Translations under genes and position numbers: made by a program
In this document: positions 1-64,000 of the stretch, piece after piece
Layout of the letters: each line of letters starts with the position of its first letter
Position numbering within the stretch: position 1 is the first letter of the stretch
Source: Escherichia coli
GTDB taxonomy: Bacteria > Pseudomonadota > Gammaproteobacteria > Enterobacterales > Enterobacteriaceae
Direction: 5' to 3' (one strand)
Length of the DNA stretch: 64,000 nt
NCBI RefSeq assembly: GCF_003334815.1
Contig: NZ_QOWO01000010.1
Notes under the pieces: generated by a model
Database searches by the model: none
What the model was told of the DNA's origin: nothing
Seen by the model: only the letters and a program-made list of their open reading frames with translations

Positions 1-61
1 CCGCTGTGGCTCTTGTATTATTGAAGATCTTTGTGAATACAAAGAGAAAGTTGACATCTGA
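1..61 (+). CDS. nth: endonuclease III, C-terminal end only (gene starts upstream of window)
   Basis: Frame 2 reads ...RCGSCIIEDLCEYKEKVDI then stop at 59-61; matches remembered Nth C-terminus with the Fe-S cysteine motif; synteny with dtpA downstream. Confidence 0.6.
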   Translation, partial: RCGSCIIEDLCEYKEKVDI

Positions 62-671
62 AGAAAAGGGGTAACACCGATTACCCCATTGATAACCTTT
101 CTTTATCCTCTTTTAAAACATCTTTTTAACGTCAATGATGCCATTGCTTAGCGTTATCATCAGGTAATCCGTTTGCGGATAACCAAAAATGCAGGTTAAT
201 TGTTTTTTTAATAGCGAAATTTTCTATTCATTCGTGATCAAGATCACGATGCTGTCGCAATGTAAAAACATTGCAAGAATCAGGTTAAAATCATTTAAAT
301 TTACACACGCAACAAATATTGACCTACAAAACATTACACTGGCTATTTTTCAGAAACTGGACTATCTCACTAGTAAAAACGCTAAATAGCAGAACATATC
401 GCCGTTAAGCCATCACCCCCCTCTCAGTGCAGTGAAAAAATCTGCCGTTACGTTTTTTGAAAAATTTAACGCTGGATAACATTTCCCGGAATGGTTGAAT
501 TCCCCGCCTCAGTTATATGTAACAGATTATTACAAAGGACTTGTCTGAAAGTGCAAGATAGTGAACATTACCTGCCGTTTCCCCTCCCACTATAACAATT
601 GCGCGTATGTTTTTTATACATAACGCGAGAAAGCACCCCCGTTAATATGGGATGTAAAAAAAGAGGTAAAA

Positions 672-2174
672 GTGTCCACTGCAAACCAAAAACCAACTGA
701 AAGCGTCAGTTTGAACGCTTTCAAACAACCGAAGGCGTTCTATCTCATCTTCTCGATTGAGTTATGGGAACGTTTTGGTTATTACGGCCTACAAGGAATT
801 ATGGCTGTTTACCTGGTTAAACAACTGGGTATGTCTGAAGCGGATTCAATCACCCTTTTCTCTTCCTTTAGTGCCCTGGTTTATGGTCTGGTCGCTATCG
901 GCGGCTGGTTAGGTGACAAGGTACTGGGTACTAAACGCGTAATTATGCTCGGCGCTATTGTGCTGGCGATTGGTTATGCTCTGGTTGCCTGGTCTGGTCA
1001 CGACGCCGGTATCGTTTATATGGGTATGGCGGCTATTGCGGTCGGTAACGGCCTGTTTAAAGCTAACCCGTCTTCTCTGCTTTCTACATGCTATGAGAAA
1101 AACGACCCGCGTCTGGACGGTGCATTCACCATGTACTACATGTCCGTCAACATCGGCTCTTTCTTCTCTATGATTGCTACGCCGTGGCTGGCCGCGAAAT
1201 ACGGCTGGAGTGTTGCGTTTGCGTTGAGCGTTGTAGGCCTGCTGATCACTATCGTTAACTTCGCCTTCTGCCAACGCTGGGTTAAACAGTACGGTTCAAA
1301 ACCAGACTTCGAGCCTATCAACTACCGTAACCTGCTGCTGACCATTATTGGTGTTGTGGCACTGATCGCTATCGCCACCTGGCTGCTGCACAATCAGGAA
1401 GTTGCGCGTATGGCGCTGGGCGTTGTTGCCTTCGGTATCGTGGTTATCTTCGGTAAAGAAGCCTTCGCGATGAAAGGTGCTGCGCGTCGTAAAATGATCG
1501 TTGCCTTCATCCTGATGCTCGAAGCCATTATCTTCTTCGTGCTGTACAGCCAGATGCCAACGTCACTGAACTTCTTTGCGATTCGTAACGTTGAGCACTC
1601 CATTCTGGGTCTGGCCGTAGAACCTGAGCAGTATCAGGCACTGAACCCGTTCTGGATCATCATCGGTAGTCCGATTCTGGCCGCTATCTATAACAAGATG
1701 GGCGATACCCTGCCGATGCCAACCAAGTTTGCAATCGGCATGGTGATGTGTTCTGGTGCGTTCCTGATTCTGCCGCTGGGTGCGAAATTCGCGTCTGACG
1801 CTGGTATCGTGTCTGTAAGCTGGCTGGTCGCAAGCTATGGCCTGCAGAGCATCGGGGAACTGATGATCTCTGGTCTGGGTCTGGCAATGGTTGCTCAACT
1901 CGTTCCGCAGCGTCTGATGGGCTTCATTATGGGTAGCTGGTTCCTGACCACTGCCGGTGCAAACCTGATTGGTGGTTATGTTGCGGGTATGATGGCTGTG
2001 CCGGATAACGTTACCGATCCGCTGATGTCACTGGAAGTCTATGGTCGCGTATTCTTGCAGATTGGTGTCGCTACTGCCGTTATTGCAGTACTGATGCTGC
2101 TGACCGCGCCGAAACTGCACCGCATGACGCAGGATGACGCTGCAGACAAAGCGGCGAAAGCAGCCGTAGCGTAA
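672..2174 (+). CDS. dtpA: dipeptide/tripeptide:H+ permease (POT/PTR2 family)
   Basis: 500-aa ORF, GTG start, [17 protein letters not shown]... recognised as DtpA (YdgR/TppB); multi-TM hydrophobic profile. Confidence 0.95.
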
Positions 2175-2195
2175 AATTCAGGGAAACTCTTTTAC

Positions 2196-2229
2196 AAGCC
2201 GCTAACTTTTCGTTAGCGGCTTTTTTTTT
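2196..2229 (+). terminator. rho-independent terminator downstream of dtpA
   Basis: GC hairpin gccgctaac/gttagcggc followed by a run of nine T. Confidence 0.8.
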
Positions 2230-2279
2230 GTTCAGCAACGCACTACCATACTTTAAACCACAGACAAAAGGAGTTACCG

Positions 2280-2885
2280 ATGAAATTGTTCTACAAACCG
2301 GGTGCCTGCTCTCTCGCTTCCCATATCACCCTGCGTGAGAGCGGAAAGGATTTTACCCTCGTCAGTGTGGATTTAATGAAAAAACGTCTCGAAAACGGTG
2401 ACGATTACTTTGCCGTTAACCCTAAGGGGCAGGTGCCTGCATTGCTGCTGGATGACGGTACTTTGCTGACGGAAGGCGTAGCGATTATGCAGTATCTTGC
2501 CGACAGCGTCCCCGACCGCCAGTTGCTGGCACCGGTAAACAGTATTTCCCGCTATAAAACCATCGAATGGCTGAATTACATCGCCACCGAGCTGCATAAA
2601 GGTTTCACACCTCTGTTTCGCCCTGATACACCGGAAGAGTACAAACCGACAGTTCGCGCGCAGCTGGAGAAGAAGCTGCAATATGTGAACGAGGCACTGA
2701 AGGATGAGCACTGGATCTGCGGGCAAAGATTTACAATTGCTGATGCCTATCTGTTTACGGTTCTGCGCTGGGCATACGCGGTGAAACTGAATCTGGAAGG
2801 GTTAGAGCACATTGCAGCATTTATGCAACGTATGGCTGAACGTCCGGAAGTACAAGACGCGCTGTCAGCGGAAGGCTTAAAGTAA
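2280..2885 (+). CDS. gstA: glutathione S-transferase
   Basis: 201-aa [35 protein letters not shown]... recognised as GstA. Confidence 0.95.
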
Positions 2886-2889
2886 TAGC

Positions 2890-2916
2890 CATCGGCCCAC
2901 AGGTCGTTGTGGGCCG
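2890..2916. terminator. hairpin between convergent gstA and pdxY, probable bidirectional terminator
   Basis: inverted repeat cggcccaca / tgtgggccg between two convergent stop codons. Confidence 0.5.
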
Positions 2917-2928
2917 AAATGAGATATT

Positions 2929-3792
2929 TCAGAGCTTTGTTGCGCTGAAGTAATGTTCTGGTTTGGCAATACGATCCTGAGCAGCCACCACTTGCAGCTC
3001 ATATTCCTGCATTGCTTTGGTGGTCACCATGATTTCGTAGACTGCAGCGGTCACATGTTCCAGCGCCTCCTGCAGCGTTGCCCCCTGAAGCAGTTTCACC
3101 AGCAGTAAACCGCTCGTCACATCACCAACACCTACCGGCTGGCGCATACCAAAATCCACCAGCGGACGGCTGATATGCCAGGCTTCATCGGCGGTGACCA
3201 GCAGCATTTCAAAACGGTCACGGCTGTAGCCAGCTCGCGCCAGGTGTTTAACCAACACAATTTGTGGCCCTTGCGCAATGAGTTCGCGCGCTGCCAGAAC
3301 CGCTTCTTCGACGTTATTTACCGCATGCTCACAGAGTATTTCCAGCTCAACCAGATTTGGCGCAATGATATCGCTGGCAGGCAAACCGTGCCGCACATGA
3401 AACTCTGCGACACCCGGTGCAACGATACAGCCTTTTTCCGGATGACCCATTACCGGATCGCAAAAATATTTCGCCTGCGGATTCGCGGCTTTCACCTGAC
3501 GGACGATACCGAGGATATGTTCACCCTGCTCCGCCGATCCCAGATAGCCACTTAATACGGCATCACAGGTGTGTAATTTATCAATGGCGGCAATGCCTTG
3601 CACAATTTCGGTTAAATGGCTGGGCGGCATCACGCAGCCAGTCCATTTGCCGTATTGGGTGTGATTAGAAAATTGAACGGTGTTCAGCGGCCAGACGTTC
3701 GCGCCCAGGCGGCGCATCGGAAACTCTGCCGCACTGTTACCCGCATGACCATAAACAACGTGAGACTGGATAGCGAGAATATTTTTCATCAT
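2929..3792 (-). CDS. pdxY: pyridoxal kinase 2
   Basis: 287-aa [33 protein letters not shown]... recognised as PdxY. Confidence 0.95.
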
Positions 3793-3850
3793 GTTCCCTG
3801 TATAAAAACCAGGGGGAGTGATTTCTCACTCCCCCTTTCCACTTAATGCA

Positions 3851-5125
3851 TTATTTCCAGCAAATCAGACAGTAATTCTTTTTACCGCGACGCAGTAAGG
3901 TAAAACGACCAAACAGACGATCTTCTTCTTTAAAGAAGTATTCAGGATCGGACTGTTTTTCACCGTTAATGGTGATGGCATTGGAGGCGATAGTTTTACG
4001 TGCCTGACCACGGGAAGGTTGCAGTTCAGAATCGACCAGTGCCTGCATCAGGTCTGCGCCCTTTTCCATCTCAACCATCGGTACGCCGTCCTGCGCCAGC
4101 TGTTCGAAGTCCGCTTCACTCAGCGCACTCAAAGAACCGCTGAACAGGCATTCGGTAATACGTTTTGCCGCCTGTAAACCTTCTTCACCGTGAACCAGAC
4201 GAGTCACCTGCTCCGCCAGTACATACTGGGCGCGCGGTGCTTTACCGCTGTTTTTATCTTCTTCTTCCAGGGCGTTGATCTCTTCAATGCTCATAAAGGT
4301 GAAGAACTTCAGGAAGCGGTAAACGTCGGCATCCGCAGTGTTGATCCAGAACTGGTAGAATTTGTACGGGCTGGTTTTCTTCGGATCCAACCAGACTGCG
4401 CCGCCTTCAGTTTTACCAAATTTGGTGCCATCTGCTTTAGTGATCAGCGGAACGGTCAGGCCAAACACCTGATTCTGATGCAGACGACGGGTCAGGTCGA
4501 TACCAGAAGTGATGTTACCCCACTGGTCAGAACCACCAATTTGCAGCACCACACCGTACTGTTTGTTCAGACAGGCGAAGTCATAACCCTGCAACAGGTT
4601 GTAGGAAAACTCAGTGAACGAAATCCCCTGATCTTCACGGTTGAGACGCTGCTTAACCGCTTCTTTGTTGATCATCTGGTTAACGGAGAAGTGTTTGCCA
4701 ATATCGCGCAGGAAGGTCAGCACATTCATATTGCCGAACCAGTCATAGTTGTTCGCCGCGATAGCAGAGTTTTCTCCACAGTCGAAATCGAGGAACGGGG
4801 CAACCTGCTTACGGATTTTGTCCACCCACTCCTGAACAGTTTCTTCGGTGTTCAGCTTACGCTCGGCAGCTTTGAAGCTCGGGTCGCCAATCAGACCCGT
4901 CGCGCCGCCTACCAGCGCAACCGGCTTGTGGCCCGCCTGCTGGAAGCGTTTCAGGCATAACAATGGAACAAGATGCCCCAAATGCAAGCTGTCAGCGGTA
5001 GGATCGAAGCCGCAATAGAGCGCGATCGGGCCTTGCGCCAGTCGCTCTGCTAACGCTTCCTCGTCCGTCACCTGGGCTACCAGCCCCCGCTCTTGCAATT
5101 GTTTAATCAAGTTACTGCTTGCCAT
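3851..5125 (-). CDS. tyrS: tyrosyl-tRNA synthetase
   Basis: ORF contains [18 protein letters not shown]... with HLGH and KFGKT class I motifs; start set at the internal ATG (5125) preceded by a GGAG RBS rather than the ORF-track start 5137. Confidence 0.95.
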
Positions 5126-5253
5126 CAAAATCTCCATGTATATAACGACTGCACCTTTGCCGGTACACGACTTTTCGCCAGATGCGAAAGAGACATAGAA
5201 TAAAGTGCCAGAATCAGGAGTACCAGCGATTAAAGCAAGATTTTTGCATCTTT

Positions 5254-5910
5254 TCAGGGTGCAAGACGATCAATCTTCCACGCATCATTTTCACGCTGGT
5301 ACAAAAAGCGGTCATGCAGGCGATGCTCACCACCCTGCCAGAACTCAATCTGTTCAAGGCTGACGCGAAAACCGCCCCAAAAGCTCGGCAATGGCACTTC
5401 GCCCTGTTGAAACTTCTGCTTCAGCTCCAGGAATTTACTTTCAAGGATACCGCGGGCAGAAATGCGACTGGACTGCTTCGAAACCCATGCACCAATCTGG
5501 CTATCACGCGGGCGGCTATGAAAATATTTCATCACTTCGAGAGTCGAAAGTCGTTCTGCTTTACCGATCACCATCACCTGGCGCTCAAGGGTATGCCACG
5601 GGAACAGCAGGCTAACGCGCGGATTATTTTCGATTTGATGTGCTTTACGGCTGCCGAGGTTGGTGTAAAACACCATGCCTTTTTCGTCGTAATGTTTGAG
5701 TAAAACGATGCGCTGATAAGGCTGACCATGTTCATCCACGGTAGCGACCACCATCGCGGTAGGGTCCGCCAGTTTGGCTTCACAAGCCTGAGAGAGCCAA
5801 CGTTCAAAAAGGGTTAATGGATCGGCGGGAAGATCGCGGCGGCGTAACCCGCCTTTGGTGTATTCACGGCGCAGATGCGCGATTTGCTGCAATTCGTCGT
5901 TATCAGACAT
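5254..5910 (-). CDS. pdxH: pyridoxine/pyridoxamine 5-phosphate oxidase
   Basis: 218-aa [35 protein letters not shown]... recognised as PdxH. Confidence 0.95.
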
Positions 5911-5968
5911 GGTTTTCTTTACGGATTGTCAGTGGGTGACGCTATTGTGCGCCGCCCCTGGAAAAATC

Positions 5969-6298
5969 TCAACGCTGTGGATTTTGTAACTGACAGTTAT
6001 TCAAGACGATGCGGTCGCGTTTATAGACAGTCGCTTCATCGCCTTTCGACCAGAAAACATAGATTCCGTCAGTGTAACGCGCGCCAGAGGCTGAAATGCC
6101 CTGTTTGAGATGCAGTAGTTGATTATCGTAAACAAAACTGACCTCCTGGCGCGGATTATTCAGTTTGACCGTCAACGGTTTTTCATCACACTGGTATTCC
6201 AGCGTATCGGTTTGCATGCGCTCAACCAGCTGATTAAAGGCGCTACAGCCGGAGAGAAGGACCGGCAAAATGATAATTAACAGTTTTTTCATAGTCAT
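5969..6298 (-). CDS. mliC: membrane-bound lysozyme inhibitor of C-type lysozyme (lipoprotein)
   Basis: 109-aa ORF with lipoprotein signal ...LLSGCSA; recognised as MliC (YdhA). Confidence 0.9.
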
Positions 6299-6395
6299 AT
6301 CCCGAAGACTTTCCTGGTCTGGAGGGCAATACGCCCTCCCTAACGTTCCAAGTGTAACGGCAGACGCGGTAAGAAAAATTCAGTTAACTCTGATA

Positions 6396-7505
6396 TCACG
6401 GGTTAGCGGGGAAAATAGCCCCCAGTACCGTCTCCTGGCTTGCGCCAGTGACGGAAGGCAGATTTCCTGGTAATCCCGCCAGCGTCCGCCAGGCAAGCCA
6501 GGCGAAAGCCAATGCTTCCATGTCATCGCCACTAATGCCAACGGCATCGGTGGTGGTGACTTCTGTGCCTGGCAGTAATGCCGCCAGACGCGCCATGAGT
6601 AGCGGATTACGACTACCTCCACCACATACCATCAATCGTTCGCAGCCACCGCTCAACAAAACTTGTTCAGAAATGGTCACGGCGGTGAGTTCTGCCAGTG
6701 TCGCCTGCACATCTCGGGGATCAACACCCGGAAAATGGCGCAAATGGCGCTCCAGCCAACCATAGTTAAAGTATTCGCGTCCGGTGCTTTTCGGTGCAGG
6801 TTGCGAGAAATACGGGTCGCTGAGCATATTTTGCAGCAGTGGGAGAATAACTTTACCCGCCCGTGCCCACTCGGCATCTTTATCGTAAGGTTTACCGGCC
6901 TGACGCCAGATCCAGGCATCCATCAGCATGTTACCAGGACCGGTATCGTAGCCCCCAACCGGCTGCCCAGGAATGAGCAGTGACAGATTGGCGATGCCGC
7001 CAATATTGAGCACCATTCGTCGCTCGGTTGGGTGAGCCAGCAGCGCATGATGGAACGCAGGTACCAGCGGTGCGCCTTGTCCTCCCAAGGCAATATCGCG
7101 ACGGCGAAAATCACCGACAACCGTAATTCCGGTGCGTGCCACAATTTGATTGTTATCGCCAATCTGTAAAGTGTGTGGTGCCACGCCCGTCGGTTCATGC
7201 CAGACGGTTTGACCGTGACAACCGATCGCAACTATATCTCTTGCCTGCAGATTTTGTTCCTTAAGCAAGGCATTGACCGCATCAGCAAAAAGTCGCCCGA
7301 GTTGAGTATCAAGCTGTCCAAACTGCGAAAGTGTAAGCTGCTGGCCCTGGCAAATATCCAGTACAGCCTGTTTCAGAGATACCGGGATCGGCCAACTCAA
7401 ACTTGCCAGCTGTGCGACCCGGTGTTCATCAATTGTCGCCAACACAACATCAACACCATCAAGGCTGGTGCCTGACATAACGCCAATAAAGCGGCCCGAT
7501 TTCAT
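6396..7505 (-). CDS. anmK: anhydro-N-acetylmuramic acid kinase
   Basis: 369-aa [33 protein letters not shown]... recognised as AnmK (YdhH). Confidence 0.95.
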
Positions 7506-7778
7506 AGTTCATCCTTTTTCAATCTGACGTTTGCGCACCACTCAAACATAAACTTTTCGTGAATACCATGCGGAATGACCGATTTTTACCGTTGGTAGTA
7601 AAACATTATCTTCAAATCAATAATCATCATGAATGTTTTGTTTATAATTGGTTGATCCTACTTTCATTATGATTTGCTCATATTTGGTAGAACATGTAAC
7701 CATGGATTCACATATGCCATATACTTTGACCATGAGGGATGCTTGCGTGGCGTTTCATGGTGAACAGGAGATTTTTCA

Positions 7779-8246
7779 ATGATTAAACGCGTATTGGTTG
7801 TTTCAATGGTAGGTCTGTCTCTTGTCGGTTGTGTTAATAACGACACCCTGTCAGGGGATGTTTATACCGCTTCTGAAGCGAAACAAGTACAGAATGTCAG
7901 CTATGGCACCATCGTTAACGTACGTCCGGTACAGATTCAGGGCGGTGATGATTCCAACGTTATCGGTGCAATTGGCGGTGCTGTTCTTGGTGGTTTCCTG
8001 GGGAATACTGTTGGTGGCGGAACCGGGCGTTCTCTGGCTACTGCAGCAGGCGCTGTTGCAGGTGGCGTAGCTGGTCAGGGCGTACAGAGTGCAATGAACA
8101 AAACGCAGGGTGTCGAGCTGGAAATTCGTAAAGACGATGGTAATACCATCATGGTGGTACAGAAACAAGGCAACACTCGTTTCTCTCCGGGTCAACGTGT
8201 CGTACTGGCCAGCAATGGCAGTCAGGTGACCGTTTCTCCGCGCTAA
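7779..8246 (+). CDS. slyB: outer membrane lipoprotein SlyB
   Basis: 155-aa ORF with lipobox LVGCVN and glycine-rich core; recognised as SlyB. Confidence 0.95.
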   Translation: MIKRVLVVSMVGLSLVGCVNNDTLSGDVYTASEAKQVQNVSYGTIVNVRPVQIQGGDDSNVIGAIGGAVLGGFLGNTVGGGTGRSLATAAGAVAGGVAGQGVQSAMNKTQGVELEIRKDDGNTIMVVQKQGNTRFSPGQRVVLASNGSQVTVSPR

Positions 8247-8292
8247 ATAAGTTTGCGTGTGGTCAGGTTACTGACCACACGCCCCCTTCATT

Positions 8293-8733
8293 TCACCCTT
8301 TGGCCTGTAACTCAATGATATTATGCTCAAGTTTTGCGATGAGCGTAATCAGTTGCTCCAGTTCCTCTGCGGAGATGCCATGTAATATTTCCGCGCGGGT
8401 TTTGTTAATAACAGCTTCCATTTCGCTGATCAGCGGCTCTGCCTTTTCCGTCAGTTTAATACGTTTAGCCCGACGATCGCTGGCACAAGTTTGACGCGAA
8501 ATTAACCCTTTTTCTTCCAGTTGGTCCAGAGTACGGACCAGTGATGGCTGCTCGATGCCAATCGCTTTTGCCAGTTGAATTTGCGACTGGTCTGGAGGTA
8601 ACTGATGGATATTGTGTAACGTAACCCAATGGGTTTGTGTTAACTCCAGCGGTTTCAGGCGATGGTCTATCAGAGCACGCCATATGCGCACCAACCGTGC
8701 CAGATCAGAACCTAGTGGCGATTCCAATTTCAT
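8293..8733 (-). CDS. slyA: MarR-family transcriptional regulator SlyA
   Basis: ORF ...[34 protein letters not shown]... recognised as SlyA; true start may be the second ATG (8727). Confidence 0.93.
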
Positions 8734-8927
8734 CTCCTTATAATTAGCTTGCTAAGATATTATGCGGCTTTTAGAATAGTGTGCAGCAATTGTATTGCTA
8801 AAACAAATGTATTGCTGCATTTGGTTACCGTCAGACATATTTTTCAGAAATTGCGCGTAAATTTTTCGCACTTAAAGAATATTTATTAATCTAACGCAAT
8901 ATATTCGGTCGTAAAGGAATCTACTTT

Positions 8928-9164
8928 GTGAAGTTTATGCTCAATGCAACAGGATTGCCCTTACAAGATCTGGTGTTCGGTGCGTCCGTCTACTTTCCTC
9001 CGTTTTTCAAAGCATTCGCGTTTGGATTCGTCATCTGGCTTGTCGTACACCGCCTGCTTCGTGGCTGGATCTACGCCGGTGACATCTGGCATCCCTTGTT
9101 AATGGATTTATCGCTGTTTGCGATTTGCGTTTGCCTTGCTCTGGCAATACTGATTGCGTGGTAA
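8928..9164 (+). CDS. ydhI: small inner membrane protein, DUF1656 (AaeX paralog)
   Basis: 78-aa hydrophobic ORF directly upstream of a HlyD-family gene. Confidence 0.85.
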
Positions 9165-9166
9165 CT

Positions 9167-10024
9167 ATGTCAATTAAAACAATTAAGTATTTCTCAACAA
9201 TCATTGTAGCGGTAGTTGCGGTTCTTGCCGGATGGTGGCTGTGGAATTATTACATGCAATCTCCGTGGACACGCGACGGGAAAATACGCGCAGAACAGGT
9301 TTCTATCACCCCACAGGTGTCGGGACGTATTGTTGAGCTGAATATAAAAGACAACCAGCTGGTTAACGCGGGGGATCTTCTGCTCACGATCGATAAAACG
9401 CCCTTTCAGATCGCCGAGCTGAACGCACAGGCTCAGCTGGCGAAAGCGCAATCTGACCTCGCAAAAGCCAATAACGAAGCGAATCGTCGTCGTCATCTCT
9501 CACAAAATTTTATTTCTGCCGAAGAACTCGATACCGCTAACCTCAATGTTAAAGCGATGCAGGCCAGTGTTGATGCCGCACAGGCGACGCTGAAACAGGC
9601 ACAATGGCAACTGGCGCAAACGGAAATTCGCGCCCCGGTGAGTGGATGGGTGACTAACCTTACTACCCGCATCGGCGATTACGCTGATACCGGGAAACCG
9701 CTGTTTGCCCTTGTCGACAGCCACTCGTTTTACGTCATTGGTTATTTTGAAGAAACCAAGTTGCGCCATATCCGCGAAGGTGCACCAGCACAAATTACCC
9801 TCTATAGTGATAACAAAACGTTACAGGGTCACGTTTCCAGTATCGGTCGGGCGATTTATGATCAGAGCGTTGAAAGTGACTCAAGCCTTATTCCGGATGT
9901 TAAACCTAACGTCCCCTGGGTTCGACTCGCCCAACGCGTTCCCGTCCGCTTTGCGCTGGATAAAGTCCCAGGCGATGTCACGTTGGTGTCGGGCACCACC
10001 TGTAGCATTGCCGTAGGTCAATAA
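9167..10024 (+). CDS. ydhJ: membrane fusion protein, HlyD family (AaeA paralog)
   Basis: [27 protein letters not shown]... with coiled-coil region; start set at ATG 9167, 2 nt after the ydhI stop. Confidence 0.9.
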
Positions 10025-12036
10025 TGAACGCATCGTCATGGTCCTTGCGCAATTTGCCCTGGTTCAGGGCCACGCTGGCGCAATGGCGTTATGCGTTACG
10101 CAATACCATTGCCATGTGTCTGGCGCTGACGGTTGCCTATTATTTAAATCTGGATGAACCCTATTGGGCGATGACCTCGGCTGCAGTGGTTAGCTTTCCC
10201 ACCGTTGGCGGTGTTATCAGCAAAAGCCTCGGACGCATCGCTGGCAGTTTGCTCGGAGCCATTGCGGCACTGCTTCTTGCCGGGCATACGCTCAATGAGC
10301 CGTGGTTTTTTCTATTGAGCATGTCGGCGTGGCTTGGCTTTTGTACCTGGGCCTGTGCGCACTTCACGAATAACGTCGCGTATGCATTTCAACTGGCGGG
10401 CTACACGGCTGCCATCATCGCCTTTCCGATGGTTAATATTACTGAGGCCAGCCAGCTGTGGGATATCGCTCAGGCGCGCGTTTGCGAGGTAATAGTCGGT
10501 ATTTTGTGCGGCGGCATGATGATGATGATCCTGCCGAGCAGTTCCGATGCTACTGCCCTTTTAACCGCATTGAAAAACATGCACGCCCGATTACTGGAAC
10601 ATGCCAGTTTACTCTGGCAGCCTGAAACAACCGATGCCATTCGTGCAGCACATGAAGGGGTGATTGGGCAGATACTGACCATGAATTTGCTGCGTATCCA
10701 GGCTTTCTGGAGCCACTATCGTTTTCGCCAGCAAAACGCGCGCCTTAATGCGCTGCTCCACCAGCAATTACGTATGACCAGTGTCATCTCCAGCCTGCGA
10801 CGTATGTTGCTCAACTGGCCCTCACCGCCAGGTGCCACACGAGAAATTCTCGAACAGTTGCTGACGGCGCTCGCCAGTTCGCAAACAGATGTTTACACCG
10901 TCGCACGTATTATCGCCCCGCTACGCCCGACCAACGTCGCCGACTATCGGCACGTCGCCTTCTGGCAGCGACTACGTTATTTTTGCCGCCTTTATCTGCA
11001 AAGTAGTCAGGAATTACATCGTCTGCAAAGCGGTGTAGATGATCATACCAGACTCCCACGGACATCCGGCCTGGCTCGTCATACCGATAACGCCGAAGCT
11101 ATGTGGAGCGGGCTGCGTACATTTTGTACGTTGATGATGATTGGCGCATGGAGTATTGCTTCGCAATGGGATGCCGGTGCCAATGCATTAACGCTGGCAG
11201 CAATTAGCTGCGTACTCTACTCCGCCGTCGCAGCACCGTTTAAGTCGTTGTCACTTCTGATGCGCACGCTGGTGTTACTTTCGCTATTCAGCTTTGTGGT
11301 CAAATTTGGTCTGATGGTCCAGATTAGCGATCTGTGGCAATTTTTACTGTTTCTCTTTCCACTGCTGGCGACAATGCAGCTTCTTAAATTGCAGATGCCA
11401 AAATTTGCCGCATTGTGGGGGCAACTGATTGTTTTTATGGGTTCTTTTATCGCTGTCACTAATCCCCCGGTGTATGATTTTGCTGATTTTCTTAACGATA
11501 ATCTGGCAAAAATCGTTGGCGTCGCGTTGGCGTGGTTAGCGTTCGCCATTCTGCGTCCAGGATCGGATGCTCGTAAAAGCCGCCGCCATATTCGCGCGCT
11601 GCGCCGGGATTTTGTCGATCAGCTAAGCCGCCATCCAACACTGAGTGAAAGCGAATTTGAATCGCTCACTTATCATCACGTCAGTCAGTTGAGTAACAGC
11701 CAGGATGCGCTGGCTCGCCGTTGGTTATTACGCTGGGGTGTAGTGCTGCTGAACTGTTCTCATGTTGTCTGGCAATTGCGCGACTGGGAATCGCGTTCCG
11801 ATCCGTTATCGCGAGTACGGGATAACTGTATTTCACTGTTGCGGGGAGTGATGAGTGAGCGTGGCGTTCAGCAAAAATCACTGGCGGCCACACTTGAAGA
11901 ATTACAGCGGATTTGCGACAGCCTTGCCCGTCATCATCAACCTGCCGCCCGTGAGCTGGCGGCAATTGTCTGGCGGCTGTACTGCTCGCTTTCGCAACTT
12001 GAGCAAGCACCACCGCAAGGTACGCTGGCCTCTTAA
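10024..12036 (+). CDS. ydhK: putative efflux protein, FUSC/ArAE family (AaeB paralog)
   Basis: 670-aa multi-TM ORF; start overlaps the ydhJ stop (TAATG). Confidence 0.9.
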
Positions 12037-47278: not shown

Positions 47279-48499
47279 TTATCCCAGCAAACGGTGAATA
47301 CGTTGCAGGCCGGTCACCAGACGATCCACTTCTTCATGGGTGTTATACATGGCCAGCGACGCCCGACACATCGCAGGGACGTTGTAATAGGCCATCAATG
47401 GCATTGCACAGTGATGTCCGGTACGCACAGCAATGCCGTAATTATCGAGAAAACTGCCAACATCATAGGCGTGGTGTTTACCGAGATTAAAAGCAATAAC
47501 GCCAAGCCTGTTTTGTGGGCCATAGAGAGTGAGATCCGGTACAGATTCCAGCTGTGATAGCGCATAATGCATCAGATTCTGTTCATACTCGGCTATGTTA
47601 TTAAGCCCCAGCGCCGAAACATACTCCAGCGCCGCGCCAAGACCAATGATGCCCCCGGTATTGGGTGTACCGGCTTCAAACCGCCATGGTGCTTTGGTCC
47701 AGGTAGTGCCTTCACTCAGGCTGACGGTGGCGATCATAGAACCGCCCCCTTCCCACGGCGGCATCTCCTGCAACAAGGCTTCTTTCACATAAAGAATGCC
47801 AATTCCGGTGGGGCCATACAGTTTATGCCCGGAGAACACGTAAAAGTCGCAATCCAGCGCCTGAACATCCACCGGATGATGCATCACCGCCTGAGCGCCA
47901 TCCACCAGCACTTTTGCGCCATGCTGGTGCGCAAGCGTGATCATTTCCGCCAGTGGATTTTCTGTGCCAAGCACGTTGGAGACATGAGTAATTGCCAGCA
48001 GGCGAGTTTTCTCATCAAACAGCGTAGGCAGCGTCTCCAGTTGCAACGTACCATCGGGATTGAGCGGGATCACACGCAGCTCTGCGCCAACGCGTGCGCA
48101 AAGCATCTGCCAGGGAACAATGTTAGCGTGGTGCTCCATCTGACTGATGATGATGTTATCGCCCGCCCGCACGTTGCTGTTGCCCCAGCTATTGGCGACC
48201 AGATTGATCCCTTCCGTCGTGCCGCGGACGAACACCAGCTCTTCCGCCGAACGGGCATTAATAAACAGCGATGCCCGCTTGCGCACGTTCTCCATTTTCT
48301 CGGTCGCCTGGGCGCTTAAGGTATGAATACCACGATGCACCGCCGCGTAGCCATGACGATAAAACTCGGCCTCGGCGTCAATCACCTGGCTCGGTTTCTG
48401 CGCACTGGCGGCGCTGTCGAGATAAGCCAGCGGCAAACCGTTTACCTCACGCGAAAGCACCGGAAAGTCGGCCCGCACTTTGTCGACGGAAAAAATCAT
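47279..48499 (-). CDS. sufS: cysteine desulfurase SufS
   Basis: 406-aa PLP-dependent aminotransferase class V ORF recognised as SufS. Confidence 0.97.
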
Positions 48500-49767
48500 C
48501 TTGCACCTCCTGGCAGCCGTTGACCGATTCGGGCCAGCACCTGCTGTTTAAGCCCCTCATCACGCAGTGCTTCCGTCAGTTCGGCAGCGAAGGCGTAAAT
48601 GATCATCTGCTGGGCATCCTGCTGATTGATCCCGCGCGAGCGCAGATAGAATATCTGTTCATCATCAATACGCCCCACCGTCGCGCCGTGGCTGCATTTC
48701 ACATCATCTGCATAGATTTCCAGCTGCGGTTTCGTATCCACTTCCGCCAGTTTGCCCATCAGCAGATTGTTGTTGGTCATCTGACCATCCGTTTTGATGG
48801 CGTGCTGCGCGACGTTGATCAAACCGTTAAATACCGCGCGGCCTTTGTCGCTGACGATAGTTTTGTGCAACTGTCGGCTGTTACAAAAACCTTTATTGTG
48901 TTCCAGCCAGGTACGGGTATCACACACCTCGTTTTTCACCGGCATCGCCAGGCTATTGATCCGCAGCGTGCTGTTTTCGCCATTGAGTTGCGTACTGGTG
49001 TTGTGTCGTAACACTGCGCCACCCAGCAGGAAACTGTGGCTAAATGCGGTGGCATCCTCAGCCAGCAACAAATCGTTATGAGCAAAGTGGTGACTGAGCG
49101 GGTTTTCAAACGCCAGCTTGATATGCTGCAAGTGGGCATTCGCTGCGACGTTGATAGTGAACCGTGCCCCGGTAAAATGACGAGCATCATTCAGGCTGAC
49201 AAAATGTTCGATCACCGTTGCTTCGGCACCTTCCGCCAGATCCAGATGATGTCGGTAATGGGCAGTGTTCACCTCTTCACCTGCCACGCCCTGGGTGATA
49301 TGCATTAACAGCAATGGCTTTGCCGGCCGTTGACCGCGCTTCACGGCGATATGCGTCACGCTTTGTGCCAGGCTTTCCGTCAAATGCAGAAACACTTCCG
49401 CCTGAATAGCGTCGGGTAAACCCTGACGGTCGTCGTTAATGCTCACTTCATATCCGCTGCCTTCAGTTGCATCGCTCAGTGCGGGCACGTAACGCCCATC
49501 GACAAACACCAGCCGCACGGAGTCTAACGTTAACGCTAAGGCATCACGCTGCTGTGGGGATATCTCTCCCGCAATGCTGACAAACTGGCTATTGATCAGC
49601 CCTTCCAGCGGCGTATATTTCCAGTTTTCATGTTTACGTGTCGGCAGTCCGGTACGCAGCAATTGTTGTAAATGCTGCTGTGCTTGCGGGGAGCGTTTTG
49701 TCCCTTCAGCTTCAAACAAGTGATGCCACTGTTGCAGCGCGTTACTGCTGTTCGGTAAGCCAGCCAT
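48496..49767 (-). CDS. sufD: Fe-S cluster assembly protein SufD
   Basis: 423-aa ORF; 4-nt overlap with sufS. Confidence 0.95.
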
Positions 49768-50488
49768 AACCCTGCTCCTCCAGTTGTTTGACCAACGTGA
49801 AATCGCCGGATTTCACAATTCGTCCCTGATATAGCACATGAACGTAATCAGGCTTGATGTAGTCGAGAATGCGTTGGTAGTGCGTAACAATGATGAATGA
49901 GCGCTTGCCATCACGCAGCGAGTTCACGCCATCGGCGACCACTTTTAATGCGTCAATATCCAGCCCGGAGTCCGACTCATCAAGAATGCATAACTCCGGT
50001 TCCAGCACCGCCATTTGCAAAATATCGTTGCGCTTTTTCTCGCCGCCGGAAAAACCAACGTTTACCGAACGGGTTAATAAATCTTCCGGCATCTTCAGGA
50101 GAGCGATTTTCTCTTCCATCAAATCCTGAAAATCAAAGCGGTCGAGCGTTTCCTGGCCGCGATAGCTGCGCACCGCATTAAGTGCCGTTTGCAGGAAAAA
50201 CTGGTTACTGACACCTGGAATCTCCACCGGATACTGGAAGGCCATAAAGATGCCTTCGCCCGCGCGATCTTCCGGCGACAGCGCAAGCAAATCTTTGCCT
50301 TTGAACTCAACCGTGCCGCCCGTCACTTCATAATCTTCTCGCCCGGCAAGCGTTGCCGATAAGGTACTTTTGCCCGAACCGTTTGGCCCCATAATGGCGT
50401 GAACTTCGCCGGGATGAACGTCGAGGCTTAATCCGCGCAGGATAGCTTTATCTTCCACGCTGACGTGTAAATCTTTAATACTTAACAT
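49742..50488 (-). CDS. sufC: Fe-S cluster assembly ATPase SufC
   Basis: 248-aa ABC-type ATPase (Walker A GPNGSGKST); overlaps sufD by 26 nt. Confidence 0.97.
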   Translation of the reverse strand: MLSIKDLHVSVEDKAILRGLSLDVHPGEVHAIMGPNGSGKSTLSATLAGREDYEVTGGTVEFKGKDLLALSPEDRAGEGIFMAFQYPVEIPGVSNQFFLQTALNAVRSYRGQETLDRFDFQDLMEEKIALLKMPEDLLTRSVNVGFSGGEKKRNDILQMAVLEPELCILDESDSGLDIDALKVVADGVNSLRDGKRSFIIVTHYQRILDYIKPDYVHVLYQGRIVKSGDFTLVKQLEEQGYGWLTEQQ

Positions 50489-50497
50489 GTTTATTCC

Positions 50498-51985
50498 TTA
50501 TCCGACGCTGTGTTCAAGACTGATGGCGAGGAGTTTTTGTGCTTCAACGGCAAATTCCAACGGCAGCTCCGAGAATACGTCTTTGCAGAAACCGTTAACA
50601 ATCATCGAGATGGCGTCTTCTTCGCTGATCCCGCGTTGCAGGCAGTAAAACAGTTGATCTTCACCAATACGTGATGTCGTTGCCTCGTGTTCCAGTTGCG
50701 CACTATTGTTACGACACTCAACATACGGGAAGGTATGCGCCCCACAATTAGCGCCAATCAGCATTGAGTCGCACTGAGTGAAATTGCGCGCATTGGTTGC
50801 CGTCGGCATGATTTTCACTAAGCCGCGATAACTGTTCTGACTATGTCCGGCAGAGATCCCTTTCGAGATAATGGTCGATTTGGTGTTTTTACCGATGTGG
50901 ATCATCTTGGTGCCGGTATCCGCTTGCTGATGACCGCTGGTCAGCGCCACTGAGTAAAACTCACCAATGGAGTTATCGCCGCGCAAAATGCAGCTGGGAT
51001 ATTTCCACGTAATCGCTGACCCGGTTTCTGATTGCGTCCATGACATTTTGCTGTTTTCGCCTTCGCACAAAGCACGCTTGGTGACGAAGTTGAGAATACC
51101 GCCGGTGTTGTTATCGCCAGGAAACCAGTTTTGTACCGTGGAATATTTCACCTCGGCGTTTTTATGGATGATGACTTCCACCACTGCCGCGTGTAACTGA
51201 TAGCTGTCACGCACCGGAGCGGAACAGCCTTCAATGTAGCTGACGTAGCTGTCTTCGTCGGCCACCAGAATGGTGCGCTCAAACTGCCCGGTTTTTTCTG
51301 CGTTAATGCGAAAATAGGTGGAAAGTTCCATCGGGCAGCGCACGCCTTTAGGCACATAAATAAACGTACCGTCAGAGGCTACCGCCGCATTAAGCGCGGC
51401 AAAGAAGTTGTCATTCCCCGGCACCACGGTGCCGAGATATTTACGCACCAGTTCCGGGTGATCGTGGATCGCCTCACCAAAGGAACAGAAAATAATTCCC
51501 TGCTCCGCCAGTTTTTCGCGATAAGTAGTGGCAACCGAAACTGAGTCGAAAATGGCATCCACCGCCACCTCTTTGCCTTCCCGCACGGGAACGCCCAACT
51601 GCTCAAACGCCGCCTCCACCTCTTTACTTAAAAAGGCGTTCGCGCCAGTTTGCTGCACCGCGCCAGGTTCAGACGCGCAAGTGTCGTCACAATTACCGCA
51701 CGATGGTGCTGAGTAGTAGCTGTAATCCTGATAATTCAGCTTGTCGTAGTGCGCTTTCAACCAGTGCGGTTCTTCCATCTCCAGCCATGCGCGATAGGCG
51801 TTTAGACGAAACTCCAGCATCCACTCCGGCTCATTACGCTTCGCCGAAATTGCGCGCACCACCTCTTCGTTTATCCCCTTTGCCAGCTCATCGGTGGCTA
51901 ACTGGGTGAAGAATCCTTCTTTATAATTCAGCGGGCCGCCGGTCCAGGTTTTGACATCGTCAGTTGCTTCAGTATTACGAGACAT
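50498..51985 (-). CDS. sufB: Fe-S cluster scaffold SufB
   Basis: ORF containing [26 protein letters not shown]...; start set at ATG 51985 (495 aa). Confidence 0.95.
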
Positions 51986-51993
51986 AGTACCGC

Positions 51994-52362
51994 CTATACC
52001 CCAAAGCTTTCGCCACAGCCACATTCATTCTGGGCTTTAGGGTTGTGAAATTTGAATATCTGATTAAGTCCTTCACGAACGAAATCGACTTCCGTGCCAT
52101 CAATAAACGGCATCGCTTGCAGCGGGACAAACAGCTTCGCGCCGTCGTGTTCAAACAGCAGATCGTCTTTGTCCGGCTCGCTAACACTGTCGAGCACATA
52201 GCCAAAGCCCGCGCAGCCCGTTTGCTTCACGCCTAAGCGCACGCCGACCATACCCGGCTGCTTTGCCACCAGCTCACGGATGTGTATCGCCGCTGCGGGT
52301 GTCAGCGTTAAGCCTTGCCAGGCGAAATCTTGTGGGTTAAAGGTTCCTGAATGCATGTCCAT
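51994..52362 (-). CDS. sufA: Fe-S cluster A-type carrier SufA
   Basis: 122-aa ORF ending in the conserved ...CGCGESFGV motif. Confidence 0.95.
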
Positions 52363-52406
52363 CGATTTACCTCACTTCATCGCTTTCAGCGTATAACAGC
52401 ATGTTA

Positions 52407-52423
52407 GTGATAATGATTATCAG
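52407..52423. promoter_or_regulatory. Fur box in the sufA promoter
   Basis: gtgataatgattatcag matches the GATAATGATAATCATTATC Fur consensus about 45 bp upstream of sufA. Confidence 0.75.
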
Positions 52424-52688
52424 TTCAACCCAGCAAACGCAGGGGCTTTACCGTAAAACATGCTTTTTGCCTGCTTTTAATAAGCATAGACCCTGATGTG
52501 TGGGTTAACAGGCACGCTAAGAATTAGGTATCTCATTGTTAGATAATGGTTATTATCTAAGGAGCATTAAGGCTGTGATGAAAAAGAAAAAGTTGTATTG
52601 AAAATGACTATTTAAGAGATAGGTAAAAAAGTGCAGCGTTCAGAAATAAGAAAACCCTTAAGTCTGTGCGACACAGGCTTAAGGGTTT

Positions 52689-52756
52689 CTACCCCATCCG
52701 GCGCTTATCTCCGGCACTCTCAGTGGCTTAGCTCTTGAAGGGGCGATAAGAATAAT
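52689..52756 (-). ncRNA. rydB: probable RydB small RNA (boundaries approximate)
   Basis: sufA-ydiH intergenic location where RydB is reported; position taken from remembered reference coordinates. A strong minus-strand hairpin with U-rich tail lies immediately downstream at about 52635-52680, so the true 3-prime end is uncertain. Confidence 0.4.
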
Positions 52757-52909
52757 CTCATAAAGCTAACCCGCCGTTTTAACACAAACTGCGATTAGTA
52801 TTATTTTTGAACAATATCAGGCGGTAGATAAGCAGTATTAAGAAGGTCATCGAACCTGGACGGAGGTTAATCCAGGTCGATTTGGCGAACTTGCGGCATT
52901 AAGTCAGGA

Positions 52910-53098
52910 TCAATGCACGCCCAGACGCCAGGCAAAGTAGATTTCTTCTTTTAATTCAGCAGAAGAGAGAGTAAGCAGGTCAGCAAATTCAAGTTCTAGT
53001 TGTTTCAGACGTTTGAGATATTGGGCAGGTGAAAGATTGCTCTGGTCACGGCGTAAAAATTCAATGGCCAGCTGGGTGGGATCAAGTTGAGTAGACAT
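52910..53098 (-). CDS. ydiH: small uncharacterised protein
   Basis: 62-aa ORF MSTQLDPTQLAIEFLRRDQSNLSPAQYLKRLKQLELEF... from the internal ATG; upstream extension in the ORF track judged spurious. Confidence 0.75.
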   Translation of the reverse strand: MSTQLDPTQLAIEFLRRDQSNLSPAQYLKRLKQLELEFADLLTLSSAELKEEIYFAWRLGVH

Positions 53099-53197
53099 AG
53101 CATCCTCGCTTTTAGACAAGACCTGCACAGTATACCACCGTTTACTGTGCAGATAATGACCAAAAGCAATATGCGTCACACTTTTCTGGTGACAACG

Positions 53198-53608
53198 TCA
53201 CAAAATGGCGGTCGTCAATCGTGACGAACAGCACAAACGCCCTTTCTCATCGAAGATTTCAATCTGCCAGACCTGGTGACGCGAACCGAGATGCAACGGT
53301 TTGCATACGCCGCGCACCCGCCCTTCTCGTGCCGAGCGGACGTGGTTAGCATTGATTTCCAGACCAACCACTTTTTGCTCACCTTCGGTACATAAATAAC
53401 CGGCAACGGAACCGATACTTTCGGCCAGTACCACGGATGCTCCTCCATGCAGCAACCCGAAAGGCTGCTTTGTCCGCGAGTCTACTGGCATTGTCGCTTC
53501 AAGGGTGTCATCACCAATATGTTCAAAGCGAATATCCAGGAACCCCACCATGTTTCCTTCACCCATAGCATTCAGTGCTTCCAGGGTGATTTTCCGTTTC
53601 CATATCAT
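53198..53608 (-). CDS. menI: 1,4-dihydroxy-2-naphthoyl-CoA hydrolase (hotdog thioesterase)
   Basis: 136-aa ORF recognised as YdiI/MenI. Confidence 0.93.
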   Translation of the reverse strand: MIWKRKITLEALNAMGEGNMVGFLDIRFEHIGDDTLEATMPVDSRTKQPFGLLHGGASVVLAESIGSVAGYLCTEGEQKVVGLEINANHVRSAREGRVRGVCKPLHLGSRHQVWQIEIFDEKGRLCCSSRLTTAIL

Positions 53609-56600
53609 TTAATAATCTCCAGTAAAGCCTGCACAGGATGGCGTACCCCCGTGCCTTCAACCCGTTTTACCTGGCTACGGCAGGAATATCCGGTCGCCAG
53701 ACAGCGGTTACGCGGCAGTCGCTGCATAGCCTGATGCCAGGATAACTCATAGATCCCGAGCGAATTTTCATGGTTTTTCGCTTCATGTCCGTAAGTCCCT
53801 GCCATGCCGCAGCAACCCACGCTGACATTTTCCAGTTTCGCGCCAAAACGGGCAAATATCGCGGCCCATTGTGCTGGCGCACCCGGCAAGGCGGTAACTT
53901 CGGTACAGTGACCAAAGAAATACCATGATTCACCGCTGACTGTAGCCACTGGCTGTGACTCAAGTGCGCTTGCCAGCCATTCATTCGCCAGTAAGACGTT
54001 AAACTCGCCACGCTCCTCGCCCAGCGCCAGTTTATATTCATCGCGATAACAAAGTACCAGCGCCGGATCGACGCCCACCATTGGCATACCCAGCTTCGCC
54101 ATACGGTTGAGGAAATCCGCCGTCTTTTTCGCCGTCTTCGCAAAACGATTAAGAAAACCTTTAATATGCTGGGCTTTGCCATTTGGCGAAAATGGCAGTA
54201 ACACAGGCTGGAAACCTAATTTTTCGACCAGACGGACAAAATCCGCCACCACTTGCGCATCGTAATAGCTGGTAAAGGGGTCCTGCACCACCAACACTGT
54301 GCGCGCTTTCTGCTCTGCATTGAGAGATTCAAGCTGTTCCAGCGTCATGTTTGCCGAGCGATGCCCCACCATTTGTTGTTGTAGCGAGGGGACCGACAGC
54401 AGCGGCAAATCAACCATGCCGATATGTTTTTCCGAGAGTTTGCGCACCAGCGGCTGGTTAATGAAGAAGTTAAAGGTTTTCGGCGCGCGTGCCATCAGCG
54501 GCGCGTAGCTCTCGACCGTAGCGACGAGGTGGTCGCGCAGCGGGCGTAAATAACGGGTGTGATAGAGCTGCAGAAAACGAGAGCGAAACTCCGGCACATC
54601 AATTTTGATGGGGCACTGGGTCGAACACGCTTTACAGGCCAGACAGCCCGACATCGCCTCTTTGACTTCGTGTGAGAAGTCATATTCGCCTTTATTCGCA
54701 TGCCAGCTATTGCGCGTGCGGGCAATTAACGTCCGCAAACTGACGCCGGATTCAGGCAGTTCTTGTTCCAGTTTGAGTGGATCAACGCCGCGATCCGCCA
54801 ACAAACGCAGCCATTCACGCACCAGCGTTGCGCGCCCTTTCGGTGAATGAATCCGGTTCTGGGTGATCTTCATCGACGGACACATCGGACTACGGGCATC
54901 AAAGTTGAAGCATAAACCGTTGCCGTTACACTCCATCGCACCGCGCCACTGCTGGCGTACCGCAATGGGGATCTGCCGATCGAATGTACCGCGCTTCACC
55001 GCGTCCACTTTCATCATCGGCGCATCGAGACCTTCTGGCGGGCAAATCTTCCCTGGGTTGAGTCGGTTATGCGGGTCAAATGCCGCTTTCACTTTGCGCA
55101 GTTCTGCAAAAAGTTCCTCACCGAAAAACGCCGGGCTGTATTCAGCGCGAAAACCTTTGCCGTGCTCGCCCCACAACAAACCACCGTATTTCGCAGTCAG
55201 CGCCACCACGTCATCAGAGATTTGCTTCATCAAAATCTCTTGTTGAGGATCGCACATATCCAGCGCTGGACGGACGTGCAAGACACCTGCGTCGACGTGA
55301 CCGAACATACCGTAGCTTAAGCCGTGGCTGTCGAGCAGCGCGCGAAATTCAGCAATATAATCCGCCAGGTGTTCCGGCGGTACGCAGGTATCCTCAGCAA
55401 ACGGAATTGGCTTAGCGGCACCTTTGGCATTGCCAAGCAGACCAACGGCTTTTTTGCGCATTGCATAGATACGTTCAACCCCCGCCAGCTCACGGCACAC
55501 CTGCCAGCCGATGACACCTGCTTGATGACTGGCGATCAGCTCATCCAACCGCGCACAGAGTGCATTTACCCGCTCATCAATCAGCGCCTCATCATCACCA
55601 GCAAATTCCACAATGTTCAGCCCGAGCATCTCTTGGTCAGGCACATCGGTAATCAACTCGCTGACGGAATGCCAGACAATATCTTCCCGCGCCAGATTCA
55701 GCACTTTTGAGTCCACCGTCTCTACCGAAAGCGCCCGCGCCTCAACCATAAACGGCGCGTTACGCAGCGCAGAGTCAAAAGAGTCATATTTGACGTTCAC
55801 CAGACGGCGCACTTTAGGCAAGCGTGTAATATCCAGCCGCGCTTCGGTAATAAAGGCCAGCGTCCCTTCTGAACCCGTCAGAATGCGCGTCAGGTCGAAC
55901 TCGGTCATCTCATCGTTAAAGACATGACGCAGATCGTAACCGGTAAGAAAGCGGTTAAGTTTGGGGAAGTTGTCGATAATTAACTGGCGTTGCTGACGGC
56001 AACGTTGATAAACCGTGTTATAAATTCGCCCGATTGTGGTATTGGATTTACCCAGCGTTTCCGCCAATTCGACGGGTAAAGGTTGCGTATCGAGAATATC
56101 GCCCCCCAACAACACCGCGCGTACGCCAAGTACGTGATCTGACGTTTTGCCATAGACCAGCGATCCCTGACCGGATGCATCGGTATTGATCATCCCACCG
56201 AGCGTTGCCCGGTTGCTGGTCGAAAGTTCCGGCGCAAAAAAGTAGCCGAACGGTTTCAGGTACTGATTGAGTTGATCTTTTATCACCCCGGCCTCAACGC
56301 GCACCCAGCCCTCTTCAGGGTTAATTTCGATGATGCGGTTCATATGGCGGGACATATCAACAATAATCCCCTGGTTGAGCGCCTGACCGTTAGTGCCGGT
56401 GCCGCCGCCGCGGGGGGTAAAGATCAGCGATGAATAGCGTTCCTGCGCGGCAAGACGGGCGATCAGCGCCACATCTGCGGTTGAACGCGGAAATACCACC
56501 GCATCGGGGAGAAGTTGGTAAATACTGTTGTCGGTCGACATTGTCAGACGATCGGCATAACTTGTCGCCGTATCGCCGGTAAAACCTTGTTGCTCCAGCT

Positions 56601-56661
56601 CTTGCAAAAAATTAAGCACCAGTTGAACGACGCCGGGTGCCTGGGAAATCTGTGGAATCAT
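53605..56661 (-). CDS. ydiJ: FAD-linked oxidoreductase with Fe-S domain (D-2-hydroxyglutarate dehydrogenase)
   Basis: 1018-aa ORF with FAD-binding domain and C-terminal cysteine clusters; 4-nt overlap with menI. Confidence 0.93.
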   Translation of the reverse strand: MIPQISQAPGVVQLVLNFLQELEQQGFTGDTATSYADRLTMSTDNSIYQLLPDAVVFPRSTADVALIARLAAQERYSSLIFTPRGGGTGTNGQALNQGIIVDMSRHMNRIIEINPEEGWVRVEAGVIKDQLNQYLKPFGYFFAPELSTSNRATLGGMINTDASGQGSLVYGKTSDHVLGVRAVLLGGDILDTQPLPVELAETLGKSNTTIGRIYNTVYQRCRQQRQLIIDNFPKLNRFLTGYDLRHVFNDEMTEFDLTRILTGSEGTLAFITEARLDITRLPKVRRLVNVKYDSFDSALRNAPFMVEARALSVETVDSKVLNLAREDIVWHSVSELITDVPDQEMLGLNIVEFAGDDEALIDERVNALCARLDELIASHQAGVIGWQVCRELAGVERIYAMRKKAVGLLGNAKGAAKPIPFAEDTCVPPEHLADYIAEFRALLDSHGLSYGMFGHVDAGVLHVRPALDMCDPQQEILMKQISDDVVALTAKYGGLLWGEHGKGFRAEYSPAFFGEELFAELRKVKAAFDPHNRLNPGKICPPEGLDAPMMKVDAVKRGTFDRQIPIAVRQQWRGAMECNGNGLCFNFDARSPMCPSMKITQNRIHSPKGRATLVREWLRLLADRGVDPLKLEQELPESGVSLRTLIARTRNSWHANKGEYDFSHEVKEAMSGCLACKACSTQCPIKIDVPEFRSRFLQLYHTRYLRPLRDHLVATVESYAPLMARAPKTFNFFINQPLVRKLSEKHIGMVDLPLLSVPSLQQQMVGHRSANMTLEQLESLNAEQKARTVLVVQDPFTSYYDAQVVADFVRLVEKLGFQPVLLPFSPNGKAQHIKGFLNRFAKTAKKTADFLNRMAKLGMPMVGVDPALVLCYRDEYKLALGEERGEFNVLLANEWLASALESQPVATVSGESWYFFGHCTEVTALPGAPAQWAAIFARFGAKLENVSVGCCGMAGTYGHEAKNHENSLGIYELSWHQAMQRLPRNRCLATGYSCRSQVKRVEGTGVRHPVQALLEIIK

Positions 56662-56744
56662 TATATTGACCCTTTCCTGCGGTCTGTGATGTAGGTCGAT
56701 ACACTATTCTTTCAGGCTGCTGCAATAGCGCACTGAAAGGTGAT

Positions 56745-56875
56745 GTTTGTTTACTCTATGGATTTCGTGTTGCAGGAAGGCGGCAAGCGAGTGAACTCCA
56801 GGAGCTTACAATAGTAAGTGACTGGGGTGAACGAACGTAGCCGCAGCACATGCAACTTGAAATACGACGAGTAAA
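56745..56875. repeat. ERIC / IRU intergenic repeat element
   Basis: contains the ERIC core gcaagcgagtgaa.tccaggagcttaca.tagtaagtgactggggtgaacgaacg (the two ERIC primer sites as an imperfect palindrome), in the ydiJ-ydiK intergenic region. Confidence 0.85.
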
Positions 56876-57049
56876 TCGTTTGCGTGTTGCCTGAGTTGTT
56901 GTACCACATTTTTTTCTAACACGCCCATCAGAATTAAGGGCAGAATCGGCCTGTTAAAAACCGCTGAAATTGCTCATCATTATGCAGGTGAGTTTCGCGT
57001 GTTCACGTCGCGTCGACGATTTGACGCACAAAAAAGGTGAAAAGTAGTT

Positions 57050-58162
57050 ATGGTAAATGTTCGTCAGCCCAGGGATGTCGCACAAATTCTGCTTTCGGTG
57101 CTGTTTTTAGCCATCATGATTGTGGCATGTCTGTGGATTGTTCAACCCTTTATTCTCGGCTTTGCATGGGCCGGTACGGTGGTTATCGCCACCTGGCCGG
57201 TATTGTTACGTTTGCAAAAGATCATGTTTGGCCGCCGCTCTCTCGCCGTTCTGGTGATGACGCTGTTATTAGTGATGGTGTTTATCATCCCTATTGCTTT
57301 GCTGGTTAACAGTATCGTCGACGGCAGCGGCCCGCTAATTAAAGCCATTTCCAGCGGTGACATGACGTTACCCGATCTGGCGTGGCTTAATACCATTCCG
57401 GTGATTGGCGCGAAGCTGTATGCAGGCTGGCACAACTTGCTGGATATGGGGGGGACGGCGATCATGGCGAAAGTCCGCCCTTATATTGGCACCACCACCA
57501 CCTGGTTCGTTGGGCAGGCGGCGCATATCGGGCGCTTTATGGTGCATTGTGCGCTGATGCTTCTCTTCAGTGCCCTGCTGTACTGGCGCGGTGAACAGGT
57601 GGCACAAGGCATTCGCCATTTTGCAACCCGTCTGGCAGGCGTTCGCGGAGATGCCGCCGTGCTGCTGGCGGCACAGGCTATCCGCGCGGTGGCGCTGGGT
57701 GTGGTGGTGACGGCGTTAGTACAGGCAGTGCTTGGCGGTATCGGCCTCGCCGTATCCGGCGTACCTTATGCAACGTTGCTAACGGTGTTAATGATCCTCT
57801 CCTGCCTTGTCCAGCTTGGCCCGTTGCCGGTACTGATTCCGGCGATTATCTGGCTCTACTGGACTGGCGATACCACCTGGGGAACGGTATTGTTAGTGTG
57901 GAGCGGTGTGGTTGGCACGCTGGATAACGTCATCCGCCCAATGTTAATTCGCATGGGTGCCGATTTACCGCTGATCCTGATTCTCTCTGGCGTTATTGGT
58001 GGTTTGATTGCTTTCGGGATGATCGGTCTGTTTATTGGTCCGGTTCTGTTAGCCGTTTCCTGGCGTCTGTTTGCCGCGTGGGTGGAAGAAGTCCCGCCGC
58101 CGACGGACCAACCGGAAGAAATTCTCGAAGAACTTGGCGAAATCGAGAAACCGAATAAGTAA
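57050..58162 (+). CDS. ydiK: inner membrane protein, AI-2E/UPF0118 transporter family
   Basis: 370-aa multi-TM ORF recognised as YdiK. Confidence 0.92.
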   Translation: MVNVRQPRDVAQILLSVLFLAIMIVACLWIVQPFILGFAWAGTVVIATWPVLLRLQKIMFGRRSLAVLVMTLLLVMVFIIPIALLVNSIVDGSGPLIKAISSGDMTLPDLAWLNTIPVIGAKLYAGWHNLLDMGGTAIMAKVRPYIGTTTTWFVGQAAHIGRFMVHCALMLLFSALLYWRGEQVAQGIRHFATRLAGVRGDAAVLLAAQAIRAVALGVVVTALVQAVLGGIGLAVSGVPYATLLTVLMILSCLVQLGPLPVLIPAIIWLYWTGDTTWGTVLLVWSGVVGTLDNVIRPMLIRMGADLPLILILSGVIGGLIAFGMIGLFIGPVLLAVSWRLFAAWVEEVPPPTDQPEEILEELGEIEKPNK

Positions 58163-58347
58163 TTTCTCATCAGGCGGCTCTGCCGCCTGATTGTTAACCA
58201 CCGCTAATTGATATTTGCTTGCTCTTCCCCATATTTTCCTGCTTACCGCCATTCAGCTGGTAGTACCTGTCGCAAATTCTTTACAGTTTTTAAACTAATG
58301 AGACGAATCTGATCGACGCAAAAAGTCCGTATGCCTACTATTAGCTC

Positions 58348-64000: not shown

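Follow-up and report, generated by a model that had tools for sequence, protein, structure and literature searches.

The promoters of ompF, ompC and the omrA/B genes share an OmpR-type tandem repeat with a 10-bp period, located just upstream of poor -35 and -10 elements, and ompF is repressed when OmpR is overproduced. The leaders of dppA and oppA are targets of the small RNA (sRNA) GcvB, which acts through CA-rich sites. These two genes belong to the same functional class as dtpA (aliases tppB and ydgR), whose product is the main proton-coupled di-/tripeptide permease of E. coli and a model of the human PepT. Yet another mode of control is represented by ilvIH, which, like gltBDF, is an Lrp nucleoprotein promoter. 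At gltBDF, Lrp acts together with CRP and IHF (PMC1784095).

The region upstream of dtpA resembles the OmpR-dependent promoters in the arrangement of the tandem repeat and the poor hexamers, in its repression by excess OmpR and in the loss of expression in an ompR mutant. In contrast to ompF, ompC and omrA/B, dtpA has a single proximal OmpR element, which is also a perfect palindrome, and the conserved upstream region is much longer and includes sites for other regulators. In this respect, dtpA is closer to ilvIH and gltBDF: the upstream region is likewise long and AT-rich, with several Lrp-like sites distributed over hundreds of base pairs and a CRP site next to the best match to the Lrp consensus; by analogy, the spacing of these sites may be phase-sensitive, and the logic of amino acid and peptide supply fits dtpA as well. 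However, the Lrp sites of dtpA are predicted, the strongest of them being as distant as -357, and the listed role of Lrp is that of a repressor. The spacer upstream of dtpA is a largely known regulatory region of a well-studied gene, and the additions reported here are incremental, namely the frozen spacing of the conserved blocks, the conservation of a distal CRP/Lrp pair and the covariation in a hairpin of the leader (hairpin 1). Altogether, we consider it likely that the spacer serves to control both the transcription and the translation of dtpA, that it harbors no separate gene, and that the array of sites within it depends on geometry.

The nth-dtpA spacer and its coding potential

The window analyzed here is a 64,000-nt (64-kb) stretch of E. 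coli DNA. Its bases 1-760 match K-12 with 100% identity, and positions 62-671 are the 610 bp that separate nth from dtpA in E. coli K-12 MG1655. The end of nth is at 1712158 and the start of dtpA at 1712769 in the K-12 sequence NC_000913.3, with no RefSeq feature between them (the window position is the NC_000913.3 position minus 1712097). The spacer is the longest of the 65 inter-feature gaps in the window (the runner-up is 454 bp, and the median is 92 bp), and its GC content is 0.369 (36.9%), compared to 0.501 for the whole window and 0.412 for the other intergenic regions that are 100 bp or longer. The preliminary description of this DNA, which noted an unusually long, AT-rich gap between the nth stop codon and the GTG start of dtpA, is accurate in this respect. 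An intact spacer is present in 5423-5424 of the 5426 complete E. coli genomes, and 1-3 genomes lack an intact copy. In one natural strain, E. coli GZ2408C (NZ_CM172481.1, locus L086), an IS66-family element (ISCro1, with tnpA, tnpB and transposase genes) is inserted at about position 273, that is, between the distal CRP/Lrp module and the dtpA promoter.

The comparative set consists of 80 dtpA loci from Enterobacteriaceae species. In all 80, nth is located upstream of dtpA, and in 70 the spacer is 570-638 bp long; the long spacer is not a peculiarity of E. coli. The Kosakonia spacers reach approximately 1175 bp because they contain an additional ORF for a 141-aa predicted membrane protein, encoded on the minus strand directly after nth. 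Despite this added gene next to nth, the 380-bp conserved module remains adjacent to dtpA. The features of the locus are listed in Table 1.

Table 1. Features of the nth-dtpA spacer and its flanks (window positions unless stated otherwise)
Feature	Position	Strand	Sequence	Remarks
nth stop codon	59-61		TGA	
nth-proximal part	62-190			poorly conserved, indel-rich; internal neutral control
Hairpin 3' of nth	68-87	+	GGGGTAA-cACCGa-TTACCCC	just 3' of the nth stop; from terminator scan
Block A1	192-200		CAGGTTAAT	near-invariant; followed by T7 run at 203-209; distal edge of fixed-spacing module
Candidate Lrp site (block A2)	212-226		TAGCGAAATTTTCTA	consensus match, directly beside CRP box
Conserved block	217-227		AAATTTTCTAT	from alignments
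CRP box	233-248		CGTGATCAAGATCACG	centre 240.5, ~-335 from dtpA TSS
Block B	331-403		ACATTACACTGG; ATTTTTCAGA (345-354); CTATaTCACT (362-371); AGCAGAACATATCGCC (388-403)	
Block C	430-444		CAGTGAAAAAAtCTG; conserved CAGTGAAAAAA (430-440)	weak Lrp-consensus match
Block D	462-484		AAATTTAACGCTggATAACATTT / AAATTTAACGCTnnATAACATTT	near-invariant
OmpR core	518-534		TGTAACAGATTATTACA	within ChIP-exo peak 500-559
dtpA core promoter (putative hexamers)	541-569	+	-35 TTGTCT (541-546); -10 AACATT (564-569)	17-bp spacer; weak -10
dtpA 5' leader	574-671	+		~97 nt; hairpin 1, hairpin 2, A-run, SD and GTG in this order
Leader 5' end	574-599	+		conserved, C-rich/CA-rich
Hairpin 1	602-627	+	CGCGTATGT / ACATaACGCG	bulged A
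Hairpin 2	638-651	+	CCCGU-UAAU-AUGGG	RNAalifold consensus helix; conserved palindrome
SD	663-666	+	GAGG	5 nt before GTG
dtpA start codon	672		GTG	
Extra 141-aa ORF, Kosakonia oryzendophytica	1835-2260 of locus L046	-		similar spacers in L049, L055, L057, L058, L060, L062, L073

The spacer includes an ORF at 189-389 (plus strand, ATG start, 66 aa), which the preliminary description considered to be non-coding while allowing that the spacer could hide an sRNA or a small ORF. The comparison across species bears out the former and speaks against the latter. The ATG of this ORF is absent from the alignments outside Escherichia, and none of the spacer ORFs has a start codon conserved across species. 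Conservation in the spacer shows no 3-nt periodicity (power ratio of 0.7-2.8, compared to 20-25 in the flanking coding ends of nth and dtpA), and an NCBIfam search with the spacer ORFs yields no match. The signatures of a small protein or a leader peptide, namely a conserved start and codon-periodic conservation, are thus missing from the spacer ORFs, and a hidden ORF is rejected.

An Rfam search of positions 62-671 retrieves no match, even at E <= 10. No 3' end is listed within or next to the spacer in the Term-seq tables, which cover three growth conditions, and neither a consensus RNA fold nor covariation is detected in the interval 186-575 on either strand. A literature search found no report that ties the spacer to an sRNA or a small protein. 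A structured sRNA in 186-575, on either strand, is rejected given the lack of an Rfam match and of a conserved fold, and the typical attributes of an intergenic sRNA (its own promoter, a terminator, a 3' end and conserved sequence or structure) are not found in the spacer. The absence of a consensus fold and of covariation in the upstream region also implies that the conservation acts at the DNA level; the conservation of the spacer is non-coding.

The first 130 bp past nth cannot be aligned across Enterobacteriaceae and vary in length, with a mean information content of 0.43 bits per column at 62-190 and indels relative to E. coli in 70 of the 71 sequences. The hairpin at 68-87 is the sole terminator-like hairpin within the spacer upstream of the transcription start site (TSS), and its T-run is on the minus strand only. 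It is retained with changed bases in E. albertii, and other genera carry unrelated hairpins in the same place; it is probably the terminator of the rsx-nth operon. The hairpin could also be part of an independent sRNA or small-protein gene, e.g., one expressed as a minus-strand transcript that ends there: read from 87 to 68 and followed by TTTTCTTC, it resembles a minus-strand intrinsic terminator, a minus-strand start specified by the hexamer TATTAA of E. coli (213-208, minus strand) would have CRP at about -41, and the spacer contains several short ORFs. However, the T-run, the hexamer and the sequence of 62-190 are not conserved, even in E. albertii or in other genera. The negative results of the Rfam, Term-seq and literature searches also count against such a gene, as does the lack of a conserved fold on either strand of 186-575, an interval that covers only the 5' end of the proposed minus-strand transcript, and the small-protein version further suffers from the lack of a conserved ORF start, codon periodicity or a family match. 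The specific combination of a minus-strand class II CRP promoter (TATTAA, 213-208) with the terminator at 87-68 was rejected, its parts being unconserved even in E. albertii and the Term-seq tables containing no matching end. An independent gene in the spacer is already largely refuted and, in our assessment, extremely improbable.

Core promoter, distal regulator sites and their spacing

An activating OmpR ChIP-exo peak has been mapped to 1710621-1710680 of NC_000913.2 (window 500-559), centred at -46.5 (PMC5438342 supplement), and the expression of a lacZ fusion with the dtpA segment from -201 to +15 is strongly reduced in an ompR deletion and repressed by excess OmpR (PMC5175337). The OmpR core within this peak combines a 10-bp direct repeat (TAACA/TTACA) with the palindrome TGTAA-N7-TTACA, which is present in 100% of the species. 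The OmpR half-site consensus is xxxACAxxxx, in tandem at 10 bp, and the dtpA sequence can be read as two such half-sites, TGTAACAGAT and TATTACAAAG (518-537), with ACA at a 10-bp interval that is invariant across genera. All the attributes of an OmpR-activated sigma-70 promoter, i.e., in vivo binding by the -35 element, dependence on ompR and tandem half-sites, are therefore found at dtpA, in agreement with the OmpR regulation assumed in the preliminary description. The palindrome at 518-534 also fits the T-N11-A box of LysR-type regulators.

The hexamers TTGTCT and AACATT are the putative -35 and -10 elements of dtpA, an assignment made from sequence. The -10 block, GATAGTGAACATTAC, is invariant across species, and the TTG of the -35 element is conserved. 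The OmpR and GadX ChIP-exo tables, from which the TSS was back-calculated, imply a start at 574-576 (about 574-577 in round terms) and hence a leader of approximately 97 nt; this locus is absent from the TSS tables of Kim 2012. A consensus promoter scan of window positions 1-900 detects 0 promoter-like sites, compared to 1.9 expected, and thus misses the dtpA promoter, as would be anticipated if this promoter depends on an activator. An A-to-T substitution next to the -10 element, which recurred in three long-term stationary-phase (starved) cultures, increases the dtpA mRNA about 23-fold, an effect that fits the weakness of AACATT.

Upstream of the OmpR site, a repressing GadX ChIP-exo peak (1710534-1710554 of NC_000913.2, window 413-433) is located at about -151 from the TSS (PMC4918353 supplement). 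YdcI, a LysR-type regulator, also binds the dtpA intergenic region according to ChIP-exo, and a secondary regulator table for dtpA lists phospho-OmpR as an activator and Leu-Lrp and GadX as repressors. Genomic SELEX for cAMP-CRP, an in vitro method, selected the nth>/>tppB spacer, with the CRP box at about 1.71036 Mb. This box is a conserved palindrome: in 52 of the 67 species outside Escherichia, the aligned site departs from TGTGA-N6-TCACA by no more than 2 mismatches, and the background frequency of such sites is 0%. Being both SELEX-selected and conserved, it qualifies as a sequence-specific cAMP-CRP site. The Crp ChIP-exo table lists only the end of the nth operon at this locus.

The best Lrp candidate, at 212-226, is the only match with 1 mismatch in the 64-kb window to YAGHAWATTWTDCTR, which we take to be the Lrp SELEX consensus. 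At the aligned position, matches with at most 3 mismatches are found in 54 of the 67 non-Escherichia species, with a background of 0.7%. Given the constant spacing of the conserved blocks (see below), the candidate Lrp/CRP pair occupies fixed positions, -357 and -335, across species. Weaker Lrp-like matches at 327-341, 430-444 and 457-471 coincide with conserved blocks; the one in block C has at most 3 mismatches in 35 of the 67 species, and the conservation of block B is 0.7-0.94 per 10 nt. A putative sigma-54 promoter (TGGCTA-N5-TCAG, 340-353) was rejected, being off consensus and not conserved. In most genera (loci L022-L082), a TGTTA-N6-TGTT direct repeat is found at the position aligned to 261-275 and is degenerate in Escherichia and Salmonella. 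It presumably resembles an ArcA box and may be linked to the anaerobic induction of tppB that was reportedly seen in older Salmonella work.

The preliminary description also predicted multiple regulator sites in the spacer, a prediction that would fail if nothing were found beyond a proximal promoter. This is not the case because the evidence for OmpR (500-559), GadX (413-433), CRP (233-248), YdcI and Lrp, the last one represented by the Leu-Lrp entry and the consensus match, falls within the spacer.

The location of the CRP box, centred about 335 bp upstream of the known TSS, differs from the class I and class II positions (-41.5, -61.5, -72.5 and -92.5) and is too distant for the standard contacts. 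The scan and the alignments reveal no conserved promoter elements at a suitable distance from the box on either strand. A near-consensus, conserved CRP site that is out of reach of the mapped TSS might be taken to indicate a second, CRP-activated dtpA promoter at about 280-310, with a leader of approximately 370-390 nt, in which case blocks B-D would act in part at the RNA level or as roadblocks; E. coli indeed has an extended -10-like element, TGcAAGAAT, at 272-280. This element, however, would put CRP at about -46 rather than at -41.5 or -61.5 and is out of register in other genera, and the interval 280-330, where the promoter would have to be located, is the least conserved part of the 192-571 module. 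Furthermore, there is no sigma-70-like site in the scan, no conserved RNA structure in 186-575 and no 3' end within a 5'-UTR in the Term-seq tables. A second promoter of this kind thus appears unlikely, and a distal DNA-level module that acts on the OmpR-dependent promoter is the preferred reading of the CRP box.

The most distinctive property of this module is its geometry. The alignment contains hardly any gaps between about position 192 and position 671, where it shows discrete conserved blocks, and the leader and the 130 bp proximal to nth vary in length. The blocks between 192 and 571 hold their mutual spacing to within 1 bp in about 80 Enterobacteriaceae species, as measured in an alignment-free manner from fuzzy block matches. 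The distance between the OmpR block and the -10 block is 39 bp in each of 78 loci, and that between block D and the OmpR block is 56 bp in 77 of 79. The CRP box is found 323-324 bp from the -10 block in 59 of 77 loci and block A1 363-365 bp from it in 65 of 78; the loci that do not conform in these two distances look like spurious fuzzy matches. Block B is separated from the neighbouring blocks by 43 bp in 53 loci and by 42 bp in 60 loci. The distance from the -10 block to the start codon, that is, across the leader, is variable, with 110-117 bp over all loci. Given that the distances between the blocks are fixed although the intervening sequence has diverged, the bound proteins can be inferred to act together.

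The distal blocks could, alternatively, be generic 'chromosome-shaping' sites for nucleoid proteins and CRP, or else affect the formation of the 3' end of nth/rsx. Many CRP sites identified by SELEX or ChIP have no detectable regulatory output, the spacer is AT-rich, and the proximal 201 bp suffice for OmpR-dependent expression. Nevertheless, the blocks keep an exact distance to the -10 element of dtpA and not to nth, and in Kosakonia they stay beside dtpA despite the gene inserted after nth; moreover, generic binding to AT-rich DNA would conserve neither specific bases nor a spacing precise to 1 bp in different genera. We regard a generic role of the blocks as highly unlikely and a role in the control of dtpA as the better account of their conservation.

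The dtpA leader

The preliminary description anticipated a long leader in the spacer; the leader is indeed structured, but its length, about 97 nt with the TSS at 574-577, is moderate. Hairpin 1 folds at the same position in all 57 distinct orthologous segments, with a mean dG of -11.2 kcal/mol and a mean z of -2.3 (z < -1 in 56 of the 57), and the sequences of the stem differ between genera. In a plain MAFFT alignment, 80.9% of the cells in the stem are paired, compared to 34-44% after a shift of the partners by 1-3 columns; 28 cells carry double changes, compared to 13.8 expected from shuffles, and the covariation score is reached by 0 of 500 shuffles. There is, accordingly, good evidence that hairpin 1 is a conserved RNA stem-loop with compensatory changes across genera. 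Hairpin 2 is near-invariant, with 97.6% of the cells paired, and one of its pairs varies between GU, GC and AU.

No U-tract is found downstream of either hairpin, the leader (574-671) has no Rfam match at E <= 10, and the Term-seq tables report no premature 3' ends and no Rho-termination region for dtpA. The leader therefore shows neither of the hallmarks of known cis-regulatory leaders, a match to an RNA family or a terminator/antiterminator pair with a U-tract. Control of mRNA stability or of translation initiation is the role that we favour for the hairpins, judging from their structure and place. The fold of the whole leader is no more stable than that of shuffled sequence (z = -0.63). The minimum free energy fold pairs CCUC (584-587) with the GAGG of the SD (663-666); this candidate anti-SD pairing was rejected in view of the whole-leader z of -0.63, and it lacks covariation evidence because both sides are invariant.

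Similarly to dppA and oppA, dtpA has a leader of about 100 nt whose 5' end carries a conserved single-stranded C/A-rich sequence, CACUAUAACAAU. Unlike in these genes, however, the predicted duplex between GcvB and the dtpA leader is not significant when crude duplex energies are compared with those of shuffled sequences (p = 0.15 for R1 and p = 0.05 for R2), and this pairing was rejected; the dtpA leader also matches no Rfam family. A literature search retrieved no report of a GcvB-dtpA interaction in E. coli.

Two observations concern the dtpA gene itself. Codons 9-18 (697-724) contain a perfect 8-bp inverted repeat, GAAAGCGT...ACGCTTTC, a minus-strand match of the terminator scan that might fold into an mRNA hairpin near the start codon; a CRP-like palindrome with 2 mismatches, at 710-725, overlaps this repeat. 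Between the dtpA stop codon and gstA (2145-2231), sub-threshold Rfam matches to sroB (31.8 bits, with a gathering score of 44) and STnc240 are detected, which most likely reflect an intrinsic terminator, GCCGCTAAC...GTTAGCGGC followed by a T-run.

Proposed integration of signals at dtpA and the use of the spacer

These observations are best compatible with the following scheme for the control of dtpA. A weak sigma-70 promoter, TTGTCT-17-AACATT, would be driven by OmpR bound at 518-534 and would give rise to the leader of about 97 nt, in which two hairpins precede a strong SD and the GTG. Further signals would be integrated by the array of protein-binding DNA blocks that spans about 380 bp (192-571). 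Within this array, GadX at about -151 would convey the acid signal, the Lrp-type site (-357) and the CRP box (-335), placed side by side, would convey amino acid and carbon status, and the remaining conserved blocks may bind further factors, YdcI being one candidate. The activity of the OmpR-dependent promoter would be set by a nucleoprotein complex in which the bound proteins cooperate in a manner that depends on geometry. In its likeliest form, Lrp oligomers might bridge or wrap the region, aided by a bend that CRP induces, and the intervening DNA would hold GadX and possibly YdcI. The distal module is dispensable for basal activity, given that the fusion that extends only to -201 is already active in an OmpR-dependent manner, and the tolerance of insertions in the spacer, both in the natural ISCro1 strain and in engineered strains, argues against a cooperative array.

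A stronger version of this scheme, in which 192-571 is an enhanceosome-like switch whose CRP-Lrp pair contacts the promoter by wrapping or looping and hairpin 1 is an uncatalogued cis-regulatory RNA, is possible but doubtful. If this is true, dtpA would have a bacterial promoter of unusually long range that responds to multiple signals. The gain from the present analysis is modest, in that scattered genome-scale data are merged into one map of the dtpA spacer, which raises the question why the conserved CRP/Lrp pair is held at the fixed positions -335 and -357.

The map also has a bearing on the experimental use of the locus. Large insertions and promoter-library assays are widely directed to the nth-ydgR spacer, which serves as a standard 'safe' landing pad in the chromosome (PMC2847246; bioRxiv 10.1101/207332). 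Reporters placed there sit beside active regulator-binding sites, and the insertions may separate the conserved CRP, Lrp and GadX sites from dtpA. The strength of the dtpA promoter is under selection, as indicated by the up-mutation that swept repeatedly in long-term starved cultures, and the apparently empty 610 bp upstream of this gene consist, at least from position 192 on, of regulatory DNA under constraint.

Follow-up and report, generated by a model that had tools for sequence, protein, structure and literature searches.

What does ydhIJK, an ordinary, annotated and known core operon of Escherichia coli, carry across the envelope, and by what means? The question touches on general issues of the FUSC (ArAE) transporters, namely their natural substrates, the energy of transport, the role of the DUF1656 subunit and the docking of the adaptor to TolC, and it connects with aromatic-acid tolerance in strain engineering and with ligand sensing by SlyA. 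The locus itself adds little to these issues, being a named core operon with regulation and one substrate published for its Salmonella ortholog; SlyA control and the fusaric-acid phenotype in Salmonella are both in the literature. On our reading, which we consider probable, the three genes of the ydhIJK operon encode an exporter that moves organic anions across the envelope; its cargo is most likely aromatic carboxylates, fusaric acid among them.

Organization of the ydhIJK locus

The window analyzed here is a 64,000-nucleotide stretch of E. coli DNA. Its segment 8928–12036 contains ydhI, ydhJ and ydhK (Table 1), is 100% identical in DNA sequence to E. coli K-12 MG1655 and matches the RefSeq annotation. 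An initial annotation, made from the sequence, had placed here a DUF1656 gene, a gene for a HlyD-family membrane fusion protein (MFP) and a FUSC gene, tightly joined and next to a divergent slyA. The coordinates proved exact and the Pfam assignments hold; both junctions can be read in the sequence (TAA-ct-ATG, a 2-nt gap, between ydhI and ydhJ; TAATG, a 1-nt overlap, between ydhJ and ydhK, in CAATAATG), and the MG1655 annotation has slyA adjoining on the minus strand. Salmonella bears out the GTG start of ydhI: its sequence keeps GTG but has ATA in place of the downstream ATG.

Table 1. Genes and predicted regulatory features at the ydhIJK locus (positions in the 64-kb window)
Feature	Position	Strand	Description
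slyA	8293–8727	-	MarR-family regulator; RefSeq TTG start at 8725–8727; in-frame ATG at 8731–8733
SlyA consensus palindrome	8744–8755	none	Exact match, TTAGCAAGCTAA; overlaps the -35 hexamer of the sigma-70-like promoter
Predicted sigma-70-like promoter	8749–8777	+	TTGCTA-17-TAGAAT toward ydhI; 9/12, consensus match only
SlyA-like 12-mer	8790–8801	-	9/12 matches, TTGTATTGCTAA
Predicted sigma-E-like promoter	8868–8894	+	GCACTT-N16-TCTAA, ~30 nt upstream of ydhI; motif scan
SlyA-like 12-mer, second	8883–8894		9/12 matches; overlaps the -10 of the sigma-E-like promoter
Shine-Dalgarno-like AAGGA	8914–8918	+	9 nt before the ydhI GTG; AAAGGAA kept in Salmonella
ydhI	8928–9164	+	GTG start, 78 aa, DUF1656
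ydhJ	9167–10024	+	ATG start, 285 aa, membrane fusion protein
ydhK	10024–12036	+	ATG start, 670 aa, FUSC family
sodC	12037–12558	-	Convergent neighbor; bounds the operon, outside the pump

A promoter and terminator scan of positions 8600–12700 yielded 2 promoter-like sites (3.6 expected) and 5 terminator-like sites (5.2 expected), with no terminator between the ydhIJK genes or past ydhK. Because these counts are not above chance, the scan is neutral on co-transcription, apart from the absence of intergenic space. At the downstream end, the stop codons of sodC and ydhK abut with zero intergenic bases (TAATTA), and ydhK-sodC is among the excludon candidates supported by RNA-seq (PMC12288877). In the ORF list and the MG1655 annotation, no outer-membrane factor gene was found in or adjoining ydhIJK, which is flanked by slyA and sodC. 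Base composition gave no sign of a foreign island (the genes have 49–55% GC, the promoter region alone being AT-rich), and an Rfam search of the locus and its leader returned no RNA family.

YdhI, YdhJ and YdhK are paralogs of AaeX, AaeA and AaeB

Pairwise alignment detected homology for all three proteins, bearing out the proposal that ydhIJK is a paralog of AaeXAB: YdhI shared 33% identity with AaeX (E 1e-5), YdhJ shared 41% with AaeA (E 5e-68), and YdhK shared 24% with AaeB over 521 residues (E 1e-27). The YdhJ/AaeA and YdhK/AaeB identities had been published before (PMC12506092). The best-scoring NCBIfam model for YdhJ was the AaeA equivalog NF007850, at 243.4 bits against a cut-off of 400, and the AaeB equivalog NF007916 gave YdhK 120.3 bits against a cut-off of 870; since these scores are far below the equivalog cut-offs, YdhJ and YdhK are paralogs, not orthologs, of AaeA and AaeB. 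No NCBIfam model matched YdhI. Judged by sequence comparison, AaeXAB is the closest paralog set in E. coli, and MdtN and MdtO are more distant, MdtO aligning with YdhK over 198 residues only (E 6e-6). YtcA, the small protein encoded upstream of mdtNOP, was considered as a relative of YdhI and rejected as unrelated, no similarity being found.

YdhI is assigned to DUF1656 by its profile match (Pfam PF07869, E 1.8e-14), two hydrophobic segments in the hydropathy plot (about residues 21–44 and 52–78) and its location beside MFP and FUSC genes. Transposon fitness data from several bacteria show cofitness of DUF1656 genes with the MFP and FUSC genes next to them (bioRxiv 10.1101/072470). Little changed when aaeX, the paralog of ydhI, was deleted (PMC9301823), so that any real role of YdhI is putative.

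YdhJ is a membrane fusion protein, that is, a periplasmic adaptor. It matched the Pfam domains HlyD_D23, CusB_dom_1 and Biotin_lipoyl_2 (E 1e-12 to 1e-17), scored 135.2 bits against TIGR01730 (RND_mfp; cut-off 94.9) and matched the solved adaptors EmrA, AcrA and MacA (E 1e-9 to 1e-18). Its hydrophobic N-terminus (residues 1–30) includes a membrane anchor at about residues 8–30. The alpha-hairpin is short; in the adaptor alignment it has the same length as that of AaeA and is 27+24 residues shorter than that of MdtN.

YdhK is predicted to be a fused pair of ALMT-fold modules

YdhK is a FUSC protein over its full length (PF04632, E 5.4e-140; residues 20–661 of 670 on model positions 1–658 of 660) and a member of the ArAE family (TC 2.A.85), where it forms TCDB entry 2.A.85.1.6, described as uncharacterised (PMC10971958). 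The chain consists of two modules related by internal duplication, each with a transmembrane helical domain and a helical soluble domain. Profile-profile comparison was needed to detect the duplication, because plain BLASTP of the N-terminal against the C-terminal half was not significant (E 0.19); hhalign with a 90-sequence alignment matched the two halves over 167 columns (probability 95.7%, E 9.3e-9), and the helix pattern in the predicted model agrees. For modeling, the first homologue search returned close orthologs only (77–96% identity), which was too shallow, and a search of representative sequences added diversity.

The resulting structure prediction (pLDDT 93) had ALMT channels as its top fold matches and displays the ALMT fold. 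At the sequence level, YdhK had no match to the ALMT Pfam family (PF11744), and its best PDB sequence match, GmALMT12, was marginal (E 0.4); the same PDB search returned no solved FUSC protein. The first membrane domain carries the conserved basic and aromatic residues K67, R71, R152, W103 and Y120. Compared with the plant ALMT channels (AtALMT1, AtALMT9 and GmALMT12/QUAC1) and the mycobacterial protein Rv2571c, for YdhK channel activity is hypothetical. YdhK is a fused two-module chain, whereas ALMT is a homodimer, and it has a periplasmic adaptor and a small membrane protein as partners, both of them lacking in ALMTs. As YdhK has two ALMT-fold modules, one chain could plausibly mimic the plant ALMT channel dimer.

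We raise, as a tentative idea that we think somewhat unlikely to be right, that YdhK works not as a proton-coupled pump but as an ALMT-like anion channel formed by one chain, in which the membrane potential drives the flux and which is docked onto a periplasmic adaptor; the idea would extend to AaeB and further FUSC transporters. "Pump" may be the wrong word for the energy coupling, since the ALMT relatives are channels. If the idea is true, ydhIJK would encode a channel-based envelope exporter with an energy coupling unlike that of RND, MFS and ABC tripartite pumps, and YdhI would be a gating or assembly subunit of the channel. The fused module pair with its conserved basic residues offers a hypothesis and concrete residues for testing.

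The slyA–ydhI intergenic region and its reported control by SlyA and sigma-E

The Salmonella Typhimurium YdhIJK proteins are orthologs of those of E. coli (78%, 83% and about 85% identity for YdhI, YdhJ and YdhK), and synteny is fully kept from pdxH to gloA, with a 25-nt overlap of ydhK and sodC where the E. coli genes abut. The E. coli slyA–ydhI intergenic region comprises 200 bp with 31.5% GC. On the slyA side, 150 nt of this region are conserved in Salmonella, as is the SlyA palindrome; the 70 nt nearest ydhI, which hold the sigma-E-like promoter of E. coli, have diverged.

The palindrome is the sole match without mismatch to the SlyA consensus across the 64-kb window and is identical in Salmonella. 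SlyA-like sites with at most 3 mismatches number 3 in the 200 bp, compared with 0.625 per kb window-wide. The ydhI promoter region thus contains the consensus site expected of the SlyA regulon, and binding itself comes from the literature, in which E. coli SlyA bound the slyA–ydhI intergenic fragment in EMSA (PMC5797941). In Salmonella, SlyA represses ydhI ~19-fold in vitro and 2 mM salicylate relieves the repression (PMC6401476); the repression, too, is confirmed by RNA-seq (PMC12506092), and the linkage of ydhIJK to slyA across Enterobacteriaceae has also been published (PMC6401476). The sign of the effect was the opposite in E. coli K-12, where ydhIJK RNA rose 2.2-fold on SlyA overproduction (PMC5797941), and the direction of control there is presumptive.

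Both hexamers of the sigma-70-like promoter are kept in Salmonella, and the sigma-E-like promoter is a relaxed version of the GGAACTT-N16-TCNAA type; both calls are motif matches only, in a region where promoter-like matches were not above chance overall. In published work, PydhIJK is named among known sigma-E start sites, with ydhIJK RNA ~20-fold higher on sigma-E induction (PMC7075262), and a sigma-E regulon list includes ydhK (PMC2685091); ydhIJK is absent from the main text of the Rhodius 2005 paper on the sigma-E regulon.

The AT-rich promoter region would also suit an operon that is largely cryptic in E. coli K-12, silenced through this region, without measurable contribution and redundant with AaeXAB, AcrAB-TolC and others, SlyA being an anti-silencer and not a ligand-released repressor. 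The table that records the 2.2-fold increase consists mostly of cryptic operons silenced by H-NS (PMC5797941), and other Enterobacteriaceae have repeatedly lost ydhIJK (PMC6401476). IS3 or ISApl1 has inserted into ydhJ or ydhK in some E. coli genomes, and in-frame ydhJ-ydhK deletion fusions also occur. However, every one of the 5426 complete E. coli genomes has the locus, 5411 of them with 80% or more of it contiguous, and the protein conservation to Salmonella argues for purifying selection. The strong response to sigma-E likewise speaks against silence, as does a study of systemic infection by uropathogenic E. coli that listed ydhK, from transposon mutants, as a candidate fitness gene (PMC3855560), and we regard a cryptic operon as decidedly unlikely.

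Substrate and direction of transport

In Salmonella, deletion of ydhIJK delays growth in 30 ug/ml fusaric acid, and a slyA mutant grows better (PMC6401476). The earlier statement that substrate and inducer were unknown is dated for Salmonella, in which fusaric acid and salicylate are documented (PMC6401476), and partly for E. coli, given the SlyA EMSA (PMC5797941) and the sigma-E start (PMC7075262), but it still stands for the physiological substrate, which is not established (PMC12506092, PMC10971958). Our literature search found no paper testing the substrate of E. coli ydhIJK itself. By analogy with the Salmonella ortholog, the source of the loss phenotype (PMC6401476), we infer that the E. 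coli proteins would export fusaric acid or other aromatic carboxylates.

Greater sensitivity to fusaric acid on loss of the Salmonella operon, together with greater tolerance on derepression, is the pattern of efflux (PMC6401476). Import of aromatic or fatty carboxylates might be argued from DUF1656-MFP-FUSC clusters that are important for the use of 4-hydroxybenzoate or octanoate as carbon source, for which the authors considered uptake or efflux (bioRxiv 10.1101/072470). Besides the Salmonella pattern, secreted IAA was reduced on loss of AaeAB in Dickeya (PMC13395407), elsewhere membrane fusion proteins belong to exporters, and anion uptake through an ALMT-like pore would be disfavored by the inside-negative membrane potential, so that we give import hardly any credence.

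A different view of export is that ydhIJK serves as a relief valve for an endogenous carboxylate and not in xenobiotic defense, with YdhK as an ALMT-like channel or uniporter that the membrane potential powers and that envelope or metabolic stress (sigma-E, SlyA ligands) opens, fusaric acid being incidental. We hold this to be possible, though short of an even chance. The authors of the Salmonella work, who stated that no clear function is established, favored export of an unidentified endogenous compound as the likelier primary role (PMC12506092), and AaeAB itself was proposed as a metabolic relief valve, according to the title of Van Dyk 2004 as cited there. Anion channels gave the best structural matches to YdhK, and a proposal for the mycobacterial FUSC-domain protein Rv2571c is that it exports alpha-ketoglutarate as an ALMT-like channel (bioRxiv 10.64898/2026.03.10.710584). 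Control of ydhIJK by sigma-E (PMC7075262) would fit the view, as would the lowered viability on ydhK overexpression (PMC2685091), which an unregulated channel might cause, although toxicity of overexpressed membrane proteins is non-specific. Against it, no endogenous substrate has been identified, the energy coupling is not fixed by fold similarity, and it is not obvious why a plain channel should need an adaptor, when ydhJ is conserved and closely joined to ydhK.

Proposed mechanism

In the export of aromatic carboxylates that we prefer, YdhK would be the inner-membrane translocator, with its two ALMT-fold modules in one polypeptide, and K67, R71, R152, W103 and Y120 in its first membrane domain would contact the carboxylate; its energy coupling may be channel-like or pump-like. 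YdhJ, an adaptor of the AaeA type anchored in the membrane, would surround the periplasmic face of YdhK and hand the substrate onward, possibly to TolC as the outer-membrane exit. YdhI, of the AaeX (DUF1656) kind, would be an accessory subunit with two helices. Transcription would start within the AT-rich region shared with slyA, where SlyA binds, presumably at the perfect consensus site and the two weaker sites; in Salmonella, SlyA keeps ydhI repressed and is released by an aromatic carboxylate, salicylate for example. Through a further promoter of the sigma-E type, the operon would be tied to envelope stress.

Comparison with known systems

Burkholderia Bucl8-FusCDE, Stenotrophomonas FuaABC and E. 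coli MdtNOP, like ydhIJK, combine a FUSC inner-membrane protein with an MFP, and the Burkholderia system has a small 67-aa protein too. Their operons encode an outer-membrane channel of their own, whereas ydhIJK does not; fusaric acid resistance in Burkholderia employs the same component set plus an outer-membrane factor (PMC7682875). Such fusaric acid resistance pumps either export fusaric acid and p-hydroxybenzoate or are responsive to them (PMC7682875).

AaeXAB (YhcRQP) is the closer counterpart, with the same families in the order DUF1656-MFP-FUSC, tight spacing (gaps of 7 and 5 nt in aaeXAB; a 2-nt gap and a 1-nt overlap in ydhIJK), a divergent regulator and no outer-membrane factor gene. 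The regulator is the LysR-family AaeR at aaeXAB; ydhIJK has no divergent LysR-type activator but the MarR-family SlyA in that place, and, compared with aaeXAB, it has an extra sigma-E promoter (a motif match here; PMC7075262). Aromatic carboxylates, p-hydroxybenzoate and p-coumarate among them, are the cargo of AaeXAB (PMC9301823, PMC12506092), and the Dickeya AaeXAB exports IAA and confers resistance to salicylate (PMC13395407).

Identity and organization of the ydhIJK locus

In a DNA comparison, the 8700–12100 region of the window matched E. coli K-12 MG1655 at 100% identity; its RefSeq genes are slyA, ydhI, ydhJ, ydhK and sodC. Every one of the 5426 complete E. coli genomes in the search carried the region, and in 5411 of these 80% or more of it was contiguous. 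The ydhI and ydhJ ORFs are separated by a 2-nt gap (TAA-ct-ATG), and ydhJ and ydhK overlap by 1 nt (CAATAATG). These junctions, read from the sequence, are those claimed in the initial annotation, whose observation of ydhIJK as a whole is confirmed by RefSeq and by the sequence. The GTG start of ydhI, which is preceded by AAGGA, is kept in Salmonella; the neighbouring in-frame ATG is not. An upstream in-frame TTG, which would add 14 codons to ydhJ and carry it into the last part of ydhI, was rejected as the ydhJ start, because it is the annotated ATG that aligns with the AaeA N-terminus. The start of slyA is TTG in RefSeq, with an in-frame ATG two codons upstream, and also varies between gene callers on Salmonella contigs (146 versus 144 aa). 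Some E. coli (NZ_CP091756.1, NZ_CM128543.1 and NZ_CP025048.1) carry IS3-family or ISApl1 insertions within the ydhJ/ydhK region, and mcr-1 isolates are reported to have ISApl1 inserted in ydhJ as well (PMC5404521).

Features of the ydhIJK region and Rfam matches in the window
Feature	Position	Strand or direction	Remarks
slyA start, in-frame ATG	8731-8733		146 aa
slyA start, RefSeq TTG	8725-8727		144 aa
SlyA consensus palindrome	8744-8755		exact copy
sigma-70-like promoter	8749-8777	towards ydhI	TTGCTA-17-TAGAAT, motif match
SlyA-like site	8790-8801		9 of 12, motif match
sigma-E-like element	8868-8894		GCACTT-N16-TCTAA, motif match
SlyA-like site	8883-8894		9 of 12, motif match
AAGGA	8914-8918		
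ydhI	8928-9164		GTG start, 78 aa
ydhJ from TTG 9125	9125-10024		rejected
ydhJ	9167-10024		ATG start, 285 aa
ydhK	10024-12036		670 aa
ydhK/sodC stops	12034-12039		TAATTA
STnc550	25429-25819	-	396 bits, gathering threshold
two adjacent tRNA genes	34411-34565	+	gathering threshold
HPnc0260 'antisense RNA'	34530-34692	-	gathering threshold; overlaps second tRNA, opposite strand
rydB sRNA	52684-52744	-	gathering threshold
RprA sRNA	58348-58455	+	gathering threshold

The stop codon of ydhK is followed directly by that of the convergent sodC, with zero intergenic bases, and a terminator scan of this end detected no terminator-like structure above chance. Because the stops abut and no terminator is recognizable, the convergent transcripts, as judged from the sequence, must overlap. 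The ydhK-sodC pair is included in a list of excludon candidates (PMC12288877), and the two Salmonella ORFs share 25 nt (contig L004, 6679-6703). Elsewhere in the window, the HPnc0260 match is likely to be a model artefact stemming from the tRNA.

Relationship to AaeXAB

YdhI is a DUF1656 protein (Pfam, E 1.8e-14) with two hydrophobic segments in its hydropathy profile. YdhJ contains HlyD, CusB and biotin-lipoyl-like adaptor domains (Pfam) behind a single N-terminal anchor, and YdhK matches FUSC over its full length (Pfam, E 5.4e-140), with approximately 200 polar residues between two hydrophobic blocks. Pairwise comparison with the aaeXAB and ytcA-mdtNOP products of MG1655 gave 33% identity over 51 aa for YdhI/AaeX (E 1e-5), 41% over 282 aa for YdhJ/AaeA (E 5e-68) and 24% over 521 aa for YdhK/AaeB (E 1e-27); the values were 33% for YdhJ/MdtN (E 1e-44) and 23% over 198 aa for YdhK/MdtO (E 6e-6), and YdhI and YtcA were unrelated. 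AaeXAB is therefore the closest E. coli paralogous set, and the homology-based reading proposed initially was correct. The best NCBIfam matches of YdhJ and YdhK were the AaeA and AaeB equivalogs, at 243 bits (cut-off 400) and 120 bits (cut-off 870), respectively, and YdhJ passed the cut-off of the generic adaptor model TIGR01730. On sequence grounds, YdhI, YdhJ and YdhK are paralogs, not orthologs, of AaeX, AaeA and AaeB. In several bacteria, DUF1656 genes show cofitness with the MFP and FUSC genes beside them (bioRxiv 10.1101/072470), and p-coumarate tolerance changes only slightly when aaeX is deleted (PMC9301823).

Control region and published phenotypes

The SlyA consensus palindrome, TTAGCAAGCTAA, has its only exact copy in the window within the slyA-ydhI intergenic region (200 bp, 31.5% GC), where it shares bases with the -35 hexamer of a sigma-70-like promoter. 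Two weaker SlyA-like sites, of a kind occurring at 0.625 per kb window-wide, are also present in this region, and one overlaps the -10 of a sigma-E-like element; promoter-like matches in the region overall were not above chance expectation in the motif scan. Between Salmonella and E. coli, the 150 nt nearest slyA, where the palindrome and the sigma-70-like promoter lie, are near-identical, whereas the 70 nt nearest ydhI have diverged, and with them the sigma-E-like element (8868-8894 versus L004 3700-3740).

E. coli SlyA binds this 200-bp intergenic fragment by EMSA, and SlyA overproduction raised ydhIJK RNA 2.2-fold (Curran et al. 2017, PMC5797941). The published effect in Salmonella has the opposite sign: SlyA repressed ydhI approximately 19-fold in vitro, 2 mM salicylate lifted this repression, growth in fusaric acid was delayed without ydhIJK and improved in a slyA mutant, and ydhIJK has been lost repeatedly among other Enterobacteriaceae (Will et al. 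2019, PMC6401476). Repression of ydhIJK by SlyA was also observed by RNA-seq in a study that also gives the YdhJ/AaeA and YdhK/AaeB identities (Will et al. 2025, PMC12506092). PydhIJK is among the known sigma-E start sites, with RNA approximately 20-fold up upon sigma-E induction (PMC7075262); another study counts ydhK in the sigma-E regulon and finds decreased viability upon its overexpression (PMC2685091). In uropathogenic E. coli, insertions place ydhK among the candidate fitness genes (PMC3855560), and TCDB lists YdhK (2.A.85.1.6) as uncharacterised (PMC10971958). Considering SlyA binding, salicylate relief, the fusaric acid phenotype and sigma-E control, this is a known and in part characterized locus, and the initial description of it as uncharacterised is partly outdated. 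Most of the checks suggested with that description have likewise been done, though chiefly in Salmonella. Our literature search found no paper assaying any substrate of E. coli ydhIJK itself.

A Salmonella enterica contig has the same gene order as E. coli from pdxH to gloA, with identities of 78% for YdhI, 83% for YdhJ and about 84-85% for YdhK, so that the Salmonella results can be transferred to E. coli as a working hypothesis. In one Salmonella isolate (L004 4001-6703), an in-frame deletion joins YdhJ residues 1-254 to YdhK from approximately residue 36, yielding a 900-aa adaptor-transporter fusion (P0048). Another protein, P0002 (845 aa), shares 99% identity with E. coli YdhK, also has adaptor (MFP) Pfam domains, and looks like a fusion of this type. 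Such fusions probably reflect inactivating deletions or errors in assembly.

Predicted mechanism and comparison with related systems

The most likely reading is that YdhK as translocator, YdhJ as adaptor and YdhI as accessory subunit export aromatic carboxylates under the control of SlyA and sigma-E. A sequence search for solved structures returned no FUSC protein, the best match to YdhK being soybean ALMT12 (E 0.4). YdhK homologues numbered 3092 at E <1e-3 among 50%-identity representatives. In an alignment of 90 full-length family sequences, W103, Y120, R152 and G159 were invariant, and K67, R71, G62, G78, G126, Y127 and W382 were at least 93% conserved. Profile-profile comparison of the alignment halves showed homology between the two membrane domains (probability 95.7%, E 9e-9); YdhK thus consists of two ALMT-type modules fused in tandem. 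ALMTs are homodimeric anion channels with a single central arginine-lined pore, and an ALMT-like mode has been proposed for the mycobacterial FUSC-domain protein Rv2571c (bioRxiv 10.64898/2026.03.10.710584). From the tandem modules and this channel mode, we infer that a single YdhK chain would form a pseudo-dimeric anion pathway in which K67, R71 and R152 may contact the carboxylate. This explicit pseudo-dimer reading is the only, mildly, new part of the analysis, and was foreshadowed by the Pfam clan structure and the 2026 preprint on a related protein.

YdhJ resembles the solved adaptors EmrA, AcrA and MacA by sequence match. In an alignment of YdhJ, AaeA and MdtN, the AaeA hairpin is equal in length to that of YdhJ, whereas MdtN has two symmetric insertions (27 and 24 residues), and hence a much longer hairpin. 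For MdtN, the dedicated outer-membrane partner is MdtP, whereas the operons of YdhJ and AaeA encode no such partner.

Follow-up and report, generated by a model that had tools for sequence, protein, structure and literature searches.

The sufABCDSE control region of Escherichia coli and an invariant upstream block without an assigned factor in the accessible literature

Positions 52363-52633 (minus strand) of the window, the whole 64-kb stretch of DNA that was analysed, are almost certainly the promoter-operator region of sufABCDSE, the Fe-S cluster assembly operon, in E. coli K-12. This control region is already well characterised and recognising it again brings nothing new. The comparative map built here, in which every element is given in window coordinates and the spacing is rigidly conserved across Enterobacteriaceae, exposes an invariant block to which the accessible literature assigns no factor. 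This block, placed at -100 to -84 with respect to the mapped transcription start site (TSS), is the only lead from the suf region worth a bench test. As a whole, the region represents textbook signal integration at one promoter, with iron (Fur), Fe-S demand (IscR), peroxide (OxyR and IHF), NO (NsrR) and growth phase (sigma-S) as its inputs. The original prediction had described a well-characterised and dense regulatory hub, in agreement with the Fur, IscR, OxyR and IHF inputs documented in PMC7229158, PMC8300815, PMC8593673 and PMC12594620. Factor binding and the regulatory logic are taken below from the literature; the elements, their statistics, their conservation and their spacing come from the present analysis.

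The sequence at 52300-52950 is 100% identical to that of E. coli K-12 MG1655 and was found in 5,422 of 5,426 complete E. coli genomes. The matches occupied 5,431 places in total, two of them plasmid-borne; four of the 5,426 genomes gave no match, and two records were merely 80-90% identical. The open reading frames, together with the RefSeq annotation of the K-12 record that shows 100% identity, place the operon on the minus strand at 46850..52362, with sufA at 51994-52362, sufB at 50498-51985, sufC at 49742-50488, sufD at 48496-49767, sufS at 47279-48499 and sufE at 46850-47266. The neighbours in the same annotation are ldtE and lpp downstream and rydB, ydiH, menI and ydiJ upstream. All six Suf proteins exceeded the NCBIfam equivalog cut-offs, and SufA, B, C, D, S and E follow one another in the order, and within the one transcription unit, of an enterobacterial-type SUF operon, a single suf transcription unit starting at the TSS of promoter P1 having been reported by Cho et al. 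2014. A weak internal TSS in sufA, at 52240 on the minus strand (U00096.2 1762288, 24 reads), was assigned in the same study to a sufBCDSE transcription unit. The pairing of RyhB inside sufB constitutes a further published regulatory layer (PMC12533949).

A closer inspection of the gene junctions (sufA/B +8, sufB/C +9, sufC/D -26, sufD/S -4 and sufS/E +12 nt) showed that the overlaps announced by the original prediction, 26 nt for sufC-sufD (49742-49767) and 4 nt for sufD-sufS (48496-48499), are both exact by the coordinates of the reading frames. Its description of the operon as packed with overlaps applies to these two of the five junctions but not to the other three (sufA/sufB, sufB/sufC and sufS/sufE), where the genes stand 8, 9 and 12 nt apart and a Shine-Dalgarno sequence is present each time. 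All 72 related loci extending as far as sufC/sufD retain the 26-nt overlap together with its ATG and the upstream GGAGGAG, which suggests that translational coupling between these genes may be under selection. At the other end of the control region, the rydB sRNA was recognised on the minus strand by an Rfam match at 52684-52744 (RF00118, 81.6 bits), with a stem-loop and U-run terminator on the same strand at ~52651-52689 that folds into a stem of 12+5 pairs and is followed by UUUUCUUAUUU. This terminator was missed by the terminator scan because the internal mismatches of the hairpin lie outside the stem and loop limits of the scan. The sRNA and its terminator (52651..52744) are the upstream boundary of the suf control region and insulate it against upstream transcription.

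Since the consensus scans for OxyR, IHF and NsrR gave matches at or below chance, phylogenetic footprinting was used in their place. Loci of sufA were taken from 80 further species of Enterobacteriaceae, whose SufA is 77-98% identical (81 species with E. coli), and the 338 nt that precede the ATG were aligned. Discrete blocks, each at a fixed distance from the ATG, stood out in intergenic DNA that is for the most part unconserved; for the Fur, IscR, IHF and OxyR elements these distances are 61, 84, 180 and 260 nt, respectively, with narrow interquartile ranges. In Intestinirhabdus alba a GC-rich insertion of ~96 nt could be seen between the Fur box/-10 and the Shine-Dalgarno sequence of sufA. 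This insertion carries long terminal inverted repeats (GGCTGTGTCCCTTAACCG...CGGTTAGGGAACACAGCC), is MITE- or REP-like and interrupts the conserved -10 region. In this species the OxyR block does not align.

Transcription would begin, in the proposed mechanism, at A 52394 from a weak promoter (P1) with the -35 element TTGAAC, a 16-bp spacer, the -10 element TAACAT and a C at -13. This position is the main minus-strand TSS listed by Cho et al. 2014 (1762442; conditions E, S and G; 306 reads), the U00096.2 coordinate being the window coordinate + 1,710,048. The sequence given there upstream of 1762442 ends in ...CACTAACATGCTGTTA / ...CTGATAATCATTATCACTAACATGCTGTTA, which sets +1 at 52394, 32 nt before the ATG, in agreement with the numbering of the published Fur* mutation, -26ATA-24 (PMC12594620). 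A secondary TSS is listed on the same strand at G 52381 (1762429, 113 reads, conditions S and H; Cho 2014). The 32-nt 5' UTR of P1 (52363..52394, minus strand) contains the Shine-Dalgarno sequence GAGGT at 52369-52373 and showed no structure beyond chance (fold z = +0.55). The -10 element, assigned by its position with respect to the mapped TSS, is found at 52401-52406 (minus strand), with the C at -13 at 52407; its sequence CACTAACAT recurs ~48 nt upstream of the ATG in 80 of 81 species, compared with 6 of 81 shuffled controls, and its columns are ~100% identical. The -35 element, read from the sequence at 52423..52428 on the minus strand, matches the consensus at 4/6 positions. Across species the -35 score is best at the 16-bp spacer (mean 3.9/6), TTGAA being invariant and only the last base varying. 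A simple sigma-70 scan did not call P1, whose 8/12 matches are under its threshold, and its two calls in the window are at chance level (1.4 expected). That P1 is missed is as one would expect of a weak, activator-dependent promoter, in line with the 'nearly no expression' of PsufA reported in the absence of iscR (PMC7229158).

The entire spacer between the -35 and the -10 of P1 is taken up by the Fur operator, a perfect 7-1-7 TGATAAT-G-ATTATCA at 52408..52422 (-14 to -28), so that operator and core promoter overlap. The element sits inside the 17-mer gtgataatgattatcag at 52407-52423 (+ strand), 45-61 nt upstream of the ATG of sufA, which lies on the minus strand. Its sequence, TGATAATGATTATCA, has 0 mismatches to the 7-1-7 Fur motif TGATAATNATTATCA, a motif matched twice in the 64-kb window with up to 2 mismatches (0.15 matches expected). 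The agreement is 15/15 with the 7-1-7 unit TGATAATnATTATCA and 16/19 with the 19-bp consensus GATAATGATAATCATTATC, the latter at 52403-52421, which has the top score in the window and alone in the 64 kb comes within 3 mismatches of the 19-mer (0/100 shuffles gave such a match). With up to 1 mismatch, the 7-1-7 motif was present ~61 nt upstream of the ATG in 73 of 81 species and in 0 of 81 shuffled controls. The near-consensus Fur box that the original prediction had placed just upstream of sufA is thus present, as the best Fur match in the 64 kb. Repression of PsufA by Fur has been reported through delta-fur effects and iron dependence (PMC12594620, PMC7229158), and the Fur-site mutation of -26ATA-24 to TAT, which relieves Fur control (PMC12594620), falls at 52418-52420, inside the box. 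Fe2+-Fur on 52408-52422 would shut the promoter and keep the activator off. A second Fur-like 7-1-7 element (TGATATTTATTATCA, 42701-42715), with 1 mismatch to the motif and 5 mismatches to the 19-mer consensus, was found in the A/T-rich intergenic region between fumD (ydhZ) and ydhY, ~248 bp upstream of the ydhY start.

The Fur box adjoins the IscR type-2 site (AAAGCCCCTGCGTTTGCTGGGTTGAA, 52424..52449, minus strand), which spans -30 to -55 and overlaps the -35 element. The site has 0 mismatches to AWARCCCYTSnGTTTGMnGKKKTKWA, a consensus partly derived from the suf site itself. As this consensus was presumably built from three footprinted sites, with that of suf among them, the perfect match is weak evidence when taken alone. 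In the alignment of 81 species the centre varies and conservation is seen in the outer arms (AA.GCCCCTG / GGGTTGAA); the pattern of arms was found ~84 nt upstream of the ATG in 72 of 81 species, against 0 of 81 shuffled controls. A shorter IscR motif, AxxxCCxxAxxxxxxxTAxGGxxxT, was discarded; with up to 2 mismatches it gave no site-specific matches and did no better than shuffles. Apo-IscR is reported to activate PsufA (PMC12594620, PMC7229158). In response to a rising Fe-S demand or to falling iron, apo-IscR bound at 52424-52449, over the -35 element, would activate transcription.

Further upstream, the IHF site was placed at 52529..52549 (minus strand), with the core TAACAATGAGATA at 52529-52541 (-135 to -147) and a conserved A/T element, ATTATCT, on its upstream side. 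The E. coli core has 2 mismatches to the consensus WATCAANNNNTTR, and a consensus scan with up to 1 mismatch found no IHF match in the suf control region of E. coli; in the alignment, 45 of 81 species (1 of 81 shuffled controls) carry the perfect consensus in this place, 180 nt upstream of the ATG. The OxyR site was placed at 52597..52633 (minus strand), with the core CTAT-n7-ATAG-n7-CTAT at 52597-52622 (-203 to -228), in which CAAT is found in E. coli. With up to 1 mismatch this core was seen 260 nt upstream of the ATG in 69 of 81 species and in 0 of 81 shuffled controls. The OxyR consensus comprises four ATAG/CTAT-type elements with 10-bp phasing (ATAGnTnnnAnCTAT-n7-ATAGnTnnnAnCTAT), three of which are conserved. 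The E. coli site matches 13 of the 20 specified positions of the 37-bp consensus, a score shared by 10 other positions in the window. A scan of the window with the 37-mer and up to 3 mismatches gave no match. A candidate NsrR 11-mer, AACATGCTTTT, with 1 mismatch to AANATGCATTT, lies at 52457..52467 on the + strand. The scan that found it carries no weight, as it gave fewer matches in the window (3) than chance predicts (9.3), and the 11-mer is not conserved outside Escherichia in the 81-species alignment.

Of the motif scans proposed by the original prediction, those for Fur and IscR were far above background and that for OxyR was not; in the E. coli sequence by itself the OxyR, IHF and NsrR scans found no motif above background, the result that it had named as its refutation. 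Because of these scans, the positions of the OxyR, IHF and NsrR sites are placed on conservation together with second-hand literature, from which we infer their exact borders. ORE-I, ORE-II and ORE-III, the OxyR, IHF and IscR elements of PsufA, presumably have the coordinates -236/-197, -156/-127 and -56/-35, which agree with the conserved blocks. The coincidence of these blocks with ORE-III, -II and -I, and with the qualitative descriptions in PMC8300815 and PMC8593673, supports the interpretation first given to the region. Its IscR, OxyR and IHF sites are all conserved, but the OxyR site (52597-52633) lies almost wholly beyond 52600, where the region had been made to end.

A role in PsufA activation is described for IHF (PMC7229158, PMC8300815, PMC8593673) and for OxyR together with IHF (PMC7229158, PMC8300815, PMC8593673, PMC12594620), the OxyR site being far upstream and acting through IHF (PMC8593673). 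Regulatory roles at PsufA are also described in PMC10117729. Under H2O2 stress, oxidised OxyR bound ~220 bp upstream (52597-52633) would be brought to the promoter by the IHF-induced bend, which would be centred near -141 (52529-52541). NsrR would act as a further repressor of suf, as stated in PMC8593673, which cites Partridge 2009.

The growth-phase input is carried by sigma-S. The suf transcription unit of K-12 was assigned to sigma-S by Cho 2014, where the ChIP-chip region SigS_405 (1762407-1762744, window 52359-52696) covers the promoter and no SigD region does. In K-12 delta-rpoS, sufA is ~85-fold and sufB ~135-fold lower; the drop of suf without rpoS is 25- to 124-fold in O157:H7 EDL933 and 6- to 7-fold in Salmonella. 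In stationary phase, sigma-S would occupy the promoter region and suf expression would be almost entirely RpoS-dependent. The inputs named by the original prediction are found in the control region, but the minus strand was left unstated and its list lacked both NsrR and sigma-S, the latter a major documented input.

The invariant block, CAGGGTCTATGCTTATTAAAAGC, is located on the minus strand at 52472..52494 (-100 to -78) and can be written as CAGGGTCTATGCTTA(A/T)TAAAAG. Its most upstream part, CAGGGTCTATGCTTA, spans -100 to -84 (window ~52478-52494) and includes ~15 contiguous invariant bases. Allowing up to 1 mismatch, 81 of 81 species and 0 of 81 shuffled controls have the core GGTCTATGCTTA (52481-52492), which lies ~131 nt upstream of the ATG. 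Among these species the conservation of the block equals that of the Fur box and the P1 -10, and is above that of the IscR, IHF and OxyR sites. No published factor is given for the block in accessible descriptions of PsufA. A search of open-access full texts for promoter sequence strings returned no relevant paper and no printed copy of the block sequence, and a literature search for the names sufAp2 or P2 found none. A search of the window for further copies gave 6 matches at up to 2 mismatches where 3.4 are expected, which is uninformative. An exact copy of TCTATGCTTAA, which is both the sigma-S -10 consensus and the 11-mer that the suf block has in other genera, was seen at 61737-61747 on the minus strand, presumably within the ydiB coding region, and is probably due to chance.

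The block may be the operator of a sequence-specific DNA-binding protein new to suf, and not a promoter element, a reading whose chances are put a little short of even. A run of ~15 invariant bases that keeps a fixed distance from the ATG and has unconserved flanks is what a protein-binding site typically looks like. Candidates for the protein would be another factor resembling Rrf2, LysR or MntR proteins, or one of FliZ type, since FliZ binds non-promoter sequences that resemble sigma-S -10 elements (PMC3367168). On the opposite strand, ATAGACCCTG resembles by eye the left arm of an IscR type-2 site, AAAGCCCCTG. However, no clear dyad or direct repeat was recognised in the block, the partial upstream arm TTAACCC is unconserved across genera, and the sequence is printed in no paper found by the full-text search. 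FliZ, moreover, cannot account for the block in general, as Klebsiella oxytoca, which to our knowledge has no flagellar genes, retains it. By eye, the block was also compared with, and rejected as, a full NsrR site, an OxyR half-site, a marbox, PmrA, RcsAB and CpxR sites, Fis, FNR and sigma-54 elements and an opposite-strand promoter. As an IscR type-2 dimer site its arm spacing is too short and its upstream arm unconserved, and its resemblance to an MntR site (CTATGCTT vs CTATGTTT) is limited to a half-site. It is also conceivable, though rather unlikely, that the block is the extended -10 of a second sigma-S promoter (P2) or a non-productive docking site for E-sigma-S. The segment TCTATGCTTAT (52480-52490) agrees, with a C at -13, with the extended -10 consensus of sigma-S, KCTAYRCTTAA / TCTATACTTAA (PMC5650638, PMC3367168), and TCTATGCTTA(A/T) fits KCTAYRCTTAA at 10/11 positions in E. 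coli and at 11/11, in the same place, in the loci of 39 other species. The C at -13 is accompanied in the block by a C at -8, a T at -6 and an A/T-rich discriminator, the block occurs in 81/81 species, suf is among the most RpoS-dependent operons and the ChIP region (52359-52696) is centred upstream of P1. Yet such a match is not rare in itself, KCTAYRCTTAA with up to 1 mismatch occurring 7 times in the window where 5.7 are expected, and the invariance runs 5 nt (CAGGG) further upstream than a -10 element needs. A P2 of this kind, for which the same doubt holds, would start at ~52476, ~82 nt upstream of P1, and would have the IscR and Fur sites downstream of its start. The one dataset consulted, Cho 2014 (exponential, stationary, heat-shock and glutamine conditions), gives 52394 and 52381 and no TSS near 52476. 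No -35 is conserved across species at the corresponding place (mean 2.5/6 at a 17-bp spacer), and the C(-13) of P1 itself could account for the use of sigma-S. Beyond the DNA-binding protein and sigma-S, the remaining probability goes to structural or other roles of the block.

Two more readings concern A/T-rich sequence nearer to and farther from P1. That the Fur-like sequence is a functionless chance match has a negligible probability; the A/T-richness of intergenic DNA in general is all that speaks for it, while 0/100 shuffles gave any match, the box is kept across the 81 species compared and a published mutation within it relieves Fur control (PMC12594620). Farther upstream, an Escherichia-specific palindrome, TAGATAAT-GGTT-ATTATCTA (TAGATAATGGTTATTATCTA), could be seen in the sequence at 52540..52559. 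Its GATAAT forms the -10 of a predicted 'constitutive' promoter, ATCACA-16-GATAAT, at 52552-52579, called with 9/12 matches by the simple sigma-70 scan. The palindrome is very unlikely to be either a second Fur operator or the -10 of such an upstream sigma-70 promoter, in spite of its GATAAT and ATTATC half-sites, of the scan call and of the same hexamers being given for an RpoD-holoenzyme SELEX peak in the sufA-rydB spacer (PMC3946193). Its agreement with the Fur consensus is only 13/19 and its half-sites are spaced by 4 bp instead of 1. The distal arm and ATCACA are unconserved even within the relatives of Escherichia; conservation is limited to the promoter-proximal arm, which is explained as belonging to the A/T element of the IHF site. 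As a second Fur box the palindrome was discounted on account of its wrong spacing and its lack of conservation. As to the promoter, the scan makes 2 calls where 1.4 are expected and the table of Cho 2014 has no TSS there. The sufA-rydB spacer (~52363-52680) is bound in vitro by both RpoD and RpoH holoenzymes according to genomic SELEX papers.

If the block were a sigma-S element, as a conditional second promoter or as a docking site for E-sigma-S, a cis-element would be gained by a bacterial stress promoter that is among the most studied. Such an element would explain the ~100-fold RpoS dependence of suf in stationary phase and would be the cis-basis of the Isc to Suf switch in that phase, a switch that has been linked to aminoglycoside tolerance (PMC4014581, PMC8593673).

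The closest known system is PsufA of E. coli K-12 (ORE-I/OxyR, ORE-II/IHF, ORE-III/IscR and Fur), which is the same locus with 100% identical DNA and shares its TSS, its Fur box, its IscR site and the layout of IHF and OxyR farther upstream (PMC8300815, PMC7229158, PMC8593673). There is no difference between them, and the accessible descriptions contain neither the -100 to -84 block nor an element behind the sigma-S dependence. The dps promoter of E. coli is used by OxyR with sigma-70 in growth and by IHF with sigma-S in stationary phase, and OxyR binds there next to the -35. The two promoters share the trio of OxyR, IHF and sigma-S on an iron or oxidative-stress gene; in suf, unlike dps, OxyR is placed ~220 bp upstream and needs the IHF bend, and the Fur and IscR sites overlap. 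The FliZ operator that lies downstream of flhDC's promoter resembles a sigma-S -10 element without being a promoter (PMC3367168). A near-TCTATACTTAA sequence that is functional without a detectable transcript could also describe the suf block, which differs from the FliZ operator in lying upstream of a promoter, in being invariant across genera and in being kept in a genus believed to lack FliZ.

Follow-up and report, generated by a model that had tools for sequence, protein, structure and literature searches.

RydB (b4430; Rfam RF00118; alias tpe7 or IS082) is a small RNA of Escherichia coli. It reportedly has a size of 60 nt on Northern blots and an effect on rpoS. Other papers repeat that it lowers rpoS expression. 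A 2024 study lists no known targets or regulators for it. A preprint describes persister and peroxide phenotypes for the deletion. One study classed RydB as Hfq independent. The Hfq enrichment of Salmonella RydB is only 2.5-fold (4 to 10 reads) in Sittka et al. 2008. Salmonella rydB was also reported among the sRNAs most strongly repressed by ppGpp, alongside SsrA and SsrS.

Two kinds of described element resemble parts of this locus. Hfq-dependent sRNAs bind Hfq through their terminator hairpin and U-tail. RprA is one of them and lies at 58348-58455 of the window, by which we mean the whole 64-kb stretch of E. coli DNA that was analyzed. RydB is likewise an independent intergenic gene with its own promoter and terminator, but the mature RNA has lost both the hairpin and the U-tail. 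The absence of the terminator from the mature RNA may explain the weak link with Hfq. Canonical intrinsic terminators, such as that of lpp (45650-45678 in the window), have a stable stem-loop with G/C pairs beside a U run. The rydB hairpin shares these parts. It differs in having an interrupted U-tract and an unusually long stem (17-18 pairs) with an A/U-rich middle. The Term-seq 3' end of lpp lies in the U-tract, whereas that of rydB lies upstream, inside the 5' arm of the hairpin. From this position, the terminated end of rydB would not be the one that accumulates.

Locus and identity

The interval between sufA and ydiH contains the already known E. coli sRNA gene rydB and its terminator hairpin. 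The finding itself is a rediscovery of a catalogued sRNA and its terminator. The MG1655 genes sufA, rydB, ydiH, and menI correspond one-to-one with the window at a constant offset of 1712024, and the minus-strand position of rydB, with ydiH on one side and sufA on the other, is that of the named E. coli gene. menI is farther upstream than ydiH. The annotated neighbors and the gene are as follows.

51994-52362, minus strand: sufA coding sequence, first gene of the iron-sulfur operon sufABCDSE; transcription start site (TSS) at 52394 (Kim et al. 2012, PMC3415461)
52689-52756, minus strand: rydB (b4430) as annotated in MG1655 RefSeq (NC_000913.3 1764713-1764780)
52910-53098, minus strand: ydiH coding sequence, same-strand neighbor upstream of rydB, with its stop at 52910

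The original prediction had placed RydB on the minus strand here. It was right in this, and b4430 is at the same locus. The Rfam model RF00118 (rydB) matches 52684-52744 on the minus strand with 81.6 bits, against a gathering score of 50, and with E = 9e-18. The match is complete and covers model positions 1-61 of 61. A permissive Rfam scan of 52560-52960 gave only rydB as a credible match, and the remaining matches had E > 1. The window copy is identical to the catalogued RydB in sequence, locus, and strand. The RNA itself is thus unchanged from the catalogue; its description differs in the ends and in the P2 helix.

Of 5426 E. coli genomes, 5422 contain the 551 bases around rydB, and many complete genomes match them with 100% identity. 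rydB is single copy in E. coli, with a median of one place per genome among 5376 genomes and no second copy found. The 18-mer that covers the P3 hairpin has a single near-match elsewhere in the 64-kb window, at 6248 with 3 mismatches. As a whole, the window is E. coli K-12-like in character.

Ends of the RydB RNA

Published maps place both ends of the RNA. Kim et al. 2012 (PMC3415461) mapped the rydB TSS to NC_000913.2 1762792 on the minus strand, which is window position 52744 and lies 12 nt inside the annotated start. The upstream 51-mer given for this TSS in their supplementary file 2 ends in ...TATGAGATTATTCTTATCG. The curated Term-seq 3' ends of Adams et al. 2021 (PMC7815308) include just one at this locus, MG1655 1764708 on the minus strand (window position 52684), labeled 'primary, rydB'. 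rydB appears three times in their three-sheet table, and across the four supplementary files 1764708 is the sole number that begins with 17646-17649. rydB had no entry in the Cappable-seq supplements.

Few 3' ends in the cell are as abundant as that at 52684, which has 2.17 and 4.14 million reads in two sheets (PMC7815308). The same data give 0.18 million reads for the lpp terminator and 3.5 million for the tRNA aspV. The end lies 5 nt past the annotated rydB 3' end, 8 nt past the P1 helix, and 2-3 nt within the 5' arm of the downstream hairpin. The mature 3' terminus reads ...AUGGGGUAGAAACC.

52684-52744, minus strand: mature RydB RNA, 61 nt (RF00118 match, published TSS, and Term-seq 3' end)

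A TSS at 52744 and a 3' end at 52684 make the accumulated RydB 61 nt long, which is exactly the RF00118 match. The 3' end inside the hairpin 5' arm makes the mature RNA one without the hairpin. The mapped ends agree with the Rfam model. RefSeq/EcoCyc places rydB differently: its coordinates are off by 12 nt (5' end) and 5 nt (3' end), and the annotated 5' end falls within the -10 hexamer of an extended -10 box.

These results bear on the original prediction in several ways. It had given the RydB interval as about 52689-52756, which is exactly the MG1655 annotation; the real RNA occupies 52684-52744. It had proposed that the 3' end of the sRNA might be processed, and this option is favored by the sole Term-seq end at 52684, inside the 5' arm, with none at the U-tract. 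It had named an Rfam search for RydB and TSS and Term-seq maps as checks; the search returned the full-length match, and the published maps returned 52744 and 52684. It was to be given up if Rfam had no match and no discrete small transcript came from the interval. The match scored 81.6 bits, and the published maps show a discrete 61-nt transcript with a TSS and an abundant 3' end.

Promoter

We aligned 25 orthologous rydB units from five genera (Escherichia, Salmonella, Citrobacter, Silvania, and Leclercia). Two conserved elements lie upstream of the mapped TSS.

52752-52760, minus strand: extended -10 element TGaGATTAT, predicted from conservation and TSS position
52777-52782, minus strand: conserved TTAAAA, 19 nt upstream of the -10 hexamer, near-invariant in the 25 orthologues

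The -10 hexamer is at 52752-52757, and the mapped TSS is 8 nt after its last base. The pattern TGnGAnnnT at 52752-52760, which includes the TG, A(-11), and T(-7), is invariant in 25 of 25 orthologues. The spacer that separates TTAAAA from the -10 element is not conserved among them. TTAAAA may be a weak -35 element or another upstream element. A simple promoter scan did not call the rydB promoter. We attribute this to the rules of the scanner, which face an extended -10 element without a -35, and not to the absence of a promoter.

Structure of RydB and its family

The comparative structure of RydB contains three stems around a junction.

52740-52744 with 52691-52695, minus strand: RydB P1, with covariation in the family
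52728-52739, minus strand: single-stranded junction UUCAAGAGCUAA
52725-52727 with 52716-52719, minus strand: RydB P2, with a bulged A at 52718 and covariation in the family
52709-52714 with 52698-52703, minus strand: RydB P3
52684-52690, minus strand: 3' tail AGAAACC

Folding of the 61-nt RNA by itself gave a z score of about 0. The minimum free energy was -14.7 kcal/mol, versus -11.0 and -10.1 kcal/mol for the comparative structures, and the minimum free energy fold agrees with neither of them. Thermodynamic folding of RydB is thus uninformative, so the structure rests on covariation.

We collected related loci by an exact search with the P3 18-mer GCCGGAGATAAGCGCCGG in one genome per species, about 298 billion bases. 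The search gave at least 120 loci. A RydB-like core motif was present in 103 of the 120 matches listed with enough flank, almost all of them from Enterobacterales. The other 17 of the 120 matches listed lack the core motif and come mostly from unrelated phyla; the chance expectation for an 18-mer was estimated at about nine. On this comparison, RydB belongs to a predicted family of three-stem RNAs that numbers at least 100 copies in Enterobacterales. RF00118 scored most of the tested copies above threshold, some of them barely (51-53 bits), and gave no match in copies L006 and L109.

The family copies have common parts. They have a -10-like box about 7 nt upstream, a P1 of 4-6 pairs, a junction with an invariant AGAGCUA, a P2 of variable length, the P3 hairpin, and the 3' arm of P1. 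The sameness of P3 follows from the search key, since the loci were collected by the exact P3 18-mer. Pairing in P1 and P2 was kept in 92.5% of cells in 73 sequences and in 94% of cells in 104 model-aligned matches (95 distinct). None of 500 shuffles had P1/P2 covariation as high, and slid controls reached at most 52%. The data favor a P2 in which GCC would pair with G-A-GY, leaving an A bulged, and in which a variable helix continues the stem; the Rfam consensus instead pairs GCU with AGU. In the divergent copies L061 and L109, a pair changed on both sides fits the revised P2 only.

Several genomes carry more than one copy. They belong to Pantoea, Erwinia, Rouxiella, Serratia, Raoultella, Enterobacter sp. 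JUb54, and an assembly labeled Martelella alba. The neighbors of the family copies are unrelated and include sufA, a PphA-like phosphatase, OsmC, LysR regulators, an MscS-like channel, and a PTS permease; some copies precede convergent genes. These unrelated neighborhoods indicate an independent RNA gene rather than the leader of one gene class. They also bear on one alternative for the E. coli locus, that the RydB core acts in cis as a leader, a riboswitch-like aptamer whose expression platform would be the hairpin and which would govern read-through into sufABCDSE: the compact three-way junction, its invariant junction and loop nucleotides, the terminator immediately after it, and the position on the sufA strand about 330 nt upstream of sufA in Escherichia and Citrobacter would suit such a leader, but transcription of sufA starts at 52394, about 250 nt beyond the U-tract, so that RydB is outside the sufA 5' UTR, other copies precede unrelated or convergent genes (PphA-like phosphatase, OsmC, LysR regulator, and MscS-like channel), RydB accumulates as a discrete abundant 61-nt species, and no switch is evident since the P1 3' arm and the hairpin 5' arm do not overlap, which makes this reading highly improbable and, by the varied gene contexts, already largely refuted.

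Two other ideas about the family were rejected. A mobile element was considered. A phage search for the RydB family gave no matches, and the plasmid matches were mislabeled chromosomes or non-mobilizable megaplasmids (Pantoea, Rahnella, and Klebsiella). A manganese-riboswitch-like sequence downstream of Sodalis-type copies was a guess that Rfam did not support.

The downstream hairpin

A stem-loop and a U-rich tract follow RydB.

52651-52689, minus strand: stem-loop downstream of RydB (inverted repeat, folding energy, and conservation), a probable terminator
52642-52654, minus strand: U-rich tract UUUUCUUAUUUCU, 10 U in 13, read from the sequence

The original prediction had described a long perfect hairpin and a minus-strand U-rich tract between sufA and ydiH. 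Both features are present, with arms of 17 nt and a folding energy of -24.4 kcal/mol. The inverted repeat is real, but it is not perfect: the arms are 94% complementary and contain one C/A mismatch. The prediction had also put a transcript end about 230 bp past ydiH. This was a fair estimate: from the ydiH stop it is 221 nt to the start of the hairpin and about 265 nt to the end of the U-tract.

The arms are at 52652-52668 and 52672-52688 and are separated by a 3-nt loop. The hairpin is the second-best close inverted repeat within the 64-kb window. On the minus strand it reads GAAACCCUUAAG-C-CUGUG-UCG-CACAG-A-CUUAAGGGUUUU, followed by CUUAUUUCU. The lower stem, GAAACCCUUAAG/CUUAAGGGUUUU, has 12 pairs. 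It is followed by the C/A mismatch, an upper stem of 5 bp (CUGUG/CACAG), and the loop UCG. CCC/GGG at the hairpin base adjoins the U-tract, and the first four U of the tract also pair with GAAA at the stem base. The energy of -24.4 kcal/mol was obtained for a 56-nt segment, with z = -4.46 and 0 of 200 shuffles as stable.

The structure is conserved. We examined 18 proposed pairs in the 25 orthologues, and 94% of cells were paired. Six pairs change on both sides, none of 500 shuffles matched this, and slid controls were at most 65% paired. One example of a change on both sides is CCCUCAAG/CUUGAGGG in the Leclercia hairpin. The upper stem and loop vary freely with compensation. The lower stem, AACCCUUAAG/CUUAAGGGUU, hardly varies, and pairing is preserved where it does: U-A is replaced by C-G in Leclercia, and G-U wobbles occur in two Escherichia lineages. 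All 25 orthologues have TTTT straight after GGG, and the run reaches 6-7 U in Citrobacter. Salmonella enterica subsp. arizonae and diarizonae carry the same hairpin.

The hairpin thus has a stable G/C-based stem, a U run, and a structure conserved with compensatory changes, as a terminator would. A simple terminator scan did not call it, probably because one C/A mismatch interrupts the stem. In the RepRanger paper, rydB is assigned a rho-independent terminator and no REP, and the reading of the repeat as a REP element was rejected on this ground. The Term-seq tables (PMC7815308) record no in vivo 3' end at the U-tract, so termination at the hairpin is inferred rather than directly seen. Removal of the hairpin after termination would explain the absence of such ends.

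Proposed expression of the rydB unit

We consider it very probable that rydB is a unit that starts at 52744, terminates at the hairpin, loses the hairpin to give the 61-nt RNA, and is thereby kept out of the suf promoter. Transcription would start from G 52744 at the extended -10 promoter TGaGATTAT (52752-52760). The first 54 nt would fold into the compact three-stem junction of P1, P2, and P3. Polymerase would then cross the 39-nt hairpin (52651-52689) and the U-tract and would most likely terminate intrinsically, giving a primary transcript of perhaps 95-100 nt. The hairpin would then be removed to leave the very abundant 61-nt RNA that ends at 52684.

How the hairpin is removed can only be suggested from the position of the end, which is 12 stacked positions from the hairpin loop. 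An endonucleolytic cut in the lower stem is a guess. A staggered double-strand cut would fit, and an RNase III-type enzyme is the leading guess. Such a cut would leave four A-U or G-U pairs, as might be expected for a double-strand-specific endonuclease. Alternatively, exonucleases may trim the RNA back to its folded core. rydB has no entry in the supplements of the RNase III study of Gordon et al. 2017.

Orthologues and family copies support the assignment of the hairpin to rydB. The Salmonella orthologue is listed at 1450415-1450519, 105 nt, in Sittka et al. 2008. This equals the length from the E. coli TSS to the end of the U-tract. The listed 105 nt would thus include the hairpin, whereas the abundant E. 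coli species is 61 nt long and lacks it. In Citrobacter, the gene upstream of RydB is not ydiH but a LysR-family regulator beside a Vmh-type metallo-hydrolase gene, and the same hairpin directly follows RydB. Across the family, a hairpin with a U-tract occurs at most 110 nt downstream in 71 of 101 copies, compared with 38 of 300 random positions in the same loci. These downstream hairpins have unrelated sequences. Their frequency indicates that a terminator hairpin is part of such genes.

Conservation of the stem is also where one alternative begins. In it, the stem-loop would be mainly a processing or recognition element, either an RNA site for a nuclease or protein or a palindromic DNA operator, and its terminator look would be secondary. 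Among the 25 orthologues, the lower stem hardly changes, which is more constraint than a plain terminator needs, while the loop and upper stem differ; the stem may therefore do something else as well. A mature end within the 5' arm, separated from the loop by 12 stacked positions, and a U-tract with no recorded Term-seq 3' end (PMC7815308) are both compatible with this. Against it, the few lower-stem changes keep pairing, which points to selection on RNA rather than on a DNA operator. The TTTT after the stem is invariant, family members elsewhere have unrelated hairpin sequences, and rydB has no entry in the RNase III supplements of Gordon et al. 2017. We regard a mainly processing or recognition role as doubtful.

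The hairpin could also belong primarily to the upstream genes. It would then terminate ydiJ-menI-ydiH, RydB would merely precede it, and the end at 52684 would be made independently. It is the first strong stem-loop downstream of ydiH, and the Term-seq tables (PMC7815308) have no 3' end between ydiH and rydB. The rydB TSS is the only one between the sufA and ydiJ starts (PMC3415461). Kim et al. 2012 (PMC3415461) list no TSS for menI or ydiH between the rydB and ydiJ starts, and both genes may use the ydiJ promoter. The Citrobacter loci do not fit, as there the hairpin stays directly behind RydB although the upstream gene is not ydiH. RydB-type genes at unrelated loci usually have a terminator hairpin of their own (71 of 101, against a background of 13%), and there is no terminator-like feature between 52744 and 52684. 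Primary ownership by the upstream genes is therefore unlikely. Termination of ydiJ-menI-ydiH and termination of rydB by the same hairpin may both occur, as the two are not mutually exclusive.

Position relative to the suf operon

rydB points at sufA, and about 20 nt separate the end of its U-tract from the distal suf regulatory region. One further feature lies there.

52608-52622, minus strand: palindrome CTATCTCTTAAATAG, OxyR-like, just past the U-tract (putative)

The palindrome block is conserved in the Escherichia loci and is recognizable in two Citrobacter loci. The palindrome is presumably the OxyR site that lies distally in the sufA regulatory region. The suf promoter literature places the OxyR site at about -236 to -196, and the assignment combines this with the sufA TSS at 52394.

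From this arrangement we infer that the hairpin shields the suf promoter. Polymerases that started at rydB, or that read through from ydiJ-menI-ydiH, would most likely be stopped before they reach the suf promoter. With so active a promoter as that of rydB directed toward suf, a strong stop would be needed at this position. The original prediction had suggested regulatory cross-talk in this region; for rydB and suf, such cross-talk is so far a matter of geometry only.

Implications

The analysis adds corrected ends for RydB, a hairpin that is conserved in the rydB unit yet lost from the mature RNA, and the picture of a family. Deletions, overexpression constructs, and target predictions based on the RefSeq/EcoCyc coordinates include 12 nt of promoter and miss the last 5 nt of the RNA. 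RydB constructs in which the hairpin is retained may differ from the natural RNA. With the very active rydB promoter directed at the suf control region, the question arises whether the hairpin insulates suf.

Given its abundance, its constrained three-stem fold, and the multiple family copies in other genera, RydB is a plausible candidate for an RNA that binds a protein or a ligand. As a tentative and less certain extension, RydB may be, rather than a usual base-pairing regulator, the single-copy E. coli member of a family of compact three-way-junction RNAs, each with its own promoter and a terminator that is trimmed. The invariant AGAGCUA of the junction and the P3 loop region GAGAUAAGCG would then bind a specific protein or small ligand, and the near-invariant lower stem of the E. 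coli-type hairpin would be the site of the enzyme that frees the core.

Boundaries of rydB

The RefSeq/EcoCyc annotation of rydB conflicts with both published end maps, namely the transcription start site of Kim et al. (2012) and the Term-seq 3' end of Adams et al. (2021).

52689-52756, minus strand: rydB as annotated in RefSeq/EcoCyc
52684-52744, minus strand: RydB as mapped

The annotation starts the gene within the -10 hexamer; the mapped start site is 12 nt further downstream. The Term-seq 3' end lies 5 nt beyond the annotated 3' end. The mapped ends are exactly those of the Rfam match (52684-52744).

Surroundings of rydB

Three elements flank or face the gene.

52777-52782, minus strand: conserved TTAAAA, 19 nt upstream of the rydB -10 hexamer
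52608-52622, minus strand: palindrome CTATCTCTTAAATAG, some 20 nt beyond the U-tract of RydB
52631-52738, plus strand: predicted ORF of 35 aa with a GTG start, antisense to RydB and its hairpin

For a -35 element, 19 nt would be a long spacing; the sequence between TTAAAA and the -10 hexamer is not conserved. The palindrome presumably corresponds to the suf promoter's OxyR site. The block that holds it is conserved in Escherichia loci and is recognisable in two Citrobacter loci.

Other elements in the window

The window holds these further elements.

53108-53167: longest close inverted repeat of the window, located after the menI stop and before the start of ydiH
25429-25819, minus strand: STnc550, Rfam match (396 bits)
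58348-58455, plus strand: RprA, Rfam match (118 bits)
34411-34565, plus strand, and 34530-34692, minus strand: listed intervals of further Rfam matches, to two tRNAs and "HPnc0260 antisense RNA"

The inverted repeat has 28-nt arms that are 79% complementary and 4 nt apart, and it includes CTGCACAGTA/TACTGTGCAG. The HPnc0260 match lies on the strand opposite the second tRNA, which it overlaps; the tRNA sequence is probably what produces the match.

The RydB-like family

The matches listed (loci L002-L121, from other genomes) place RydB-like RNAs in a family that spans Enterobacterales. Pantoea, Erwinia, Rouxiella, Serratia, Raoultella, and others carry several copies per genome among these matches, and each copy count is to be read as "at least." Examples are L010/L035/L036, L028/L029, L033/L034, L055/L056, L061/L062, and L109/L110; L083 holds two copies. 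Among the same matches, every copy comes with a -10 box of its own, and most also with a terminator of their own. Their gene contexts are unrelated to one another.

(a) Pantoea sp. AS-PWVM4. This genome contains a divergent copy with a weak match (24.9 bits; L021:6794-6853, plus strand). Its P3 stem is ACGU/ACG(C)U, versus CCGG/CCGG. A full RydB-like copy lies about 1 kb downstream, and the divergent copy may be a decayed duplicate.

(b) Atlantibacter. The copy in L042:3936-4416 lies about 270 nt from a SraC/RyeA-SdsR/RyeB pair and has a PphA-like phosphatase gene downstream. It is therefore at a locus other than that of E. coli rydB.

(c) Sodalis-type copies. These six loci (L006, L040, L041, L083, L088, and L115) share a conserved block about 40 to 110 nt downstream (...CAGAAAAGCGCATCGGCTACTTACCTCCTCG.AAGAGGGAGTACAGCAAAGGTTGTCGGTGCGC). 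The block matched no Rfam family at gathering score in L006, L041, and L083, nor in a permissive scan of L041.

Structure of RydB and its hairpin

For the P2 stem (52716-52727, minus strand), both family alignments (A1 and A2) favour a helix in which GCC pairs with G-A-GY, one A is bulged, and a variable extension follows. In the Rfam rydB consensus, GCU pairs with AGU instead. The alignments suggest the revised helix over the consensus pairing but are not conclusive.

The downstream hairpin was compared in A3, an alignment of 25 orthologous rydB units. Its lower stem, AACCCUUAAG/CUUAAGGGUU (52655-52662 and 52678-52687, minus strand), is nearly invariant over the five genera, and the upper stem and loop are variable. 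Such near invariance is more than a plain terminator would need. The lower stem may be a processing signal.

Follow-up and report, generated by a model that had tools for sequence, protein, structure and literature searches.

The DNA analysed here is a 64,000-nucleotide stretch of the Escherichia coli contig NZ_QOWO01000010.1 (assembly GCF_003334815.1), which we refer to as the window. Two divergent genes flank a 388-bp spacer in it: ydiJ, annotated as D-2-hydroxyglutarate dehydrogenase (53605-56661, minus strand), and ydiK, annotated as an AI-2E family transporter (57050-58162, plus strand). The ydiJ dehydrogenase is SerA-coupled. The spacer is 100% identical to that of MG1655, and adding 1712024 to a window coordinate gives the coordinate in NC_000913.3. 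Downstream of ydiK lies the gene of the small RNA RprA (58348-58455; full-length Rfam match, 118.5 bits). The part of the spacer that concerns us is a full-length ERIC (IRU/RU-1) element of 126 bp at 56750-56875, in consensus orientation on the plus strand, where RefSeq carries no ERIC annotation.

We identified the element with a profile made from 109 non-identical copies, which were found in public metagenome contigs by an exact 17-mer of the ERIC core, then oriented and aligned to give a 127-position consensus (TATACCCTAAATAATTCGAGTTGCAGGAAGGCGGCAAGTGAGTGAATCCCCAGGAGCTTACTTAAGTAAGTGACTGGGGTGAGCGAGCGCAGCCAACGCACATGCAGCTTGAAGGATGACGGGTATA). An nhmmer search of both strands of the 64-kb window returned a match at 56751-56873 on the plus strand (envelope 56750-56875, 104.5 bits, E=8.2e-32) that covers positions 2-125 of the 127 in the model. 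There was no second ERIC at E<0.01 in the window on either strand. The copy aligns well with the ERIC consensus, as 102 of the 127 columns are identical in a global alignment (80%). A sequence-only reading had placed the element at 56745-56875; its right end is exact, but its left end lies five bases too far out.

The central part of the element (56791-56833, plus strand) is the ERIC core, an imperfect palindrome (GTGAACTCCAGGAGCTTACAATAGTAAGTGACTGGGGTGAACG) that forms the apex of a hairpin and contains the target of ERIC1R and ERIC2, the standard ERIC-PCR primers, whose sequences co-occur in 233 papers. The ERIC2 primer matches 20 of its 22 bases at 56812-56833 (two mismatches; zero such matches expected by chance), and a 21-base alignment of ERIC1R, taken as its reverse complement, has a single mismatch and a single gap. 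The exact 17-mer of the core is also present. At the ends, the 7-bp terminal inverted repeats match exactly, with TTTACTC at 56750-56756 on the left and GAGTAAA at 56869-56875 on the right, in agreement with the figure of about 7 bp given for ERIC by Delihas (2008, Table 1). The whole element folds into a single long hairpin, at -54.4 kcal/mol for the plus strand (z=-6.7) and -39.1 kcal/mol for the minus strand (z=-4.7). The core and central palindrome proposed from the letters alone are thus borne out by the primer matches, the hairpin, the profile match and the terminal repeats.

The copy departs from a typical ERIC in two small ways. It has a 1-bp deletion in the core (GTGAA-CTCC versus GTGAATCCCC), and although the inner TA is kept at both ends (TACTC...GAGTA; at 56752-56753 on the left), the outer TA has degenerated to TT and AA. 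The family norm is TA|TA, and similarly degenerate ends occur in other copies, TTTA at the 5' end in six and TAAA at the 3' end in eight. Nothing essential differs. In its length, core palindrome, short terminal inverted repeats, whole-element hairpin, dispersed intergenic copies, and filled and empty orthologous sites, the element resembles the ERIC/IRU/RU-1 family throughout, and 56750-56875 is a genuine full-length ERIC and an ordinary member of that family.

Like the rest of the family, this copy has many relatives. A 131-bp query found ERIC in all 5426 of 5426 complete E. coli genomes, at 2-18 places per genome with a median of 12; the cited literature catalogues 21 copies in K-12. Other E. 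coli sites, among them the ybhJ-ybhI and yeiS-preT spacers, carry full-length paralogues that are 85-87% identical, and this copy and the paralogues examined are all intergenic. With 2-18 places per genome and a length of 126 bp, which is too short to code for a transposase, the element is a non-autonomous dispersed repeat, as had been proposed. We know of no transposase for ERIC.

We also compared the folding of the two strands across the family. The strand in consensus orientation folds more stably in 105 of 107 copies, with a mean of -53 versus -42 kcal/mol. In RNA of this orientation, 15% of the pairs are G-U, and the other strand is weaker because these pairs turn into A-C mismatches there. 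This asymmetry hints that the structure of one strand is favoured family-wide. In the consensus structure, canonical pairs account for 93% of cells, and double-sided variants are seen in 10 of 20 pairs.

Rfam contains no ERIC family. We did observe two sub-threshold Rfam matches that span 56749-56914 of the window. The Vibrio antisense RNA V_AS5 (RF02818) aligns end to end at E=1.6e-5, with 36.9 bits against a gathering threshold of 96, and the Yersinia sRNA Ysr49 (RF02766) aligns end to end as well, at E=0.024, with 27.0 bits against a threshold of 95. The similarity suggests that both Rfam families were built on ERIC-containing transcripts.

Mapped transcription starts place the element in the 5' leader of ydiJ. 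The SMRT-Cappable-seq data of Yan et al. (2018; Supplementary Data 2, NC_000913.3) give, on the reverse strand, a transcription start site (TSS) at 1768915 for the unit of b1687, b1686 and b1685 and one at 1768914 for b1687 and b1686, while b1688 (ydiK) has forward-strand starts at 1768976 and 1769011. In window coordinates, the ydiJ-menI-ydiH transcript starts at 56891/56890 on the minus strand, and the ydiK transcripts start at 56952 and 56987 on the plus strand. Because the ydiJ start lies at 56890/1 on the minus strand, the ERIC is inside the ydiJ leader, which is 230 nt long (56662-56891, minus strand). Both ydiK starts lie to the right of the element, so the ydiK mRNA does not contain it. 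The general statement in the sequence-only reading that such repeats are transcribed therefore holds for this copy, by way of the reverse-strand start at 1768914/5. The transcribed strand is the minus strand, which is the weaker-folding orientation. Counted from the start, a PurR-like box occupies +7 to +22 of the leader, the ERIC +17 to +142, and an additional segment, described below, +143 to +199, and the ATG is at +231. The predicted fold of the K-12 leader contains the ERIC hairpin plus a smaller hairpin in the additional segment. There were no entries for the ydiJ-ydiK region in the Cappable-seq 2016 supplements.

On the minus strand, TGGTACAAC occupies -15 to -7 relative to the ydiJ start (56898-56906), and an A-tract precedes it. 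The block TTGTTGTA(C/T)CACATTTTTTT is conserved across genera in the orthologous loci. We infer from the letters that TGGTACAAC is the extended -10 of the ydiJ promoter. A consensus scan called no sigma-70 promoter in the spacer, owing to a poor -35.

The right end of the ERIC runs into a candidate PurR operator, AGTAAATCGTTTGCGT, at 56870-56885. This sequence matches 11 of the 14 specified positions of the PurR consensus ACGNAAACGTTTGCNT, a 16-bp palindrome, which is chance level when taken alone (15 such matches in the window versus 8.8 expected). The right terminal inverted repeat overlaps positions 1-6 of the box, and the ERIC terminus provides its first 4-6 bases. In E. coli strains without the insertion the same place reads GATTAATCGTTTGCGT, with 10 of 14 positions matching; the insertion therefore hardly alters the PurR match. 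The right half-site, CGTTTGCGT, is conserved in every genus examined, with AAACGATTGCGT in Raoultella. Cho et al. (2011) reported a PurR ChIP-chip region named ydiJ/ydiK at 1,766,545-1,767,225, for which no motif was called. We calibrated the offset of these older MG1655 coordinates (+1976) on the purR autoregulatory operator AGGTAAACGTTTGCCT, which lies at 25760-25775 of the window, and the peak then falls at 56497-57177, over the whole spacer. The candidate box may be the missing operator of this peak. If it is the PurR operator, ydiJ, with its SerA-coupled D-2-hydroxyglutarate dehydrogenase, would join the PurR regulon.

We examined how often the filled spacer occurs. The full 388-bp spacer is present in 4256 of the 5426 complete E. 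coli genomes (78%), and about 1168 genomes match only its right-hand 176 bp. The empty-allele spacer, found for example in an O25:H4 strain, is 213 bp long and thus 175 bp shorter. This difference exceeds one ERIC because a further segment at 56693-56749, directly left of the element, is missing as well. There are only two E. coli alleles, since the 4256 genomes with that segment are precisely those with the ERIC, and no third allele class appeared in a spread sample of ranked matches. A probe for the empty junction was left-weighted and matched all genomes, and serves only as a check on the proportion; full coverage was seen in 13 of 60 evenly spaced rows. The flanks of the filled and empty alleles are identical. 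The leader of the empty allele is 55 nt long and unstructured (-6 kcal/mol).

We then compared 80 orthologous ydiK loci, with one genome per species. Escherichia sp. MOD1-EC7003 and seven Citrobacter loci (six species names) also have a 213-bp spacer, and the junction in these loci can be aligned with that of the E. coli empty allele (CGGTCTGTG-(A/T)TG(A/T)GA..TTAATCGTTTGCGT). Because both the length and the junction agree, this sequence comparison shows the empty spacer to be the ancestral state. The filled state, with the same junctions and the same additional segment, is present in E. albertii, E. whittamii, Escherichia sp. E1V33 and a divergent species representative labelled E. coli. There is no ERIC in the spacer of Citrobacter, Salmonella arizonae/diarizonae and most other genera. 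The expectation that presence would vary between strains and species is thus confirmed: 4256 of 5426 E. coli are filled, as are E. albertii and E. whittamii, and Citrobacter and Salmonella arizonae/diarizonae have no ERIC. Removing the ERIC and the additional segment from the filled spacer leaves 214 bp, compared with the 213 bp of the empty allele; about five bases differ, and there is no clean TA duplication.

The additional segment (56693-56749, about 54-57 bp) is single-copy, accompanies the ERIC and is absent from the empty allele. Two copies of the 7-bp direct repeat GTGATGT, at 56686-56692 and 56740-56746, bracket it. It occurs at one place per genome and, within E. coli, only in the 4256 filled genomes; among all DNA compared, it was found at the ydiJ-ydiK locus only. 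With one place per genome and a single locus, it is not a dispersed repeat. Because it resembles the ends of reverse-oriented ERICs in Enterobacter genomosp. O and Raoultella, we considered whether the segment might be another ERIC, inverted and with an internal deletion. We rejected this, as profiles of the ERIC ends and four composite "deleted" profiles gave no match there even at E<=50. An origin from ERIC in general was rejected too, as Smith-Waterman alignments to the consensus, to the neighbouring ERIC and to the reverse-oriented ERIC of orthologous locus L051 were no better than those of dinucleotide shuffles (p=0.18-0.9).

A census with the ERIC profile across the 80 loci (477 kb) showed that the spacer has received such elements repeatedly. 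We counted eight independent insertion events, six of which lie in the ydiJ-ydiK spacer, which makes up 4.4% of the bases. With the spacer assumed to be about a quarter of the intergenic DNA sampled, a rough binomial test gives p of about 0.01 for six of eight events. The six are the Escherichia insertion, one in Enterobacter sp. JUb54 (+), one in Enterobacter genomosp. O (-), two in isolate 18061 (both +) and a long variant in C. amalonaticus S646. At least four enterobacterial lineages other than Escherichia therefore have independent ERICs in the spacer. In three of them, at loci L044 (+), L053 (+) and L051 (-), an ERIC sits at the E. coli point, directly left of the PurR-like box; further spacer ERICs away from that point are found in L053 and L023. 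In locus coordinates, the elements of the three other species lie at 2214-2338 (L044, +), 2204-2327 (L051, -) and 2091-2214 and 2331-2455 (L053, both +). The long variant of C. amalonaticus S646 (L023, around 2100-2450) is ERIC-like and about 200 bp in length. The L053 locus belongs to CACSKA010000003.1, a record titled Chryseobacterium sp. 18061. Its ydiJ-ydiK locus, which has two ERICs, is typical of enterobacteria, and either a wrong label or contamination of the record is probable.

ERICs are not the only inserts at this point. Unrelated inserts of 50-90 bp occur there in Salmonella, Kluyvera and Citrobacter sp. NCU1, and the one in Salmonella arizonae/diarizonae is 50 bp long and G+C-rich. 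Counting Raoultella as well, unrelated inserts of 50-160 bp lie at about 2100-2450 of the respective loci (L019 and L022, Salmonella arizonae/diarizonae; L028, Kluyvera; L012, Citrobacter sp. NCU1; L031, Raoultella). The insert point in the ydiJ leader is hypervariable, and the DNA on both sides is conserved. Since both ERIC orientations as well as unrelated inserts occur there, the site tolerates almost any insert.

We also asked how the inserted DNA varies. Within E. coli, in a comparison of K-12 with O157:H7 and two others, 8 of 183 inserted sites are variable, versus 0 of 205 in the ancestral spacer (Fisher p=0.002), and adjacent third-codon positions are variable at no more than 1%. Because all spacer substitutions within E. 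coli fall in the insert, it is the least constrained part of the spacer. The ancestral part of the spacer is conserved out to other genera. Between species, the same comparison is not significant (20 of 183 variable sites in the insert versus 13 of 205 in the ancestral spacer, p=0.14). The insert diverges there by 2-7%, compared with 10-24% at third-codon positions of ydiK, and the hairpin is stable in all 8 of 8 orthologues examined.

The divergence is unevenly distributed along the locus. A tract of low divergence at about 56500-57250 (versus loci L006, L008, L009 and L010) reaches into both coding regions and differs far less between Escherichia species than the coding DNA around it, and Escherichia sp. 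E1V33 is a mosaic in which near-identical blocks alternate with blocks of 7-10% divergence along ydiJ. Both patterns are consistent with homologous exchange of the spacer between Escherichia lineages, and such exchange would explain the identical flanks of the filled and empty E. coli alleles. The low divergence of the insert between species would be explained by constraint as well as by recombination.

Our preferred explanation, which we hold to be probable, is an ordinary ERIC insertion that became a passenger in the ydiJ leader and was spread by descent and recombination. A non-autonomous, MITE-like ERIC would have inserted in an Escherichia ancestor at a T/A-rich site that lies directly distal to the PurR-like box and 17 nt downstream of where ydiJ transcription starts. 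With the unrelated segment of about 54 bp added, the leader of ydiJ-menI-ydiH would have grown from 55 to 230 nt. The element is now co-transcribed, in its minus strand, as a long imperfect hairpin in the 5' UTR. The insertion would have spared the promoter, the start site and the ribosome-binding region, as well as most of the PurR-like box, and the ERIC would be a tolerated passenger that has little regulatory effect, if any. Its patchy occurrence, in 78% of E. coli, would reflect descent plus homologous recombination between Escherichia lineages, with no need for current mobility. We infer both the near-neutrality and the spread by recombination from the patterns of variation. In favour of a passenger, the inserted DNA is the only part of the spacer that varies within E. 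coli, both ERIC orientations and unrelated inserts occupy the same point in other lineages, and the strand that is transcribed is the weaker-folding one (-39 versus -54 kcal/mol). However, several observations sit less comfortably with it. The hairpin is stable in all eight orthologues, and the gap between insert divergence (2-7%) and divergence at ydiK third-codon positions (10-24%) fits constraint equally well. The six of eight ERIC events in this spacer could reflect selection or a target preference. A leader that was 55 nt long and unstructured (-6 kcal/mol) has become highly structured, and such changes often alter mRNA decay or translation in other systems. Finally, the junctions lack the clean TA duplication (214 versus 213 bp, with about five bases different).

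Some of these same observations are what one would expect if the ERIC had been co-opted as a cis-acting leader element, with its hairpin altering mRNA stability, as a substrate of RNase III or RNase E or as a protective structure, or altering translation. We regard this as unlikely, though it is the most serious alternative to a passenger. The ERIC does lie in a transcribed leader, which gained a hairpin of about -39 kcal/mol over its unstructured 55-nt ancestor; that hairpin is kept in all orthologues, with a between-species divergence below that of synonymous sites, and the leader acquired ERICs repeatedly. Reviews also describe Yersinia ERICs and Neisseria Correia elements as changing transcript levels through RNases. 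Co-option fits poorly, however, with an insert that is the only variable part of the spacer within E. coli, with the tolerance of both orientations and of unrelated inserts at the same point elsewhere, and with transcription in the weaker-folding orientation. Furthermore, the reviews describe a Yersinia mechanism that depends on an ERIC placed directly after a translated gene, unlike the arrangement here, and 22% of E. coli and most genera have no ERIC at this place. If co-option were true, expression of the D-2-hydroxyglutarate dehydrogenase operon would depend on whether a strain has the filled or the empty allele, which would make the polymorphism a functional one.

A more far-reaching version would make the first 20 or so nt of the ydiJ leader, just past the PurR-like box, a preferred landing site for ERIC across the Enterobacteriaceae. 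The hairpin would have been co-opted to tune the operon, and selection would have maintained or spread the 78%/22% split as a regulatory polymorphism with a function. We think this improbable.

The insertion could also act at the level of DNA: with a new left edge on the PurR-like operator and upstream DNA shifted 175 bp away, PurR repression or the activity of the ydiJ or ydiK promoters would be altered. PurR occupies the spacer in K-12 in vivo (Cho et al. 2011), the box lies at +7 to +22, and the ERIC end does provide box positions 1-6 (AGTAAATCGTTTGCGT in the filled and GATTAATCGTTTGCGT in the empty allele). However, by reading, the two alleles match the consensus nearly equally (11 versus 10 of 14), the well-conserved half-site and the central CG are untouched, and the DNA displaced to the left is ydiJ leader and coding region with no promoter DNA in it. 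The motif is moreover at chance level (15 versus 8.8 expected), and Cho et al. (2011) called none, so we consider such an effect very unlikely. Least credible of all is an independent small RNA, to which the end-to-end V_AS5 alignment (E=1.6e-5) and the Ysr49 match (E=0.024) might point, as both scores are far below their gathering thresholds (36.9 versus 96 and 27 versus 95 bits) and the similarity is to ERIC sequence, the data of Yan et al. (2018) have no start within or just upstream of the ERIC on either strand except that of ydiJ, and a scan found no terminator after it.

Returning to the ERIC as a probable passenger, we compared it with related systems. What sets it apart from the ERIC family is its place: the flanking genes are divergent, neither convergent nor co-oriented, and it lies within a 5' leader. 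The effect on mRNA stability mentioned in the sequence-only reading goes back to Yersinia studies. ERICs of Yersinia modulate mRNA when they lie downstream of a translated gene, where ribosomes unmask an RNase E site in the terminal repeat (De Gregorio 2005, as summarised in the reviews PMC2229807 and PMC10969869). What the two cases have in common is an RNA hairpin transcribed along with an adjacent gene, and in both it matters which way the element faces relative to transcription. However, the Yersinia elements are downstream of the translated gene, and the Yersinia mechanism is not directly transferable because the ydiJ ERIC lies upstream of the coding region. The Correia/NEMIS elements of Neisseria, such as the one in the mtrCDE leader (PMC10969869), are likewise MITE-like palindromes in a transcribed leader with a long double-stranded stem that is a potential RNase III substrate. 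They belong to an unrelated sequence family, though; promoters and IHF sites can be present in them, and Correia elements have been shown to be cleaved (PMC10969869). The REP/BIME repeats of E. coli resemble ERIC in being intergenic, palindromic, multi-copy and transcribed. REP units are G+C-rich, usually lie 3' of genes and are mobilised by a known RAYT transposase. They also measure 20-40 bp (PMC3733652), whereas ERIC is about 127 bp long and has a different consensus.

ERIC has been known since 1990-91, and ERIC-PCR typing rests on it. The family was reportedly the subject of papers by Sharples and Lloyd in 1990, Hulton et al. in 1991 and Wilson and Sharp in 2006. We found no paper naming ydiJ and ERIC together in the literature searched, and no coordinate match for this copy in the supplements of Petrillo (2008). 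The ERIC element itself is already known, and what is added here is its leader context, its adjacency to the PurR-like box, its population frequency and the recurrent targeting of the spacer. The significance beyond annotation is little. Work on the regulation of ydiJ and D-2-hydroxyglutarate, or on PurR, should take into account that the ydiJ leader has 230 nt in K-12, whereas roughly one E. coli in five, O25:H4 strains among them, has a leader of 55 nt. The pair of filled and empty alleles is also a natural experiment on the effect of a MITE hairpin in a 5' UTR.

Additionally, we observed ERIC copies on plasmids, at 41 places across the collection. One of them, in the 100-kb E. coli plasmid pHNAH212872-2 (L004, 2501-2632), is 86% identical and sits among the chromosomal-type genes dinB, yafP, prfH and pepD.
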